In this document: in pieces, positions 1-54,948 of the stretch
Position numbering within the stretch: position 1 is the first letter of the stretch
How the letters are laid out: each line of letters opens with the position of its first letter
From: a virus
Lineage: Duplodnaviria; Heunggongvirae; Uroviricota; Caudoviricetes
Reading direction: 5' to 3' (one strand)
Length of the DNA stretch: 54,948 bases
Virus record (IMG/VR): IMGVR_UViG_3300033074_000450
Coordinates: 64,001-118,948 of that record
Made by a program: the position numbers and the translations under genes
Notes under the pieces: model-generated
Seen by the model: the letters and a program-made list of their open reading frames with translations, nothing else
The model's database searches: none
What the model was told of the DNA's origin: nothing

Positions 1-1
1 C

Positions 2-709
2 TTCGGTATGCCAATGGACATGTACCTTGGTACTGATGTTCACTCACGATTCAGCAGAGCTTTCTACGCTAAACAGCGTGTAATGTCTGGTTCTACAATC
101 AATGCTGGTCAAAAAGTTAAAGAATTTAACGGTTCTTTGGACTTCCGATTCAAGCCTAGCTTGTTCAACCGTCCTCGTAAAGCTCCTTTGGCTTCTACGA
201 TTTCAGCTCAAGCTGCTCCTACTGTAGCTAACTTGACTAGCCCTGCTGATGCTGCTTCTGAGTTTGCATCTGCTGACGCTGGTACTTACAGCTACCGAAT
301 CAGTGCAGTTTACTCTGACGGTGAGACTCTTGCCTCTTCACAAATTTCTGGAGCTGTTGCTGCTGGAGATAAAGTGATGATTGAGATTACTTACTCAGGT
401 GCTCCTCTGTACTTCAACGTATTCAGGGCTCCAGTAGGTACTACTTCAGGTCATGAGTTCATTGGTCGTATCGCTCCTGCTGGTTCAGGCGTTGCAGCTA
501 ATGTGGACTTCAACAAAATGCTCCCAGGTTCAGCTCGTGCTTACCTGTTGATGCATGACCCAGACGTATTGGTTTGGAAACAACTCGGTTCTATGATTAA
601 GTATGACCTTGCAGTTACAGACACTTCTTATAAGTGGCTCCAACTGTTGTACGGTACTCCACTTATCATGGCTCCTCGTAAAAACGTAATCTTGAAAAAT
701 CTTATCTAA
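2..709 (+). CDS. Major capsid protein, C-terminal part (5'-truncated by the window edge), SPO1/Twort-like
   Basis: Frame is open from base 2. C-terminus MIKYDLAVTDTSYKWLQLLYGTPLIMAPRKNVILKNL resembles the Herelleviridae MCP end; internal beta-rich insertion (TYSYRISAV...FNVFR); strong terminator follows. Confidence 0.8.
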   Translation, partial: FGMPMDMYLGTDVHSRFSRAFYAKQRVMSGSTINAGQKVKEFNGSLDFRFKPSLFNRPRKAPLASTISAQAAPTVANLTSPADAASEFASADAGTYSYRISAVYSDGETLASSQISGAVAAGDKVMIEITYSGAPLYFNVFRAPVGTTSGHEFIGRIAPAGSGVAANVDFNKMLPGSARAYLLMHDPDVLVWKQLGSMIKYDLAVTDTSYKWLQLLYGTPLIMAPRKNVILKNLI

Positions 710-737
710 TCAACCTCCGATTAGGTAATATCCTTGT

Positions 738-770
738 AAGGGTGTATAGTTCTGATACACCCTTTTTTTT
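738..770 (+). terminator. Rho-independent terminator after MCP
   Basis: AAGGGTGTAT / 7-nt loop / ATACACCCTT stem followed by a T run. Confidence 0.9.
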
Positions 771-915
771 GCCTAATGTATGTATAATTACAAATTGCAA
801 TATGTAATAATCTAGTAGATTCAACTACTTAAAATTTATTCATACATAAGCCTCCAAATCAACCAAAAAGATTATTCTAAACGTATAAAATCATATCTTA
901 TTGATACTACTCATG

Positions 916-971
916 TATTCCATATTCCGATTTGGAATATGGAATATACATAGTTTATAGTTGACTATGTA
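916..971. repeat. Two adjacent inverted repeats upstream of and overlapping a -35 box
   Basis: TATTCCATATTCC-gattt-GGAATATGGAATA (916-946, perfect 13 bp) and TACATAGT-9nt-ACTATGTA (947-971). Confidence 0.8.
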
Positions 972-989
972 CTATCGCTGATGTAATCT
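961..989 (+). promoter_or_regulatory. sigma70-type (early/middle) promoter for the RNA ligase operon
   Basis: TTGACT-17nt-TAATCT. Confidence 0.7.
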
Positions 990-1079
990 TTACTTACTAA
1001 AGGCATGGGTCCCTGCCTCCTGAAATATGGTGAGATAAGGTTCTCGTAAAAACGACCCCCATTTTCTAAAGGAGGACAA

Positions 1080-1934
1080 ATGGAGTTCAAGGCGTTTCCT
1101 AAAATCGAGCGTATTGGCAAGGTTAATATGGTCATCACTCAGAAGATTCACGGGACCAATGCTCAGGTCTTTATCTATCCAGACGAAACAGGAACGCTCC
1201 AGCTCATTTGTGGCTCTCGTACAAGGTGGATATATCCAGGTGATGATAATTATGGGTTTGCAGCTTACGTCCATGCCCACAAAGAAGAATTCATTGAAAA
1301 GCTTGGTCCAGGTCAACATTTCGGAGAATGGGCTGGTTTAGGAATCAATTCGGGAGAAGGCTTAGATAAGAAGGTCTTCGTTCTTTTTGACTTCTGGAAA
1401 TATCCTCCAGAGCGTCCACTTCCTCCAGGAGTCACTACGGTTCCTGTCCTTTATCAAGGTCCAATGGATTTAGCCAAGATTGATGAAGTGATGACAGAAC
1501 TTAAGACCAATGGCTCTAAGTTGGCTCCAGGCTTCATGCGTCCAGAAGGAGTAGTCATTACTGCTATGGGAACCCGTTTTAAGAAGGTTTTCGATGCAGA
1601 AGAAACAGCTTGGAAGAAAGGTGACGAGAAGTACGCAGCTCAGAAAGAAGCGGAGCGTCAAGCCAATTATGTGGATTATTCTCATCTTTGTCAACCCATC
1701 AGGCTTGAAAAACTTCTCTCTAGAGATGAATCTTACTTTAAAGAGTATCCAAAATCACTGAACAGACTGGTAAACGATTACTGGGATGACCTCGAAGCAG
1801 AGGGTCAAGTGACTGGTTCCGTAGGAGAAATCCTTGGAATGAAAAAGGGAGCAGCTTCTCAAATTTATAAGTTTGTCAGAACATTCGTTGACAACAGCGA
1901 ATATATGGCAATGAAAACAGCAGAGGCAACATGA
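1080..1934 (+). CDS. RNA ligase, Rnl2 family
   Basis: Motif I QKIHGTN (T4 Rnl2-like KIHGTN), FGEWAG, VLFDF, EGVVI; SD GGAGG. Confidence 0.8.
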   Translation: MEFKAFPKIERIGKVNMVITQKIHGTNAQVFIYPDETGTLQLICGSRTRWIYPGDDNYGFAAYVHAHKEEFIEKLGPGQHFGEWAGLGINSGEGLDKKVFVLFDFWKYPPERPLPPGVTTVPVLYQGPMDLAKIDEVMTELKTNGSKLAPGFMRPEGVVITAMGTRFKKVFDAEETAWKKGDEKYAAQKEAERQANYVDYSHLCQPIRLEKLLSRDESYFKEYPKSLNRLVNDYWDDLEAEGQVTGSVGEILGMKKGAASQIYKFVRTFVDNSEYMAMKTAEAT

Positions 1935-2437
1935 AGAAGAAAATCCTGTTCATAGACATGGATGACACCATTGCTGACTTTGGAGGCCACTCTAAGTTCA
2001 GAGCTATTAAGCGTGTCAACGAAGTTCACATGTATGAACCAGGATTCTTCAGAGAATTAGAGCCCGTTAAGGGAGCTTTAGTGGCGGTTCGAGAACTGAT
2101 TAAGATGGGCTTCGATGTCCAGATTTTAACTCAACCAGTAGCTACGAGCCCACACAGCTATTCTGAAAAGGTCCAATGGATTGGAATGTGGTTTCCTGAA
2201 CTCATCAATAAAGTGAATATGGTTCAGGATAAAGGTATTGCAAAAGGCCACTATTTGGTAGATGATAATGCTATTAAGTGGAAGGATAAGTTTGAAGCCA
2301 ACGGAGGCAGGTTTATCCATTTCATTTACAACTTTCATGAAACCAAGACCCAACTCAGCAACGAAGAGATGTGGGAGCGTATAGTGAATTTTTTTGCAGA
2401 CGAATCCCCAACTTATGAGGACGGGGAGAATGAATGA
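1931..2437 (+). CDS. HAD-family 5'(3')-deoxyribonucleotidase (NT5C-like)
   Basis: FIDMDDTIADF, FFRELEPVKGA, EKVQWI, YLVDD motifs; ATGA coupling. Confidence 0.8.
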   Translation: MKKKILFIDMDDTIADFGGHSKFRAIKRVNEVHMYEPGFFRELEPVKGALVAVRELIKMGFDVQILTQPVATSPHSYSEKVQWIGMWFPELINKVNMVQDKGIAKGHYLVDDNAIKWKDKFEANGGRFIHFIYNFHETKTQLSNEEMWERIVNFFADESPTYEDGENE

Positions 2438-2627
2438 TAGTAGGTATTATAAAAACGGTGAGTGGTACGATAGCAAAGAAGAGTACGAAAAACGAGAAAG
2501 GGAACGAATCCGTAGGGAGAACTTTCCAGAAGTAGACCCTTATTGTGATTGCGGAGCCAAGTTTGACAGAGACTTCCCTAACGTACACTCAGAATGGTGC
2601 AGGACAGGAAAAGGAAAACGACGATGA
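2430..2627 (+). CDS. Small hypothetical protein with CxC..H..C motif
   Basis: Start moved to ATG 2430 after GGGGAG; stop overlaps the next start. Confidence 0.55.
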   Translation: MNDSRYYKNGEWYDSKEEYEKRERERIRRENFPEVDPYCDCGAKFDRDFPNVHSEWCRTGKGKRR

Positions 2628-3076
2628 TTAAACTGAAACCAGTAAGAGAGATGGCAGAAATTCAATATGTCCAAGACATTATTGAGAAGCATCACTCAAA
2701 TCCAAAAGGGCTTTGGACGGTAGAGGATGAGCCTCACAGACCCCAATTAAACCAATTTTTCATTGTTAATGATTTTTCTGGAGAAGAAAAAGTCATTGGC
2801 ATCACATCCTATCAAAGATTCTCGAACACGCTTGCTGTACTCCAAAAGCACATCATTCTCCCAGAATATAGAGGTTTGGGATACGGCTCTATCACCATTG
2901 AGTTGGTTGAGCAGGACGCTTATCTAAAAGGAATTATGAAAGTAGCTGCTTATGTTCTAGAAGAGAACAGGAGCATGATTAGAGCCATGAACGATAACAA
3001 TTATAAAGTAGAAGGCTACCTCCGTGACCACTTTGCTCCAGGTCTAGGATGCTATGTCTTCGGGAAGGTTTTATGA
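2624..3076 (+). CDS. GNAT-family acetyltransferase
   Basis: ILPEYRGLGYGS acetyl-CoA motif A; N..MIRAM...NYKVEG motif B; start reassigned to ATG 2624. Confidence 0.8.
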   Translation: MIKLKPVREMAEIQYVQDIIEKHHSNPKGLWTVEDEPHRPQLNQFFIVNDFSGEEKVIGITSYQRFSNTLAVLQKHIILPEYRGLGYGSITIELVEQDAYLKGIMKVAAYVLEENRSMIRAMNDNNYKVEGYLRDHFAPGLGCYVFGKVL

Positions 3077-3732
3077 GCAAACTGAGACCCTACATCTCCA
3101 TCGACCTCGAAACCACTGGGTTGGATGTTGAGAAGGTACAGATTTTACAAATAGGTTGGGTAATTGATGACGGAGTTTCTCCTATTGAGTCCCTCGAAAA
3201 GGGAAGTATTCTGATTCAAAATAATCAGATTAGCTACGGAGAAAATTACGCTATTGGAATGAACGCTTGGATTTTTCAAGAACTTATGAAGAAACCAGCA
3301 GAAAGAAAATATCCAACTAAGGCTCCACAAGCTGGTATCGAGATGTTAATGAATGCCATTGATAAAGCTGCCAAACTCGCACACGCATTTGATGTGGCTC
3401 AGGGCTTAAAGCGTCCAAATCAAAGAGTTCAAATAGCTGGTAAAAATCCAGCAAACTACGACTGGCCTATTGTCCTGAACAATCTTAAGAATATCACTGT
3501 AAGTGATTCCATCATGGAGCACGAATGCAACATGTCCTCTCTCAAGAGAATTGATAAAGTGGACCATAGGTTCATTGATGTTGGAGCGGTTTATTTTGAT
3601 ACATTTGGTAAAAACCCAAGTTTTAATGATATCAATGCTTTAGTAGGTAATACAGAAATCACACATGACGCTCTTGACGATGCTCTGGATGTTGTGATAG
3701 CTTTAAGATATAAATTAGGAATTAAGGAGTAA
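3073..3732 (+). CDS. DEDDh 3'-5' exonuclease
   Basis: SIDLETTG (ExoI), NYDWPI (ExoII), HDALDDA (ExoIII); start at ATGA overlap 3073. Confidence 0.85.
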   Translation: MSKLRPYISIDLETTGLDVEKVQILQIGWVIDDGVSPIESLEKGSILIQNNQISYGENYAIGMNAWIFQELMKKPAERKYPTKAPQAGIEMLMNAIDKAAKLAHAFDVAQGLKRPNQRVQIAGKNPANYDWPIVLNNLKNITVSDSIMEHECNMSSLKRIDKVDHRFIDVGAVYFDTFGKNPSFNDINALVGNTEITHDALDDALDVVIALRYKLGIKE

Positions 3733-3735
3733 ACT

Positions 3736-4095
3736 ATGTCTAGAGAATTAACACTAGAAAAAGAAAAAACAAAACTTGAGAAAAAATTGGAAAAGGAGCG
3801 AGGTAAGTCTGCTGCTCGTGAGTACATTGCTGAATTGGAGAGTATGTCTAAAGAGCAGCTCGAAGATAAGCTTCTTGAGTACTCTAAAACAGCACAAGGT
3901 CTTATCAATACCAAAAATGCTGATGAGGAACTTCAGTCGTTGAAAGACCGAAAAGCGGCTCTAGAGCGAGACCATAACACTGGTATTCGTCGAAACAAAG
4001 AGCATCAGCGTCTAGTATCCTTAATCATCTCTGAAAAATTTGGGGATGAACTTATGGATATTAGAAAAGGTGCAGACGCAGATAACGAAGAATAA
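3736..4095 (+). CDS. Hypothetical coiled-coil protein
   Basis: In operon, SD AAGGAG, charged helical sequence. Confidence 0.6.
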   Translation: MSRELTLEKEKTKLEKKLEKERGKSAAREYIAELESMSKEQLEDKLLEYSKTAQGLINTKNADEELQSLKDRKAALERDHNTGIRRNKEHQRLVSLIISEKFGDELMDIRKGADADNEE

Positions 4096-4123
4096 TTAAC
4101 AAAGCCATCAAAGGAGTTACAAA

Positions 4124-5068
4124 GTGGCAGATTTTACAAGCTTTAATCAAAGCAACGACACATATATTGCAAACATGAACCGTAAGGAAATGCCCAAGCT
4201 TCCTTCTGGAGCATATAAGCTGGACTTCAATCAGCAGACTGGGGAACTTTATTTTAAAAAGTTTCAAGTCAACTATGATGCTTTGATTGACCTTCCGTCT
4301 CCTGAGTACGATGAAGTGATGAAAGAAGTTAACATCTTCTTGAATCCATCCACTCGAAAAGCGTTCGACGATTACGGTTATCTTTACAAGAGAAGCTTCT
4401 TATTGTGGGGTCCTCCTGGAACTGGTAAAACCTGCATCGTTAATCGAGTAGGAGAGAAAGTTCAAGAAAAGGATGGTATTATCATCTTCAATCCACATCC
4501 TAAGCTTCTCATGATGGCCTTCAAAATCTTGGATGACGTTCAACCAAACATCACTACTATGGTGATTTTTGAAGAGTTTGAGCAGCTTCTAGGTCAATTT
4601 ACTGAAGACATGCTTAGTCTTTTGGATGGAGAGATTCAAAAGGATAATGTTATGTACTTGGCTACAACCAATCACTTTGAGCAAATTCCAGCTCGTTTGA
4701 AGCGTCCTGGTCGTTTTGCTACGGTATTGGAAGTCAAGTATCCAAATGAAGCTGCAAGAGCTGTTTATCTTCAACAGAAATTGAAGGCTTCTGATGCGGC
4801 TGAAATCCCTGAGTGGGTAAAGCGTACAGAAGGTCTTTCTATTGATGAATTGAAAGAAACAGTTCTTTCAGTTAAGTGTCTTGGTAAGTCTCTTACTGAA
4901 ATAGTTTCTAGAATTAAATCAACCAAAAAAGAAGCCTCTGATGCAGACAATGGAGAAGGTACTTGGGATAACGACGATTATGATGATGGTTCCCTAGAGT
5001 ATGCTCTTCAAGAGATGCAAAAGAGAGCAGGAATGCTGCCTCAGAAGGCTAAAAAAGGAAGACGATAA
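4124..5068 (+). CDS. AAA+ ATPase
   Basis: Walker A GPPGTGKT, Walker B VIFEE, second region of homology LATTNH...RPGRF; GTG start with SD. Confidence 0.9.
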   Translation: MADFTSFNQSNDTYIANMNRKEMPKLPSGAYKLDFNQQTGELYFKKFQVNYDALIDLPSPEYDEVMKEVNIFLNPSTRKAFDDYGYLYKRSFLLWGPPGTGKTCIVNRVGEKVQEKDGIIIFNPHPKLLMMAFKILDDVQPNITTMVIFEEFEQLLGQFTEDMLSLLDGEIQKDNVMYLATTNHFEQIPARLKRPGRFATVLEVKYPNEAARAVYLQQKLKASDAAEIPEWVKRTEGLSIDELKETVLSVKCLGKSLTEIVSRIKSTKKEASDADNGEGTWDNDDYDDGSLEYALQEMQKRAGMLPQKAKKGRR

Positions 5069-5328
5069 TGAGTGGAACCAACCTAGCCACTTTACCTTTT
5101 ATAGGTCCTAAAGATAAGGACGGGGATGATGGAGGAGAACCAAATCCCGTCCAAATCATTATTGATGTGGCAGTCAATGGTTATATCGTTAATATTAGTG
5201 GAACTGAGAACGATGAGGGTCCAAAAGTCTATCTCTTTAATGGTAGGGGAGATGATGGACCTCAAGCCATGATGCAAGATATCATCAATAATCTTGGTCT
5301 AGTAGACAAGGTAAAGTTACAAAAATGA
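5068..5328 (+). CDS. Hypothetical protein
   Basis: TAATG coupling to the AAA gene. Confidence 0.55.
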   Translation: MSGTNLATLPFIGPKDKDGDDGGEPNPVQIIIDVAVNGYIVNISGTENDEGPKVYLFNGRGDDGPQAMMQDIINNLGLVDKVKLQK

Positions 5329-5777
5329 TTTTATCCGTATTGAAAGACACGCATCCAAAGCTTAAAAAGGTAGCGGCTCCAGCAGACCCTACCAAAGCTC
5401 ATCATAAAACTCTAGCCAGACGTTTGGTAGAGACTATGAAGGCTCACGAAGCTTTGGGTATTGCAGCTAATCAAGTGTTTCCAGGTGAGCTGGTAAGAAT
5501 CATTGCAGTCAATACCAGCGTCTATAAGGGAGCAATGTTTAATCCCGAAATAATTCAAAAAAGCGAATTAGGTACTATCCTAAAAGAAGGCTGTTTATCA
5601 ACCAAAGAACGAGTAGAAATGAACAGACCTTTTCGAGTCACTGTCAAATTCTTTGACATCTCAAATCGAGAACAAACCATCGAATTTATGGACGTAGATT
5701 CCCATGTGGTTCAACATGAGATTGACCACTTGAACGGAATTGTAATTTCAGACTTTATTATTGACAAAAAGAAGTAA
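5325..5777 (+). CDS. def: Peptide deformylase
   Basis: All three PDF motifs: LGIAANQ, EGCLS, QHEIDHLNG. Confidence 0.95.
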   Translation: MILSVLKDTHPKLKKVAAPADPTKAHHKTLARRLVETMKAHEALGIAANQVFPGELVRIIAVNTSVYKGAMFNPEIIQKSELGTILKEGCLSTKERVEMNRPFRVTVKFFDISNREQTIEFMDVDSHVVQHEIDHLNGIVISDFIIDKKK

Positions 5778-5789
5778 CTCCTCTAACAT
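5761..5789 (+). promoter_or_regulatory. sigma70-type promoter
   Basis: TTGACA-17nt-TAACAT, followed by SD AAGGAG and ATG 5809. Confidence 0.7.
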
Positions 5790-5808
5790 ATAGTTAAAGG
5801 AGTGTGTT

Positions 5809-6054
5809 ATGCAAGTTATAAACTTAATAGACCACATCTCAGCTCTAGAGGACCAGAAATGGGACCTCATCCTAAAGGGAGCTGAAGTAAAGCCAGAACT
5901 TCAAAAACAAATTGAAATCATTGATTTGAAATTAGAGAAGCTATATCGCTGGTATTCTACTGCTTTTAGCAATGGATTACTAAATAGGTATGCAACAACC
6001 CCATTCGGTCCAGCAATACCTAAGCCAGTTGATAGACGCAAGAAAATCATTTAA
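5809..6054 (+). CDS. Hypothetical protein
   Basis: SD AAGGAG, first gene after the promoter. Confidence 0.6.
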   Translation: MQVINLIDHISALEDQKWDLILKGAEVKPELQKQIEIIDLKLEKLYRWYSTAFSNGLLNRYATTPFGPAIPKPVDRRKKII

Positions 6055-6078
6055 CTCTATTTTCAAAATTGAGGGAAT

Positions 6079-6432
6079 ATGGGCAAAAGCCGTAATTACG
6101 ACAAAGAGGCAGAACTTATTGATAGGCTTAAACATGAAAATGCCAAACTTAAGAGGGAGTTGGCAAAAATTAGGAGACAGATGGATAGGCTAAACTTGGA
6201 CCATGACAGATATAGAACTCTTCGAGAGCTTGTACATAAGCAGACTCAGGAAGAACGTCAGTCCAAAAAGGCCAAGGATAAATGGATTTGCTACGAATGT
6301 GGCAAGGGGACAATGAAGCTCCAACTGTTTCCTAGAAGAGATGGTAATTTTTATTTCAGGAAGTGTTCTTTGGAGGAATGCGGTCATAGAACCGAACTCA
6401 AGAAGCACACTCCAGATGTAGAGGAGTCGTGA
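6079..6432 (+). CDS. Coiled-coil plus zinc-ribbon protein
   Basis: N-terminal heptads; CYEC...CSLEEC. Confidence 0.6.
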   Translation: MGKSRNYDKEAELIDRLKHENAKLKRELAKIRRQMDRLNLDHDRYRTLRELVHKQTQEERQSKKAKDKWICYECGKGTMKLQLFPRRDGNFYFRKCSLEECGHRTELKKHTPDVEES

Positions 6433-7280
6433 TGGAAAAAATGTTGTTTGCAATCATTGGATTCATATTTGTTTCTGCTGGAGTCGTGCATGGAACAGCT
6501 AGACAAGAGGAAGCCAAAAAACCAAAACGTGTAGAAGAGACTAGGGTAAAAATAGCAGTCATTGATACTGGAATTAACGTATCTCCTAAACTAAAACCCT
6601 TCCTCTGCACCTCTGGACACATCTCTTTGGTTGATGACTTTCCTCTTAGAGATTCAAATGTTCAGATGCATGGAACCAATATCGTAGGTTTGATTTCTGA
6701 AAACTTGGACCCTAAGCGTGAATGTATTCTCATTATAAAATTCTATAAAGATGGCCTTCACGAAGACTTCTTTAAGAAAGTTAGAACTGCTGTAGATTAT
6801 GCTGTTTTTAGACAAGTCAAATTCATAAATATGAGTTTGGGTGGAGAAGGTGTTTCTGACTTAGAAAAGCTTGCTATAAGTAACGCTATTGATAAAAAAA
6901 TACGAATTGCGGTAGCCGCTGGAAACGGACTTTTCAAACCCATAAAAGATAAAGATGGTAAATTTGTTCGCTTAGATGGCACTAGGGATAAGGTTGATAG
7001 ATGGCCTCGTAAATATTATGCTGCATGGATAGGTCAGGATTTAGACAAAAACTGTTATTACTTTCCAGCTTGTTATCAATTTCCAAGTGAGTACTTCCGA
7101 GTCGTTGGCTCTAATACTGGATATGAGAATGACTTTGGAGGAGAAAATAGATATAGCAATTACGGTAAAAAAGTGACTCACTGGGAGAATGGGACAAACG
7201 TAGGTACTCCTAAAATGAAGGGGACATCTCAAGCCACAGCTATCAATCTGGGTAAGTGGGTTAGAGAGATTTATAAGTGA
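6429..7280 (+). CDS. Secreted subtilisin-like S8 serine protease
   Basis: Hydrophobic N-terminal signal; IAVIDTG (Asp), HGTNIVG (His), AVAAGN (oxyanion Asn), GTSQAT (Ser). Confidence 0.9.
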   Translation: MMEKMLFAIIGFIFVSAGVVHGTARQEEAKKPKRVEETRVKIAVIDTGINVSPKLKPFLCTSGHISLVDDFPLRDSNVQMHGTNIVGLISENLDPKRECILIIKFYKDGLHEDFFKKVRTAVDYAVFRQVKFINMSLGGEGVSDLEKLAISNAIDKKIRIAVAAGNGLFKPIKDKDGKFVRLDGTRDKVDRWPRKYYAAWIGQDLDKNCYYFPACYQFPSEYFRVVGSNTGYENDFGGENRYSNYGKKVTHWENGTNVGTPKMKGTSQATAINLGKWVREIYK

Positions 7281-7675
7281 AATACTTGGTCTTCCTTTCT
7301 ATTCTATGCCCTGCCTTGGTTAGGGCTCAACTATTGGAACCAAAAGCGGTCCAAGTAAGAGACGTAAGACCATACTCTAGTGACGAAATGTTTGATATCA
7401 CAACGAAGGCTTTACTTCAAGAAGAAAGTGTTAAATCACTCCTGAAGAACTCAGAACAAGTAGTATGGAGGCAGCTCAATTATGTGGGACTGAATGAACA
7501 TATTGTACGTCCCATTGCTACAGTAGCAGCTCCTCTGATAGCTGGAAAAGTATCTACTAAAGGTCTTCATTTTAAATGGGAACCTGAAAAGGGTTTCAGA
7601 ATTAGACCAGATGTAGACTATTACCTAGATTCTGGACAGTATGCTTATAACTTAAACTTAAACTGGGAGTTTTAA
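7277..7675 (+). CDS. Exported protein with a C-terminal beta-signal-like end
   Basis: Signal peptide ending VRA; C-terminus YAYNLNLNWEF. Confidence 0.6.
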   Translation: MKYLVFLSILCPALVRAQLLEPKAVQVRDVRPYSSDEMFDITTKALLQEESVKSLLKNSEQVVWRQLNYVGLNEHIVRPIATVAAPLIAGKVSTKGLHFKWEPEKGFRIRPDVDYYLDSGQYAYNLNLNWEF

Positions 7676-7676
7676 A

Positions 7677-7958
7677 ATGAAATGGATTATTCTTATTATG
7701 GTACTTTTCTCTTCGATTGTCAAGGCCGAGGAAACAGCTTTTGTTTGTACTTATGGCAAAAGCGGAGAGGTAATCTCGTCAGAAGACTTTCAAAAGGGAC
7801 AAACATCCTTTACGAAATCATACGCTTACGAGGACAATTTTACAGTAAAAGTTACAATTTTTGACTTAACAAAAAGGAATTCTTCTGGTAGAGTGGTAGA
7901 AGTAGTAGATGGGAAATCCAAGGAATTTCCTGCTGAATGCATTATTGGACTTAAATAG
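7677..7958 (+). CDS. Small exported protein
   Basis: Signal peptide MKWIILIMVLFSSIVKA; two Cys in the mature part. Confidence 0.65.
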   Translation: MKWIILIMVLFSSIVKAEETAFVCTYGKSGEVISSEDFQKGQTSFTKSYAYEDNFTVKVTIFDLTKRNSSGRVVEVVDGKSKEFPAECIIGLK

Positions 7959-7968
7959 GAGGACGTAT

Positions 7969-8262
7969 ATGACTAAGTTAGAAGACCTTAAATTGGTTCT
8001 AGAAGCCATCAAAGCCACAAGAGCTAGATGGATTAAATCTTTAGAGTCTCGAATTTCAGAGATTCTAACTGATGACCCAAAGAAGAACTATAATCAAGCA
8101 TTTTCTCAGGCCATCTCCCATAAAGAAGTAAACGAGGAATTTCAGAACCTAATAACTCTCTATGGAGTGATTGGGTCAGATGCAGCGGCTTATTCCCAAG
8201 CCTTGAGCCAAGATGTGGGTCAGAATGCTCAAGTTATTAGACTACCTAAGAAGGCAGCGTGA
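7969..8262 (+). CDS. Hypothetical protein
   Basis: Start reassigned to ATG 7969 after AGGAGG. Confidence 0.6.
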   Translation: MTKLEDLKLVLEAIKATRARWIKSLESRISEILTDDPKKNYNQAFSQAISHKEVNEEFQNLITLYGVIGSDAAAYSQALSQDVGQNAQVIRLPKKAA

Positions 8263-8429
8263 AGAAGAAAAAGCAAGTCGAACCAGAACCATTTGAATTT
8301 AGAGAGGACCATGAATTGGAAGCCATCTCTCTTGAAGAATTGGAAGCTGCAAGACTGCTTGATTTAGAGGAGGAAGAGGATATGGAGGATTTTTACCTTC
8401 CTCCAGGAAAATCTCTTAAGTTTGAATGA
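8259..8429 (+). CDS. Small acidic protein, 56 aa (not in the ORF track)
   Basis: GTGA overlap with the upstream stop; MKKKKQVEPEPFEF...EEEEDMEDFYLPPGKSLKFE. Confidence 0.55.
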   Translation: MKKKKQVEPEPFEFREDHELEAISLEELEAARLLDLEEEEDMEDFYLPPGKSLKFE

Positions 8430-8560
8430 AACAATTTTATTGGTTTATGTTTGTAATTTTTACACTAATTAGCGTTTATAGCTTCCTGGTTCTATTTGCT
8501 CCAGAAGCTACTCCTTTGTTTGAAGGGTCCCCTAACATAGAAGTAATCGAAGATTATTGA
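8426..8560 (+). CDS. Small single-TM membrane protein, 44 aa (not in the ORF track)
   Basis: ATGA overlap; MKQFYWFMFVIFTLISVYSFLVLFAPEATPLFEGSPNIEVIEDY; ends before the terminator. Confidence 0.55.
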   Translation: MKQFYWFMFVIFTLISVYSFLVLFAPEATPLFEGSPNIEVIEDY

Positions 8561-8603
8561 AGAGGCATAACAAACGCCTCGAAGATTACAGGGCTCCTTC
8601 TTG

Positions 8604-8634
8604 GACCCTCCTCGAAAGGGGAGGGTCTTTTTTT
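8604..8634 (+). terminator. Rho-independent terminator
   Basis: GACCCTCCTC-GAAA-GGGGAGGGTC followed by T7. Confidence 0.92.
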
Positions 8635-8645
8635 ATGATATAATT
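8635..8645 (+). promoter_or_regulatory. Putative late promoter (extended -10)
   Basis: ATGATATAATT directly after the terminator; no -35. Confidence 0.7.
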
Positions 8646-8673
8646 GAAAGAGATTCAATATAGGAGATTAGAA

Positions 8674-8928
8674 ATGCCTTGCTTAAAAAAATGTAAATGC
8701 GGTAAAGAAGAGAAGTTCTTTAAATTCCTTAATGATGAGGATATTGAGGCTTTTGAATGTGATGCTTGTCCAAAAGAAGAATCGGCTAAAAAATCGGCAA
8801 AATCTGAAGAAGAAAAGCCAGAAGTAGTTGAAAAGGTTGAGGAATCTCCTAAAGAAGAGTCGGACAAAAAAGAGGACAAAAAGTCTCGTAAGAAGAAGCA
8901 AAAGGCTGAAGACGAGAAACCAGAGTAA
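8674..8928 (+). CDS. Small Cys-containing, K/E-rich protein
   Basis: ATG 8674 after GGAG; CxxxCxC..CxxC then a low-complexity charged tail. Confidence 0.55.
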   Translation: MPCLKKCKCGKEEKFFKFLNDEDIEAFECDACPKEESAKKSAKSEEEKPEVVEKVEESPKEESDKKEDKKSRKKKQKAEDEKPE

Positions 8929-8940
8929 TCAGGATGATTG

Positions 8941-9195
8941 ATGAAACCGCTAAATATCTTTGAAACCACTAATGTTGACTTAGCTGCTTTTCTTATGTTC
9001 GAGGGTATTAAGTATTTGGAAGCTAAAAACAGTAAATCAATGGGTAAAGACTTGGTTGTACTGAGGTTTTTGGATGAGAAACAAAACTGTTTGGACCTTG
9101 AGAGAGTTTTCATGAGTTCGGACTTTAAAAAGTATAGAGACCTTACAAAGTATCTTTTGAAAGAAGTACATAGTAAGTTACGGGAGAGAGTGTAA
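8941..9195 (+). CDS. Hypothetical protein (DUF5659-like)
   Basis: ETTNVDLAAFLM N-terminus resembles the DUF5659 phage family (from memory). Confidence 0.45.
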   Translation: MKPLNIFETTNVDLAAFLMFEGIKYLEAKNSKSMGKDLVVLRFLDEKQNCLDLERVFMSSDFKKYRDLTKYLLKEVHSKLRERV

Positions 9196-9551
9196 TGGCA
9201 AACCCAAATTTCAAACAAAAGAATTCCATCGGTTCCGAAAAACGAGCCCAGTTGAATTATAACGAAGCTGCAAAAGCCCAAAAGCAAATGCAGGTTCAAG
9301 GTATGCCCTTTCAAGTCAATACTGGAGCCGAAGCTACCGCTGGAGTAAAAGTTGGCAAGGGTAATGTTTGTCGTGTATTTGGTACTGCTGCTGACCTCGT
9401 AATTTTCGCTGATTCCAACCCAGGCGGTGTTCCTACCGCTACCGACCAAACTGCTGCCATGCTTGGAGCCACAGTTCAATCATTTGTGGCAACGGGTGAG
9501 TTTATAAGGACTACTGCTGGAGTTACCAGGGTAGAAGTTATAGAAGACTAA
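9195..9551 (+). CDS. Hypothetical protein, possibly virion-associated
   Basis: TAATG coupling; Ala/Gly/Thr-rich beta sequence. Confidence 0.55.
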   Translation: MANPNFKQKNSIGSEKRAQLNYNEAAKAQKQMQVQGMPFQVNTGAEATAGVKVGKGNVCRVFGTAADLVIFADSNPGGVPTATDQTAAMLGATVQSFVATGEFIRTTAGVTRVEVIED

Positions 9552-9581
9552 GTGCGTCACATCCACTTAAGGGAGATAGAT

Positions 9582-9863
9582 ATGGCAGACCGTGAAGAGT
9601 ATTACGGTATCAATCGCTATTTATGTAGCGTTTTAGATGACATGAGAAAATGTTGCGAAACTCTTAATTTCGCTCCAATGAAGAGTCTTATCGAAGAGGC
9701 TCAGATTCTTGGCAATCGTATGGAGGCAGGTCTTGGAGACAAGCGTGACCTCATCAAGATGAACGTGGAGCATTCTGAGCTTCGCAAGAAGATTAAAGCT
9801 CTTCGTAAAGAAGTTAAGGAGCTTGAGAAGAAGCTCCCTAAAAAAGAAGAGAAGAAGAAGTAA
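9582..9863 (+). CDS. Hypothetical coiled-coil protein
   Basis: ATG 9582 after GGGAG; heptad C-terminus. Confidence 0.55.
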   Translation: MADREEYYGINRYLCSVLDDMRKCCETLNFAPMKSLIEEAQILGNRMEAGLGDKRDLIKMNVEHSELRKKIKALRKEVKELEKKLPKKEEKKK

Positions 9864-10033
9864 TGAAACATTGGAAGAAGACCTATCAGGCTTGGTACAT
9901 GACTATGGATTCAAAGCCTAGAGGCAAGCTAAAACAGCTTGTTAATAGAATTACTAGGTCTAAACTCAAATCTGAGCTAAGTAAGGAAGTTAAAACTTAC
10001 GAGCCTTCTTCAGCTTGTCCAGACGAGCGATAA
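9863..10033 (+). CDS. Small basic protein, 56 aa (not in the ORF track)
   Basis: TAATG coupling; overlaps the 3' end of a convergent gene. Confidence 0.35.
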   Translation: MKHWKKTYQAWYMTMDSKPRGKLKQLVNRITRSKLKSELSKEVKTYEPSSACPDER

Positions 10034-10208
10034 CCGAATCCCGTTCTTTTTTAGTTTGAAACCCAGCTCTAACCAAAGCTGGAGCATTCTTAAGCATCAA
10101 AGCAATGTAGAAGCCTTGCACCTCAGTATTACCTAAGACCCCTACTTCTGTATCCCAGTAAGCCATCAGGTCTGTTAATTTAAAACGTACTGTCCCTACC
10201 GTAATCAT
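9990..10208 (-). CDS. Hypothetical protein, 72 aa
   Basis: Start reassigned to ATG 10208, immediately after the nuclease stop. Confidence 0.55.
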   Translation of the reverse strand: MITVGTVRFKLTDLMAYWDTEVGVLGNTEVQGFYIALMLKNAPALVRAGFQTKKERDSVIARLDKLKKARKF

Positions 10209-10209
10209 T

Positions 10210-10683
10210 TTAAGCCCTTTCTCTGTAATAGAGTTGTGCATTCTTTTTAAACACTTCGAGTTTGAAAAGATAGTTCTTTGAATTAGAACCCTCATCTCCC
10301 CCAGTAACAATCCTATGGAACTGATTAGCCTTAACCATGTTCTTTAAAAGCTTCGTCTCAATCATGTACACGCAGATATCCCCATTTGGCTCATGAATTC
10401 TATAGCAATACAAGTCAGCTTGGGAAACCGAAATTCCAGAAGCTCGACCTCGACATTCAAACTCTAAGCCCACATTGCCTGTCTCTTGGCATGTGAAATC
10501 TTCCTTTATCTCAACTTTAATGAATTCTCCTCCAGTAGTCAAGATTCCTAAATCATAACGATTATCGTCATTATGTTGTATCTTTTTGATTTTATTAGGA
10601 TTAGCCTTCATAAGGAGGGTCGCAATAAACTCCTCGGTCTTCACAGCTATCTTGTGGTCTTTCTTAAAGTCATAATTGCCCAT
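10210..10683 (-). CDS. PD-(D/E)xK restriction-endonuclease-like nuclease
   Basis: RYDL...VEIKED...TGNVGLE...SGISVSQADLY pattern; SD GGAGG. Confidence 0.7.
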   Translation of the reverse strand: MGNYDFKKDHKIAVKTEEFIATLLMKANPNKIKKIQHNDDNRYDLGILTTGGEFIKVEIKEDFTCQETGNVGLEFECRGRASGISVSQADLYCYRIHEPNGDICVYMIETKLLKNMVKANQFHRIVTGGDEGSNSKNYLFKLEVFKKNAQLYYRERA

Positions 10684-10701
10684 GTTGAACCTCCAGCTAC
10701 C

Positions 10702-10730
10702 ATAGTATTGTAATTTTTATATGTTGTCAA
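10702..10730 (-). promoter_or_regulatory. sigma70-type promoter for the nuclease cassette
   Basis: Minus strand TTGACA-17nt-TACTAT. Confidence 0.75.
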
Positions 10731-10752
10731 CTAAAATCTAAGCTTTCTCAGG

Positions 10753-10763
10753 ATGATATAATT
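10753..10763 (+). promoter_or_regulatory. Putative late promoter
   Basis: ATGATATAATT. Confidence 0.7.
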
Positions 10764-10805
10764 AAATACACGAGCCTAACAGGGGTTAGGTTTAAGAGGT
10801 TTGGT

Positions 10806-11579
10806 ATGGCAATAGAGAAACGCTGGGAAGCGATAGCTCCCCGTTTATTCACATCTAATGGTGGAATAGAAGGTCAGATAACCCTTAATTCCACTATCGG
10901 TTTTAAAGTAAAACAGCAAGTCATATTAAAATCTTCGTCTCAACCTGGGACGATTCTCGAAGTGAAACGGGTCGTATCGAAGACCCTGATGTTCGTAGGC
11001 AAGCCTGGTAACATAAACGACCGTCAGAATATATCAGCATACCTAGTGGCTGATGGAGCTTCTGTAGAGGCTCTGGAACAACCTAGAGCCAATATCCACA
11101 TTCAAGAGCACGAGAACGCAGTCTACGCTGAAGAACCTATTGTAGCTAAACGCAGTATTTTGGTAGATGAGCTTGGTAATTATTACAATGACCAGAATCC
11201 AATTCCTATCAAAATTGATTATTCTCAATCGGATTCTTCTGTAAAATCTACATTTGGGGAGATAGCTTCATTAGCGGCTAATACTCAAACTAACGTAGTT
11301 TCTTATATGGCTCCTTTGGATAAGGAATCCTTTTTAGAAAAAATTGAAGTGTCGGGAACCAACATAGCCGAATATGAAGTTTTTGTTAATGCTACGAAGA
11401 TAGCTAAGAGAAGAACTCATTTTGGAGCAGATTTGTCTACGGATTTTGAGTTTGATTCTCCAGCAGGTAAGGGTTTACCCCTAGCTCCTGGAGATGTTGT
11501 TACAGTAAAAGTAACTCATCCCCGTCCGTATGTTGGAGACTTTGAGGCTAGAATCCAGACCTTAGAGGTTGTTTTCTAA
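10806..11579 (+). CDS. Putative virion structural protein (beta-rich C-terminal domain)
   Basis: Late promoter upstream; shares DE.GN.Y...NP.P motif with 11795..12574. Confidence 0.55.
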   Translation: MAIEKRWEAIAPRLFTSNGGIEGQITLNSTIGFKVKQQVILKSSSQPGTILEVKRVVSKTLMFVGKPGNINDRQNISAYLVADGASVEALEQPRANIHIQEHENAVYAEEPIVAKRSILVDELGNYYNDQNPIPIKIDYSQSDSSVKSTFGEIASLAANTQTNVVSYMAPLDKESFLEKIEVSGTNIAEYEVFVNATKIAKRRTHFGADLSTDFEFDSPAGKGLPLAPGDVVTVKVTHPRPYVGDFEARIQTLEVVF

Positions 11580-11580
11580 A

Positions 11581-11590
11581 ATGATATAAT
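11581..11590 (+). promoter_or_regulatory. Putative late promoter
   Basis: ATGATATAAT. Confidence 0.65.
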
Positions 11591-11607
11591 AGATAAAGAG
11601 GTTTAAG

Positions 11608-11793
11608 GTGAGCAATTTAGAAGAAAAAGGCTTAGAGTTACAAGTAAAAAAAGCAGAAGTTCAAATTGCTGAACTTGAATTTAAGATATTGGAAAGACAA
11701 GCTGATATCGAAAGAATTTTAGCTCATATTGAGCTTCAGAAAAAAGTTATAATCGACTCGCAAGAGAAACTTAATAAGTTAAGGGGAAAGTAA
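11608..11793 (+). CDS. Short coiled-coil protein
   Basis: GTG start, SD GAGG, continuous heptads. Confidence 0.6.
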   Translation: MSNLEEKGLELQVKKAEVQIAELEFKILERQADIERILAHIELQKKVIIDSQEKLNKLRGK

Positions 11794-11794
11794 A

Positions 11795-12574
11795 ATGGCA
11801 GACTATGATAGTGGTTTACCGATAAGAACAGAAGCCGATGGGACGGATGAGAGACTACACTCTAAGATTGTAGATTTTGCAGACCCAGGTGGAACCGATA
11901 AACAAGTTGAAGTAAGTGAAAAGTTACTCCATAATCGTAATTTTGGTCACGACCCAGCAGGTCTAAAAGTCCAAGAGCGTCTATCGGAAACTGGAGAAAC
12001 AGCAGTAGATGGTACATATAATGCCACTACGAATACAAATCCAGCAAATATTGGAGTTGTAGTTCAGGAACGAAACGCTGCCTCTTCTGATGTTCGTCAG
12101 ACAATGAAGCCCACAGCTATCCGTGGCACTGTAGATAATACTAAAGTGGCTATGGATATCGCTCTCAATGACGAGAATGGTAATTCATATACCAAAGACA
12201 ATCCACTCCCTGTTTCTCTAGAAGAATCAGAGGGAGATGAGATTTGTGATAGAAAGACCTCTACTTCTGTAGCCGTAGATACAACTGTCACTCATGATTA
12301 CACTGTAACTGCTCTTAAGAGTTTAATTATTGATGGAGCATGGATTAGTGCCTCTGGAAAAATTAAAGCTGTTCTTTCGGTAGAGACTGGAGTTGGAACT
12401 GGAGTATTTACTCCTAAATTTGACGCTTTCAATTCAACATCCTCTCCAAACATTGAAATTCCAATCAAGAAAAGACTTGAAGTAGCTGCTGGAGTTAGGG
12501 TCAGAATCTCTATTACCAACCGAGACAACCAACCGCAAGACGTTTATTCAACTCTATTAGGGGATGAGAAATAA
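11795..12574 (+). CDS. Putative virion structural protein
   Basis: Paralogous motif with 10806..11579; beta-sandwich-like C-terminus. Confidence 0.55.
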   Translation: MADYDSGLPIRTEADGTDERLHSKIVDFADPGGTDKQVEVSEKLLHNRNFGHDPAGLKVQERLSETGETAVDGTYNATTNTNPANIGVVVQERNAASSDVRQTMKPTAIRGTVDNTKVAMDIALNDENGNSYTKDNPLPVSLEESEGDEICDRKTSTSVAVDTTVTHDYTVTALKSLIIDGAWISASGKIKAVLSVETGVGTGVFTPKFDAFNSTSSPNIEIPIKKRLEVAAGVRVRISITNRDNQPQDVYSTLLGDEK

Positions 12575-12590
12575 TTAAGGATTCTTTTAA

Positions 12591-13679
12591 ATGGCTGATA
12601 TTAACGAGAAGCAACAATCTGAAGTAGTAAGGATTACGGGTTCTGATGAAAGTCAAGTAGCTGATGTACAGTTAATTGATGGAGCACCTTCTCTAAGAAC
12701 TTTCGGGGTTCAAGCGATTGAGTCCCTGAGAGGTTTTGACCCTATAGCAGACACTTGGTTTTATTTTGGTACAGAAGAAGACGCTACTGGAGCTGGAAAC
12801 GTAGGAGATACAGTTCGAGTTCGGATTGCAGCAGGTAGTGTTCCAGCAGACTTTCCAGCAGTAGATTTAACCTATACTTTAGTACTAGCAGATGTGGGAG
12901 ATGAGGAAACTCTAGCTACAAACGTAGCCTCTTATCTAAACGCTCAAGCATCATTTAATACTCTCTGGAGAGCCCAAAAAATTTCAAATTCTGGAGTTGT
13001 TTATATTACTGCCAAGAAGCCTGGTAGTCAATTTGAACGACCTAATACTGATGATTTCAGAGTAGATACTACAGGAACTACCACAGTAACTAGAGCATTC
13101 GATAAAATTATCCGTAGGAATAAAATCACTTCCCTAGCTCGTGACCCTGCTGACCCCAGACAAGGTATTTTGGGTATTCAGGGTTCAGTTGTACAAACTG
13201 AAGGAGACGTTACAAATCGTTTTCAAACAGTTTTCCCAGAACTAAGAGTAAACGGAAGTGTTACTCCAGTCAAATTCACTGTCTCTGCACATCCCACAGA
13301 GGTAAGATTCATTACTTCCGTGGTTATATCTGGTCGTGCGAATGGTATAAAATTTGGTCAATTTCTAGCGAGTCCATCCTTGACTAACGGCATTCAAGTC
13401 TCCTTTAAATCTAATGACTTCTCTGCTACTAGAGAACCTCTTAAAACAACAGATGATTTATTGGATTTCCATGCAGAAGACCCAGATAACTTTGTATTAT
13501 TTATTCAATCTGGGGGAGATAAGTTTACGGCTGTTTTAGAATTCGGGTCTCCATTAGAATTAAGACCTCAAGGTGAGTTCTCTCTAGATGATTATTTAAC
13601 TATTTCTATAAGAGATAATTTATCAGCAGGTAATCTTCAATTAAGAGCTATTGTCTCTGGATTTAATAGGGAGTACTAA
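12591..13679 (+). CDS. Putative virion structural protein
   Basis: Late operon; contains a sheath/baseplate-type A..[IL]N insertion module. Confidence 0.55.
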   Translation: MADINEKQQSEVVRITGSDESQVADVQLIDGAPSLRTFGVQAIESLRGFDPIADTWFYFGTEEDATGAGNVGDTVRVRIAAGSVPADFPAVDLTYTLVLADVGDEETLATNVASYLNAQASFNTLWRAQKISNSGVVYITAKKPGSQFERPNTDDFRVDTTGTTTVTRAFDKIIRRNKITSLARDPADPRQGILGIQGSVVQTEGDVTNRFQTVFPELRVNGSVTPVKFTVSAHPTEVRFITSVVISGRANGIKFGQFLASPSLTNGIQVSFKSNDFSATREPLKTTDDLLDFHAEDPDNFVLFIQSGGDKFTAVLEFGSPLELRPQGEFSLDDYLTISIRDNLSAGNLQLRAIVSGFNREY

Positions 13680-13681
13680 TT

Positions 13682-14161
13682 ATGAGTAGCGGTTTTATTC
13701 CTGATAGAGATTCCAGCGGTAATATTATTCAGCAGCAGAGTCCCTTTTCTGCCAAAGTAATCAAAGACGGAAAGCTTTTTAGAAGACTTCACGGGTCAAC
13801 TTTTACACTCAATGCTTCTGGGGATACTGTTCACGAAATTACGGTCCCGTATCTAAAATGCAAAATAAATAAATTAGAACTTCTTTGGTTTCCAGAGGGA
13901 GTTACAGTTGATTTTGAAGTATTAGATACAGAGGATTGTGCTATTCAAATAGCTATGGGTGTTCCCGAACAGGATAGAGTTCCGAATGCTATGCTGAATC
14001 AATTTTCTTTTGGAGCAGGTATTAGAACTAATTATCATGAAGACACCTCAGAATATGATGCTGATTTGATTCAAGACATGAAAATAAGAATCACGCTTCA
14101 TAATCCTACGATTGTTACCAAAACAGTTTGTATCAATTCAGTATTTCATGAGATTAAGTAA
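13682..14161 (+). CDS. Hypothetical (virion-associated) protein
   Basis: Tightly packed in the late operon. Confidence 0.55.
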   Translation: MSSGFIPDRDSSGNIIQQQSPFSAKVIKDGKLFRRLHGSTFTLNASGDTVHEITVPYLKCKINKLELLWFPEGVTVDFEVLDTEDCAIQIAMGVPEQDRVPNAMLNQFSFGAGIRTNYHEDTSEYDADLIQDMKIRITLHNPTIVTKTVCINSVFHEIK

Positions 14162-14670
14162 TGAAAATATCCTACCTATTTTCTAGAAATGAAAAAATAG
14201 GTTCCAAGTTAATAGCTGGAGCAAGCGGTTTATTGGTTAAGGATTTGGAAAAGGTCCCATCTCATGTGGCTATTCTCTTGGAATTCGAGGGAGTATCCGA
14301 GAGTTTTGTAATAGAATCGGTTCTTGAGGCTGGAGTAAGAATCATACCATTTTCAGTCTGGCTTGAGAAAAACGAACTCTGCTATAGAATCTCTTGTGGA
14401 AAAGAGCGTACTCTAGATGAGATTTTTAAAGTAGTAAACTCTATCTGGGGTAAAAAATATGACTGGAGAGGCATCCTCTTTTTTAGTCTCTGTTTCATAA
14501 AACACCTGCTCTTTAAGACCCCTTTTCCAAAAGAAAACGCTTGGCAACGAGATGATTACTACTTTTGTAGCGAAGCTGCTGGTAAGATAAGTGGTTATGA
14601 AAAAACAGGTATGGCTACCCCTGCTAAAATGTGTTCCGACTTTCTCAAAATGAGCAGCTCTGAATTGTAA
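14161..14670 (+). CDS. Permuted papain-like NlpC/P60 enzyme (YiiX/YebB family)
   Basis: PSHVAI (His) precedes KYDW..I and YFCSEA (Cys), the permuted order. Confidence 0.75.
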   Translation: MKISYLFSRNEKIGSKLIAGASGLLVKDLEKVPSHVAILLEFEGVSESFVIESVLEAGVRIIPFSVWLEKNELCYRISCGKERTLDEIFKVVNSIWGKKYDWRGILFFSLCFIKHLLFKTPFPKENAWQRDDYYFCSEAAGKISGYEKTGMATPAKMCSDFLKMSSSEL

Positions 14671-14710
14671 AATGTACAATTCCTTTTGTAAAATAAATCA
14701 AGTAAAACCT

Positions 14711-14721
14711 ATGGTATAATT
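14711..14721 (+). promoter_or_regulatory. Putative late promoter
   Basis: ATGGTATAATT. Confidence 0.7.
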
Positions 14722-14762
14722 TCTATATGGTCTCAAAATAACACGAGATATTGGAAATATGC

Positions 14763-15161
14763 ATGTCTGACTCAGATAACTATTTGAAAATCCTTGAGAA
14801 ATTAGGAGAAGTCGGTAAGGACGTAGGCGTTCTTAGTACCGAAGTAAGTCACCTAAAAGAGGATTTTAAAGAAGCTAAGACTAAGCTTGAAGCAATCGAG
14901 CAAGAGGATATCAAGCAAAATCGTCTCCTGGACGAACATATTCGTGGAGTAGTAGCCACAAATGAGAGACTGGATGTAGAAATTGACATCCGTAAAAAAG
15001 AAAAAGAACTCATCGAAAAACAAATGATAGAACTTGATGTTCGACTCAAAAAGGCAGAATTCGTCCCGAATCTAGCCTCCCATATAAAAACAGCCCTGCT
15101 CTGGTTAGCCGCTGTTTCAGGAGCAATCCTAACACTTAAGGAACTCATAACTAAGCTATAA
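14763..15161 (+). CDS. Coiled-coil protein with C-terminal TM helix (holin-like candidate)
   Basis: Long heptads then KTALLWLAAVSGAILTL. Confidence 0.5.
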   Translation: MSDSDNYLKILEKLGEVGKDVGVLSTEVSHLKEDFKEAKTKLEAIEQEDIKQNRLLDEHIRGVVATNERLDVEIDIRKKEKELIEKQMIELDVRLKKAEFVPNLASHIKTALLWLAAVSGAILTLKELITKL

Positions 15162-15177
15162 GCGACAAACTACCCAC

Positions 15178-15188
15178 ATGGTATAATT
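15178..15188 (+). promoter_or_regulatory. Putative late promoter
   Basis: ATGGTATAATT. Confidence 0.7.
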
Positions 15189-15219
15189 TAGAAGTAATAC
15201 TATGTTGAGGAGTGAATAA

Positions 15220-15600
15220 ATGCTTACAGCCAAAGTCCTAAATAGTGCAGCTTCCTTAAACAATTTCAAAGAGATAGCTTCCTTGGAATTTGTTATTGGG
15301 GAAGAGCTTAATTTAGTTTTTCGTCTACACGACCCTCAGTTTAATCTTAGACACGTTCCCCCTGCTACTGCTATTGTAAAAGTTACATTCAATTTGACAG
15401 ACGGTACTACTCTAGAAAAAACTGCTTCTGTTCTTGATGCTGGAGACCGCTCCATGCAAAAGGTTACTTTAACTGAACTAGAGACCGAAACTATCTTAGG
15501 TGGAAACCTATTGTTTCAAGTCGATGTTCTTGGAGATGGTTCTGAAATCATTAAGGGTGTAATCTCTAACGGTTTGAGCAAAATCATCTTAGATTGTTAA
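15220..15600 (+). CDS. Putative virion protein (Ig-like beta-sandwich)
   Basis: All-beta pattern; SD GAGGAG. Confidence 0.5.
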   Translation: MLTAKVLNSAASLNNFKEIASLEFVIGEELNLVFRLHDPQFNLRHVPPATAIVKVTFNLTDGTTLEKTASVLDAGDRSMQKVTLTELETETILGGNLLFQVDVLGDGSEIIKGVISNGLSKIILDC

Positions 15601-15609
15601 GGAGTCACT

Positions 15610-16446
15610 ATGTCTAAAGTAAAAGGCTCCAAAGAGGGAATCAGACAATCCAATAGACTCACTAAACGTGTGGGTCCACTTATCACCGTAGATGAGTTGA
15701 AATCACATTACTTGTTTGGTATAGTAATTGACGATGACAATGGGAACGAGCTTTCTCCAGAAGCCTATCAACAATTTATTGATAATGCGGTGTCTATGTT
15801 AGAGCACACTCTGGATATTTACATCACTCCTGAGACTATCATAGAAGACAAAGACTACCGAATCAATGATTATGCTGATTGGGGATATCTGTATCTAAAT
15901 AACTATCCTGTTGCGTCTATTGACAAGATTGAGATGGTTTACTTCAGAGATGCTGACGGAAATCCAGAAACTATTCAGGAAATCCCAACCAACTGGATGA
16001 GGCTTCAGAACCATGATGGTATTGTTCGTTTAGTCCCAAATGCTCGATTCCCAGCAAACCTACAAATTGACCAATCTGGAAACTATTTTCCAGAGGTTCT
16101 ACGTTCAAACATGGTTCCACATTTATGGAGATTGACTTATACTGCTGGTTTTGAAGATGGTAAGATTCCCGATATTGTGAATCAAGCTATTGGACTTCTT
16201 GCAGCGATTCAAGCCCTGATTGTAGGAGGTAACTTAGTTTTGGGAGCAGGTATCGCTTCTCAATCTATTAGTTTAGATGGTTTGAGTCAGAGTATTCAAA
16301 CTACGGCTTCTGCTGAAAATAGTACTTACTCTGCAACAATTAAAGAATACCAAACCTTACTTTTTGGTAAGAATGCTCAAGACCGTAGCGGTTTAATCGC
16401 AGTTTTGAAAGATTACTACAAAGGTGAGGGTATTGGAATAATTTAA
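15610..16446 (+). CDS. Head-tail adaptor / head completion protein
   Basis: ELKSHYLFG...NAVSMLEHTLD...YPVASIDKI...YTAGF...IPDIVNQAI...SQSISLDGLSQS connector pattern. Confidence 0.75.
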   Translation: MSKVKGSKEGIRQSNRLTKRVGPLITVDELKSHYLFGIVIDDDNGNELSPEAYQQFIDNAVSMLEHTLDIYITPETIIEDKDYRINDYADWGYLYLNNYPVASIDKIEMVYFRDADGNPETIQEIPTNWMRLQNHDGIVRLVPNARFPANLQIDQSGNYFPEVLRSNMVPHLWRLTYTAGFEDGKIPDIVNQAIGLLAAIQALIVGGNLVLGAGIASQSISLDGLSQSIQTTASAENSTYSATIKEYQTLLFGKNAQDRSGLIAVLKDYYKGEGIGII

Positions 16447-16476
16447 GGTAAAAGTTTTTTACCTTACGAGATTAAG

Positions 16477-19400
16477 ATGGATAAATATACAAAAGCGTTA
16501 GACATTCTTAAAAGTGTAGGAGAAGGAAGTCGAGGAGGCCATGTGATTGGTCATACTCGCTCTGGACAACCTATCTATGATTCAGCTAATCACGAAACTC
16601 ATCAGCAGTTTAAAGCTCAAGACCATAAAGATGCTATGAATCATCATTATGATATTTGGTCTAAAACACAAGAAAAAATCAACTCCATCAGACAACAAAA
16701 TCCTAATTGGAACCCTCCCAAGGAAATACATGATTTTCTAAAACATCATTATACTCAAATGCAGATGCATCAAAGTGTCATGGGTAGAAAAATGGATAGG
16801 GAAGCAGCTCAAGCTAAAAACCTTAAAAAATCTGACGAAATCACTCCTTTCTATTCAGCGGTAGTTGTAGTTGATGCCAAAAAGAAGAATTTCCTTTTAG
16901 GTAAACGGAAGAATGATGGGCTTTGGACATCTCCTGCTGGAGGAGCCAAAGTTGGAGAACTTCCCAAGAAAACGGCTATTCGTGAAGCTTTTGAAGAGGC
17001 TGGATTTGTTCTAGAAGAAAGTCAACTGCAAGAACTCCCTATGGGATACGCAGATAATTATAAGCCAGTGCATTGCTATGTGGCAATCTTATCCCCAGAG
17101 CAAATGAAGAAAATCTCCACAATAAATGACCCTGATGAAGAAGTCAAAGAATGGAAATGGCTTCCTATTGATGAGAAGATGCCAAATACTGACGAGAATC
17201 GTGCTGCCACTCTCTTGAACGCTAAGATGCATCTGGCAGGAATTGTAATGAAATCCTACCATAATCTAGATGATATGGAAGGCATGACTTCTATCAATAC
17301 TCATGAATTTAAAGAAGAGAATGAAGAGAGTCATCCAATTAAAGAAAGTATCGAAAGACTCATGGAAGGCTATGAATCTGGAGATGAGCCTCGAAGACTT
17401 ATGCTTGACGGGGAGCATACTCTACACTTAGTCCGAGTCGATGAGGGTATTTTTTCTGGTTTCGTTAAAAAGAAATCAGAAGATGGTATGGAAGAGACCG
17501 CTGTTACTTTGGACAAGATGCCTATTCCTAGCATCGTACAATATTTAAAAGCTAAAGAGATTCTTAAAGACGCTCCTAAACAGGTTGAGCTTAAACAAGA
17601 CGATTCTGCTCTAAGAGAAGTAATCGAGCGTTTAGCTGGTATGACTGTTTATGGAGACGTAAATATCACTATCAAAAAAGCCAAGGCTCTACCAATCGGA
17701 ACAATCCGTCAATGGGGAGTTTACAAGTACGTTAAACACGCAGATGGCTGGGTAGTTGTGGGAGGAGAGCATCATGGTAAGCTTATGGGTAATTTTAAGT
17801 CTGAGCCTAGTCACGCTGATTTTGCTAGACATCATGAGGGTTCGACTCCTAAACAAGATGAGCCTGAAACAAAGCCAGAAGCTCCAAAGGTGGATGAGGG
17901 GACTTCCTCAAAAGAAAAGCCTAAAGCAGAAGCTAAACCAAAGGCTGAGAGTCCTAAAGAAGAGTCTAAGCCTAAAAGCCCTGAAGAAGAAATTAAACAA
18001 GCTAAAGAGCTTGGGAAGAAAGCTTTTGAAGAAGGTAAAGGACCTGCTCCCTCACAAAGTTCGGAGCTAATGAAACTTTTTAAAGAGAGAACTGACCAAT
18101 CTCATGAACATGGATTAGCTCTTATGGATGCTTATGCTAAAGAATGGCATAGGGCTAATCTAGCTGCTCCTGTTCCAGAACCAGAAGCCAAGCCCAAAGA
18201 AGAGCCTAAGAAGAAGGATGAGAAGCCAGTACAAGAACCTGGAGCACCTGAAGCAGAGACCGAAGATGATGTTGATGACCAACCCGAAGTAGATGCTAAA
18301 TTTGGTCAAGTAGATAATCCTAGAGAAGAAGCTGAAGCTGAACAGGCAGAGCTTGAATCTGAAGGTGAGTATGCTAATGCTCGTAAATCAAAGATTTCAA
18401 ATATAGGAGAAGACGTAGAGGGTTCGGCTCGACATAAAGCTATGGACTGGAAAGGTCTTGCACAAGCTGAGAAAGATGGTAATGCAGAAGCTTTTATTAA
18501 ACGTGACCAATTATTGAAGATGGAACCAACCAAATTCGATGAGATGGTAACTCCTCAGAATTATATGGTCGCTCTTCAAATGCAATCTGCTTTGGAGCGT
18601 TTTCCTCCAGCTCCTAAACACTCTTGGTTAACTGGAGGCTGGGACTCTAAACCAGACGAAGAACTTCGCTATGCTGAAGTAATGACTCCTGCTGGAAGTA
18701 CTAGAAAAATACATCCATCTGAATTTGAACGTCTTGAGAGAGAAGGAAATCTTCCTGGAGAAGTCGTTAAAAAGGTAACTGTTGGAGATATCAAAAAACA
18801 AATCCGAAGTGATTATCTTGATGCCTTCAATAAGGTTAAAGCTGCTGCCACAGAAATCGTTAAGACCAAAGGTACAGCAGATATCGTGGAAAACATGAAG
18901 GCTCTTCAAACTGAGGTTCAGAAAATCATAAAAGAACGCAGAGAAAAAGACCGCTATGACGAGATGGCTAACAACATGATTAACTATCTCAATAAGACTG
19001 TTTCTCCATCACTACGCAAACGTAATAATACTGTAATGAATGACTTGAATGAGTTTGCTGAGATGGCAGCAAAATATCATCAAACCGATGCTGCTGGACT
19101 TTTAGGCAATAAAGAAGTAGCTGAACAAGCAAAGCAAGTAATTAAAGGAAAACCAGCATCCAAGATTTTTGGAGTTGAAAAAGAAGGTAAGAAACGCTTC
19201 ACAGCAGCAGACCTTTATGTGGACCATGCAGACCGTCAAGGACCTGATTCTGGTTTAAATACGGTTACAGAACAAGCTGATTTCTTAAGCAAAAAAGCTA
19301 AAATGAGAGCTGTTCAATGGGGTAACTCTGTTACGGATGAAGAGCGTGAACATCATTTAAAACATGCTGCCAACGCTTTTAAAGACCTTACTGACATTCT

Positions 19401-19998
19401 AGGACTCCCAGAAGAAATGGGTTCATTCAATGGACGCTTGGCTCTTGCAATCGGAGCTAGGGGTAAAGGTACAGCCTTAGCACACTATGAGCCAGATAGT
19501 AAAACAATCAACCTCACTCGTAAAAAAGGAGTTGGTTCTCTTGCTCACGAATGGGGACACATGCTAGATAACGTGTTAGGAGAAATCCACACTGGTTCTG
19601 GCAGAAATTATGTTTCCGAAGGCTCCGCTTATGGAAACAAAGATATCCCAGTTTATAAAGAAATGAAGGAGTTTCAGTATTCTGAAACAATGTCCCAGTT
19701 CCGAGATAAGGTAAGAGATGCTATTCGTGAAGAGCAAAAGAAGGGCAATTCTGTAGATTCTGATTACTGGATGTCCCGAAAAGAAGTTTGGGCTCGTTGT
19801 TTTGAAAAGTATGTTTCCCATAAGCTCGAAAAGTCTGGCAGAAAGAACACTTACCTATCTGGAGTTAAGGACCATGCTTTTTGGCCTAACGACAAAGAGA
19901 TTGAAGCTATGGCTCCATATTTTGATAAAATTATAGAAGCTGCTAAATCGAATGGTGACATCAAGAAGGCTTTAGACCTTCTAGGAATAACCCTTTAA
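16477..19998 (+). CDS. Large polyvalent protein: Nudix hydrolase plus C-terminal LPD1-like zincin domain
   Basis: Perfect Nudix box GGAKVGELPKKTAIREAFEEAGF (~16939-17007); VQWGNS...LALAIGARG...AHYEP...SLAHEWGHMLD...EVWARCFE (LPD1-like). Confidence 0.85.
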   Translation: MDKYTKALDILKSVGEGSRGGHVIGHTRSGQPIYDSANHETHQQFKAQDHKDAMNHHYDIWSKTQEKINSIRQQNPNWNPPKEIHDFLKHHYTQMQMHQSVMGRKMDREAAQAKNLKKSDEITPFYSAVVVVDAKKKNFLLGKRKNDGLWTSPAGGAKVGELPKKTAIREAFEEAGFVLEESQLQELPMGYADNYKPVHCYVAILSPEQMKKISTINDPDEEVKEWKWLPIDEKMPNTDENRAATLLNAKMHLAGIVMKSYHNLDDMEGMTSINTHEFKEENEESHPIKESIERLMEGYESGDEPRRLMLDGEHTLHLVRVDEGIFSGFVKKKSEDGMEETAVTLDKMPIPSIVQYLKAKEILKDAPKQVELKQDDSALREVIERLAGMTVYGDVNITIKKAKALPIGTIRQWGVYKYVKHADGWVVVGGEHHGKLMGNFKSEPSHADFARHHEGSTPKQDEPETKPEAPKVDEGTSSKEKPKAEAKPKAESPKEESKPKSPEEEIKQAKELGKKAFEEGKGPAPSQSSELMKLFKERTDQSHEHGLALMDAYAKEWHRANLAAPVPEPEAKPKEEPKKKDEKPVQEPGAPEAETEDDVDDQPEVDAKFGQVDNPREEAEAEQAELESEGEYANARKSKISNIGEDVEGSARHKAMDWKGLAQAEKDGNAEAFIKRDQLLKMEPTKFDEMVTPQNYMVALQMQSALERFPPAPKHSWLTGGWDSKPDEELRYAEVMTPAGSTRKIHPSEFERLEREGNLPGEVVKKVTVGDIKKQIRSDYLDAFNKVKAAATEIVKTKGTADIVENMKALQTEVQKIIKERREKDRYDEMANNMINYLNKTVSPSLRKRNNTVMNDLNEFAEMAAKYHQTDAAGLLGNKEVAEQAKQVIKGKPASKIFGVEKEGKKRFTAADLYVDHADRQGPDSGLNTVTEQADFLSKKAKMRAVQWGNSVTDEEREHHLKHAANAFKDLTDILGLPEEMGSFNGRLALAIGARGKGTALAHYEPDSKTINLTRKKGVGSLAHEWGHMLDNVLGEIHTGSGRNYVSEGSAYGNKDIPVYKEMKEFQYSETMSQFRDKVRDAIREEQKKGNSVDSDYWMSRKEVWARCFEKYVSHKLEKSGRKNTYLSGVKDHAFWPNDKEIEAMAPYFDKIIEAAKSNGDIKKALDLLGITL

Positions 19999-20007
19999 GG
20001 AACTAAC

Positions 20008-20856
20008 ATGAAAAAATTACAATTACTGGAAGAAATGGCAAAAAGTACTCAAGAGTTCAATCTAGCCATCAAGCTTCAAAAATCAGAAGAGTTCCAAAAG
20101 GCTCAAGGTCTTCCCGTAGGAAGCGTTAGATTGTGGCATGGTCAGAAATTCATTAAACAAGGTGATGGACACTGGGTCCCACTTCCTTCTGGTCAACAGG
20201 GACAAGGGCAGCAAAGTCAACCCCAGCAACAACCAGCTCCTCAACAAGAAGCTAAACCACAAGAGCAACAGGCACAAAAACAGGAAGCGAAAAGTGATGA
20301 GCTTGAAAAACAACCTCAAGAAAAATCTATTGAATCTGAACCTTTAGGCCATCTTAAGCCTAAAGAGGGGTTCGGAGGTCATGTAGGATTACATTCAAAA
20401 GACCTTGATGAGAGTTTGAAGAATGGTAAGTATTCCCTTATTTCTGCTGGACGTAATCCAAATAATGCAGGAGATAGGGCTCTTACAGATGACCAGATTA
20501 AAGAGCGTTATAAGCGTTTAGAGCAAGACTTGAAGGACCAGGGATACAAGTATTCTAAAGTCAAGGGTCATTACGGTGGAGAAGAAGATTCCTTTATGGT
20601 CCATCACGCTAAACCAGAACACATGAACGAGCTTGGGATGAAATATAACCAGGATTCAGTCATTCATAGCGACCAAGGCAAACATAAGATGCATTTTACT
20701 ACAGGTGACAATTCAGGGATGCATCATAAAGGTGAGGGTTTCCAAGAGGTCCCAGACGCTAAAGATTACTACAGTGTAATAAATACAACTGATGGGCAGC
20801 AAAAGAAGTTTAGTTTGAACTTTGATTTCGGCAAACACCATAAGGCCGATGAGTAA
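20008..20856 (+). CDS. SAM lyase (T3 SAMase-like) domain fused to a leader module
   Basis: LISAGR...KGHYGGEEDSF...KYNQDSVI...GFQEVP parallels T3 SAMase VSAFR...GCYRE...EEKT...WEQDCVL...SFQEVP (recalled from memory). Confidence 0.7.
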   Translation: MKKLQLLEEMAKSTQEFNLAIKLQKSEEFQKAQGLPVGSVRLWHGQKFIKQGDGHWVPLPSGQQGQGQQSQPQQQPAPQQEAKPQEQQAQKQEAKSDELEKQPQEKSIESEPLGHLKPKEGFGGHVGLHSKDLDESLKNGKYSLISAGRNPNNAGDRALTDDQIKERYKRLEQDLKDQGYKYSKVKGHYGGEEDSFMVHHAKPEHMNELGMKYNQDSVIHSDQGKHKMHFTTGDNSGMHHKGEGFQEVPDAKDYYSVINTTDGQQKKFSLNFDFGKHHKADE

Positions 20857-20866
20857 CAAATACAGT

Positions 20867-20877
20867 ATGGTATAATT
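20867..20877 (+). promoter_or_regulatory. Putative late promoter
   Basis: ATGGTATAATT. Confidence 0.7.
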
Positions 20878-20899
20878 TAATTATTGACGGAGAAATGCA

Positions 20900-22147
20900 A
20901 TGTCTAAAACAAAAGAACAGATTGATGTAGAAATTACAAACTTAGCTGAACAGATGGTTAAGTCTGTAACTGATTCTAAACAACTTCTTTTCGATACCAT
21001 CATGAATCTTGGTCCTGAGAACCTTAAGAAGGCCGTTGCCTCTCTTTCTGATTCTGAGAAGGAAGTCTTGAAATCATGTGTGGCAGACTTGCAAAAAGCT
21101 AAAGAGGTTTCTGCTGAAATCACTCCTAAGAAGACTGAAACTAAAGCTGCTGAAATGAAAACTGAGTCTCAGACTGGTTCTGATGATGAAGATGAAAAGA
21201 AGCTTATGGATGAGAAGAACGCAGAACATCCTCATCAAGGTGGACCTAAAGACAAGCCCGAAGGTTGGGAAGGTCAAGTAATTAAAGCCAAAAAAGAAGA
21301 CGAAGAGCCTGAAGTTGAAATGCCAGCTAAAGAAGCTGTAAAAGAGCACAAGCGTCTAGTTAATGTTTTGGAGTCTGATTCTAAAAAAGATGACAAAGAA
21401 GAAGCTAAAAAACAAAAGAAAGAGCTTAAAGAATATCAATCAGAAATGAAAAAAGCTGATGATAAAGCTGTTGATGCTTTGATTCAGATTGAGGAAGCAG
21501 AACACAATAAAGATATTAACGGTGACGGTAAAATTGCCGAGAAACTTGAAAAGGAAAAGAAAATGAAAAAGTCATTAGAAGAAATCGTTGAGTTGGCTAA
21601 GTCACTCAATATGTCTAAAGAGGAAGTCATTAAGACGATTAAAGATTCTAATGATGACCTTGAACTTGTTAAGGGCAAAATGAAAGAAAAGTTTGCCGAA
21701 CAAGGTATGAAGCTTGCTGAACCCAAAAAAGAAGACGAGGGTTCTCCCGAAGATAAGAAAGAAGATAAAAAGGAAAAGAAGATGGAGAAATCTGTCAACT
21801 GGAACTTTAAGTCCTCTATCGCTGCCAATAGTTTGGGTCGTAATACTCACTGGGATGTGGATTCATACATCGAGAAGTCTGAAGCTGAGAAGCAAGAGAT
21901 TATCAAAAAAGGTGGATATTTCGGAGAAACTCAAGATGAGACTCTTCAAAAGTCTGAGTCTAAAAAAGTTGACATTAACGACCTAATCGAAAAAGGTCAA
22001 GATTATTCTACTGAAGAAATCAAGCGTATTGAAGGTATCCGTGACCACAAGATTGAAGGTAAGGTTGTTAAATCTTTCCACGATGAGGATATCGCTGCTG
22101 CTCTTGGCATGACTAAGGAAGAATATAAAAAGTTAATGGGAGAGTAA
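20900..22147 (+). CDS. Highly charged internal head / scaffold-like protein
   Basis: K/E/D-rich; more than 10 hydrophobic-x-K-[SAG] motifs; DINGDGKI loop. Confidence 0.6.
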   Translation: MSKTKEQIDVEITNLAEQMVKSVTDSKQLLFDTIMNLGPENLKKAVASLSDSEKEVLKSCVADLQKAKEVSAEITPKKTETKAAEMKTESQTGSDDEDEKKLMDEKNAEHPHQGGPKDKPEGWEGQVIKAKKEDEEPEVEMPAKEAVKEHKRLVNVLESDSKKDDKEEAKKQKKELKEYQSEMKKADDKAVDALIQIEEAEHNKDINGDGKIAEKLEKEKKMKKSLEEIVELAKSLNMSKEEVIKTIKDSNDDLELVKGKMKEKFAEQGMKLAEPKKEDEGSPEDKKEDKKEKKMEKSVNWNFKSSIAANSLGRNTHWDVDSYIEKSEAEKQEIIKKGGYFGETQDETLQKSESKKVDINDLIEKGQDYSTEEIKRIEGIRDHKIEGKVVKSFHDEDIAAALGMTKEEYKKLMGE

Positions 22148-22151
22148 TCCC

Positions 22152-22955
22152 ATGTCAAAACCCCAAGGCTGGAATCAAAAGCCTCCAGTGCAGTTAGCTG
22201 CTAAACCTACTGGGGGAAGGGTCGATATAGACCCTGCAAAATTTGAACAACTCATTCAAGAGAAGGGTGTTCGAGTTAAAGTCTATAGGACTGTTTTTTG
22301 TCCAAACGTAAAATCTATTGACGGTGGAGAGCACAACATTGATTGTGACCTCTGTAATGGTTCTGGTTTTTTAGATACCAGACCAATTTGTACCCTTGCA
22401 TTCATTCAAAATCAAGCTCTAGAAAAACTTCCCTTCGTAGAAGGTATGGTTGATGGTAACTCCGTAGCGGCTACTTTTCCTATGGGAATCGAGCTTCAGT
22501 ACTTTACTCTTGTGGAACTTGAAGACTTTACTGAAATCTATTTTCAACGTGTCAAGCGTCAAGAGGGTGATATAGATGTTCTCAAATACAAGGCTCATAG
22601 AGTTAATCTTTGCATAGACCAATATGGAAAAGAGTATTTCCAAGACAATGATTTTTGTATTGACCCCAACGGATGTATTAAATGGAACCCGAATAAGGGA
22701 CCTAATCCTGGAGATATTTACTCAATTCACTATGAAGCTTCTGTTCAATTCAGGGCCGTAAGAGCCATGCATAATAACCGCTTCACTCAGTACCTCACCA
22801 AAAAAGAGGGAGGGGGAGCAGTTCATGTTAAACTTCAAGAGCAATGGGTTCTTCAAAAAGAGTACTTAGTTAAACGAAAAGACCTAGATGGTAATGAGAT
22901 TCTCCCGAACCTCATTCATGAAAAAACTGACCCAGACGCTCCAGAAGAAGATTAA
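22152..22955 (+). CDS. Neck / head-closure protein with Zn-binding motif
   Basis: FEQLIQEKG..VKVYRTVFCP...CDLCNGSG matches the Herelleviridae-type neck protein pattern. Confidence 0.7.
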   Translation: MSKPQGWNQKPPVQLAAKPTGGRVDIDPAKFEQLIQEKGVRVKVYRTVFCPNVKSIDGGEHNIDCDLCNGSGFLDTRPICTLAFIQNQALEKLPFVEGMVDGNSVAATFPMGIELQYFTLVELEDFTEIYFQRVKRQEGDIDVLKYKAHRVNLCIDQYGKEYFQDNDFCIDPNGCIKWNPNKGPNPGDIYSIHYEASVQFRAVRAMHNNRFTQYLTKKEGGGAVHVKLQEQWVLQKEYLVKRKDLDGNEILPNLIHEKTDPDAPEED

Positions 22956-23191
22956 CGCTTCTTATATTTAATAGAGTCCATAACAGCCTTAGCTATAGGC
23001 TTCTTGAATTTCTCATCTATCTTGTGGCTCATGTCATAAAACGGATAAAGAGGATTTTCCTCTCTATATTTGTCAGATGCAGTAGTATCCATAATTTCAT
23101 GTCTTTGAGCCCTTAAGAGTTCGGACTGAAGACGTTTAAGTAGTGTAGTGATTTTTCGGTATGAATCCTCAACTTGTTTTCGTGTAGCCAT
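22952..23191 (-). CDS. Hypothetical protein
   Basis: Last gene of the minus-strand operon; TAATG coupling. Confidence 0.55.
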   Translation of the reverse strand: MATRKQVEDSYRKITTLLKRLQSELLRAQRHEIMDTTASDKYREENPLYPFYDMSHKIDEKFKKPIAKAVMDSIKYKKR

Positions 23192-23445
23192 TAGTCCTCC
23201 AGTCTCAATTTTTCTGCTTTATAGAATTCAATAGCTTGATTCAAAGCTTCTTGAACTGCAAGAGCTTCTTCTAAACTCATGTTTTGGGAGAATTGTCTCA
23301 CGCTACCGCAATCCTCATTCTTCCAAATTTCCATAACCAAATTACCATCCCAAGACGCAAACTTAATATCTCGTTGAAGCTGCTCATGATTATTGTAGTC
23401 AAGAGTTACTAGGAACTCACTGATTACTGGTACTTTCCTGGACAT
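23191..23445 (-). CDS. Hypothetical protein
   Basis: SD GAGG; in operon. Confidence 0.55.
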   Translation of the reverse strand: MSRKVPVISEFLVTLDYNNHEQLQRDIKFASWDGNLVMEIWKNEDCGSVRQFSQNMSLEEALAVQEALNQAIEFYKAEKLRLED

Positions 23446-24097
23446 TTTTTACCTCTTTTTTATACATTTCAAATAAGCTTTTACGAAGTCTCTTTTGAGG
23501 ACTAATTCCAAGCGGAGCCAGAATCTTTTCATATTTTTCAATTACTGCCCAAGCTTGGTCTTCGGTCATATCAGCTATATTTTCTTCGGAGACTTCAATC
23601 TCCACAAAGTAATCTGCCTTCTTAGGCTTTCCAAAAGTCGTATCATAAACCGTGTAGAAAACTAGGGTAGCATCATCGAAGAAGTAAATATGGCAATTCT
23701 TTATGATAGAAGCGTTGAAGAGAAGTCCAGAAGCTTGGAGTTGTTCAACAATGACGTTTTCTGGAGTCTTCCCAATATCCCAGTTGTGCTCTTTTCTCTG
23801 AATATTGTTTTTAGCATCTTTGGGTTTATACTTCCAAGTGACTTGCCTACGACCTTTATCTAAACCAAATGATGGCTTCCTATACCTAACAAAAGTTCCA
23901 TTGGGCTCCCATTGAGGGTTAGCATCAAACCAACTTTGTGGGTAGACATAAAAGTGGTCTGGACCTTCCACATATAGGAAGTCTTTTAACTCTGGATGAC
24001 CTTCAAGTATTTGCTTAAATTCGATAAGCAAGTGGTCTTCCACTCTATATTTCGTCTCGAATTCAATGTGTTCGAGATTACGTTCTTTCGTTTCCAT
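23417..24097 (-). CDS. CYTH / triphosphate-tunnel metalloenzyme
   Basis: IEFETKY (ExExK), FVRYR, VTWKYK, FVEIEV, KSLFEM; start likely 24097 or 24103. Confidence 0.8.
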   Translation of the reverse strand: METKERNLEHIEFETKYRVEDHLLIEFKQILEGHPELKDFLYVEGPDHFYVYPQSWFDANPQWEPNGTFVRYRKPSFGLDKGRRQVTWKYKPKDAKNNIQRKEHNWDIGKTPENVIVEQLQASGLLFNASIIKNCHIYFFDDATLVFYTVYDTTFGKPKKADYFVEIEVSEENIADMTEDQAWAVIEKYEKILAPLGISPQKRLRKSLFEMYKKEVKNVQESTSNQ

Positions 24098-24380
24098 CTT
24101 CATCCTCTTTGTTATGGACAATCTTCAGTCTGTTTTTTCTGAAGTTACCCTCAATGATTTTTGGGTCATTTTTAGGGTCAGTGATGTTCTTTTGTAGCTC
24201 TTGAATGAGCTGCATGATGTCTGCTTCTGATAGCTTGAGCTTTATGTAGTCCCTTCCCATTATGTCATGATGAGTTGTGAAGTTTTGTCCTGGTTCTTTG
24301 TTAACAACTAAAATCTGGAATCTTCTTCCATTCTTATAATCAAAAATAGGCTCTACTCTGAGAGTGTCATTGATTCTCAC
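24078..24380 (-). CDS. Hypothetical protein
   Basis: GTG start overlapping the upstream stop. Confidence 0.5.
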   Translation of the reverse strand: MRINDTLRVEPIFDYKNGRRFQILVVNKEPGQNFTTHHDIMGRDYIKLKLSEADIMQLIQELQKNITDPKNDPKIIEGNFRKNRLKIVHNKEDEDGNERT

Positions 24381-24589
24381 TTTAAACGCTCCTTATGTCC
24401 ATAGTAAAATACTGGCCTTGAACCGTCTTTGTATTCTTCTTGAGCATGTGGTCTATGAACCATCAACCAACCCAGAACGAGAAAAAGAATATCATACCAT
24501 TGTAAATCATGGTCATCCACTAACTCTTCGAGTAGCGGTTCCATGTCTAATAGAATGTCTCCCGTAGGTCTTATTTTCTTTTTACTCAT
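24377..24589 (-). CDS. Hypothetical protein
   Basis: Overlaps the ligase stop; in operon. Confidence 0.55.
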   Translation of the reverse strand: MSKKKIRPTGDILLDMEPLLEELVDDHDLQWYDILFLVLGWLMVHRPHAQEEYKDGSRPVFYYGHKERLK

Positions 24590-25679
24590 CCACTCTCACT
24601 CGTAGTCCAACTGGGAATCTCGGAATCCCATCTGGAGTCAATCCTTGATATTGGACTGTAAGTTGTTTTCCTTTGTACTTTTCAAAATTGACAAAGTACT
24701 CAGTAAGAGCTTCCAGCTCACCTTTAAGTTTAGCTTTGAATTCTTTTCCTTCAGCAGTTTTTACGATAAAGGCTCCAGCTTTACCTTGAAGCTTACCATT
24801 ACCTTCTTGAACCCCGATAATTTCAAACTCAGCATCTTTCATGATTTTTACTTTAAGAAGACTGACGCTTCGTTTGTTCTCGTAAGACATTAGAGGGTTA
24901 CGATACATGGCTCCTTCATAACCAGCTTCGAGGAAAGCATCGAAGACCTCATCCATCTCCGATTGCTGCTTAACAATCATAGTAGGAACCAATTTAAGGT
25001 ATCCAGAGTCATCAATAAGATGCTGGATTAGAGCAGTTCTAACAGCGTAGTTTTCTTCAGAGACCACATCGTAAACATGATATTGGATTTCTGTGGCTTC
25101 GGGATGAACTTCATCTCGTTTAATTAGAGACATGATTCTGTTGAAGTTTTCCTTGTGTTCATGATTATAAAGTTCCCCATCCAAGATAATTGTTTGACCA
25201 GCAAACTTATTCTCAATCTCGGCTACGATATGAGGGACCGTGTTAATCTCTTTTTGAGTCCTGCTGAAGAGCTTACATTTTCCATCTTGTACCATTGCGA
25301 TACAACGCATACCATCAAGCTTTGGTTGGACGTATGCTGGATATTTAACGTATTTGAGCTTGTCTTCTATTGGGAATGCAAGCATTGGCTCAACTGCTCC
25401 TAGAGTATTTTTAGTGCTTTTGGCAAGCTCTACATCTGGAACGTAACCTTCTTTAACTTTCTTTTCAAATAACTGTTCTGCTTTGAGACGAGCCTGTTGT
25501 TCGGGAGTTGTCTCATTTACTTTACCAATATTCTTGCCAGTCTTTATAACGTCTTGAGTAGCTTGGAGTTTTCCCCCAACCTGTCCAAATTCGGTATTAA
25601 CTACGTTACCTTCAACCCAGACCCTCCATTGCTGTAGAGTTCCTGTATTGTTCTGCTTAAATAATGTGTTAAGTTCCAT
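24582..25679 (-). CDS. ATP-dependent DNA ligase with N-terminal WGR-like domain
   Basis: QPKLDGMR (I), LDGELY (III), YHVYDV (IIIa), EGAMYR (IV), LLKVK (V), RFP (VI); N-terminal QQWRVW..EFGQVG..KKVKEGY. Confidence 0.93.
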   Translation of the reverse strand: MELNTLFKQNNTGTLQQWRVWVEGNVVNTEFGQVGGKLQATQDVIKTGKNIGKVNETTPEQQARLKAEQLFEKKVKEGYVPDVELAKSTKNTLGAVEPMLAFPIEDKLKYVKYPAYVQPKLDGMRCIAMVQDGKCKLFSRTQKEINTVPHIVAEIENKFAGQTIILDGELYNHEHKENFNRIMSLIKRDEVHPEATEIQYHVYDVVSEENYAVRTALIQHLIDDSGYLKLVPTMIVKQQSEMDEVFDAFLEAGYEGAMYRNPLMSYENKRSVSLLKVKIMKDAEFEIIGVQEGNGKLQGKAGAFIVKTAEGKEFKAKLKGELEALTEYFVNFEKYKGKQLTVQYQGLTPDGIPRFPVGLRVRVDE

Positions 25680-25702
25680 ATCAGTCCTCCCGATTATTAG
25701 TA

Positions 25703-25731
25703 AGAATAGATTGATTTTAAAGGAAAGTCAA
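25703..25731 (-). promoter_or_regulatory. sigma70-type promoter (ligase operon)
   Basis: Minus strand TTGACT-17nt-TATTCT. Confidence 0.75.
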
Positions 25732-25739
25732 ATAAAATG

Positions 25740-25768
25740 TTGACACATATCTTAAAGCAGTCTAATCT
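25740..25768 (+). promoter_or_regulatory. sigma70-type promoter (sigma-factor operon)
   Basis: TTGACA-17nt-TAATCT, divergent from the ligase promoter. Confidence 0.75.
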
Positions 25769-25784
25769 ATAAATAGGAGGAAAT

Positions 25785-25985
25785 ATGAAAATTTTACCCG
25801 TACACCTTTTAAAACTCCGTTGGCTCCTTGCTAATACAGACCTCTTGAAGAGGACTGAGCTGGAGCTGGTACAAAATATGCAACAATCTTGGTCAAAAGT
25901 CAATTACTTAGTTTCCTGTCCTGTAACTTTGTCTGCATTGGATAAAGTTTATGAGTCTGTCAAAAAGGAGTACACATGTCAGTAA
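25785..25985 (+). CDS. Hypothetical protein upstream of sigma
   Basis: SD AGGAGG; overlaps the sigma start. Confidence 0.6.
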
Positions 25986-27502
25986 AAGATACGCTCGAAT
26001 CTTACAGTGCAGAATTAGATGTGGTCAAGTCGTATCTTGCCAAACTGAATAGATTGGAACTTCTTACCAAGGACCAAGAAGCTGAGATTTGCAAAGCTAT
26101 CGAAGTTGGAGAAGATAAGATTCTGAAAGTGTGTGTCAGGTCCCCTCTCATTTTGAAACAGATTCTTTCTTACAGAAATATTCTAATAGAGAATCCTTCT
26201 ATGGTAGTTGGCATGGTTAGAAAGCTAGACGAGGAATCCTCTGATGAAGAAATAAATGAAACCTTTAAAAGGATGTTTACCCTTTTTGAGGCTATTGACA
26301 CTTTCCTAGATAAGCCTACAAAAGTTTTGGAAAAGAAGATTGTTAGTGAATTACAGGAACTCACCTTTAATACTAAAACCATCACGGCTTTTCTTCAACC
26401 ATTCAAAGACTTAGTTCAGAAGGCTAAGGATTTGAGAAAGAAGAGTGACCTCAATCTCAAAGAGTTAAGACTCGAAAACCATAAACACTTTGCAAAACTG
26501 TTGATTTCTTTGACAGATAAACTTGAAGGTAATGAGCCTATTTTAAATGAAGAAGCTGTGAGTAATCTAGCCCACTCTCTTGGCTTTTCTGTAAAAGAGA
26601 CAAGAGCCATGATTGAAGCTCAGAAAACTTTGATGCGTGAATTAGCCATAAATTCAGTATTGCTTGAAAAAGACTATAAGAAGCTGGAAACTACTAACTC
26701 AGTTTTATTCAAAGCGGAGCAAACTGCAATCCTAGCCAAAAACAAACTAATTGAGGGAAATCTTCGTTTAGTAGTTTCACGGGCTAAAAAGTTCACTAAC
26801 CGAGGTTTGGAGTTTGAGGATTTGATTCAGGAAGGTAACATTGGGCTAATGAAGGCTGTTGATAAGTTTGAATATCGAAAAGGTTATAAATTCAGTACTT
26901 ATGCAACATGGTGGATTGACCAAGTTCTAGGAAGGTCTATTGCAGACCAATCCAGAATGATTCGTTTACCAGTCCACATGGTTGAGACCGTCAACGCTGT
27001 TAACAAAGCTAGAGCCCGATTGATTCAGGTTCTAGGCAAGGAACCATCTGTGGAAGACCTAATCAAAGCTACTAAGCTTGAGGAAGATAAAGTACGAAAA
27101 GCTCTCTCTATTGCAAAAGACCCAATTAGCTTTGAGACGGAGGTTTCTGGAGACCAAGATTCCCCAGAAGGTTCAACTCTCGAAGATTTTATCGCAGACA
27201 CTTCCGAGACCAGTGCCTACAAGAATGTGGTTAGACAAGCCCTGATGGAGGGTATTAGAAAGCTCTTGTCAAGACTTCCTCCTAGAGATGAGAAGATTAT
27301 TAGGCTTCGTTTTGGTATTGGGGAGCCTTTGAACGAAGATTATACTCTAGAAGAGATTGGAAATAAGTTTCCAAATACTAAAACTGGAGAGCCTTTGACC
27401 AGAGAACGTATTCGACAAATTGAAGAAAAATGTAAGGCCAAACTCAAGAAAATGAGCAAGGGTGAGATTTTCAAGCTCTTGTTCCTTTCAGAAGATTTGT
27501 AA
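25976..27502 (+). CDS. rpoD: Phage-encoded RpoD-like group 1 sigma70 factor lacking region 1.1
   Basis: Region 1.2 DVVKSYL..LLTKDQE; non-conserved region; [49 protein letters not shown]; IRLPVHMVE; TLEEIG...TRERIRQIE. Confidence 0.97.
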
Positions 27503-27522
27503 ATTCTTCCATACTCTCAGAA

Positions 27523-27533
27523 ATGATATAATT
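27523..27533 (+). promoter_or_regulatory. Putative late promoter
   Basis: ATGATATAATT, 8 nt before the next ATG. Confidence 0.7.
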
Positions 27534-27541
27534 ATGGGAGT

Positions 27542-28318
27542 ATGGCTGATATCAATGTTAAATTTAGAGCTGCTGAACTGGGTAAGTCTTTGGAGAATCT
27601 CGCTTATGAGGTCCAACAAGAACTAGACCAGGCCATCAAGGATACCGCTAATGCGGCTTATGCGACCATTGTAGCTAAGGCTCAAGCTGACCTTAATTCG
27701 ACTAGAGCTGACTATTTAAAAGGATTGTCTTTTGAAGAGCTAGGGAATAACACCTATCTAATCACTTTAGAAGGTGATTGGGCTAATGCCCTTGAAAAGG
27801 GATTTTCAGGATTTGATATCCGTGAATGGATGTTATCCTCTGAGAAGGTAGTTCAGGTAGGAACTAGGACGGGACAAAAATGGGTACAGACTGGAGCTAG
27901 TGGTCAGAAATTCGCACACGTTCCTTTTGAGCATAGGCCACATTCTAAGGCTCCTAAAACGTCTGATTTGGCTCAAGCTATAAAAAAATTACAAACACAC
28001 AATCGTTCTGGCAGAGTCCAGAAATTCACTTCTATCTTTAAAGATGCTGCTGGTAAGCCTCTTGAGGGACGAGTAGCTTCAGTTAAAAAAGTTGAAGGAT
28101 TTCCTCAACTTGACGGTATTACAAAGTATCAGAAAATCTACAAAAACGAATCTACAGGTAAGCAGAGTGTTCAGTCCGTCTATATGACTTTTAGGACTGT
28201 TTCTGAAGCTGCTGAGTCTTGGAGACATCCAGGCTTTGAGGGTCTCAAAGCTTTTGATGAAGCCGAGAAATGGGTAGAAGAGCAGATTGATACAATTATA
28301 ATGACCCTGATTAAATAA
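27542..28318 (+). CDS. Putative neck / tail-completion protein
   Basis: Lies between head and sheath genes; HK97 gp10-like position and W.HPGF end. Confidence 0.5.
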   Translation: MADINVKFRAAELGKSLENLAYEVQQELDQAIKDTANAAYATIVAKAQADLNSTRADYLKGLSFEELGNNTYLITLEGDWANALEKGFSGFDIREWMLSSEKVVQVGTRTGQKWVQTGASGQKFAHVPFEHRPHSKAPKTSDLAQAIKKLQTHNRSGRVQKFTSIFKDAAGKPLEGRVASVKKVEGFPQLDGITKYQKIYKNESTGKQSVQSVYMTFRTVSEAAESWRHPGFEGLKAFDEAEKWVEEQIDTIIMTLIK

Positions 28319-28328
28319 GAGGTAAGAC

Positions 28329-29291
28329 ATGTCATTTACAATGCCTGATTTGGTTGTTGAGTCCATTCTTCGTGAAGGATTCATGGCTTTAAAAAGAAAG
28401 CCTGAGCTTATTGATGACGTTTTTGCAAGTCTTACAAAGAACTACGCAGATAAAAAATACGGTCAAAAAGAACTTCAGAGAATCAAGGACGCTATACAGA
28501 AGCGTGACTGGGGATTCGTACATAGCTTCGGTGAGGTGGAATCCAATCTACCTTGTGTATCTATTCAGCTTGGCAATGAATCTGAGGATAAAGGTACAGC
28601 CCACTTAGAAGACTTCGAGGCAGACGTTACTGAAAATATTACAGACCCAGATGAATTAGCTGGTCTTGTAAAAATTTCAAATATTCAACCCCTGGACTAT
28701 GACGAACTCAGTGGAACTGTTTACCTAGATAACTCTGTAAATCTTTCAAGTGTTTATCCCAATCTCCTCTACGTTGACGCTGCTGGAGTAGAACATAAGA
28801 TTATCGGAGGCATAGACAATACAAGCGGTCAGAAGCAATTTGTGGTCGAGCCTATGTCAGAAGTTGATATTTCCGACGAGGGTCATATCAAATCTAGTAT
28901 TGATTTTAAGCAATATACTGAAAGAGGAGTCCACAATGATGTTCAGATTTTGCTGGGTATCCATACCAAGGACGCTCTCCTAACCAAGTATTTCTATATT
29001 TTAGTTAAGTATTTCCTCTTGTCTAGAAAGAAGGACATGATTGACCGTTGTTTCATCGTTTCCTCTTACCAAGGCTCTGATTTCACTAGGAACTTAAAAT
29101 ATGAGGGTGACATTGTTTACACTCGTTTTTTGACCATTACTGGTAAAGTTCAAGATACCTTCCGTTCTGACCAGGCTGATATCTTTGACAATGTTGAAGT
29201 TATTACAAAAGTACCTAAAGACGTAGCTACCACTGAGGACTTGGATTTACAAGACCAAACAGTGCAGGTTGGGGAGACCGACCAAGAGTAG
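28329..29291 (+). CDS. Putative tail terminator / tail completion protein
   Basis: Upstream of sheath; LPCVSIQL..E.E, VQILLGIH, YTRFLTI pattern. Confidence 0.55.
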   Translation: MSFTMPDLVVESILREGFMALKRKPELIDDVFASLTKNYADKKYGQKELQRIKDAIQKRDWGFVHSFGEVESNLPCVSIQLGNESEDKGTAHLEDFEADVTENITDPDELAGLVKISNIQPLDYDELSGTVYLDNSVNLSSVYPNLLYVDAAGVEHKIIGGIDNTSGQKQFVVEPMSEVDISDEGHIKSSIDFKQYTERGVHNDVQILLGIHTKDALLTKYFYILVKYFLLSRKKDMIDRCFIVSSYQGSDFTRNLKYEGDIVYTRFLTITGKVQDTFRSDQADIFDNVEVITKVPKDVATTEDLDLQDQTVQVGETDQE

Positions 29292-29314
29292 CTATAAAAT
29301 TATTCCATAGGTTT

Positions 29315-29325
29315 AGGGTATAATT
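29315..29325 (+). promoter_or_regulatory. Variant late promoter
   Basis: AGGGTATAATT; ATG at 29331 with no SD. Confidence 0.5.
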
Positions 29326-29330
29326 GTAGT

Positions 29331-29549
29331 ATGTCTGGAAAAAAAGAAAAGGCTTCAAAAAAGAAGCAAGACAACAAAATTGAAGCTAAACCTGAAAAGA
29401 TACCTTTTTCAGCATGGTTTTTTAAGCGTGTAGAAGAAGGAAAGCTTCAATTTTGGCAAAAAAAAGAGATATCAGTTTTCTTCAAATCTAAAGGTTTGTC
29501 CGAGAACGAAGAATCAGATAAATACTCAGAATTGTTGAAACTTTATTAA
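29331..29549 (+). CDS. Small basic protein preceding sheath
   Basis: Position before sheath; probably leaderless. Confidence 0.55.
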   Translation: MSGKKEKASKKKQDNKIEAKPEKIPFSAWFFKRVEEGKLQFWQKKEISVFFKSKGLSENEESDKYSELLKLY

Positions 29550-29566
29550 CTAAGGAGAGATTTCAA

Positions 29567-31423
29567 ATGGGAATCAAAAAATCTTTCGCTGGAGCATCAA
29601 TCAGAAAACCTGGAGCATATTCTAGGTCTAAAGTTGATAATTCGAGTGGAGCACCTCTTGGAACGAATGACACATTATTTTTAATCGGAGAAGCCGATTC
29701 TGGTAGAGCTGGTTCTGTTGAAGGAATCGTAGAATTTACTGCTGAACAAATTGACCGCTTAATCGAAAAGTTCACTTCTGGTCCTGTTGTTGACTGTGCT
29801 CTTGCAGCTACCCGTCCATCCCCAGATTCTACTATCGGTGGAGCTGGTCGTATTTTAGTGTATATCACTAATGCGTTGGCTCAAGCGTCTAGAACTGTAA
29901 ACGAAGCTACCAATACCAACCCTCTTTACTCTGTAAAAGACCGTAAAGGTGGAGTTTCTGGTAATGACCTTTCAATCACTATTGCCAACGGTACTGTTCC
30001 TGCTCGTCAGAAACTTATCACTATCAATCGTTTGAATGATACCGCTGAAGTATTGGGTGAGAATCCTGGTACTGCTGTAATCTCGATTGATTACACTGGA
30101 GATGCTACAACTGCTTCTGCTGTGATTTCTGGAGCTTCTAAAGCTGCCAAAACTCTTGCAATTACCCTTGCTGGAGACCAAACAGACGGTTCATTGAACC
30201 AAAGCATTATGCTTGCAAACTATACTTTCAAACAACTTGTGGACTTCATCAATGCTCAAGTAGGTTATGCTGCTGTTCTTTTGGATTCTTCTAAAGCTGC
30301 TTTGAAAGCTAATGAGCTTGACTCAATCGGTGCTACTAGCATTCTTTCAGTTACTAGCTTGTATCGTCTTCAAGAAGAAATTCTTGAACTCATCAATGAA
30401 TCTGACCGTGTAGAGGCTTCTTTGGCCGCTACTCCTGTTGTAGGTCTGCCTGTCAACTTGACTAACTCCTTCCTTTCGGGTGGAGCTAAAGGTGCATCTA
30501 CTAACTCTAGCTTCTCAACTGGACTCTCTAAGTCACTTGCACGAGACTACTCTGTAGCTCTTCCTTGTATCTCTAGAGACGCTTCTGCTGATATCGCTGA
30601 CGGCATGACTGATGCAGGTTCTACTTATACTATCGCTGCTGTTCAAGCCGCTCTGGAAACTCACCTTGTTCTTCGTGGTTCTGTTAAGAATCGTAAAGAA
30701 GCTCAAGGCCACACTGGTTTCCGTGATGCTCAGAAAGCTGACTGTTTTGCTCAAGCTGCTAACATCGGTTCTGAGTTGGTTCAGGTTTCAATCCAGGACG
30801 TTTTAGTTCTTGATGTGAACGGTGACTTGGCTTGGAAACATCCTCATGTTCACGCTGCCCTTTGTGCAGGTATCCGATTGGGTACTGAAGTCGGTGAGCC
30901 TTTGACTCACAAGTTCCTAAACGTAAACGGAGTTGGTCACGTTGTAGACCCTCTGACTGGTTTGGAAACTGGAGACTTTAACGAGAGTCTGGATGTTGAT
31001 GATGCAATCGACGCTGGAGTTACCTTCTCTGAAAAAGCTCAGGGTGGACACCGAATCGTTGTGGATAACACAACTTATGGAGTTGACCAAAGCTTCGTAT
31101 TCAACAGGGGTTCTGTTGTAGAAGCTGCTCAGTTTACTGCTAAGACTCTTCGTGAGACTGCTGAATTGGTTTTCGTTGGTAAGAAAGTTTCTAACGGAGC
31201 TGCTTCTTCCATCAAGTCGGTTCTTCGCAATAAACTTGAAGAGTTGAACAGAGCTAACATCATCACCGCTTCTGACGATGCTCCTCAAGGTTTCGTAGAA
31301 GAGACTTTCGTAGTTACCGTAACTGGAAATACTGCTGAAGTTCAAGTTGAAGTTAAACCTGTTCAAGGATTGGACTTTGTATTCATTACTTTCACTTTGG
31401 GAGATATTAAGCAATCAGCTTAA
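29567..31423 (+). CDS. Contractile tail sheath protein
   Basis: IRKPGAYSRS N-terminus; LIGEADSG; IVVDNTTY; VEVKPVQGLDFVFITF C-terminus. Confidence 0.92.
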   Translation: MGIKKSFAGASIRKPGAYSRSKVDNSSGAPLGTNDTLFLIGEADSGRAGSVEGIVEFTAEQIDRLIEKFTSGPVVDCALAATRPSPDSTIGGAGRILVYITNALAQASRTVNEATNTNPLYSVKDRKGGVSGNDLSITIANGTVPARQKLITINRLNDTAEVLGENPGTAVISIDYTGDATTASAVISGASKAAKTLAITLAGDQTDGSLNQSIMLANYTFKQLVDFINAQVGYAAVLLDSSKAALKANELDSIGATSILSVTSLYRLQEEILELINESDRVEASLAATPVVGLPVNLTNSFLSGGAKGASTNSSFSTGLSKSLARDYSVALPCISRDASADIADGMTDAGSTYTIAAVQAALETHLVLRGSVKNRKEAQGHTGFRDAQKADCFAQAANIGSELVQVSIQDVLVLDVNGDLAWKHPHVHAALCAGIRLGTEVGEPLTHKFLNVNGVGHVVDPLTGLETGDFNESLDVDDAIDAGVTFSEKAQGGHRIVVDNTTYGVDQSFVFNRGSVVEAAQFTAKTLRETAELVFVGKKVSNGAASSIKSVLRNKLEELNRANIITASDDAPQGFVEETFVVTVTGNTAEVQVEVKPVQGLDFVFITFTLGDIKQSA

Positions 31424-31432
31424 TAAAAACTA

Positions 31433-31939
31433 ATGAGTAAAGTAATTGACTGGAGCAAAACTTTTAAGCCTGTAATTGGAGACCTGAAGAGGGGAGTAAA
31501 TTCCACTAATACTTCAGGTTCCATGAAAGAGTCTTTTCAAAAGAGCTATGCCCAGTTACAAGAGCAAGAGAAAGCTGAAGCGACTTTGAGAAAAGCTCTT
31601 CCAGTTATGAAGGGAATCCTCTTGCAACGTATGACAGAAAAAAGGCCGTTAAAGGTTATGAGACCCCTTCCTTACACTACAGAAACTCTGGGTGGAGATG
31701 AGGAAGATGATGGATTTTATAGCAATATGGCTAAAGGTGAGAACGCTTCTTTTAAGTCGATTACGAAAGTAATCCCTCCTGGTACTGAACTCACGTTCAT
31801 TACTTTAGAAAAGTCGATGAACCAGTTGTGGTTTAAGACTGATAAGGGTGAAGAAATCGGAATTTACTTAGATGAACAAAACAGGTTACTTACTCAAACA
31901 GATATTTATGAAGTAGTAGCCAAAGCTATGAAAGAATAA
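31433..31939 (+). CDS. Hypothetical protein with K|S/A motifs between sheath and tube
   Basis: FQKS, LRKA, LEKS, VAKA motifs. Confidence 0.55.
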   Translation: MSKVIDWSKTFKPVIGDLKRGVNSTNTSGSMKESFQKSYAQLQEQEKAEATLRKALPVMKGILLQRMTEKRPLKVMRPLPYTTETLGGDEEDDGFYSNMAKGENASFKSITKVIPPGTELTFITLEKSMNQLWFKTDKGEEIGIYLDEQNRLLTQTDIYEVVAKAMKE

Positions 31940-31957
31940 TTTTTAAGGAGAACTAAG

Positions 31958-32365
31958 ATGTCTAAAGTATTTACAGGTAGTAAAGCCAGTTTGAAACTGA
32001 ATGGTCAGAAAGTGGCTTTCGTTGGTAGCTTGAATATCAACCATGAAAACACTCTGACTGATATTGACGTACTAGACCAACTGGACGTTGCAGAACACGC
32101 TGAGACAGGTCACAAAGTAAGCTTTACTTGTAACTTGTTTAAAGTTGATGAGAACGCTGCCACATTGCTTGGTCTTGACCCATTGAACCTTGATGACATC
32201 TTGAGTCAACCTGAATTGACTATGGAAGTCTTTGACCGTGTAGGTGACAAAGTTCAGTACACTATGACAGGTGTTAAGTGGGAAGGTGGTTCGGGTTCTG
32301 TTGACGCTAGAGGCGTTTGGCAGGGTACTTGGAACTTCAAAGGTCGCAGAGGCCGAGGACTATAA
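31958..32365 (+). CDS. Tail tube protein
   Basis: 135 aa; VFTGSKASLKLNGQKVAF...EHAETG..VSFTC pattern; follows sheath. Confidence 0.85.
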   Translation: MSKVFTGSKASLKLNGQKVAFVGSLNINHENTLTDIDVLDQLDVAEHAETGHKVSFTCNLFKVDENAATLLGLDPLNLDDILSQPELTMEVFDRVGDKVQYTMTGVKWEGGSGSVDARGVWQGTWNFKGRRGRGL

Positions 32366-32391
32366 TCCTCTAATTTATAATCCAGACAAAG

Positions 32392-32421
32392 AAGGCTCAG
32401 GTTTCGTCCTGGGCCTTTTTA
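32392..32421 (+). terminator. Intrinsic terminator after tube (probably bidirectional)
   Basis: AAGGCTCAGG-tttcgt-CCTGGGCCTT plus T run; lies between convergent genes. Confidence 0.8.
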
Positions 32422-32597
32422 TTTTGTTGCCACTCATAAAGCCCAAGTCTCTCAGACTCGGCTACCATCTCGTCTAAAGCTTTTTCACGTTTTTTCTTGT
32501 CTCTATATTTTTTATAAAGGTAAAGGGGTACAATAATACTCCCTCCTGGAATCAGAAGTATAGCCGCTGCTATTTTAGCAGCTTCTTTGATTTTCAT
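32397..32597 (-). CDS. Small membrane protein
   Basis: Hydrophobic IAAAILLIPGGSIIVPLYLY followed by a basic stretch. Confidence 0.55.
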   Translation of the reverse strand: MKIKEAAKIAAAILLIPGGSIIVPLYLYKKYRDKKKREKALDEMVAESERLGLYEWQQNKKAQDET

Positions 32598-32600
32598 ATT

Positions 32601-33149
32601 TTAGTCCTTCTTGATGCCTTCGATTTTGGCTAGAGCTTCTTCAAACATTTTACGTTTCCTCTCAGCTACCTTTTCGGCTACCCTATCCTCAATCTCAAGA
32701 AAAGCTTTATACCCAGCCCTGAATGCATCCTCTAAAGGAGGAACGTCTGCCACTATTTTAGCCATGCGATTTAACTCAGTCTCTCGAAAATCATCCAGCT
32801 CTTGCATAAAAGCTTTAGTTTCTTCTAAAATAGCTCTCTGCTTCTTAATGTTCTCTAGACCTGCTTGAGAGAACTGCTTCTCAGTACCATTGATAACGCC
32901 ACATTTCATGCATACAAGCTTGGCAGAGGAACTTCGGCTCCCAACATCCATCAAGTTAAGCTCTTCCCAAGAGTGAGGCTCTCCTTTAGCAGAGCATGTG
33001 GTCGATTCATCCAATGGCATGAATACGGGAATGGGTGATGAATCCAGAGTCTTTTTCAAGGCTTCGGCTTGCTTCTTTTTGTAAAAAGTATAGAGTTTGA
33101 TACCCAAACCAAATCCCAGAATGAGACCGCTGATTGTAAGAAGTTCCAT
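32601..33149 (-). CDS. Membrane-anchored protein with Zn-finger-like Cys/His cluster
   Basis: N-terminal TM; C..HSW...CMKC; SD GGAGG. Confidence 0.65.
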   Translation of the reverse strand: MELLTISGLILGFGLGIKLYTFYKKKQAEALKKTLDSSPIPVFMPLDESTTCSAKGEPHSWEELNLMDVGSRSSSAKLVCMKCGVINGTEKQFSQAGLENIKKQRAILEETKAFMQELDDFRETELNRMAKIVADVPPLEDAFRAGYKAFLEIEDRVAEKVAERKRKMFEEALAKIEGIKKD

Positions 33150-33167
33150 TTACCCTCCTATCCTAGT

Positions 33168-33178
33168 GTGATATAATT
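33168..33178 (+). promoter_or_regulatory. Putative late promoter (chaperone/TMP operon)
   Basis: GTGATATAATT. Confidence 0.65.
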
Positions 33179-33179
33179 A

Positions 33180-33208
33180 TTTATATGACTTTTGTAAAAA
33201 GAAGTCAA
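33180..33208 (-). promoter_or_regulatory. sigma70-type promoter for the membrane-protein cassette
   Basis: Minus strand TTGACT-17nt-TATAAA. Confidence 0.65.
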
Positions 33209-33232
33209 TAAGATTAAGATTAAAGATATAAG

Positions 33233-33655
33233 ATGGAGAAAAACATGAGTAATCTCAATAACTTAAAGAAAACGCTTCCAGAAATGGAACATTCCTTCTC
33301 GATTGATTTGGAAGGTTCTTTGACCAAACAGGCATGGCAAGGGAACTTTACCTGCAAGATTCCTAACGCAAAAACCCAAGCCATGATTGCAAAACACAAG
33401 ACTCTACTGAATGGTGGATTCGACGAGCATCTGGATATTGGGACTAAAAACCTCCATCACATGATTAGTTATCTACGATATACCCTAACAGATATTCCCA
33501 AATGGTGGAAGGATGCTGATATGGGTTATGAGCTTTATGACATCAACGTAATTGAGGCGGTCTACGCTAAAGTACTTGAATTCGAGAAAGCTTGGTTTGA
33601 AGAGATTTGGGGACCTGGAGAAGAAAAGGTAGAGGAACCAGAAGCGAATGAGTAA
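33233..33655 (+). CDS. Tail assembly chaperone (start may be 33245)
   Basis: Between tube and TMP; SPO1/Twort-like TAC pattern (GNFTCKIP...YL...L..IP.WW). Confidence 0.7.
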   Translation: MEKNMSNLNNLKKTLPEMEHSFSIDLEGSLTKQAWQGNFTCKIPNAKTQAMIAKHKTLLNGGFDEHLDIGTKNLHHMISYLRYTLTDIPKWWKDADMGYELYDINVIEAVYAKVLEFEKAWFEEIWGPGEEKVEEPEANE

Positions 33656-34031
33656 GAGCGTTGAGGGTCTTTTTAGATTAGAGTACATGGCCTATTGCAT
33701 GTCTCAAATGCCTCCCAAGGACGTACCGTCCACATTGGAGGATTACGTCAGATTCGCTAAGTTCCAACTTTCTGTGGATAAGCACCTTCTGATGGAAGAC
33801 CCTATTTGGGAAAAGTACACTGATGAACAAATCATTGTAGAGTTCATGGCAAATTTGTTCATGAAGAATCCCAAGAAGCTTGAAGAGTTTGAATCTAAAC
33901 TACTTGGTTCAGATGATAACATCTACGATTGGTTTGATAAGAAAATCGCTGAAAACCAAAAAGAAATGGCTAGTAAGATTGAAAGTATGGAAGAGAGCGT
34001 TAAGTTCGTTCCAGAAACTATTGGGGAATAA
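33648..34031 (+). CDS. Second tail assembly chaperone-like protein
   Basis: Immediately upstream of TMP; own SD GAGG. Confidence 0.6.
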   Translation: MSKSVEGLFRLEYMAYCMSQMPPKDVPSTLEDYVRFAKFQLSVDKHLLMEDPIWEKYTDEQIIVEFMANLFMKNPKKLEEFESKLLGSDDNIYDWFDKKIAENQKEMASKIESMEESVKFVPETIGE

Positions 34032-34034
34032 AGA

Positions 34035-36146
34035 ATGTCAAGACAGATTAAAATTTCGGGTGATACGTCCGAATTAAGAAAATCAATACTCGAACTGTCA
34101 AAGTTAGTCAATAAGGACCTTGGCAAATCCAAGATTGAACTCTTTACTCCAGACACTAAAAAGTTTTTAAGAACTGAAGCTTCTTCTGCAATGGAGTCTA
34201 TTAAGAAACAAATTGATTCTATTAAAACGTCCACAAAACAACATCAGCAAGCTTTGAATGAGGTTGTTAAAGGTTCTAAAGAAGAATTGAAGATAAGAGA
34301 GAAAATCCTCAAGGCTCAACAGCACATATCTAAATTGGAAAAGGACAGAAGTAAAGTTTCGGAGATGGCTGAACAAGTCACTCAACCTGGATTCATGAAG
34401 CAGTTCGGAAAGTTTTCTGGACTTTCTGCTATCCTCAAAGGTGCTAAGGGCATCGGTGGAATGGGGATGATGGGTGGAGCTGGAGCCCTTTTAGGTATGG
34501 GTGGAGCAGCTTTAGCTGGTTATGGAATCTCTAGAATCATGTCAGCTCGTCAAACCTATGGTGAGGGTATTGATAATAGACTCATGCTTCGAGGCAGAGG
34601 GGTTACTGATTTAGCTCCTACTGATACTCAAGGTATGCTTGGAGCTGGACTTAATTCGTTATCACTCAGACAAGCTCGTTTGAGGGATATGGATGTTTTT
34701 GGTCGTTCTGGAGCTACTCAAAAAGCTGTTATTCAACGTGCTCAGTTTGAAAGAAATTTTGGTATTGAAGAGGGAACCATGTCTGGAATCGGAGCAGGAC
34801 TTCGTAGAAGCATGGGTGGAGGAGGAGCTAGTCAAACAGTGATGAAGCTTCAGGCTTCCTTGATTGCAAGTGGTATCACTGACGCTATCGGACCTTACTT
34901 AGAAACAGCCGCATCAATGTTGACAGAATTGAATGAACGTGGATTCACTATGGATGATTCTGTCACTTCCCTTTTCAATTCTATGCTCAAGCTTGGAATG
35001 GGTGAGGGTAGGATTCAGCAATTAGCTATGGGAGCTGACCAAGGTATTCGTGGAGCCACTGGAGAATCAAACGCATTCTTCCAATCAGTCTTTAATAAAG
35101 CTGGAATCGGTGGAGGAACCATCGGTGGAGCCCAAGCCGCTATGCGTATGGGTGGACTCTTTGGAGTTGATTTAGATAAATACAAAGCCATGAGTGGCGT
35201 TGACCGTAAGATGTTTGAGCAAATGGGTATCGGAGGAGGCGGTCACATGCAGAATGTGGCTCAAGCTACTTTGGGTACACTTGACCAATTATTCGGTTCT
35301 GATAAAGAAATTTCTAAACAGCAAGCTTCAAAAGACCGTAATGTTCGAGAAAGCGGTAACTTAAAACGTATGAGCAGACTTCGTTACGTCATGCAAGCTT
35401 TTGGTCTTAAAGACGAAGGTCAGGCTTCTGAGACTGAAGGACTACTCCGTAAAGCTTCTACAGCGTCTCCAGAAGAACGTAAGAAAATCATGCAACAAAT
35501 TAAGAATCTCAAAGAAGATACTCCTGAGCTTCAGAATTTGAAAGCTATCAATAAATCAAATGATGGAATTTATAACATTCTTAAAAATCAACAGACCACA
35601 ACTGAGGATGCAATCGGTGAGGCTACTGCTGAAGCGTTTAATACCGCTAACAAGTTCTTAGCCTCTATTGATGGAGCCATCTTAGCTGTTGCCAAGTTCT
35701 TGACTGGATATCAAACTCCAGCAGAGCGTCAACAAGAAATTCAAGATGATATAAAATCTCAGCAAGAATCTACTAAGAAAAGAGCTAGTAATTTTCTTTC
35801 TATGGGAGGCGGTTATCTTGGTAGTAAAGAAGACCTTGCTATGGGTCTTGATTACGAAGAAGGTATGGCTCTTACTAAAGAAATTCAAAAAAGAGCTGCT
35901 GGAGAAAAGGATAAAGGTTTCTTTACTAAAAATAGAAGTTACGAGCGTGAGCTTGAATCTGGTAAATTAGACCCATATATCAAGGGACTCAAAGCTCTCG
36001 AAGGTAGAGCTGGTAAGGGAGACCAAGCAGCTATTAAGCAGCTTGAAGCTCTTAATGAAATTGCATTTACGAACAGAACTATTGCTAGACACTCTAAGGA
36101 AAAAGGTACTCTTAAACCAGGGTCATCTAGTACTACAGGAAATTAA
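34035..36146 (+). CDS. Tape measure protein
   Basis: Helical N-terminus, Gly/Ala/Met-rich hydrophobic segment, position after the chaperones. Confidence 0.85.
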   Translation: MSRQIKISGDTSELRKSILELSKLVNKDLGKSKIELFTPDTKKFLRTEASSAMESIKKQIDSIKTSTKQHQQALNEVVKGSKEELKIREKILKAQQHISKLEKDRSKVSEMAEQVTQPGFMKQFGKFSGLSAILKGAKGIGGMGMMGGAGALLGMGGAALAGYGISRIMSARQTYGEGIDNRLMLRGRGVTDLAPTDTQGMLGAGLNSLSLRQARLRDMDVFGRSGATQKAVIQRAQFERNFGIEEGTMSGIGAGLRRSMGGGGASQTVMKLQASLIASGITDAIGPYLETAASMLTELNERGFTMDDSVTSLFNSMLKLGMGEGRIQQLAMGADQGIRGATGESNAFFQSVFNKAGIGGGTIGGAQAAMRMGGLFGVDLDKYKAMSGVDRKMFEQMGIGGGGHMQNVAQATLGTLDQLFGSDKEISKQQASKDRNVRESGNLKRMSRLRYVMQAFGLKDEGQASETEGLLRKASTASPEERKKIMQQIKNLKEDTPELQNLKAINKSNDGIYNILKNQQTTTEDAIGEATAEAFNTANKFLASIDGAILAVAKFLTGYQTPAERQQEIQDDIKSQQESTKKRASNFLSMGGGYLGSKEDLAMGLDYEEGMALTKEIQKRAAGEKDKGFFTKNRSYERELESGKLDPYIKGLKALEGRAGKGDQAAIKQLEALNEIAFTNRTIARHSKEKGTLKPGSSSTTGN

Positions 36147-36148
36147 CA

Positions 36149-37693
36149 ATGGCTATTAAAACAGACATAAAAAATATTAGTAGTCAGTGTCAAGTGGTTG
36201 TCTTCAACTGGAAGAACAAGATTGCTCGTGACGAATTGAATCTGGTCGAGTTATCTGACTCTGAGCCTTTGGATATCTCTAAATACATTTTAGAGTGTTC
36301 ATTCTCTAAAACTATGTCTGACCCAGCAGGTACATTCCAATTCACTCTACCTAATGATAGGGATTGGAAAGATGTAATCCAAAGAGGATGTTGGGCTCTA
36401 ATTTATATGTCGCAAGACGGTGGACTGAGCATCCCTAAGAATTCAGATACTCCAAACATAAGTCTTTTAAGCGAACAAGGTAAGAAGCTTAGAGGAATTG
36501 TTTTTATTGAACGTGTAGCTCCCAAGGGCATGGTAGGTGGAGAACGAGGCGAGTTCGATGTAGAATTCATTGTTACTGGAAGAGACTTCGGAGTAGTTTA
36601 TGTGGAGAACGAGATTTTCTATAATAGACTTTATGCTGAAGGTAAGATTCAGGAAGCTGCTGCTGGGGAACTCAGAGTTCAATCTGTTAGAAGTACTAAA
36701 TCACTTTTAGAGACCTTTCATAAAGCTTTCTTTTCTCCACAAGAATTGGGAATCACTCTAGAAGGGGATTCTATTACAAAAGCTATTCCTCTACAATGGT
36801 TACTACCTGCTCAGTTATTTGAGGCTTTAAACCTCCAAAGGAAGAAATTTTCTGGTAGTTCTTATTATGGAAATATTGATGGTTTATTGAATTTTAGCGA
36901 CACGCTTTGTTCTTATCCTGTTGAAAACCCCATGACTCTCATCAACGGTAAGGCTTGGGATAAGCTTCGTTCATATTCTATCGAACCATTCCATGAGTTA
37001 TTTCCAGAGACCGATGATAATGGGTATCCTAGACTAACTTTTAGATATCTTCCTTGGAAGACAAGTAAAGGTAGGGCTTTGGGTCAACTAAATGAAAAAG
37101 TATTGGCTATGGTTGATGTACCTAGAGTTCAGCTTAAAACCGTTGACCTTCTAGAGTTTGACCTTGGAGAAGATACTCATTCTAGATTCAATTACTTCTT
37201 TACAGCTCTAGATACATCTCTTTTTACTGCTGAGAGTAGTGCAGCGATTTTAAAAGATACTGACCCCAAGACTGGTTTCCCACGAATTCAATCTAATAGT
37301 ATTCGACGAAACGGGCTTCGCTTGATGTACACTACCGTCAACGCTCTGATTCAGTTAGGTTCTGAAAAGGCTGACGAAGACTTACTGTTTTTACACAACG
37401 AATTGATTTATGAGTACTGGAACAACTCGGTTTTCTTTGAATCTGGAACCATGACTATGATTGGTTCTAATGAAGTCAAAATAGGTAAGGTACTTGAAAT
37501 AGAAGCTGGAACCCCATATAATGGAGGCAAGATATTCTATATTGAAGGATACACTGACTCTTATACAGTTAATGAGCAAGGAACTGGATTTTGGACTCAA
37601 AGTCTAAGCCTTACTCGTGGAATGTATCCAGGTAAAATTGGCAAACGTGGAGAGGACTATACCGATAACGGTGAGTTCACGGAGGATAAATAA
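36149..37693 (+). CDS. Baseplate hub protein (gp27/gp44-like)
   Basis: FSKTMSDPAGTFQF..., GRDFG, EVKIGKVL..FYIEG...TRG pattern; follows TMP. Confidence 0.8.
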   Translation: MAIKTDIKNISSQCQVVVFNWKNKIARDELNLVELSDSEPLDISKYILECSFSKTMSDPAGTFQFTLPNDRDWKDVIQRGCWALIYMSQDGGLSIPKNSDTPNISLLSEQGKKLRGIVFIERVAPKGMVGGERGEFDVEFIVTGRDFGVVYVENEIFYNRLYAEGKIQEAAAGELRVQSVRSTKSLLETFHKAFFSPQELGITLEGDSITKAIPLQWLLPAQLFEALNLQRKKFSGSSYYGNIDGLLNFSDTLCSYPVENPMTLINGKAWDKLRSYSIEPFHELFPETDDNGYPRLTFRYLPWKTSKGRALGQLNEKVLAMVDVPRVQLKTVDLLEFDLGEDTHSRFNYFFTALDTSLFTAESSAAILKDTDPKTGFPRIQSNSIRRNGLRLMYTTVNALIQLGSEKADEDLLFLHNELIYEYWNNSVFFESGTMTMIGSNEVKIGKVLEIEAGTPYNGGKIFYIEGYTDSYTVNEQGTGFWTQSLSLTRGMYPGKIGKRGEDYTDNGEFTEDK

Positions 37694-38709
37694 TGAGCAT
37701 GGAAAGACGAGATGGTTCAGTTCAATCTGCTAACCTACCAGCTTATAATAGATTATCCAAGAATAAAGTCGATAGAGACTTCGGTATCTATCGTTGCATG
37801 ATTACTCGTGTAAATTTTACTGATGAAGAATCCAACTTGACTTTTGATAACAAACAAGTGACTTATGAAGCCGTTATTCTTGGAGGACCCAAAGAAGGTC
37901 AAATTCTTCAGAACGTAAAAGCTATGGGTGATTACGGTGGAGAATTCAACTACGCTGAGAAAATCTATAGACCTATTGAGACTAAAAACATCAAGGACAA
38001 ACAAATCTCCGAACACAAAGGAGACATTGTATTTGTGGGTTTTCTACAAGGCAATAATCGTGCTCCAGTAATTATTGGAGCTGGAGTACAGCCTTTTGAT
38101 AAAGATTCTACTGGAGCCAAAAAAGCTGATGGCTTCAGAATGAGGAAACAGTATAACGGAGTCTTTGAAGAAATAAATAAAAAAGGTGAGTATGAGTTTA
38201 CTCGAAAGGGTGGAAAACTCAATGAGACTACTGGAGTATTCACTCCTGCCACATCTGAATTCGAGGCTCGTTTTAAATTCTTTGAAAATAAAATGGTCTG
38301 GGAAGACCCTAACTCAAGTATTACTTTTGAGAAAAAAGAAAAGAAACTTACTACAAAAGTGGGTGATTCTTATACAGAAACTATTGACGGTACTGCTAAA
38401 AAAGTTACCAAGATGATGGGTAGCGTCAAGATGGAATTCGATGACGCTTCCAAGAAGGCTACCTTTACCGCTGGAACTACAGTCATTGAAATTGACGGTA
38501 ACTCTGGTAAGATTAAATTGACCTCAGACTTTGTAGATATTGGTAAAGCTGTATCAGACTTCGCTGTTCTCTTCACAGAACTCTCTACTGCATTCAATAC
38601 TCACACGCATCAATACTTTCCTGGTCCTGGAGGTCCTACCCCAACTACTCCTCCAATGGCTCCATTACTTCAATCAGTGGCTTCAACCACAGTAAAACTT
38701 CAACCATAA
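37693..38709 (+). CDS. Central baseplate spike (gpV/gp45/gp5-like)
   Basis: OB-fold N-terminus (GDIVFVGFLQGN..PVIIG), beta-helix repeats, terminal HTH (HxH metal site). Confidence 0.85.
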   Translation: MSMERRDGSVQSANLPAYNRLSKNKVDRDFGIYRCMITRVNFTDEESNLTFDNKQVTYEAVILGGPKEGQILQNVKAMGDYGGEFNYAEKIYRPIETKNIKDKQISEHKGDIVFVGFLQGNNRAPVIIGAGVQPFDKDSTGAKKADGFRMRKQYNGVFEEINKKGEYEFTRKGGKLNETTGVFTPATSEFEARFKFFENKMVWEDPNSSITFEKKEKKLTTKVGDSYTETIDGTAKKVTKMMGSVKMEFDDASKKATFTAGTTVIEIDGNSGKIKLTSDFVDIGKAVSDFAVLFTELSTAFNTHTHQYFPGPGGPTPTTPPMAPLLQSVASTTVKLQP

Positions 38710-38721
38710 GGAGATTAGAAA

Positions 38722-39936
38722 ATGCCAGCTCCAGTATTATCTCCTGCTGAAATTGCTCAACTACAAGCAGAGAAAGCTAAACAAGAAAACTTCAGAGATG
38801 CCATGCAAGCGGCTGTTCCAGCTAAAACAGCTAGAGCTGCTGAACTTGCGGTAGCTGATGGGGGATTCAAAAAATTCTTCGATTACTACAATGATGACAT
38901 CATAGGACAGTATGACGCAGAACGTAAGGCTCTCAACGGACAATATATTGCAGCTCCTATTACTGAAGCCGATGTTGTAGGACCAGCAGAGGTGGATGGT
39001 TCAGTTAGAACTACTCCAGCTATGCCAGTCACCGATATAGTTAGGGTAGCCGAATTTGACGGTGGACCACTTATTGTGGACCCACTTAATGAAGTTCAAC
39101 ATATTTCTGACCAAGCTGACGTAGAAGATACTCTGGTAAATGGTTACGGTTCTGGAGGAGGTTTTAATCCAGCTACCGCTGTAACAGCTTCAGCTCTAAC
39201 TCCGTCTTCTACTTCTTTGGATGTCAACGACCCTACGAATGCCTTGACTATTGCAATAAATGACGTTTTTCTTGTAGTTGATATGGGAGACTTAGCTGTT
39301 GTAAAAGTTACATCAGTTACCGATAATATGGGTGGAGACCCTCCTTATGATTTTACTTATGGGATTGAACTCATAGTTCCTCCCTCTGGAACAATCTCTG
39401 CTGGAGCTAGTCTTGATGAATTCACTGGTTTTACCAACGGAGAACGTACTGCTAAGACCGCTTCAGACCCCGATTTACAGCCTTTGATGGATTACCTTAT
39501 TGACCAGTTAGAATTGCAAATCAATAATAGAATTGATAGGTTAGATGAACAACTGGTAGCTCTAGCTGCCAATCAAGACCCCGATGGAGTAGCTCAAATC
39601 ACTACCGCTACGACTAATGTAAATACTTCAAAAAACTTCCTGACCAATTATCTCCTGACTACAGATATTTCAGATACGGGTTTGGGAACTTTGGCTACGG
39701 AAAGAGGAGTTCGCAGTCCTCAAATCACAACTAGGCTTGCTCAGATTGTTGCAAATTTTACAGGGCAGACCGAAAACTATTTTGACCGAAGGTATCAGAT
39801 AGCTAATGACAGAGCCAATACAGCTCGTGGAACTCTGAGGCTTCAAAAAGCTACCGAACAATCCGTGACTGAACTTGGTAACTATGCTTCTGGAGCCCAG
39901 GACGCAATAGACGCTATTGATGCTCTACTCCCATAG
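38722..39936 (+). CDS. Putative baseplate/tail structural protein
   Basis: Position; helical ends flanking a beta-rich middle. Confidence 0.55.
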   Translation: MPAPVLSPAEIAQLQAEKAKQENFRDAMQAAVPAKTARAAELAVADGGFKKFFDYYNDDIIGQYDAERKALNGQYIAAPITEADVVGPAEVDGSVRTTPAMPVTDIVRVAEFDGGPLIVDPLNEVQHISDQADVEDTLVNGYGSGGGFNPATAVTASALTPSSTSLDVNDPTNALTIAINDVFLVVDMGDLAVVKVTSVTDNMGGDPPYDFTYGIELIVPPSGTISAGASLDEFTGFTNGERTAKTASDPDLQPLMDYLIDQLELQINNRIDRLDEQLVALAANQDPDGVAQITTATTNVNTSKNFLTNYLLTTDISDTGLGTLATERGVRSPQITTRLAQIVANFTGQTENYFDRRYQIANDRANTARGTLRLQKATEQSVTELGNYASGAQDAIDAIDALLP

Positions 39937-39956
39937 TCAATTCCCTTGTCTGAGAA

Positions 39957-39967
39957 ATGATATAATT
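39957..39967 (+). promoter_or_regulatory. Putative late promoter
   Basis: ATGATATAATT. Confidence 0.7.
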
Positions 39968-40002
39968 TAAGAAGACAAGATTTATATTGGAGATAGAGAT
40001 TC

Positions 40003-42102
40003 GTGGCATTTAATATATCAGGTTTAATCAATAACATATCGAAATCAGTAAGTAATCTGGTATCGAGCCTCACTGGTACAAAGGCTGGTTCTTCCTATTA
40101 TCCAAATAACGAGTTCACTAAAGAAGCTCTGACCACAGTAAATCCTGAGAATTGGCTCAAACTTCCCTTTCCATATTCTTTCGATGTCTTGAATACCGTG
40201 ACCAATGAGTTCGGTGATGGCAACGGTGGATTCAAGGAATTTCAACTTCCTTTGGCTCCGACCAAGATTAACCAGACAGAACACTTTGCAGTATCCATCA
40301 AGCCTACCCAAGGCGGTACTGTTGTTTCGCATTCTGGTAATAAATACAAAACCCTGACAATTTCTGGTACTACTGGTATCCAACCCTTTAGAGGAGCTGG
40401 AGGCGTTGAAAAATCTACAGGTAATGCTATTTTCCAACCCGACGAACTCAAATTCAAATCTGGTTATGAAGTCTTCTTACATCTTAGAAACTATTTCAAA
40501 GCTTACTACGAGTTCAAGAAAAATGCACGAGGAGAGGGTGGAGCCCAAAATCTCCGATTAGTATTTAAGAATTACAAGGACGGAGAATTCTTAATTGTGG
40601 AACTTCTTGACTTCCAAATGGACCGTCAAGCTGGTAAGCCGTTCTTGTATGACTACAATCTTACTTTTAAAGTTCTTGGACACTTCTCCTTTGTAAATAA
40701 AGACGAGAATCTTTTTGAGTTTGAAAAGAAATTAAAACAAGCCTCAGAAATCATGGATAAAGCTAGAGGCGTATTTTTACGTTCTCAAGACATTCTGAGA
40801 CAGATTGAATCTACTTACGAATCCACAGTATTGGAGCCTGTCCGAAAGGCTTCTCTTGCAATTAAAGCTTTCCAGGGCATTGGTCCTACTGCTCAAGATA
40901 TGGGTAATCGAATGATTACTAAAACCATGACTAGCGTTGCGGCTCTAGGCATTCTCGGTAAGATGGAAGGTTTCAAGGCTAACGTAGCGACTGGAACTGC
41001 TCCTAGTAGCACAGCTTTAGATAACACTACTCTGCCTTCAAAAACAGAAACCTCTTTAGACCCTGCTGGTTCAATCATTGGATTGAATGAGGGATTGAGT
41101 CTTTTAGCTCCAGAAGATTTTCCAGAAACTACTCAAACAGAACTTCAACAAGAAATGACTGACGTTCAAACCCTTCCTAGAAGCTTCTATGAAGACGCTC
41201 TAGAAGATATGAAGCGTGTTAAAAACAATGCTGAAGACTTTTTCGGCTTGGGTAGTGCTACCTATGATAATCTTTTTGACCGAACTTCTACAGTAACAGC
41301 AGACGTTAGTAAGGTAATCACTGACGAAGAATTTGATTTACTTGAAGCTTTTAATTTAGCTATTCGAGGACTTCAAAACATTTTGGCTTCAGATACTCTT
41401 TTCAAAAGTAATTTTGATGAAAGAATCCAGACTATTCTCGATAGCTTTGAAAACCAAATCGCTCTTAAAGCTTTACCAGCGGTAAAACAAATTGTGATGC
41501 CTCAGAATACTGATTTAGAAAAATTAGCTCAAATTCATTTGGGAAATTCTACTAGATGGGTAGAAATTGCAGAACTCAACGACTTACGGGCTCCATACGT
41601 TATTCAAGACATGAGTGACCTTACAAGCAACGTAATTCATCCTGGAGAGACTATTCTTATTCCAATCTCCCCCACAAGTGGTTTCTCGAAGCTGCCAGAA
41701 GGAAAAGAAATCACTTCTGGTCCAGAGCTTAATGAACTGGAGAGAAGTCTGGGAAGTGATTTAAAAGTTACCGAAGACTTCGATTTGTCTTTAGGCAATA
41801 ATGGAGATTTACAGATAGTTCGAGGAGCAGACAATGTGGCTCAGGCTGTTGTATTAAAATTAGCTTATGAGCCTGGAGAGGTAATGCGTTCTCCTGGTTT
41901 AGGAGTTGGCTTAGGAGTAGGTAAGAAATTCCCTCCATTAGGAGAGATTAAGGATAACTTGATTAGGTCTCTTACTCAAGACCCAAGGATTGATAAAGTT
42001 GAGAATCTTCGCTTAGAACAAAATAATTCAGAGCTGAGACTCTCTTTCGACCTCAAGATTAAGAAGGTTGATATTCCAGTCCCAGTAGTAATAAAGGTGT
42101 AA
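40003..42102 (+). CDS. Baseplate fusion: tube-initiator-like N-terminus, LysM and gp25/W-like domains
   Basis: LysM TDLEKLAQIHLGNSTRWVEIAELN..PGETILIP; gp25-like GADNVAQAV..L...PGE...DPRIDKV; GTG start. Confidence 0.75.
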   Translation: MAFNISGLINNISKSVSNLVSSLTGTKAGSSYYPNNEFTKEALTTVNPENWLKLPFPYSFDVLNTVTNEFGDGNGGFKEFQLPLAPTKINQTEHFAVSIKPTQGGTVVSHSGNKYKTLTISGTTGIQPFRGAGGVEKSTGNAIFQPDELKFKSGYEVFLHLRNYFKAYYEFKKNARGEGGAQNLRLVFKNYKDGEFLIVELLDFQMDRQAGKPFLYDYNLTFKVLGHFSFVNKDENLFEFEKKLKQASEIMDKARGVFLRSQDILRQIESTYESTVLEPVRKASLAIKAFQGIGPTAQDMGNRMITKTMTSVAALGILGKMEGFKANVATGTAPSSTALDNTTLPSKTETSLDPAGSIIGLNEGLSLLAPEDFPETTQTELQQEMTDVQTLPRSFYEDALEDMKRVKNNAEDFFGLGSATYDNLFDRTSTVTADVSKVITDEEFDLLEAFNLAIRGLQNILASDTLFKSNFDERIQTILDSFENQIALKALPAVKQIVMPQNTDLEKLAQIHLGNSTRWVEIAELNDLRAPYVIQDMSDLTSNVIHPGETILIPISPTSGFSKLPEGKEITSGPELNELERSLGSDLKVTEDFDLSLGNNGDLQIVRGADNVAQAVVLKLAYEPGEVMRSPGLGVGLGVGKKFPPLGEIKDNLIRSLTQDPRIDKVENLRLEQNNSELRLSFDLKIKKVDIPVPVVIKV

Positions 42103-42111
42103 GGATAATAT

Positions 42112-45100
42112 ATGGCTAAATTATCACTAAAATCAGAACGTCAGATTCAGACAGATATCCTGACGAAAATCATTGCGGAGCTTGGGTTGAACGATGTCAA
42201 CGCTGGTTCCGTCTTGGATATCATTACTCAAGCTGTAGCTCAAGAAGACTTTGCTCAATATGTTGCTATGGCTCAAATTGCTCGATTGGTTAATCTGGAT
42301 GCCATTACTGGAGAAGACCTAGACAATAAAGCTTTTGAATATGGACTTTCTCGTAGACAAGCCATTAAAGCTACGGGTAAGATTGATATTCTTAGACCTG
42401 AAAGTTTCGTAAAAGTATCTACCACATTCTTCGCTGGTTCTCCTGCTCCGATTATAGGTAACACTCAAATTGATGTCAATGATGCTTCTAGTCTCTTGAT
42501 TGGTACTTCTGGAACTCTTATTCTTGGTCGAGGAACTGAGAACGAAGAAGAAGTCACTTATGCAGCGGCTCCTACAAACTTTACTAACTTTTGGAGATTC
42601 GTTACTTCGGCTTTGACTAAAAACCATGCTGTTGAAGAGACTGTAATTCTTAAACAAGGTAACAATGAAACTATTCTTGCTGGTACATCAGTTAGAGTTC
42701 AATCTACTGGAACCAGTGCTGAAATCTTATTTAGGCTTAATGATGACGTAATTCTCCTTGCTGGGGAAGACCGTCTTACTGATGTTGATGTTACTGCAAT
42801 CAAAGCTGGGGAAGAAGGAAACATCCCAGTTAAAGCTATCGAGGGTGAGGGAGCTTTCCCATCTCCTCCTTTTGCTGGAGCACGAGCTGAGAACAACTCT
42901 AAATTCACAACTGGAAGAAATCGTCAAACCGACAATGAACTTCGAGACGCTATCAGAAATCACGTTCAGTCCCTTTCTCGTGGCGTTAAGCAAGCAATTC
43001 TGAACGCTATCGTGGGTCTAGTTGATAGCGAAACAGCTAAACGTATCGTTTCTGCTAACGTAATTCTCCCTCAAACTACTGCTGAACCAGTCAAAGTTTA
43101 TATTGATGACGGTGGAGGTTTTGAACCTAGTTTTGATTCTGAAGGATTCGAGACGGTATTAGGTAATTCTACGGGTGGAGAAACTCGACTTCAATTAGAT
43201 ACTAAACCTCTTGTAAAAGCTCAAGTAGAGAATAACATTGAAGAGCCCTACAATATGTCAGGTGGAACTAAAACGCTCATCTATAATATTGGAAGCGAAT
43301 CAGAAACCATTACTTTCTCAGGTGGAGATTTCCAATTTCCTGATACTGCTACAGCAGAAGAGATTGTAGCGGCTATCAACGATAAAGCCACATTGATTGA
43401 GGCTAGAACTAGCCAATCTGGTAAACAAGTAGTAATCTCTGCAAAACGAGATACTAACGAAGATATCCAGGTTACGGGTGGAACATCCAACTCGATTTTA
43501 GGATTCCCTACGGACCTAAAATCTACTCTTTTCCTTTATATTGATGATGAGTTGAAGTCTAAGGATGGAGAGACCGCTGTTCTGGATTCAGGCAATCAGA
43601 GCCCATACAACTTACTAGCTATCAGCGGTGGACCTTGGACCCTAACTGTGGTAGTGGATGGAAAAACAGCCAATCCTCAAACTGTTACGTTTCAGGTGTC
43701 TGATTTTTCTGATGCTACTTCTGCAACAGTTCAAGAAATCATTGCAGTAATCAATGCCCAGCTTGCTGGAGCTACTGCCATCGGAGTCAACAATAATACC
43801 AGAGTCCGTTTGGTATCTAACACTGAATTGTCGAGTTCTTCTAAGATTAAAGTCAACGGTGGAACAATCAATGACGTAACTAATGGTCTAAATTTTTCTA
43901 CTGTTGAAAAAGTAGGTAAAGATGGAGATTATACTCTTAATAGAGAACTTGGTACAATCGAACTCAAAACTCCTCTAATGGCTAATCAGTCTGTTTCAGC
44001 GGCTTCTGTATTTACAAGAGCCCGTTTGAGAGCTGGAGTAGCAGAACTTTACTCTCCTGCAAACGGTGAGACTTTAGTCATTTCTGTGGACGGTGGAGCT
44101 AACCAGACAGTAACTTTTGATGCTACTTTTGCTGGAGGTAAAACAGCTCAGGATACGGCTGATTTTATCAATGCTCAACTTCTAGGAGCTACCGCTATCG
44201 TAAGACAAGTAGGCGGTCAGAATTTCCTAGAAATCAATACTAATACTTATGATGAACTTAGCGGTTCTCTTGAGATTAAAGGTACATCTACTGCTAACGG
44301 CTCTTTTGGATTCACACTTGATGTTGAAGTAGTCAACCAACGTCCACATAAGGCTACTCAGTTGAGCCAATCTTCTGGACCTTATGGTTTTGCTGAAGCA
44401 GATAGCTTGGTTGTAATTTTAGATAACGATATCGTAAATTCTACTTTCTCCATCACAATGGATTATGATGCGGCTGTATCGAGTGGTACATCAACTACGG
44501 TATTCGCAGCTTCAACCTTAATGAATATCTTTCAAAGTGATGATGAGCTAGTAGGATTCTACGCAGCTTTCACTAACGGACCAAATACCACTACTGGAAA
44601 CATTGCAACAGTTTCAGACCAAACTGGAGATACTTGGAGACTTGAATTCTCCGCTCTTCCAACTGGTTTAGCTTCGTATGCTGCTGGGGATTTAGTAAAA
44701 ATCACTGGACTAGATTCTAGTTCTAACAATGGATTCTTCATCATTACCGCTGTAAATACAACTGGTAATGGTTGGATTGAAATTACGAATGAGAGCGGTA
44801 TAGCAGCTACTCTTCAGAGCGGTACAGCCCTACTCAGTCAACGTAGAGCAATTACAGACTATGTTGCCTTGACAGGACAGATTACTGTGGGTTCAGCTTT
44901 TAGTGCTACTCCAGTAGTTGGAAATAACTGTATTGTTCTTCCTTCAACCGTTCAAAACTTAGTTGATTTCATTAACAATACCAAGATTACTTCTTTTAGT
45001 CTAAAAGGTATTGTTGAGGGAGCTGACAATAATACTAAGCTTCAATTATCTTCAAAACTTAATGGTTCTGATGGATACATTCAAGTAAGTGGCGGTAAGG

Positions 45101-45537
45101 CCAATGATAAACTTAATTTCGACACTGATGTTTACAGAGGTCTACAGGCTTATAACTTTTATACTGGATTACTTGCCCTTGCCCACAAAACTATCTATGG
45201 AGATGACCAAGACTTGGTTTCTTTCCCTGGAGTTGGAGCGGCTGGAATCACTTTCCAAGTCCTGGCTCCTACAGTTAAGGAATTGAGCATCAACATTGAC
45301 GTAACTCTGGATGAGGGTGTTTCTTTGGCTTCTCTTGAGAATAGTATCAAATCTGCCATCACTGGTTATGTAAATAACTTGGGAGTTGGAGATGATGTTA
45401 TCATTGAAGAAATCAGAGCGGCTGTTATTCGCATCAACGGTATTCAAGATGTGGTCTTGAATTCTCCTTTAGCTAACATCCCTGCTGCTGATAACGAACT
45501 TATCAGAACTAGAGATGCTTTGATTATCGTAGGTTAA
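42112..45537 (+). CDS. Baseplate J-like wedge protein (gp6-like) with large insertion
   Basis: N-terminal LNDVNAGSVL...ATGEDLD...GLSRRQAIKATG; C-terminal IKSAITGYVNNLGVGDDVII. Confidence 0.88.
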   Translation: MAKLSLKSERQIQTDILTKIIAELGLNDVNAGSVLDIITQAVAQEDFAQYVAMAQIARLVNLDAITGEDLDNKAFEYGLSRRQAIKATGKIDILRPESFVKVSTTFFAGSPAPIIGNTQIDVNDASSLLIGTSGTLILGRGTENEEEVTYAAAPTNFTNFWRFVTSALTKNHAVEETVILKQGNNETILAGTSVRVQSTGTSAEILFRLNDDVILLAGEDRLTDVDVTAIKAGEEGNIPVKAIEGEGAFPSPPFAGARAENNSKFTTGRNRQTDNELRDAIRNHVQSLSRGVKQAILNAIVGLVDSETAKRIVSANVILPQTTAEPVKVYIDDGGGFEPSFDSEGFETVLGNSTGGETRLQLDTKPLVKAQVENNIEEPYNMSGGTKTLIYNIGSESETITFSGGDFQFPDTATAEEIVAAINDKATLIEARTSQSGKQVVISAKRDTNEDIQVTGGTSNSILGFPTDLKSTLFLYIDDELKSKDGETAVLDSGNQSPYNLLAISGGPWTLTVVVDGKTANPQTVTFQVSDFSDATSATVQEIIAVINAQLAGATAIGVNNNTRVRLVSNTELSSSSKIKVNGGTINDVTNGLNFSTVEKVGKDGDYTLNRELGTIELKTPLMANQSVSAASVFTRARLRAGVAELYSPANGETLVISVDGGANQTVTFDATFAGGKTAQDTADFINAQLLGATAIVRQVGGQNFLEINTNTYDELSGSLEIKGTSTANGSFGFTLDVEVVNQRPHKATQLSQSSGPYGFAEADSLVVILDNDIVNSTFSITMDYDAAVSSGTSTTVFAASTLMNIFQSDDELVGFYAAFTNGPNTTTGNIATVSDQTGDTWRLEFSALPTGLASYAAGDLVKITGLDSSSNNGFFIITAVNTTGNGWIEITNESGIAATLQSGTALLSQRRAITDYVALTGQITVGSAFSATPVVGNNCIVLPSTVQNLVDFINNTKITSFSLKGIVEGADNNTKLQLSSKLNGSDGYIQVSGGKANDKLNFDTDVYRGLQAYNFYTGLLALAHKTIYGDDQDLVSFPGVGAAGITFQVLAPTVKELSINIDVTLDEGVSLASLENSIKSAITGYVNNLGVGDDVIIEEIRAAVIRINGIQDVVLNSPLANIPAADNELIRTRDALIIVG

Positions 45538-45538
45538 T

Positions 45539-46867
45539 ATGAGTGATGAGAAACTAAAAAAGTTTTTAAGAACGATACCTAAAGTATTTAAGCCTGGAAG
45601 CAATCCAGTCATAAATGCTTTGTTACAGGGTTTTGCTGGAGCTGACGATGAAATCAGTACTCAGATTCAAAACACTAAAGCTCAACTGTTCGTTAGAACT
45701 GCTGAAGGTCAGAATCTTGATAAGCTTGCCAACTCTCTTGGAGTTTCTCGTCCAGTCTCTTTAGGTCTCACGGATGCAGAGTATCAGAACTTAATTCCTA
45801 ACTTATCCCTTAAGGCTAAACAGATTCGTAAAACCTTTTATGATACTGCTGAAGTTTTCTGGGGACCGCTGTTTATCTATACTAATGCTCAAACAGCTAA
45901 CTTTGGACCCTTCAACGTGTCTATTGGGGATACTTTTGAAATCTCTGTAGATAATGGAGAATCCCAAAAGATTAAAGCTATCACGGGTGATATCGCTATA
46001 AACGGAGCTGCTACTGCCCAAGAAATAGTCAACATCCTTTCTCGAATTCAAGGAGTAACTGCCACAATTCAGGTGGATGCCTTGACTGGAGATGAAGCCG
46101 TAAACATCAGAACAAATACTCCAGGAGCCTCTGGAGCCTTAGAAATTATAGCCAGTTCAATGGTCGGAGTTTCTAAATTAAATTTCACGGTCAAAAAATA
46201 TGAAGTCATTCAACAACCCCAACGTGTGGTCATCTATGAGATTCGACCAAATGAAGTATTGATTGAGATTCCAGCTATCGTACCAGCTCTGAGACGTACT
46301 CTTAAGGGCTCACATCACTTACATACTGATTCTACTCTCGAAGGCCCAGTTCCTCCATCTAACGGTATCTGGCAAGGCTCGTTCCTTTATGACGCTTCTG
46401 GAACTCAGCAGACTTTTACGGTTAGCAGACAAAAAGCTATTTCTGAAGAGGGTCTGGTCAAAGGGAACGTCTATACCAAAGTAACGGTAGATGATACTGT
46501 AAATATTACAAGCCAGAGCGGTTTTCTGGTATTTGGATGGGGACTTGATAGCGAGGAACAACCTGTTAGATTTAGAGGCGTTCCTAACTCCAAAACGATT
46601 CTATTAGACCCTAGCTATGTGTTTCAAAATGACCAACCCATCGGAACTCCTATAAATGTTATAGCAGAACAAAAACCATATAAGCCTAGACGAGATGGTA
46701 CTGATTTGGCTATTTATTTGACATCTCCTTCCGATGCTCGTGAAGTGGTCCAGAAGATTCTAGCGTCTTTAGCCGCTGCTGGAGTCATTGTAAATTTTGT
46801 AGTGTTAGCTCCAGATTACATCTACCATATCGACAATCCGTACCTCAGTGATGACGATGCTGGTTAA
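45539..46867 (+). CDS. Baseplate wedge protein (gpI/gp7-like)
   Basis: LFVRTAEGQNLDKLA..GV.RP..LTDAEY; ends LAAAGVIVNF. Confidence 0.75.
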   Translation: MSDEKLKKFLRTIPKVFKPGSNPVINALLQGFAGADDEISTQIQNTKAQLFVRTAEGQNLDKLANSLGVSRPVSLGLTDAEYQNLIPNLSLKAKQIRKTFYDTAEVFWGPLFIYTNAQTANFGPFNVSIGDTFEISVDNGESQKIKAITGDIAINGAATAQEIVNILSRIQGVTATIQVDALTGDEAVNIRTNTPGASGALEIIASSMVGVSKLNFTVKKYEVIQQPQRVVIYEIRPNEVLIEIPAIVPALRRTLKGSHHLHTDSTLEGPVPPSNGIWQGSFLYDASGTQQTFTVSRQKAISEEGLVKGNVYTKVTVDDTVNITSQSGFLVFGWGLDSEEQPVRFRGVPNSKTILLDPSYVFQNDQPIGTPINVIAEQKPYKPRRDGTDLAIYLTSPSDAREVVQKILASLAAAGVIVNFVVLAPDYIYHIDNPYLSDDDAG

Positions 46868-46885
46868 AAGATGACCGTCTGAAAA

Positions 46886-46896
46886 ATGATATAATT
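46886..46896 (+). promoter_or_regulatory. Putative late promoter
   Basis: ATGATATAATT. Confidence 0.7.
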
Positions 46897-46916
46897 TTTA
46901 GTAGAGAGAGATTAAG

Positions 46917-49900
46917 ATGATACTATCCAGAGTTAAATTCTATCCCCAAGAACGTATTGACCTTGAAGATTTTACAACGCTTCTTTCAGGTGCTCGTACA
47001 GACTCCAAGCTCTGGACGAAACAATTCCTTTCGGGTGAGAATTACATTTTAAAAGGTTTCACAGTTTCGGGAATCGGACTTCAGTCTGCTTCTATCGAAA
47101 TGGATAATGCTACCCTTATTTTGGGTAACGGTTCTCAAGACTTCTCTTACTTCATTGCTGAAGACTCTCCCACAGATATCACTATTCCTGACGCTGACCT
47201 AGCCGATGGGGTCCGTAACTATGTGGAATTGGAGCTGATTTATCAAGATGGTACTCCAATCGTTAAAGCTTTCTGGGACCCCTCTGCCAACGGTGGATTG
47301 GGAGCAGAATTCAATCAACAAGTAAATACTGTCTCCGACCTCCGTATTCAAGCAGTTGTGGTTCAGGGTGGATTCACTGGACTTCCTAACAGAGTTCCTG
47401 TTGCAATCATTGATACTGATGGTTCTGGTATTATCAAAGTCATCCTTGACCGTAGAAATATGTTTTTCCGTCTTGGAACTCCTGCTAATCCTGCTGAAGG
47501 ATTCACTTGGGCTTCTCAGACTGAACCTCCTTACTCTGTAAATCTTACAGGAGTAGTTGGTACTTTCGTTGCCAATGAAACCGTAACTTTCTCAGGTGGA
47601 GCTACCGCTACAGTTGTAACTGGAGGCGGTTCTAACATCACAATTAAACTTCCATCTAGCTTAAGCTTCGCAAGCGGTAACACTCTTACAGGAGCTTCTT
47701 CTGGAGCTACTGGAACAGTAAATACGATTATTGAAAACTTCACTGGAGCTGATAAAGACATCGACGATGTTCGAGAAGCTCTTGCAGCTCTGATGACTGA
47801 AGTTCGCAGAGTCAAAGGAACTAATTTCTGGCATGAGATTGGAAGCGGTTCTATTTCTGGAATCAATAGCTTTTTAAACTCTGCCATGACTCCGTTCACT
47901 TCTTCTGCACGAATTAAGTGGGATGGTTCGGGTGTTTATATCTTAGATAATGCTCTAACACCTCTTAAAGCAGATGTTATTGCTAAAATTAGAATTTTTA
48001 ATAGAAATAGCCAATTTAATCTTACTCGTCAAGATGATGGTAAAGAGATTCAAACTGTAAATTTCTCAGCAGTCCCAGATAGCGGTACTTTTACTCTTGA
48101 ACAAGATGGAGATATTTCTAACTCGATTAGTTGGAATGCTTCTGCTATCGCAGTTCAGAACGCTTGTAATGCGAACTGGACTAATCAAGTAACTGTAACT
48201 GGTAACTTCTCTGATGGTTTTACATTTACTTTTGATTCCCCAGGTGGACCACAAGTTGAGATTACAGAAGATACCAATACTTTGGTTGACGGTATTACTC
48301 CAGTAACTATTATTGTCGCTACCATTAAAAATGGTTTGGCTGGTATCGCTCCAATTCCTGTAGCTGATGGAGAAGTTCTTTACTTAGAAATTCCTGCTGC
48401 TGGGGACCGTACTTATTCTGATGCTGGAGCAGGTGCTACCAACTATAGAGTAGCTTCTTTCAGTACTTTCGTAAATAATGATTCTAACTACTGGCTTGCT
48501 GTTCGAGAAAGTTCACGCCTTATCGTAAGAGGTCTCGGAGAAGTTGGTATCGGTGAGGAAATTGGACTAGGTAGTTCTGTTCCTCAAAGCTTGCTTGATA
48601 TTATTGGTATCGCAAGTGTTACATCTCCTGCAAACTACTCTTCAAATATTCGTGGTACTCAAGGTGAGTCTCTTGTAAATCGTCTCAGCGTCTTAACTGA
48701 TGCAATGGGAGATACCCAAGAAGACCGTTCAGCTTTCCTTCGTTCAGACGATGTGGTAACTTGGACTGGAACTCAACTTGAGTTTACTCAAGATATTCTT
48801 CTTGAAATCATCAATAGCAAAGCAGGTGGAGTAACTCTTCATACTGTAGATGTTGGGGATTCTCCTCTAGTTTTAGCTGACGGTGAGTCTTTATACGTTA
48901 AAATTGATAGAAGTCAAGCTTCTGAAACTATTACTTTAATCAATAGCGGTGTAACTCCAATCCCTGCTCAAACTCAAGCTGATGAAGACGTATTCATATT
49001 CTTTAAGCGAATTGATGCTTTGGGAGCTGGTTATTTACATATTCCTCTCCACAAGCAGGTTCTTGAGCCTGGTCAAACTGTAAGGCTTGGAGCTTCTGGT
49101 TCCGGTAGCGGTGAGGGTGACTCAATCGCTGGAGACCTTAAACGCAGACTCACTATGAGTCCGTTTGACTTCGTAATGCCTAACATCTTTGCTACAGATA
49201 AAGATGATAAAGTAGCATTGGCATCTACTGGAGAATTCAGTCCAGCTAAGAAAGCTTTTCACTTAGACCCAATCGGTGAGACTTTTGTTTCTACCGAAAT
49301 GCTTGACGCTGATTTCTTAGACCTAGGCATTGATATTACTGAGACTGAACTTTATTTATTCTGGCTTGAAGGCTTTGTTGACCCTCTAGCTACTTACGAA
49401 GTTAGCCGTAATGGTGGAAACGAGTGGCAAGCCGTTACAATGTCTCGTGTTAGCCCTACCTCTAACGCTTTCAGAGGCTATCACACATTCACAGAAGAAG
49501 CTTCAAATCAAGACCTTCAAGGTTATGCAGTAGCTAATGCTGATTCAACTTTAGTTTTAAACGCTACCACTACACAGTCTAGAGCCCAATCATTTGTGGT
49601 TACTGATACTGAGGTAATCAAAGAGGTTGAAGTTTATTTGAATAAGGTTGGAACTCCTACTGGTAAGTGGAAAGTTTCTATCGTAAATGATGATTCTGGA
49701 GCACCTTCATTGAGTCCTCTTGATAATCTTTCTGAGTCTGACCTTAAAAACGTAGCTGACCTTTCTGCTGGTAACAATACTGTTCTAGTAGAAATCCCAC
49801 AAATCGTATTGACTGCTGGTACTTACTGGTTGGTTTTTGAAACTGATGCTGATTATAAAGCTAGTTTCTCTGCTGGAGTTCATGAGCTTAATGTCAGAGG

Positions 49901-52673
49901 TGATACTTCTGCTCCTACCGTTCCTGATTCTCAAACGTATAACGGTACAGTTTGGGCTACAGCCGTTAATACTGCTCTGACTTATCAATTCAAGGGTCGT
50001 GAACATAGCTTACTTGTCCGAGTTACTTCTGGTACTGGAAACGTATATGTTCAGGCTTATGGAGTTTATTACGGTATCGTTCCAGGTGGAACTACTGAAG
50101 ACGGAAGTAAACTCCTTGAAAAGTTCTACTTTACTGGAGACGAGAACCGTACTGAGTTTACTCTTACCTTTTTACCTGACCCAAGCATTCTAAAAGTTTA
50201 TGACGTTTATCGTGGTCAGGTTTATGTAGCTGAAGAAGGAGTTTTCAGAATCAACGGTAACGTAGTTACTTTTGAACCTGATTTCTTCAATGATGCTGGA
50301 GAAGATATCTTACTTCGTTTTGAACAAATCGAAGGAAATGGTTTTGATAACTCTGACCAAAACGCAAACGCTATTGCTTCAATTCAAAGTCAGTTAATTG
50401 ATATCGGAGAAGAAATAGCTTCTATTTCTAATTCGATGATTCTTCCCAAAATTGCAACTCCCTTTACAACTGTATTAAATCGTTCTTTAATGCCAGATTT
50501 AAGTCAGGATTTATTGCCAAGATTTGGAATTCAAAGATTTAATACACATCAATTTTTTCAAATATTTGATGAGCAAGGACCAAATGGAGAATCTGTATTT
50601 GGAATAGCAAATGATAACTTTAATCAAGTTAGAATTATTGGTAGTGTAGACGCTATTACTGGAACAACTGGTTCATATCTAAGAATAGATGCTCCAGTAA
50701 CAAATACTTCTTATATTGAAATTTCATTTTATGGTACTGGTTTAAATATATTAACTACACAACCAGGAGCTTCTCATACAGCAGTTTATTCTGTAGATGC
50801 AGGTGGAGAAAGCTCTAATTTCATGCCATCAATGAATACTATTTTAACTGGTAGAAACTATTCTCCAAACGTAGTGGTTCCTGTTGTTAATAATTTAAGT
50901 TTAGGATTACATACTATTAGAATTAGAAATACTGGAGCCGCTTCATTACATCTTCATGGTTTTGAAATATTAACAGAACAAGCTTCTGGTTTAATTACTC
51001 TTCCACAAGGAAGTCAATATCACAAGGGGAAAAAGAGAACTCACTCTATTTTGGAGAGTTCGTCATATAATTCTGCTTTTGAGACTGGAACTTTAGGAAC
51101 CCGTGGTGGAAGAGTTTTAATATATCAGAAGGCAGATGGCTCTGTAGTAAAATCTGTCACTCCAGCAGATGCTTCTCAACTTAACTTAGCTTCTGCTAAT
51201 CATTCTAATGAGGAGTTAGTTAGAACTCATCATTGGAGAGAATTCGGTGCAGGAAGAGTTGATGATTTTAGTAGATTTCAAACTGGTCCTGGGACTGCTA
51301 GATTCACTTTGGATGATGGCATAACCTCATTGAGTGGTTCAAACGTCACTCAAAATAGTTTGGCTTTAGGAGATGTGTTAGACTGCTCCACTTCTGGATA
51401 TTTTTTCTTTACCTTTATTGGTACTGGTTTAGATTTACTGGTTGGAGGTAGTGGTACTGTATTTGATAATTTTTCTGTTAATATAGACGGTCAAGGTATT
51501 ATTGGCAATATCACTGGTTCTACTATTCCTAAGATTGTTAAAATAGTTTCTGGACTTCCTTATGGAAGTCACACTGTAGTAATTACAAGAACGGCAAACG
51601 TAAATGCTGGATTATCGCTTCATAGTTTTAGAGTGTATGCTCCTAAAAAACCATCAATCCCTTCTGATGCGGTTGAGATAGCAGATTATTGTGTTTTAGG
51701 AAACTATTCTGCCTCTGGAATTTCTACTAGCGGTCTCACCTCAGAAAACACACAAGTTCCGTCTGGGGTTTTAAGAAAATTCGTCTCAGTTAGGGAGGGA
51801 AACTTTGTAGGGTCTAGCTGGACTATTACTGGTTCTATAAACCAACCAACAGGCTATATTACTTATACTGGAAACAATACCGATTATGTGGAATATACTT
51901 TTTTTGGAACTGGATTCGTAACACATCTTAACAGGAGTGGAACCAATAACATAGATTACACCATACATGTTGATGGAGTTTTAAATTCTTCAGGAACAGT
52001 TTTAACTACAAGTTCTGGTTCTAATCTTGGAGGAGGGTCTTATAGAAATATCGCAAGCGGTCCTCAAGACCAAGGTCCTGTAAGAATTCAATTCAGCGGT
52101 TTATCAATGGGTAAACATGTTTTACGAATTACAAAAACTGCTGGAGCAGACAATATGAGTATTCAGGGTATTGATGTAATTACTCCTATTCATATTTTAA
52201 AAGACAACGGTCCATTTATTACACAAAATACTATGTCTATCGGTTCTTGTGGTATAAATGATTTAAGACTATTTAGTAAAAAAGATGTAAAAAATACAGA
52301 TAGGATTAGTCAGGCATCTCCAGTATCTTCATCTCCATCTACAACCAGTACTGCCTATGTCCCAATGGCTGATATGCAGTTACCTATTAAAACTACGGGT
52401 AAACCTATTGAAATTAGTTACAGTGCTTCTTGCTATAATACCAATGCTACGATTGGTTCTATACAGACTGCTATTTATGTTGATGGTTTAATTAGAAGTG
52501 TTACTCAAAGAGGAACTTCTAATGGAACAGGAACTACTGGTATGACTGACAAAATTACTATTCCAGTTTCCTCTGGGTATCATGTTATTCAGATTAAATT
52601 TTTAGCTGAATCAGATACCGCTGTAGCCTATAGTTTAAATAGGTTTTGTTCTGTAAGAGAATTGAAGGATTAA
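46917..52673 (+). CDS. Long tail fibre / receptor-binding protein (1918 aa)
   Basis: Baseplate-anchor N-terminus (RVKFYPQERIDLEDF); Thr/Gly/Ser-rich; three F.GTG...L..G.HT.[VI]I beta-sandwich repeats. Confidence 0.8.
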   Translation: MILSRVKFYPQERIDLEDFTTLLSGARTDSKLWTKQFLSGENYILKGFTVSGIGLQSASIEMDNATLILGNGSQDFSYFIAEDSPTDITIPDADLADGVRNYVELELIYQDGTPIVKAFWDPSANGGLGAEFNQQVNTVSDLRIQAVVVQGGFTGLPNRVPVAIIDTDGSGIIKVILDRRNMFFRLGTPANPAEGFTWASQTEPPYSVNLTGVVGTFVANETVTFSGGATATVVTGGGSNITIKLPSSLSFASGNTLTGASSGATGTVNTIIENFTGADKDIDDVREALAALMTEVRRVKGTNFWHEIGSGSISGINSFLNSAMTPFTSSARIKWDGSGVYILDNALTPLKADVIAKIRIFNRNSQFNLTRQDDGKEIQTVNFSAVPDSGTFTLEQDGDISNSISWNASAIAVQNACNANWTNQVTVTGNFSDGFTFTFDSPGGPQVEITEDTNTLVDGITPVTIIVATIKNGLAGIAPIPVADGEVLYLEIPAAGDRTYSDAGAGATNYRVASFSTFVNNDSNYWLAVRESSRLIVRGLGEVGIGEEIGLGSSVPQSLLDIIGIASVTSPANYSSNIRGTQGESLVNRLSVLTDAMGDTQEDRSAFLRSDDVVTWTGTQLEFTQDILLEIINSKAGGVTLHTVDVGDSPLVLADGESLYVKIDRSQASETITLINSGVTPIPAQTQADEDVFIFFKRIDALGAGYLHIPLHKQVLEPGQTVRLGASGSGSGEGDSIAGDLKRRLTMSPFDFVMPNIFATDKDDKVALASTGEFSPAKKAFHLDPIGETFVSTEMLDADFLDLGIDITETELYLFWLEGFVDPLATYEVSRNGGNEWQAVTMSRVSPTSNAFRGYHTFTEEASNQDLQGYAVANADSTLVLNATTTQSRAQSFVVTDTEVIKEVEVYLNKVGTPTGKWKVSIVNDDSGAPSLSPLDNLSESDLKNVADLSAGNNTVLVEIPQIVLTAGTYWLVFETDADYKASFSAGVHELNVRGDTSAPTVPDSQTYNGTVWATAVNTALTYQFKGREHSLLVRVTSGTGNVYVQAYGVYYGIVPGGTTEDGSKLLEKFYFTGDENRTEFTLTFLPDPSILKVYDVYRGQVYVAEEGVFRINGNVVTFEPDFFNDAGEDILLRFEQIEGNGFDNSDQNANAIASIQSQLIDIGEEIASISNSMILPKIATPFTTVLNRSLMPDLSQDLLPRFGIQRFNTHQFFQIFDEQGPNGESVFGIANDNFNQVRIIGSVDAITGTTGSYLRIDAPVTNTSYIEISFYGTGLNILTTQPGASHTAVYSVDAGGESSNFMPSMNTILTGRNYSPNVVVPVVNNLSLGLHTIRIRNTGAASLHLHGFEILTEQASGLITLPQGSQYHKGKKRTHSILESSSYNSAFETGTLGTRGGRVLIYQKADGSVVKSVTPADASQLNLASANHSNEELVRTHHWREFGAGRVDDFSRFQTGPGTARFTLDDGITSLSGSNVTQNSLALGDVLDCSTSGYFFFTFIGTGLDLLVGGSGTVFDNFSVNIDGQGIIGNITGSTIPKIVKIVSGLPYGSHTVVITRTANVNAGLSLHSFRVYAPKKPSIPSDAVEIADYCVLGNYSASGISTSGLTSENTQVPSGVLRKFVSVREGNFVGSSWTITGSINQPTGYITYTGNNTDYVEYTFFGTGFVTHLNRSGTNNIDYTIHVDGVLNSSGTVLTTSSGSNLGGGSYRNIASGPQDQGPVRIQFSGLSMGKHVLRITKTAGADNMSIQGIDVITPIHILKDNGPFITQNTMSIGSCGINDLRLFSKKDVKNTDRISQASPVSSSPSTTSTAYVPMADMQLPIKTTGKPIEISYSASCYNTNATIGSIQTAIYVDGLIRSVTQRGTSNGTGTTGMTDKITIPVSSGYHVIQIKFLAESDTAVAYSLNRFCSVRELKD

Positions 52674-52674
52674 C

Positions 52675-53496
52675 ATGGCACAAAAACTTCGTGATGATAA
52701 AATTGGAACTCTTCAACATTCTGCTGGAAACATCCAGATGATTGCTTCTTTGTCTAATCCAGCTTACTTGACTATTGGAGGTCAACAGTACAAAGTCACT
52801 TCCACATTAGTTGTGGCTCTTCCAGCTATGACTTCTCTTACTAGATATCAAGTTTATGCTGTTCAATCGGGTGGAGTTGTGAGCTTAGTCATCAGTCAAA
52901 ATGAAAACTCTGTTGGTCCTGCTGGATATACTAGATGGAAGTTAATTGGAAGTTTAATGGCTAACGGTTTAACCTCTGTTAGTTTTGGTAGTTTTATAAA
53001 TATAAAAGGTGCTCCTATGTCCCTTCCTGTAGATTTTACACCTACTGGAACTCATAATAATTGTACTTATACTGGAAAACTAACAAGGAATGGTGCTAAA
53101 GCAGACTTGAATTGTCTACTTTCTTATACTGGAACTCCTACTCTTACAGAGCTTCATGTAAATCTACCTTTTACAGTTAATACTACTGGGTTTGCTAATA
53201 CAAATTTTTCTGGAACAAATGCTCCAAGGGTTGGTTGGGCAGAATTACAGGAAACTTCTTTTGTTTTCGCTGAATTAGCTATGCGGTCCAATACATCTTT
53301 AAGAGTATTCAGAGGAAGTATAAATCCCTCTGCTGCTGTAAGCGTAGCATCGGCTACCTATACTGGTTTCGATGGTACTTATCAAAACAGCAACGGTAGT
53401 ACTTTAACTATGATAAACGGTAGTAGGGTTATATTAAATGTTCCAGGTGGACTTCCTGTTTCTGGTTGGACTACTACTCCGATAGAGGATTTATAA
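52675..53496 (+). CDS. Tail fibre / RBP-like protein
   Basis: Follows the main fibre; C-terminal head-like beta domain shared with 53498..54850. Confidence 0.6.
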   Translation: MAQKLRDDKIGTLQHSAGNIQMIASLSNPAYLTIGGQQYKVTSTLVVALPAMTSLTRYQVYAVQSGGVVSLVISQNENSVGPAGYTRWKLIGSLMANGLTSVSFGSFINIKGAPMSLPVDFTPTGTHNNCTYTGKLTRNGAKADLNCLLSYTGTPTLTELHVNLPFTVNTTGFANTNFSGTNAPRVGWAELQETSFVFAELAMRSNTSLRVFRGSINPSAAVSVASATYTGFDGTYQNSNGSTLTMINGSRVILNVPGGLPVSGWTTTPIEDL

Positions 53497-53497
53497 T

Positions 53498-54850
53498 ATG
53501 TCAGGAATTACAGGTAAAAATACATCTACTGCATTCAGAAAAAAAGACGTAGCTGAGTCTAGACTACTCTCTATCGGCTTTAAGAAAATCCGTTTCATGC
53601 ACAAAGCTGCTGCTGGAGATACTCTTATTCAACTTGCTTCGCTTACGACTCCTACTGAGGCCACAGCTAATGGCTTCGTTCAACCAAGTGTGTCTGATTT
53701 ACTAAAAACAGATATTTATGAATTTCAAGAGAATGTGGAGCTTCGCTCGTCTTTAAGAGGTCCCCTAGACCAGTTTTTGGCATACAGAATCACTGGTCCT
53801 TCTACTATCAAGCTTTTGTTTGAAGCTGAAGAGAATGAAATTTTTACAGGTCTTATTGACCTCTCCGCTCGTACTGGAAATACCCTGGTTGATGCTGAAC
53901 CCCTCGTTTCAACTGGTTCTCTTGCTGCTGGAGACACTGATTATAACGTGGGAACTCCCTTCAAAGTTGGAATGTTTCCTAATGCACAACATGGTGCAGT
54001 AATGGTTTTCTTAGATAACCAGCCAGTTTATAGAAACTCTGGTAACAACCCTCCTGGTCCTGGAGTGGATGGAGAGTACTACGAAGTTCATGCAGGTGGA
54101 GGTCTTGGAACCATTATTCGTTTCAATACTCCTGACCTAGTAAATGACCGTAACGTGAGTGTAATCAGTATAGGTTCATTGGTAGAACGTCCAAATGGAA
54201 GCCAATTAGCTCTTGTGGAAGCTCTACAGGGACAAGTTACTACTCTTAGAGAATATGTTCAAGCTTTAGTTGGAGAAGAAGTTACTGTTCCAGTATCAGC
54301 TCCCACAAATGTTGATTTGAAGGCTTTTGGGGATGACGTATTTACCCTAAAGAAAATTTTAGACTTAGAAGTTCCAATTATGACTGGTTGGCAAGCGAGT
54401 ACGGTTACAACTAACGTAACTACTAATACTGTGATTTCTTCTAAAGTTAGACAAGTTGGAGATTCTCTACATTATAAAGTTTTAATTGATTGGTCTGGAG
54501 CACCTTCGGCTTTTTCTACTTTAGATTTAATTTTGCCAAGTAATATTGATACAACAAAGCTTTTAAGCTCTACTGCTGCTAAAGAAGAACTTCATAGTAG
54601 TGGAACTCATTTTGACCCTGCTGGAGGTACGACTAAATGGGTAGTTAAGGCTTTTTATCAGTCGGAAAATACTGTCAGAGTTAAACATTTAATTCAAGTA
54701 TCTGGAGCTAGTACTATTGTACATATCGTTGATATTTCAAATACAACGCCATTTTCAATTATTAACGGTTCTTTTATGGAAGTAAATTTTATAGTTCCAG
54801 GAGTAGGTTTACAAGCTACTCAAACTGTTAGACAGGCATTAGGATTATAA
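53498..54850 (+). CDS. Tail fibre / RBP-like protein
   Basis: Short coiled coil followed by a head-like domain W...T.T...RQVGDSLHYKV...LP. Confidence 0.6.
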   Translation: MSGITGKNTSTAFRKKDVAESRLLSIGFKKIRFMHKAAAGDTLIQLASLTTPTEATANGFVQPSVSDLLKTDIYEFQENVELRSSLRGPLDQFLAYRITGPSTIKLLFEAEENEIFTGLIDLSARTGNTLVDAEPLVSTGSLAAGDTDYNVGTPFKVGMFPNAQHGAVMVFLDNQPVYRNSGNNPPGPGVDGEYYEVHAGGGLGTIIRFNTPDLVNDRNVSVISIGSLVERPNGSQLALVEALQGQVTTLREYVQALVGEEVTVPVSAPTNVDLKAFGDDVFTLKKILDLEVPIMTGWQASTVTTNVTTNTVISSKVRQVGDSLHYKVLIDWSGAPSAFSTLDLILPSNIDTTKLLSSTAAKEELHSSGTHFDPAGGTTKWVVKAFYQSENTVRVKHLIQVSGASTIVHIVDISNTTPFSIINGSFMEVNFIVPGVGLQATQTVRQALGL

Positions 54851-54851
54851 T

Positions 54852-54948
54852 ATGAAGACACGAAGACAGAGTAATGAAGAGTTAGAAAGTAGTTTTAGTA
54901 TTCTAGAATCTAGCGTTTCTGAATTAGAGAATGAATCTTATTCAGACT
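54852..54948 (+). CDS. Start of a 3'-truncated ORF
   Basis: ATG 54852 just after TAA; open to the window end. Confidence 0.45.
   Translation, partial: MKTRRQSNEELESSFSILESSVSELENESYSD

Follow-up and report, generated by a model that had tools for sequence, protein, structure and literature searches.

The phage genome analysed here encodes a sigma factor that resembles a bacterial primary sigma over nearly its whole length. On balance we think it probable, from the comparison of related sequences, that this protein acts as a middle or late sigma for a class of phage promoters without a -35 element, and that its likely change of specificity lies in region 2.4 rather than in a conspicuous insertion in region 4.2. 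The two classes of promoter in this genome, their conservation in related phages, and the substitutions shared by the whole clade of phage sigmas are the observations that bear on this reading.

An almost complete sigma-70 protein and its relatives

The virus record is 118,948 bp long and is rated 100% complete by CheckV; the window, by which we mean the whole stretch of DNA that was analysed (54,948 nucleotides), corresponds to its bases 64001-118948. The sigma gene is a phage gene, and it is the sole sigma factor in the whole genome, in which no tRNA genes were found. Coordinates of the gene, of the regions of its product and of the surrounding features are collected in Table 1.

Table 1. 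Features at and around the sigma gene (nucleotide positions within the window; aa, residues of the sigma protein)
Feature	Position	Strand	Remarks
Class I promoter of the sigma operon	25740-25768	+	TTGACA (25740-25745), 17 nt, TAATCT (25763-25768)
66-aa ORF with AGGAGG ribosome-binding site	25785-25985	+	3' end overlaps the sigma start codon
Sigma-70-family gene	25976-27502	+	open ORF, 508 aa
Sigma regions	aa: 1.2, 14-47; NCR, ~50-245; 2, 258-327; 3, 337-409; 4, 430-492
Region 2.4, WWIDQVLGR stretch	26909-26938	+	aa 312-321; clade-wide change
Region 3.0, PVHMVE (H455/E458 equivalents)	26969-26986	+	aa 332-337; unchanged
21-nt in-frame insertion (PNTKTGE), turn of the region 4.2 helix-turn-helix	27371-27391	+	from DNA alignment with L002, L004, L006 and L007
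Class II box aTGATATAATt, without -35	27523-27533	+	9 nt before the ATG of ORF 27542
First gene 3' of the class II box, 258 aa, phrog_16819	27542-28318	+	start of the tail-gene block
Tail sheath gene	29567-31423		within the tail-gene block

The protein belongs to the sigma-70 family. Pfam models for Sigma70_r2, r3 and r4 all score above their cut-offs (PF04542, 75.1 bits; PF04539, 57.9 bits; PF04545, 40.5 bits), and the r1_2 model, at 20.3 bits, falls just under its cut-off of 22 bits. Region 1.2 can be aligned, with invariant columns at D15, Y20, L21, L29, L30, E35, I42, E43, G45 and E46. No Pfam match to region 1.1 (PF03979) was obtained in the sigma protein, which begins only 13 residues ahead of region 1.2, whereas the RpoDs of Bdellovibrionota have about 100 extra N-terminal residues that include PF03979. 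The large non-conserved region (NCR) matches that of Bdellovibrionota by sequence and that of E. coli sigma-70 by fold, since some 500 columns of the AlphaFold2 model (mean pLDDT 79.8) align with the sigma-70 chains of E. coli holoenzyme structures. An earlier note, made from the DNA letters alone, had described a phage-borne, near-full-length sigma of group 1 type with regions 1.2, NCR, 2, 3 and 4 present and region 1.1 missing, and that description holds in each of its parts.

The gene is nevertheless not a true group 1 rpoD: its product is without region 1.1, its scores lie below the cut-offs and its region 2.4 is altered. The best NCBIfam models are those for RpoD, yet every curated equivalog cut-off is missed (NF004208, 399 vs 555 bits; NF006666, 276 vs 572; and the C-terminal model TIGR02393, 289 vs 354, or 292 in a six-frame search of the genome). 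Models for RpoS (TIGR02394, 223.7 vs 378.7 bits; NF004207, 208.3 vs 394) and for MzaA, the sigma of the MZA anti-phage system (NF041931, 308 vs 800), likewise stay below their cut-offs, and among phage families the protein matches phrog_351, "RNA polymerase sigma factor", at 6e-87. The core-binding residues of region 2.2 and the FSTYATWW motif of region 2.3, which melts the -10 element, are invariant both in the phage clade and in cellular RpoDs, and this speaks for a functional sigma.

Among 5.8 billion proteins searched, about 30 relatives form a set of their own, with lengths of 457-520 aa and identities of 46-87%, several of them on contigs of roughly 112-121 kb; identity then falls abruptly, the next matches being cellular RpoDs at about 40%. 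Among the phage genomes of the INPHARED collection no record matched more than 63% of the length of the sigma in a protein search, and when 20 kb of the window were compared by megablast with 50,697 phage records, nothing matched. RpoD-like genes are also present on other large viral contigs, such as L081, L100 and L112.

In a tree of 38 sequences the phage clade is monophyletic (support 100/100) and its stem measures 1.32 changes per column; its sister group comprises the RpoDs of Bdellovibrionota, Myxococcota and E. coli, and the clade is nested in none of them. A tree of 103 sequences that includes library-wide representatives again gives a single phage clade (SH-aLRT 99, stem 1.07), which joins an unresolved backbone of Gram-negative RpoDs, weakly beside two long branches. 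Cellular representatives found in an exhaustive search plateau at 256-296 bits, with no lineage prominent. The long stem and the absence of nesting in any sampled bacterial lineage indicate that any capture must be ancient; the suggestion of a captured host sigma stands in that sense only, and not as descent from a sampled host lineage. To judge from its sequence, the domain make-up shows descent from an NCR-bearing group 1 sigma, in an event older than the radiation of the clade.

Bdellovibrionota were considered as the host because they supply the top RpoD matches, and were dropped as the trees do not place the phage clade within them. A search with the GroEL of the phage found 120 mostly phage-sized contigs and one MAG that is probably mis-binned.

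The surroundings of the gene are conserved as well. A DNA-ligase cassette lies on one side of it and the tail genes on the other, and seven relative contigs share the order of DNA-ligase cassette (on the - strand), sigma, the 258-aa gene, a 320-aa gene, tail sheath and tail tube. The small ORF just upstream, aligned among relatives, has an invariant LPVH..K.RWL; it is present in L002-L008 and L039 and absent from L009 and L010. It has no Pfam, PHROG or Atlas family match, and the idea that it might be a detached region 1.1 was given up for want of support. A predicted complex of the sigma with this ORF scored 0.00, a value that counts neither for nor against binding.

Two classes of promoter

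The earlier note had proposed that a -35-less TGnTATAAT class of promoter exists alongside a -35/-10 class, with the sigma gene itself under the latter, and both classes are indeed found genome-wide. In the promoter of the sigma operon the -35 hexamer is perfect and the -10 matches the consensus at three of six positions (T-12, A-11 and T-7), which is why a simple consensus scan missed it. It is supported by its conservation as TTGAC(A/T)-17-TA(A/T/C)T(C/A)T, in the corresponding position and with a variable spacer sequence, in each of the eight relatives examined (L002, L004, L006-L010 and L039). When the whole genome was scanned for TTGAC[AT]-N16-18-TAnnnT (class I), 18 of the 24 matches had a spacer of 17 nt, and sites of this class head the operons of RNA ligase/5'-nucleotidase/exonuclease, of the DNA-ligase cassette and of the sigma. 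A host-type promoter on its operon suggests that the sigma is made early, by the RNA polymerase of the host.

For the second class (class II), the exact sequence TGNTATAAT occurs in the whole genome 16 times on the + strand and three times on the - strand. Thirteen of these 19 sites are intergenic, in a genome whose intergenic share is 5.6%; twelve of the thirteen lie on the + strand with an ORF starting 15-64 nt further on, and the remaining one is on the - strand, distant from any - strand ORF. Aligned, the sites read aTG(A/G)TATAATt, with A favoured at -16 and T at -6, and they hold no information upstream of -17, so that this class has no -35 element. At -13, 12 of the 13 intergenic sites carry a purine, and four of the six sites that overlap called ORFs carry C or T. 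Genes behind class II boxes include those for the tail assembly chaperone and a baseplate protein; six genes behind boxes upstream of the sigma had no match in PHROGs.

One of these boxes follows the sigma gene directly (its exact core, 27524-27532, starts 22 nt past the stop codon) and stands at the head of the block with the tail sheath gene. It is found at the same place in L002, L004, L006, L008 and L010, and reads TGATAAAAT in L039. The six relatives that keep it span 38-49% G+C and their flanking sequences diverge; in all but L002 the sigma is without the insertion. The presence of two promoter classes, together with a promoter of the -35/-10 type on the sigma operon, makes an early-to-late switch plausible.

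A consensus extended -10 promoter is an excellent substrate for the ordinary sigma-70 holoenzyme, and the host sigma could thus read class II unaided, which counts against the reading that we favour. The same point lends itself to two alternatives. The main rival to a sigma dedicated to class II is that the phage protein serves as a general surrogate, replacing the housekeeping sigma of the host and reading both classes without timing the late genes, its role being to increase phage transcription or to shield it, for instance through evasion of host regulators of sigma-70 or through activity in non-growing cells. Both classes are variants of sigma-70 promoters, the extended -10 needs no special sigma, the residues that read the -35, the -10 and the TG are all kept outside region 2.4, the loss of region 1.1 removes an auto-inhibitory domain, and a perfect -35 in the sigma's own promoter would permit positive feedback. 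What a surrogate leaves unexplained is that there are two sharply distinct promoter classes, tied to different sets of genes, and that four near-invariant positions of region 2.4 were changed and then fixed across the clade (see below). We regard it as possible but rather unlikely.

The other alternative is that the sigma acts mainly on host genes, whereas the late genes of the phage are read by the host sigma, perhaps with a phage factor that blocks use of the -35. Again the extended -10 promoters would need no special sigma, and there is a precedent in the sporulation-type sigmas of Bacillus phages, for which such a role has been proposed (PMC9429907). We consider this explanation very unlikely here, given that in every relative the sigma gene is fixed at the head of the tail-gene block, adjoining a class II promoter.

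Region 4.2 or region 2.4

Two features of the protein could in principle underlie a preference for -35-less promoters. The first is an insertion in the turn of the helix-turn-helix of region 4.2, in a stretch that begins at residue 457. The earlier note had reported seven extra residues at 27371-27397; the net gain is indeed seven codons, but the true interval ends at 27391 and the rest of that range is the next two codons (P and L). In HMMER alignments to solved RpoD chains the gap of seven residues falls precisely between F and the position just ahead of TRERIRQ, and in the AlphaFold2 model the insertion forms a loop or mini-hairpin (residues 465-475, pLDDT from the mid-60s to the 70s) between helices 458-464 and 476-491.

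Across 217 homologues the turn has two residues in 212, nine in four and four in one, which is far from what chance would give. The carriers of the insertion are P0001-P0004 only, which are 82-87% identical overall. P0005, at 80% identity, keeps the normal two-residue turn, P0006 has a different indel (+2, ETPV) at the same place, and the closest phage relatives outside the four are likewise without the insertion. Of 146 library-wide representatives, taken from an exhaustive search through 1.84 billion cluster representatives, none has a turn of more than two residues, and a search started from words in residues 430-508, and so biased towards proteins that share the insert, found no further carrier. 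As to whether the RpoD of the host lineage might share the insertion, a question that the earlier note had raised, it is absent from every cellular RpoD examined, the turn there having two residues. The insertion is thus genuine and preserves the reading frame, and it has persisted while its carriers diverged to some extent; even so, it is a young trait, confined to one sub-lineage.

It had been proposed that this insertion disables or retunes the reading of the -35, so that the sigma comes to depend on the extended -10. Its position is suggestive, exactly in the two-residue turn ahead of the recognition helix and in a turn whose length is otherwise nearly invariant, and the second indel in P0006 makes it seem that turn geometry is less constrained in this sub-lineage. 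However, the same -35-less promoters are conserved at the same positions in relatives with a normal turn (L004, L006, L008, L010 and L039), just four close proteins carry the insertion, and the TRERIRQ residues of the recognition helix, which contact the -35, are unaltered. The class I TTGACA and its 17-nt spacer are also alike in genomes with the insertion (the window and L002) and without it (L004 and L006). The proposal thus did not survive comparison with the relatives, and we now think it quite unlikely that the insertion is responsible. It is rather a recent, tolerated loop extension that is dispensable for the -35-less promoter class, and its narrower interest is that the turn of a sigma-4 helix-turn-helix can take a loop in nature.

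The second feature is region 2.4, which reads WWIDQVLGR in place of the cellular WWIRQAITR, as the earlier note had pointed out. Relative to E. coli, R436 is replaced by Asp, A438 by Val, I439 by Leu and T440 by Gly; in cellular RpoDs the first of these positions is Arg or, rarely, Lys. All 30 members of the clade have Asp (Glu in one) at the R436 position and Gly at T440, within a motif [DE]Q[VTC][LI]GR. Taken more broadly, all of about 35 phage-type relatives without region 1.1 are acidic at the R436 position, and Gly replaces T440 in nearly all of them; the distant members P0340, P0341 and P0429 have the same combination of D/E and Gly, as do the IMG/VR loci L097 and L115, whereas P0358 shares only the Asp. 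Among the 146 library-wide representatives, the R436 position is Arg in 135 cases, Lys in four and Asp or Glu in five, and those five are short proteins of phage type whose N-terminus lies at region 1.2 or beyond it.

Cellular genomes were scanned for YATWWIDQ as well, and 185,579 species genomes yielded six sigma genes. Four of them, in three genomes, are extra paralogues beside a primary sigma with WWIRQAITR (one in a Myxococcaceae, one in a Planctomycetota and two in Bacilli MAGs), and the other two are genes of candidate phyla (CPR). The same scan of these genomes found neither a close relative nor a prophage copy of the phage sigma.

The substitutions (R436 to Asp or Glu, T440 to Gly, A438V/T and I439L) fall on residues that touch the promoter duplex near -12/-13. 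In published work, R436S/A mutants bind duplex promoter DNA more weakly, and specificity at -12 is altered by Q437H and T440I (PMC2613000, PMC3592454). The clade-wide substitutions in region 2.4 are, on this comparative basis, the best candidates for a changed promoter preference, and we infer that it would be the phage sigma, not that of the host, that reads class II, owing to these changes. The PVHMVE motif that had been noted as intact is so, but its P, V, H, M and E columns do not vary in the alignments, and it is therefore uninformative.

Two observations fit less easily with a sigma devoted to class II alone. The TRERIRQ that reads the -35 is conserved in most of the clade, which is unexpected for a sigma of -35-less promoters only and fits also with the reading of TTGACA; some members of the clade have R584K, E585Q and R588E changes. 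In addition, class II promoters have an ordinary T at -12, so that the changes in region 2.4 are not mirrored in the -10 hexamer. A direct reading of the -13 purine by Asp436 was left as speculation: such a purine-specific contact normally requires a hydrogen-bond donor, and the idea is therefore without a structural basis.

Proposed mechanism and relation to known systems

The favoured reading, that of a middle or late sigma for the class II promoters, would operate as follows. The sigma would have derived long ago from a primary sigma of Gram-negative type, keeping regions 1.2, NCR, 2, 3 and 4 and losing region 1.1. The host RNA polymerase would transcribe it early, together with the small upstream ORF, from TTGACA-17-TAATCT, and the product would then bind the host core RNA polymerase and compete for it. 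It would direct the polymerase to aTG(A/G)TATAATt promoters without a -35, which head the tail operons and other operons on the + strand, among them the one that begins 40 nt after the sigma gene. The changes in region 2.4 may weaken the ordinary contact with the duplex at -12, and hence a full extended -10 would be required.

Of the sigma factors that are better known, the bacterial RpoD/sigma-70 proteins (those of E. coli, PDB 4YLN and 6PSV, and of Bdellovibrionota) are the closest in build, with the same order of regions 1.2, NCR, 2, 3 and 4, 39-41% identity to Bdellovibrionota RpoD over 96% of the length, and about 50% identity to solved RpoDs over regions 2-4. The residues that bind core, melt the -10, read the TG and read the -35 are kept. 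Unlike RpoD, the protein is encoded by a phage, is without region 1.1, has a changed region 2.4 and seven extra residues in the turn, and scores below the cut-offs of the RpoD models. In the absence of region 1.1 and in its closeness to group 1 over regions 2-4 it is also similar to group 2 sigmas (RpoS and those of the cyanobacterial SigB-E type), which are dispensable paralogues that compete for core polymerase. RpoS, in contrast to the phage sigma, is without the large NCR, and its residue equivalent to R436 is still basic.

Other phages are known to use sigmas of their own for late promoters that have no -35, as with T4 gp55 and those of SPO1, and the present one would resemble them in having a host-type promoter of its own and -35-less late promoters, the late role here being putative. 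The classical phage sigmas are short and very divergent (PMC9429907). This protein differs in being a near-full-length derivative of group 1, and its putative promoters are consensus extended -10 elements rather than a new motif. Middle or late promoters that consist of an extended -10 without a -35 are familiar from Thermus phage P23-45 and from T4 with AsiA, where a small protein modifies region 4 of the host sigma; here, unlike in those systems, the phage supplies a whole sigma. What is new is a coherent clade with group 1 architecture minus region 1.1, a diagnostic [D/E]436-G440 and a clean layout of two promoter classes.

A wider interpretation, which we put forward tentatively and regard as rather doubtful, is that [D/E]436-G440 marks an unrecognised class of phage sigmas that bear the NCR without region 1.1. 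In such a class contact with the -12/-13 duplex would have been given up, aTGrTATAATt alone would be read, and region 4 would be free to drift, as with the indels in the turn and with R584K/E585Q/R588E. The swap of sigma itself, with no AsiA-like protein, would then shut the -35-dependent early promoters and start the late ones.

Previously studied phage sigmas are short and divergent, whereas here a whole clade of large uncultured phages has kept an almost complete sigma of housekeeping type. It departs systematically from cellular RpoD in two respects only, in having lost region 1.1 and in showing, on the helix that touches the -12/-13 duplex, a charge reversal and a change of Thr to Gly. 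The host sigma and the phage sigma thus form a natural minimal-difference pair for how regions 2.4 and 1.1 tune promoter choice, and the system also bears on the timing of viral genes by competition between sigmas alone.

Promoters and neighbours of the sigma gene

The gene that follows sigma is preceded by a class II box, and the short gap that separates this box from the ATG (see table) is found again in three relatives, at L006 11514, L010 11483 and L039 about 3490. With so short a gap, class II transcripts of this gene are predicted from the sequence to be leaderless or nearly so, in which case its GGAG ribosome-binding site would be carried only by read-through RNA from the sigma operon. 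At a single relative's locus, L007, the junction between sigma and this 258-aa gene holds a homing endonuclease insertion, and a fresh TGATATAAT box lies directly ahead of the endonuclease gene. On the other side of sigma, the -35 boxes of the two divergent promoters form an inverted repeat that every relative has conserved and that might also act as an operator.

Between this repeat and sigma lies a 66-aa ORF that was kept in the relatives' loci L002-L008 and L039, with LPVH..K.RWL invariant, and that is missing from the loci compared in the deeper relatives L009 and L010. Its product, which matched no known family in Pfam, PHROG or Atlas, might partner sigma or regulate it.

Coordinates of features of the sigma locus and of relatives
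Feature	Position	Strand	Description
Inverted repeat	window 25726-25745		GTCAAA, 5-8 nt, TTGACA; -35 boxes of divergent ligase and sigma promoters
66-aa ORF	window 25785-25985	+	strong AGGAGG ribosome-binding site; overlaps sigma start codon
Region 3.2 "finger" of sigma	aa 382-411; window about 27119-27208		exceeds the finger of cellular RpoDs by 2-3 residues
Second small indel	window 27320-27400		+2 ("LN" in GEPLNEDYT); common to P0001-P0005 only
Class II box after sigma	window 27524-27544; genome 46241	+	ATG of next gene 5-10 nt beyond box end
Insertion between sigma and 258-aa gene	L007 11518-12307		69-aa gene and I-HmuI/NUMOD-type homing endonuclease
Phage GroEL gene	L035 9068-10666 (genome coordinates)		

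Length changes within sigma

Sigma has two copies of the tetrapeptide GEPL: one precedes the first helix of the HTH, and the other lies where the 7-residue insert ends. Since 13 of 15 bases are identical between them, the sequence hints that the insert arose via microhomology. The lengthened "finger" has pLDDT <50 in the structure model.

Distribution of the sigma and of its region 2.4 aspartate

At least 120 relatives share 60-93% identity with the phage GroEL, and many are encoded on 95-125 kb contigs. Since these far outnumber the roughly 30 sigma relatives, many phages of the wider family may lack this sigma, or possess a more distant one. The Asp at the R436 position is also present in viral sigma genes from IMG/VR (L080, L107, L114, L115 and L097) and in sigma genes of bacterial MAGs (L011-L016); the MAG carriers are extra, non-primary paralogues in Myxococcaceae, Bacilli and Planctomycetota, as well as sigma genes of two CPR MAGs. 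Given this recurrence in both viral and bacterial genes, WWIDQ may be a marker of a broader functional type.
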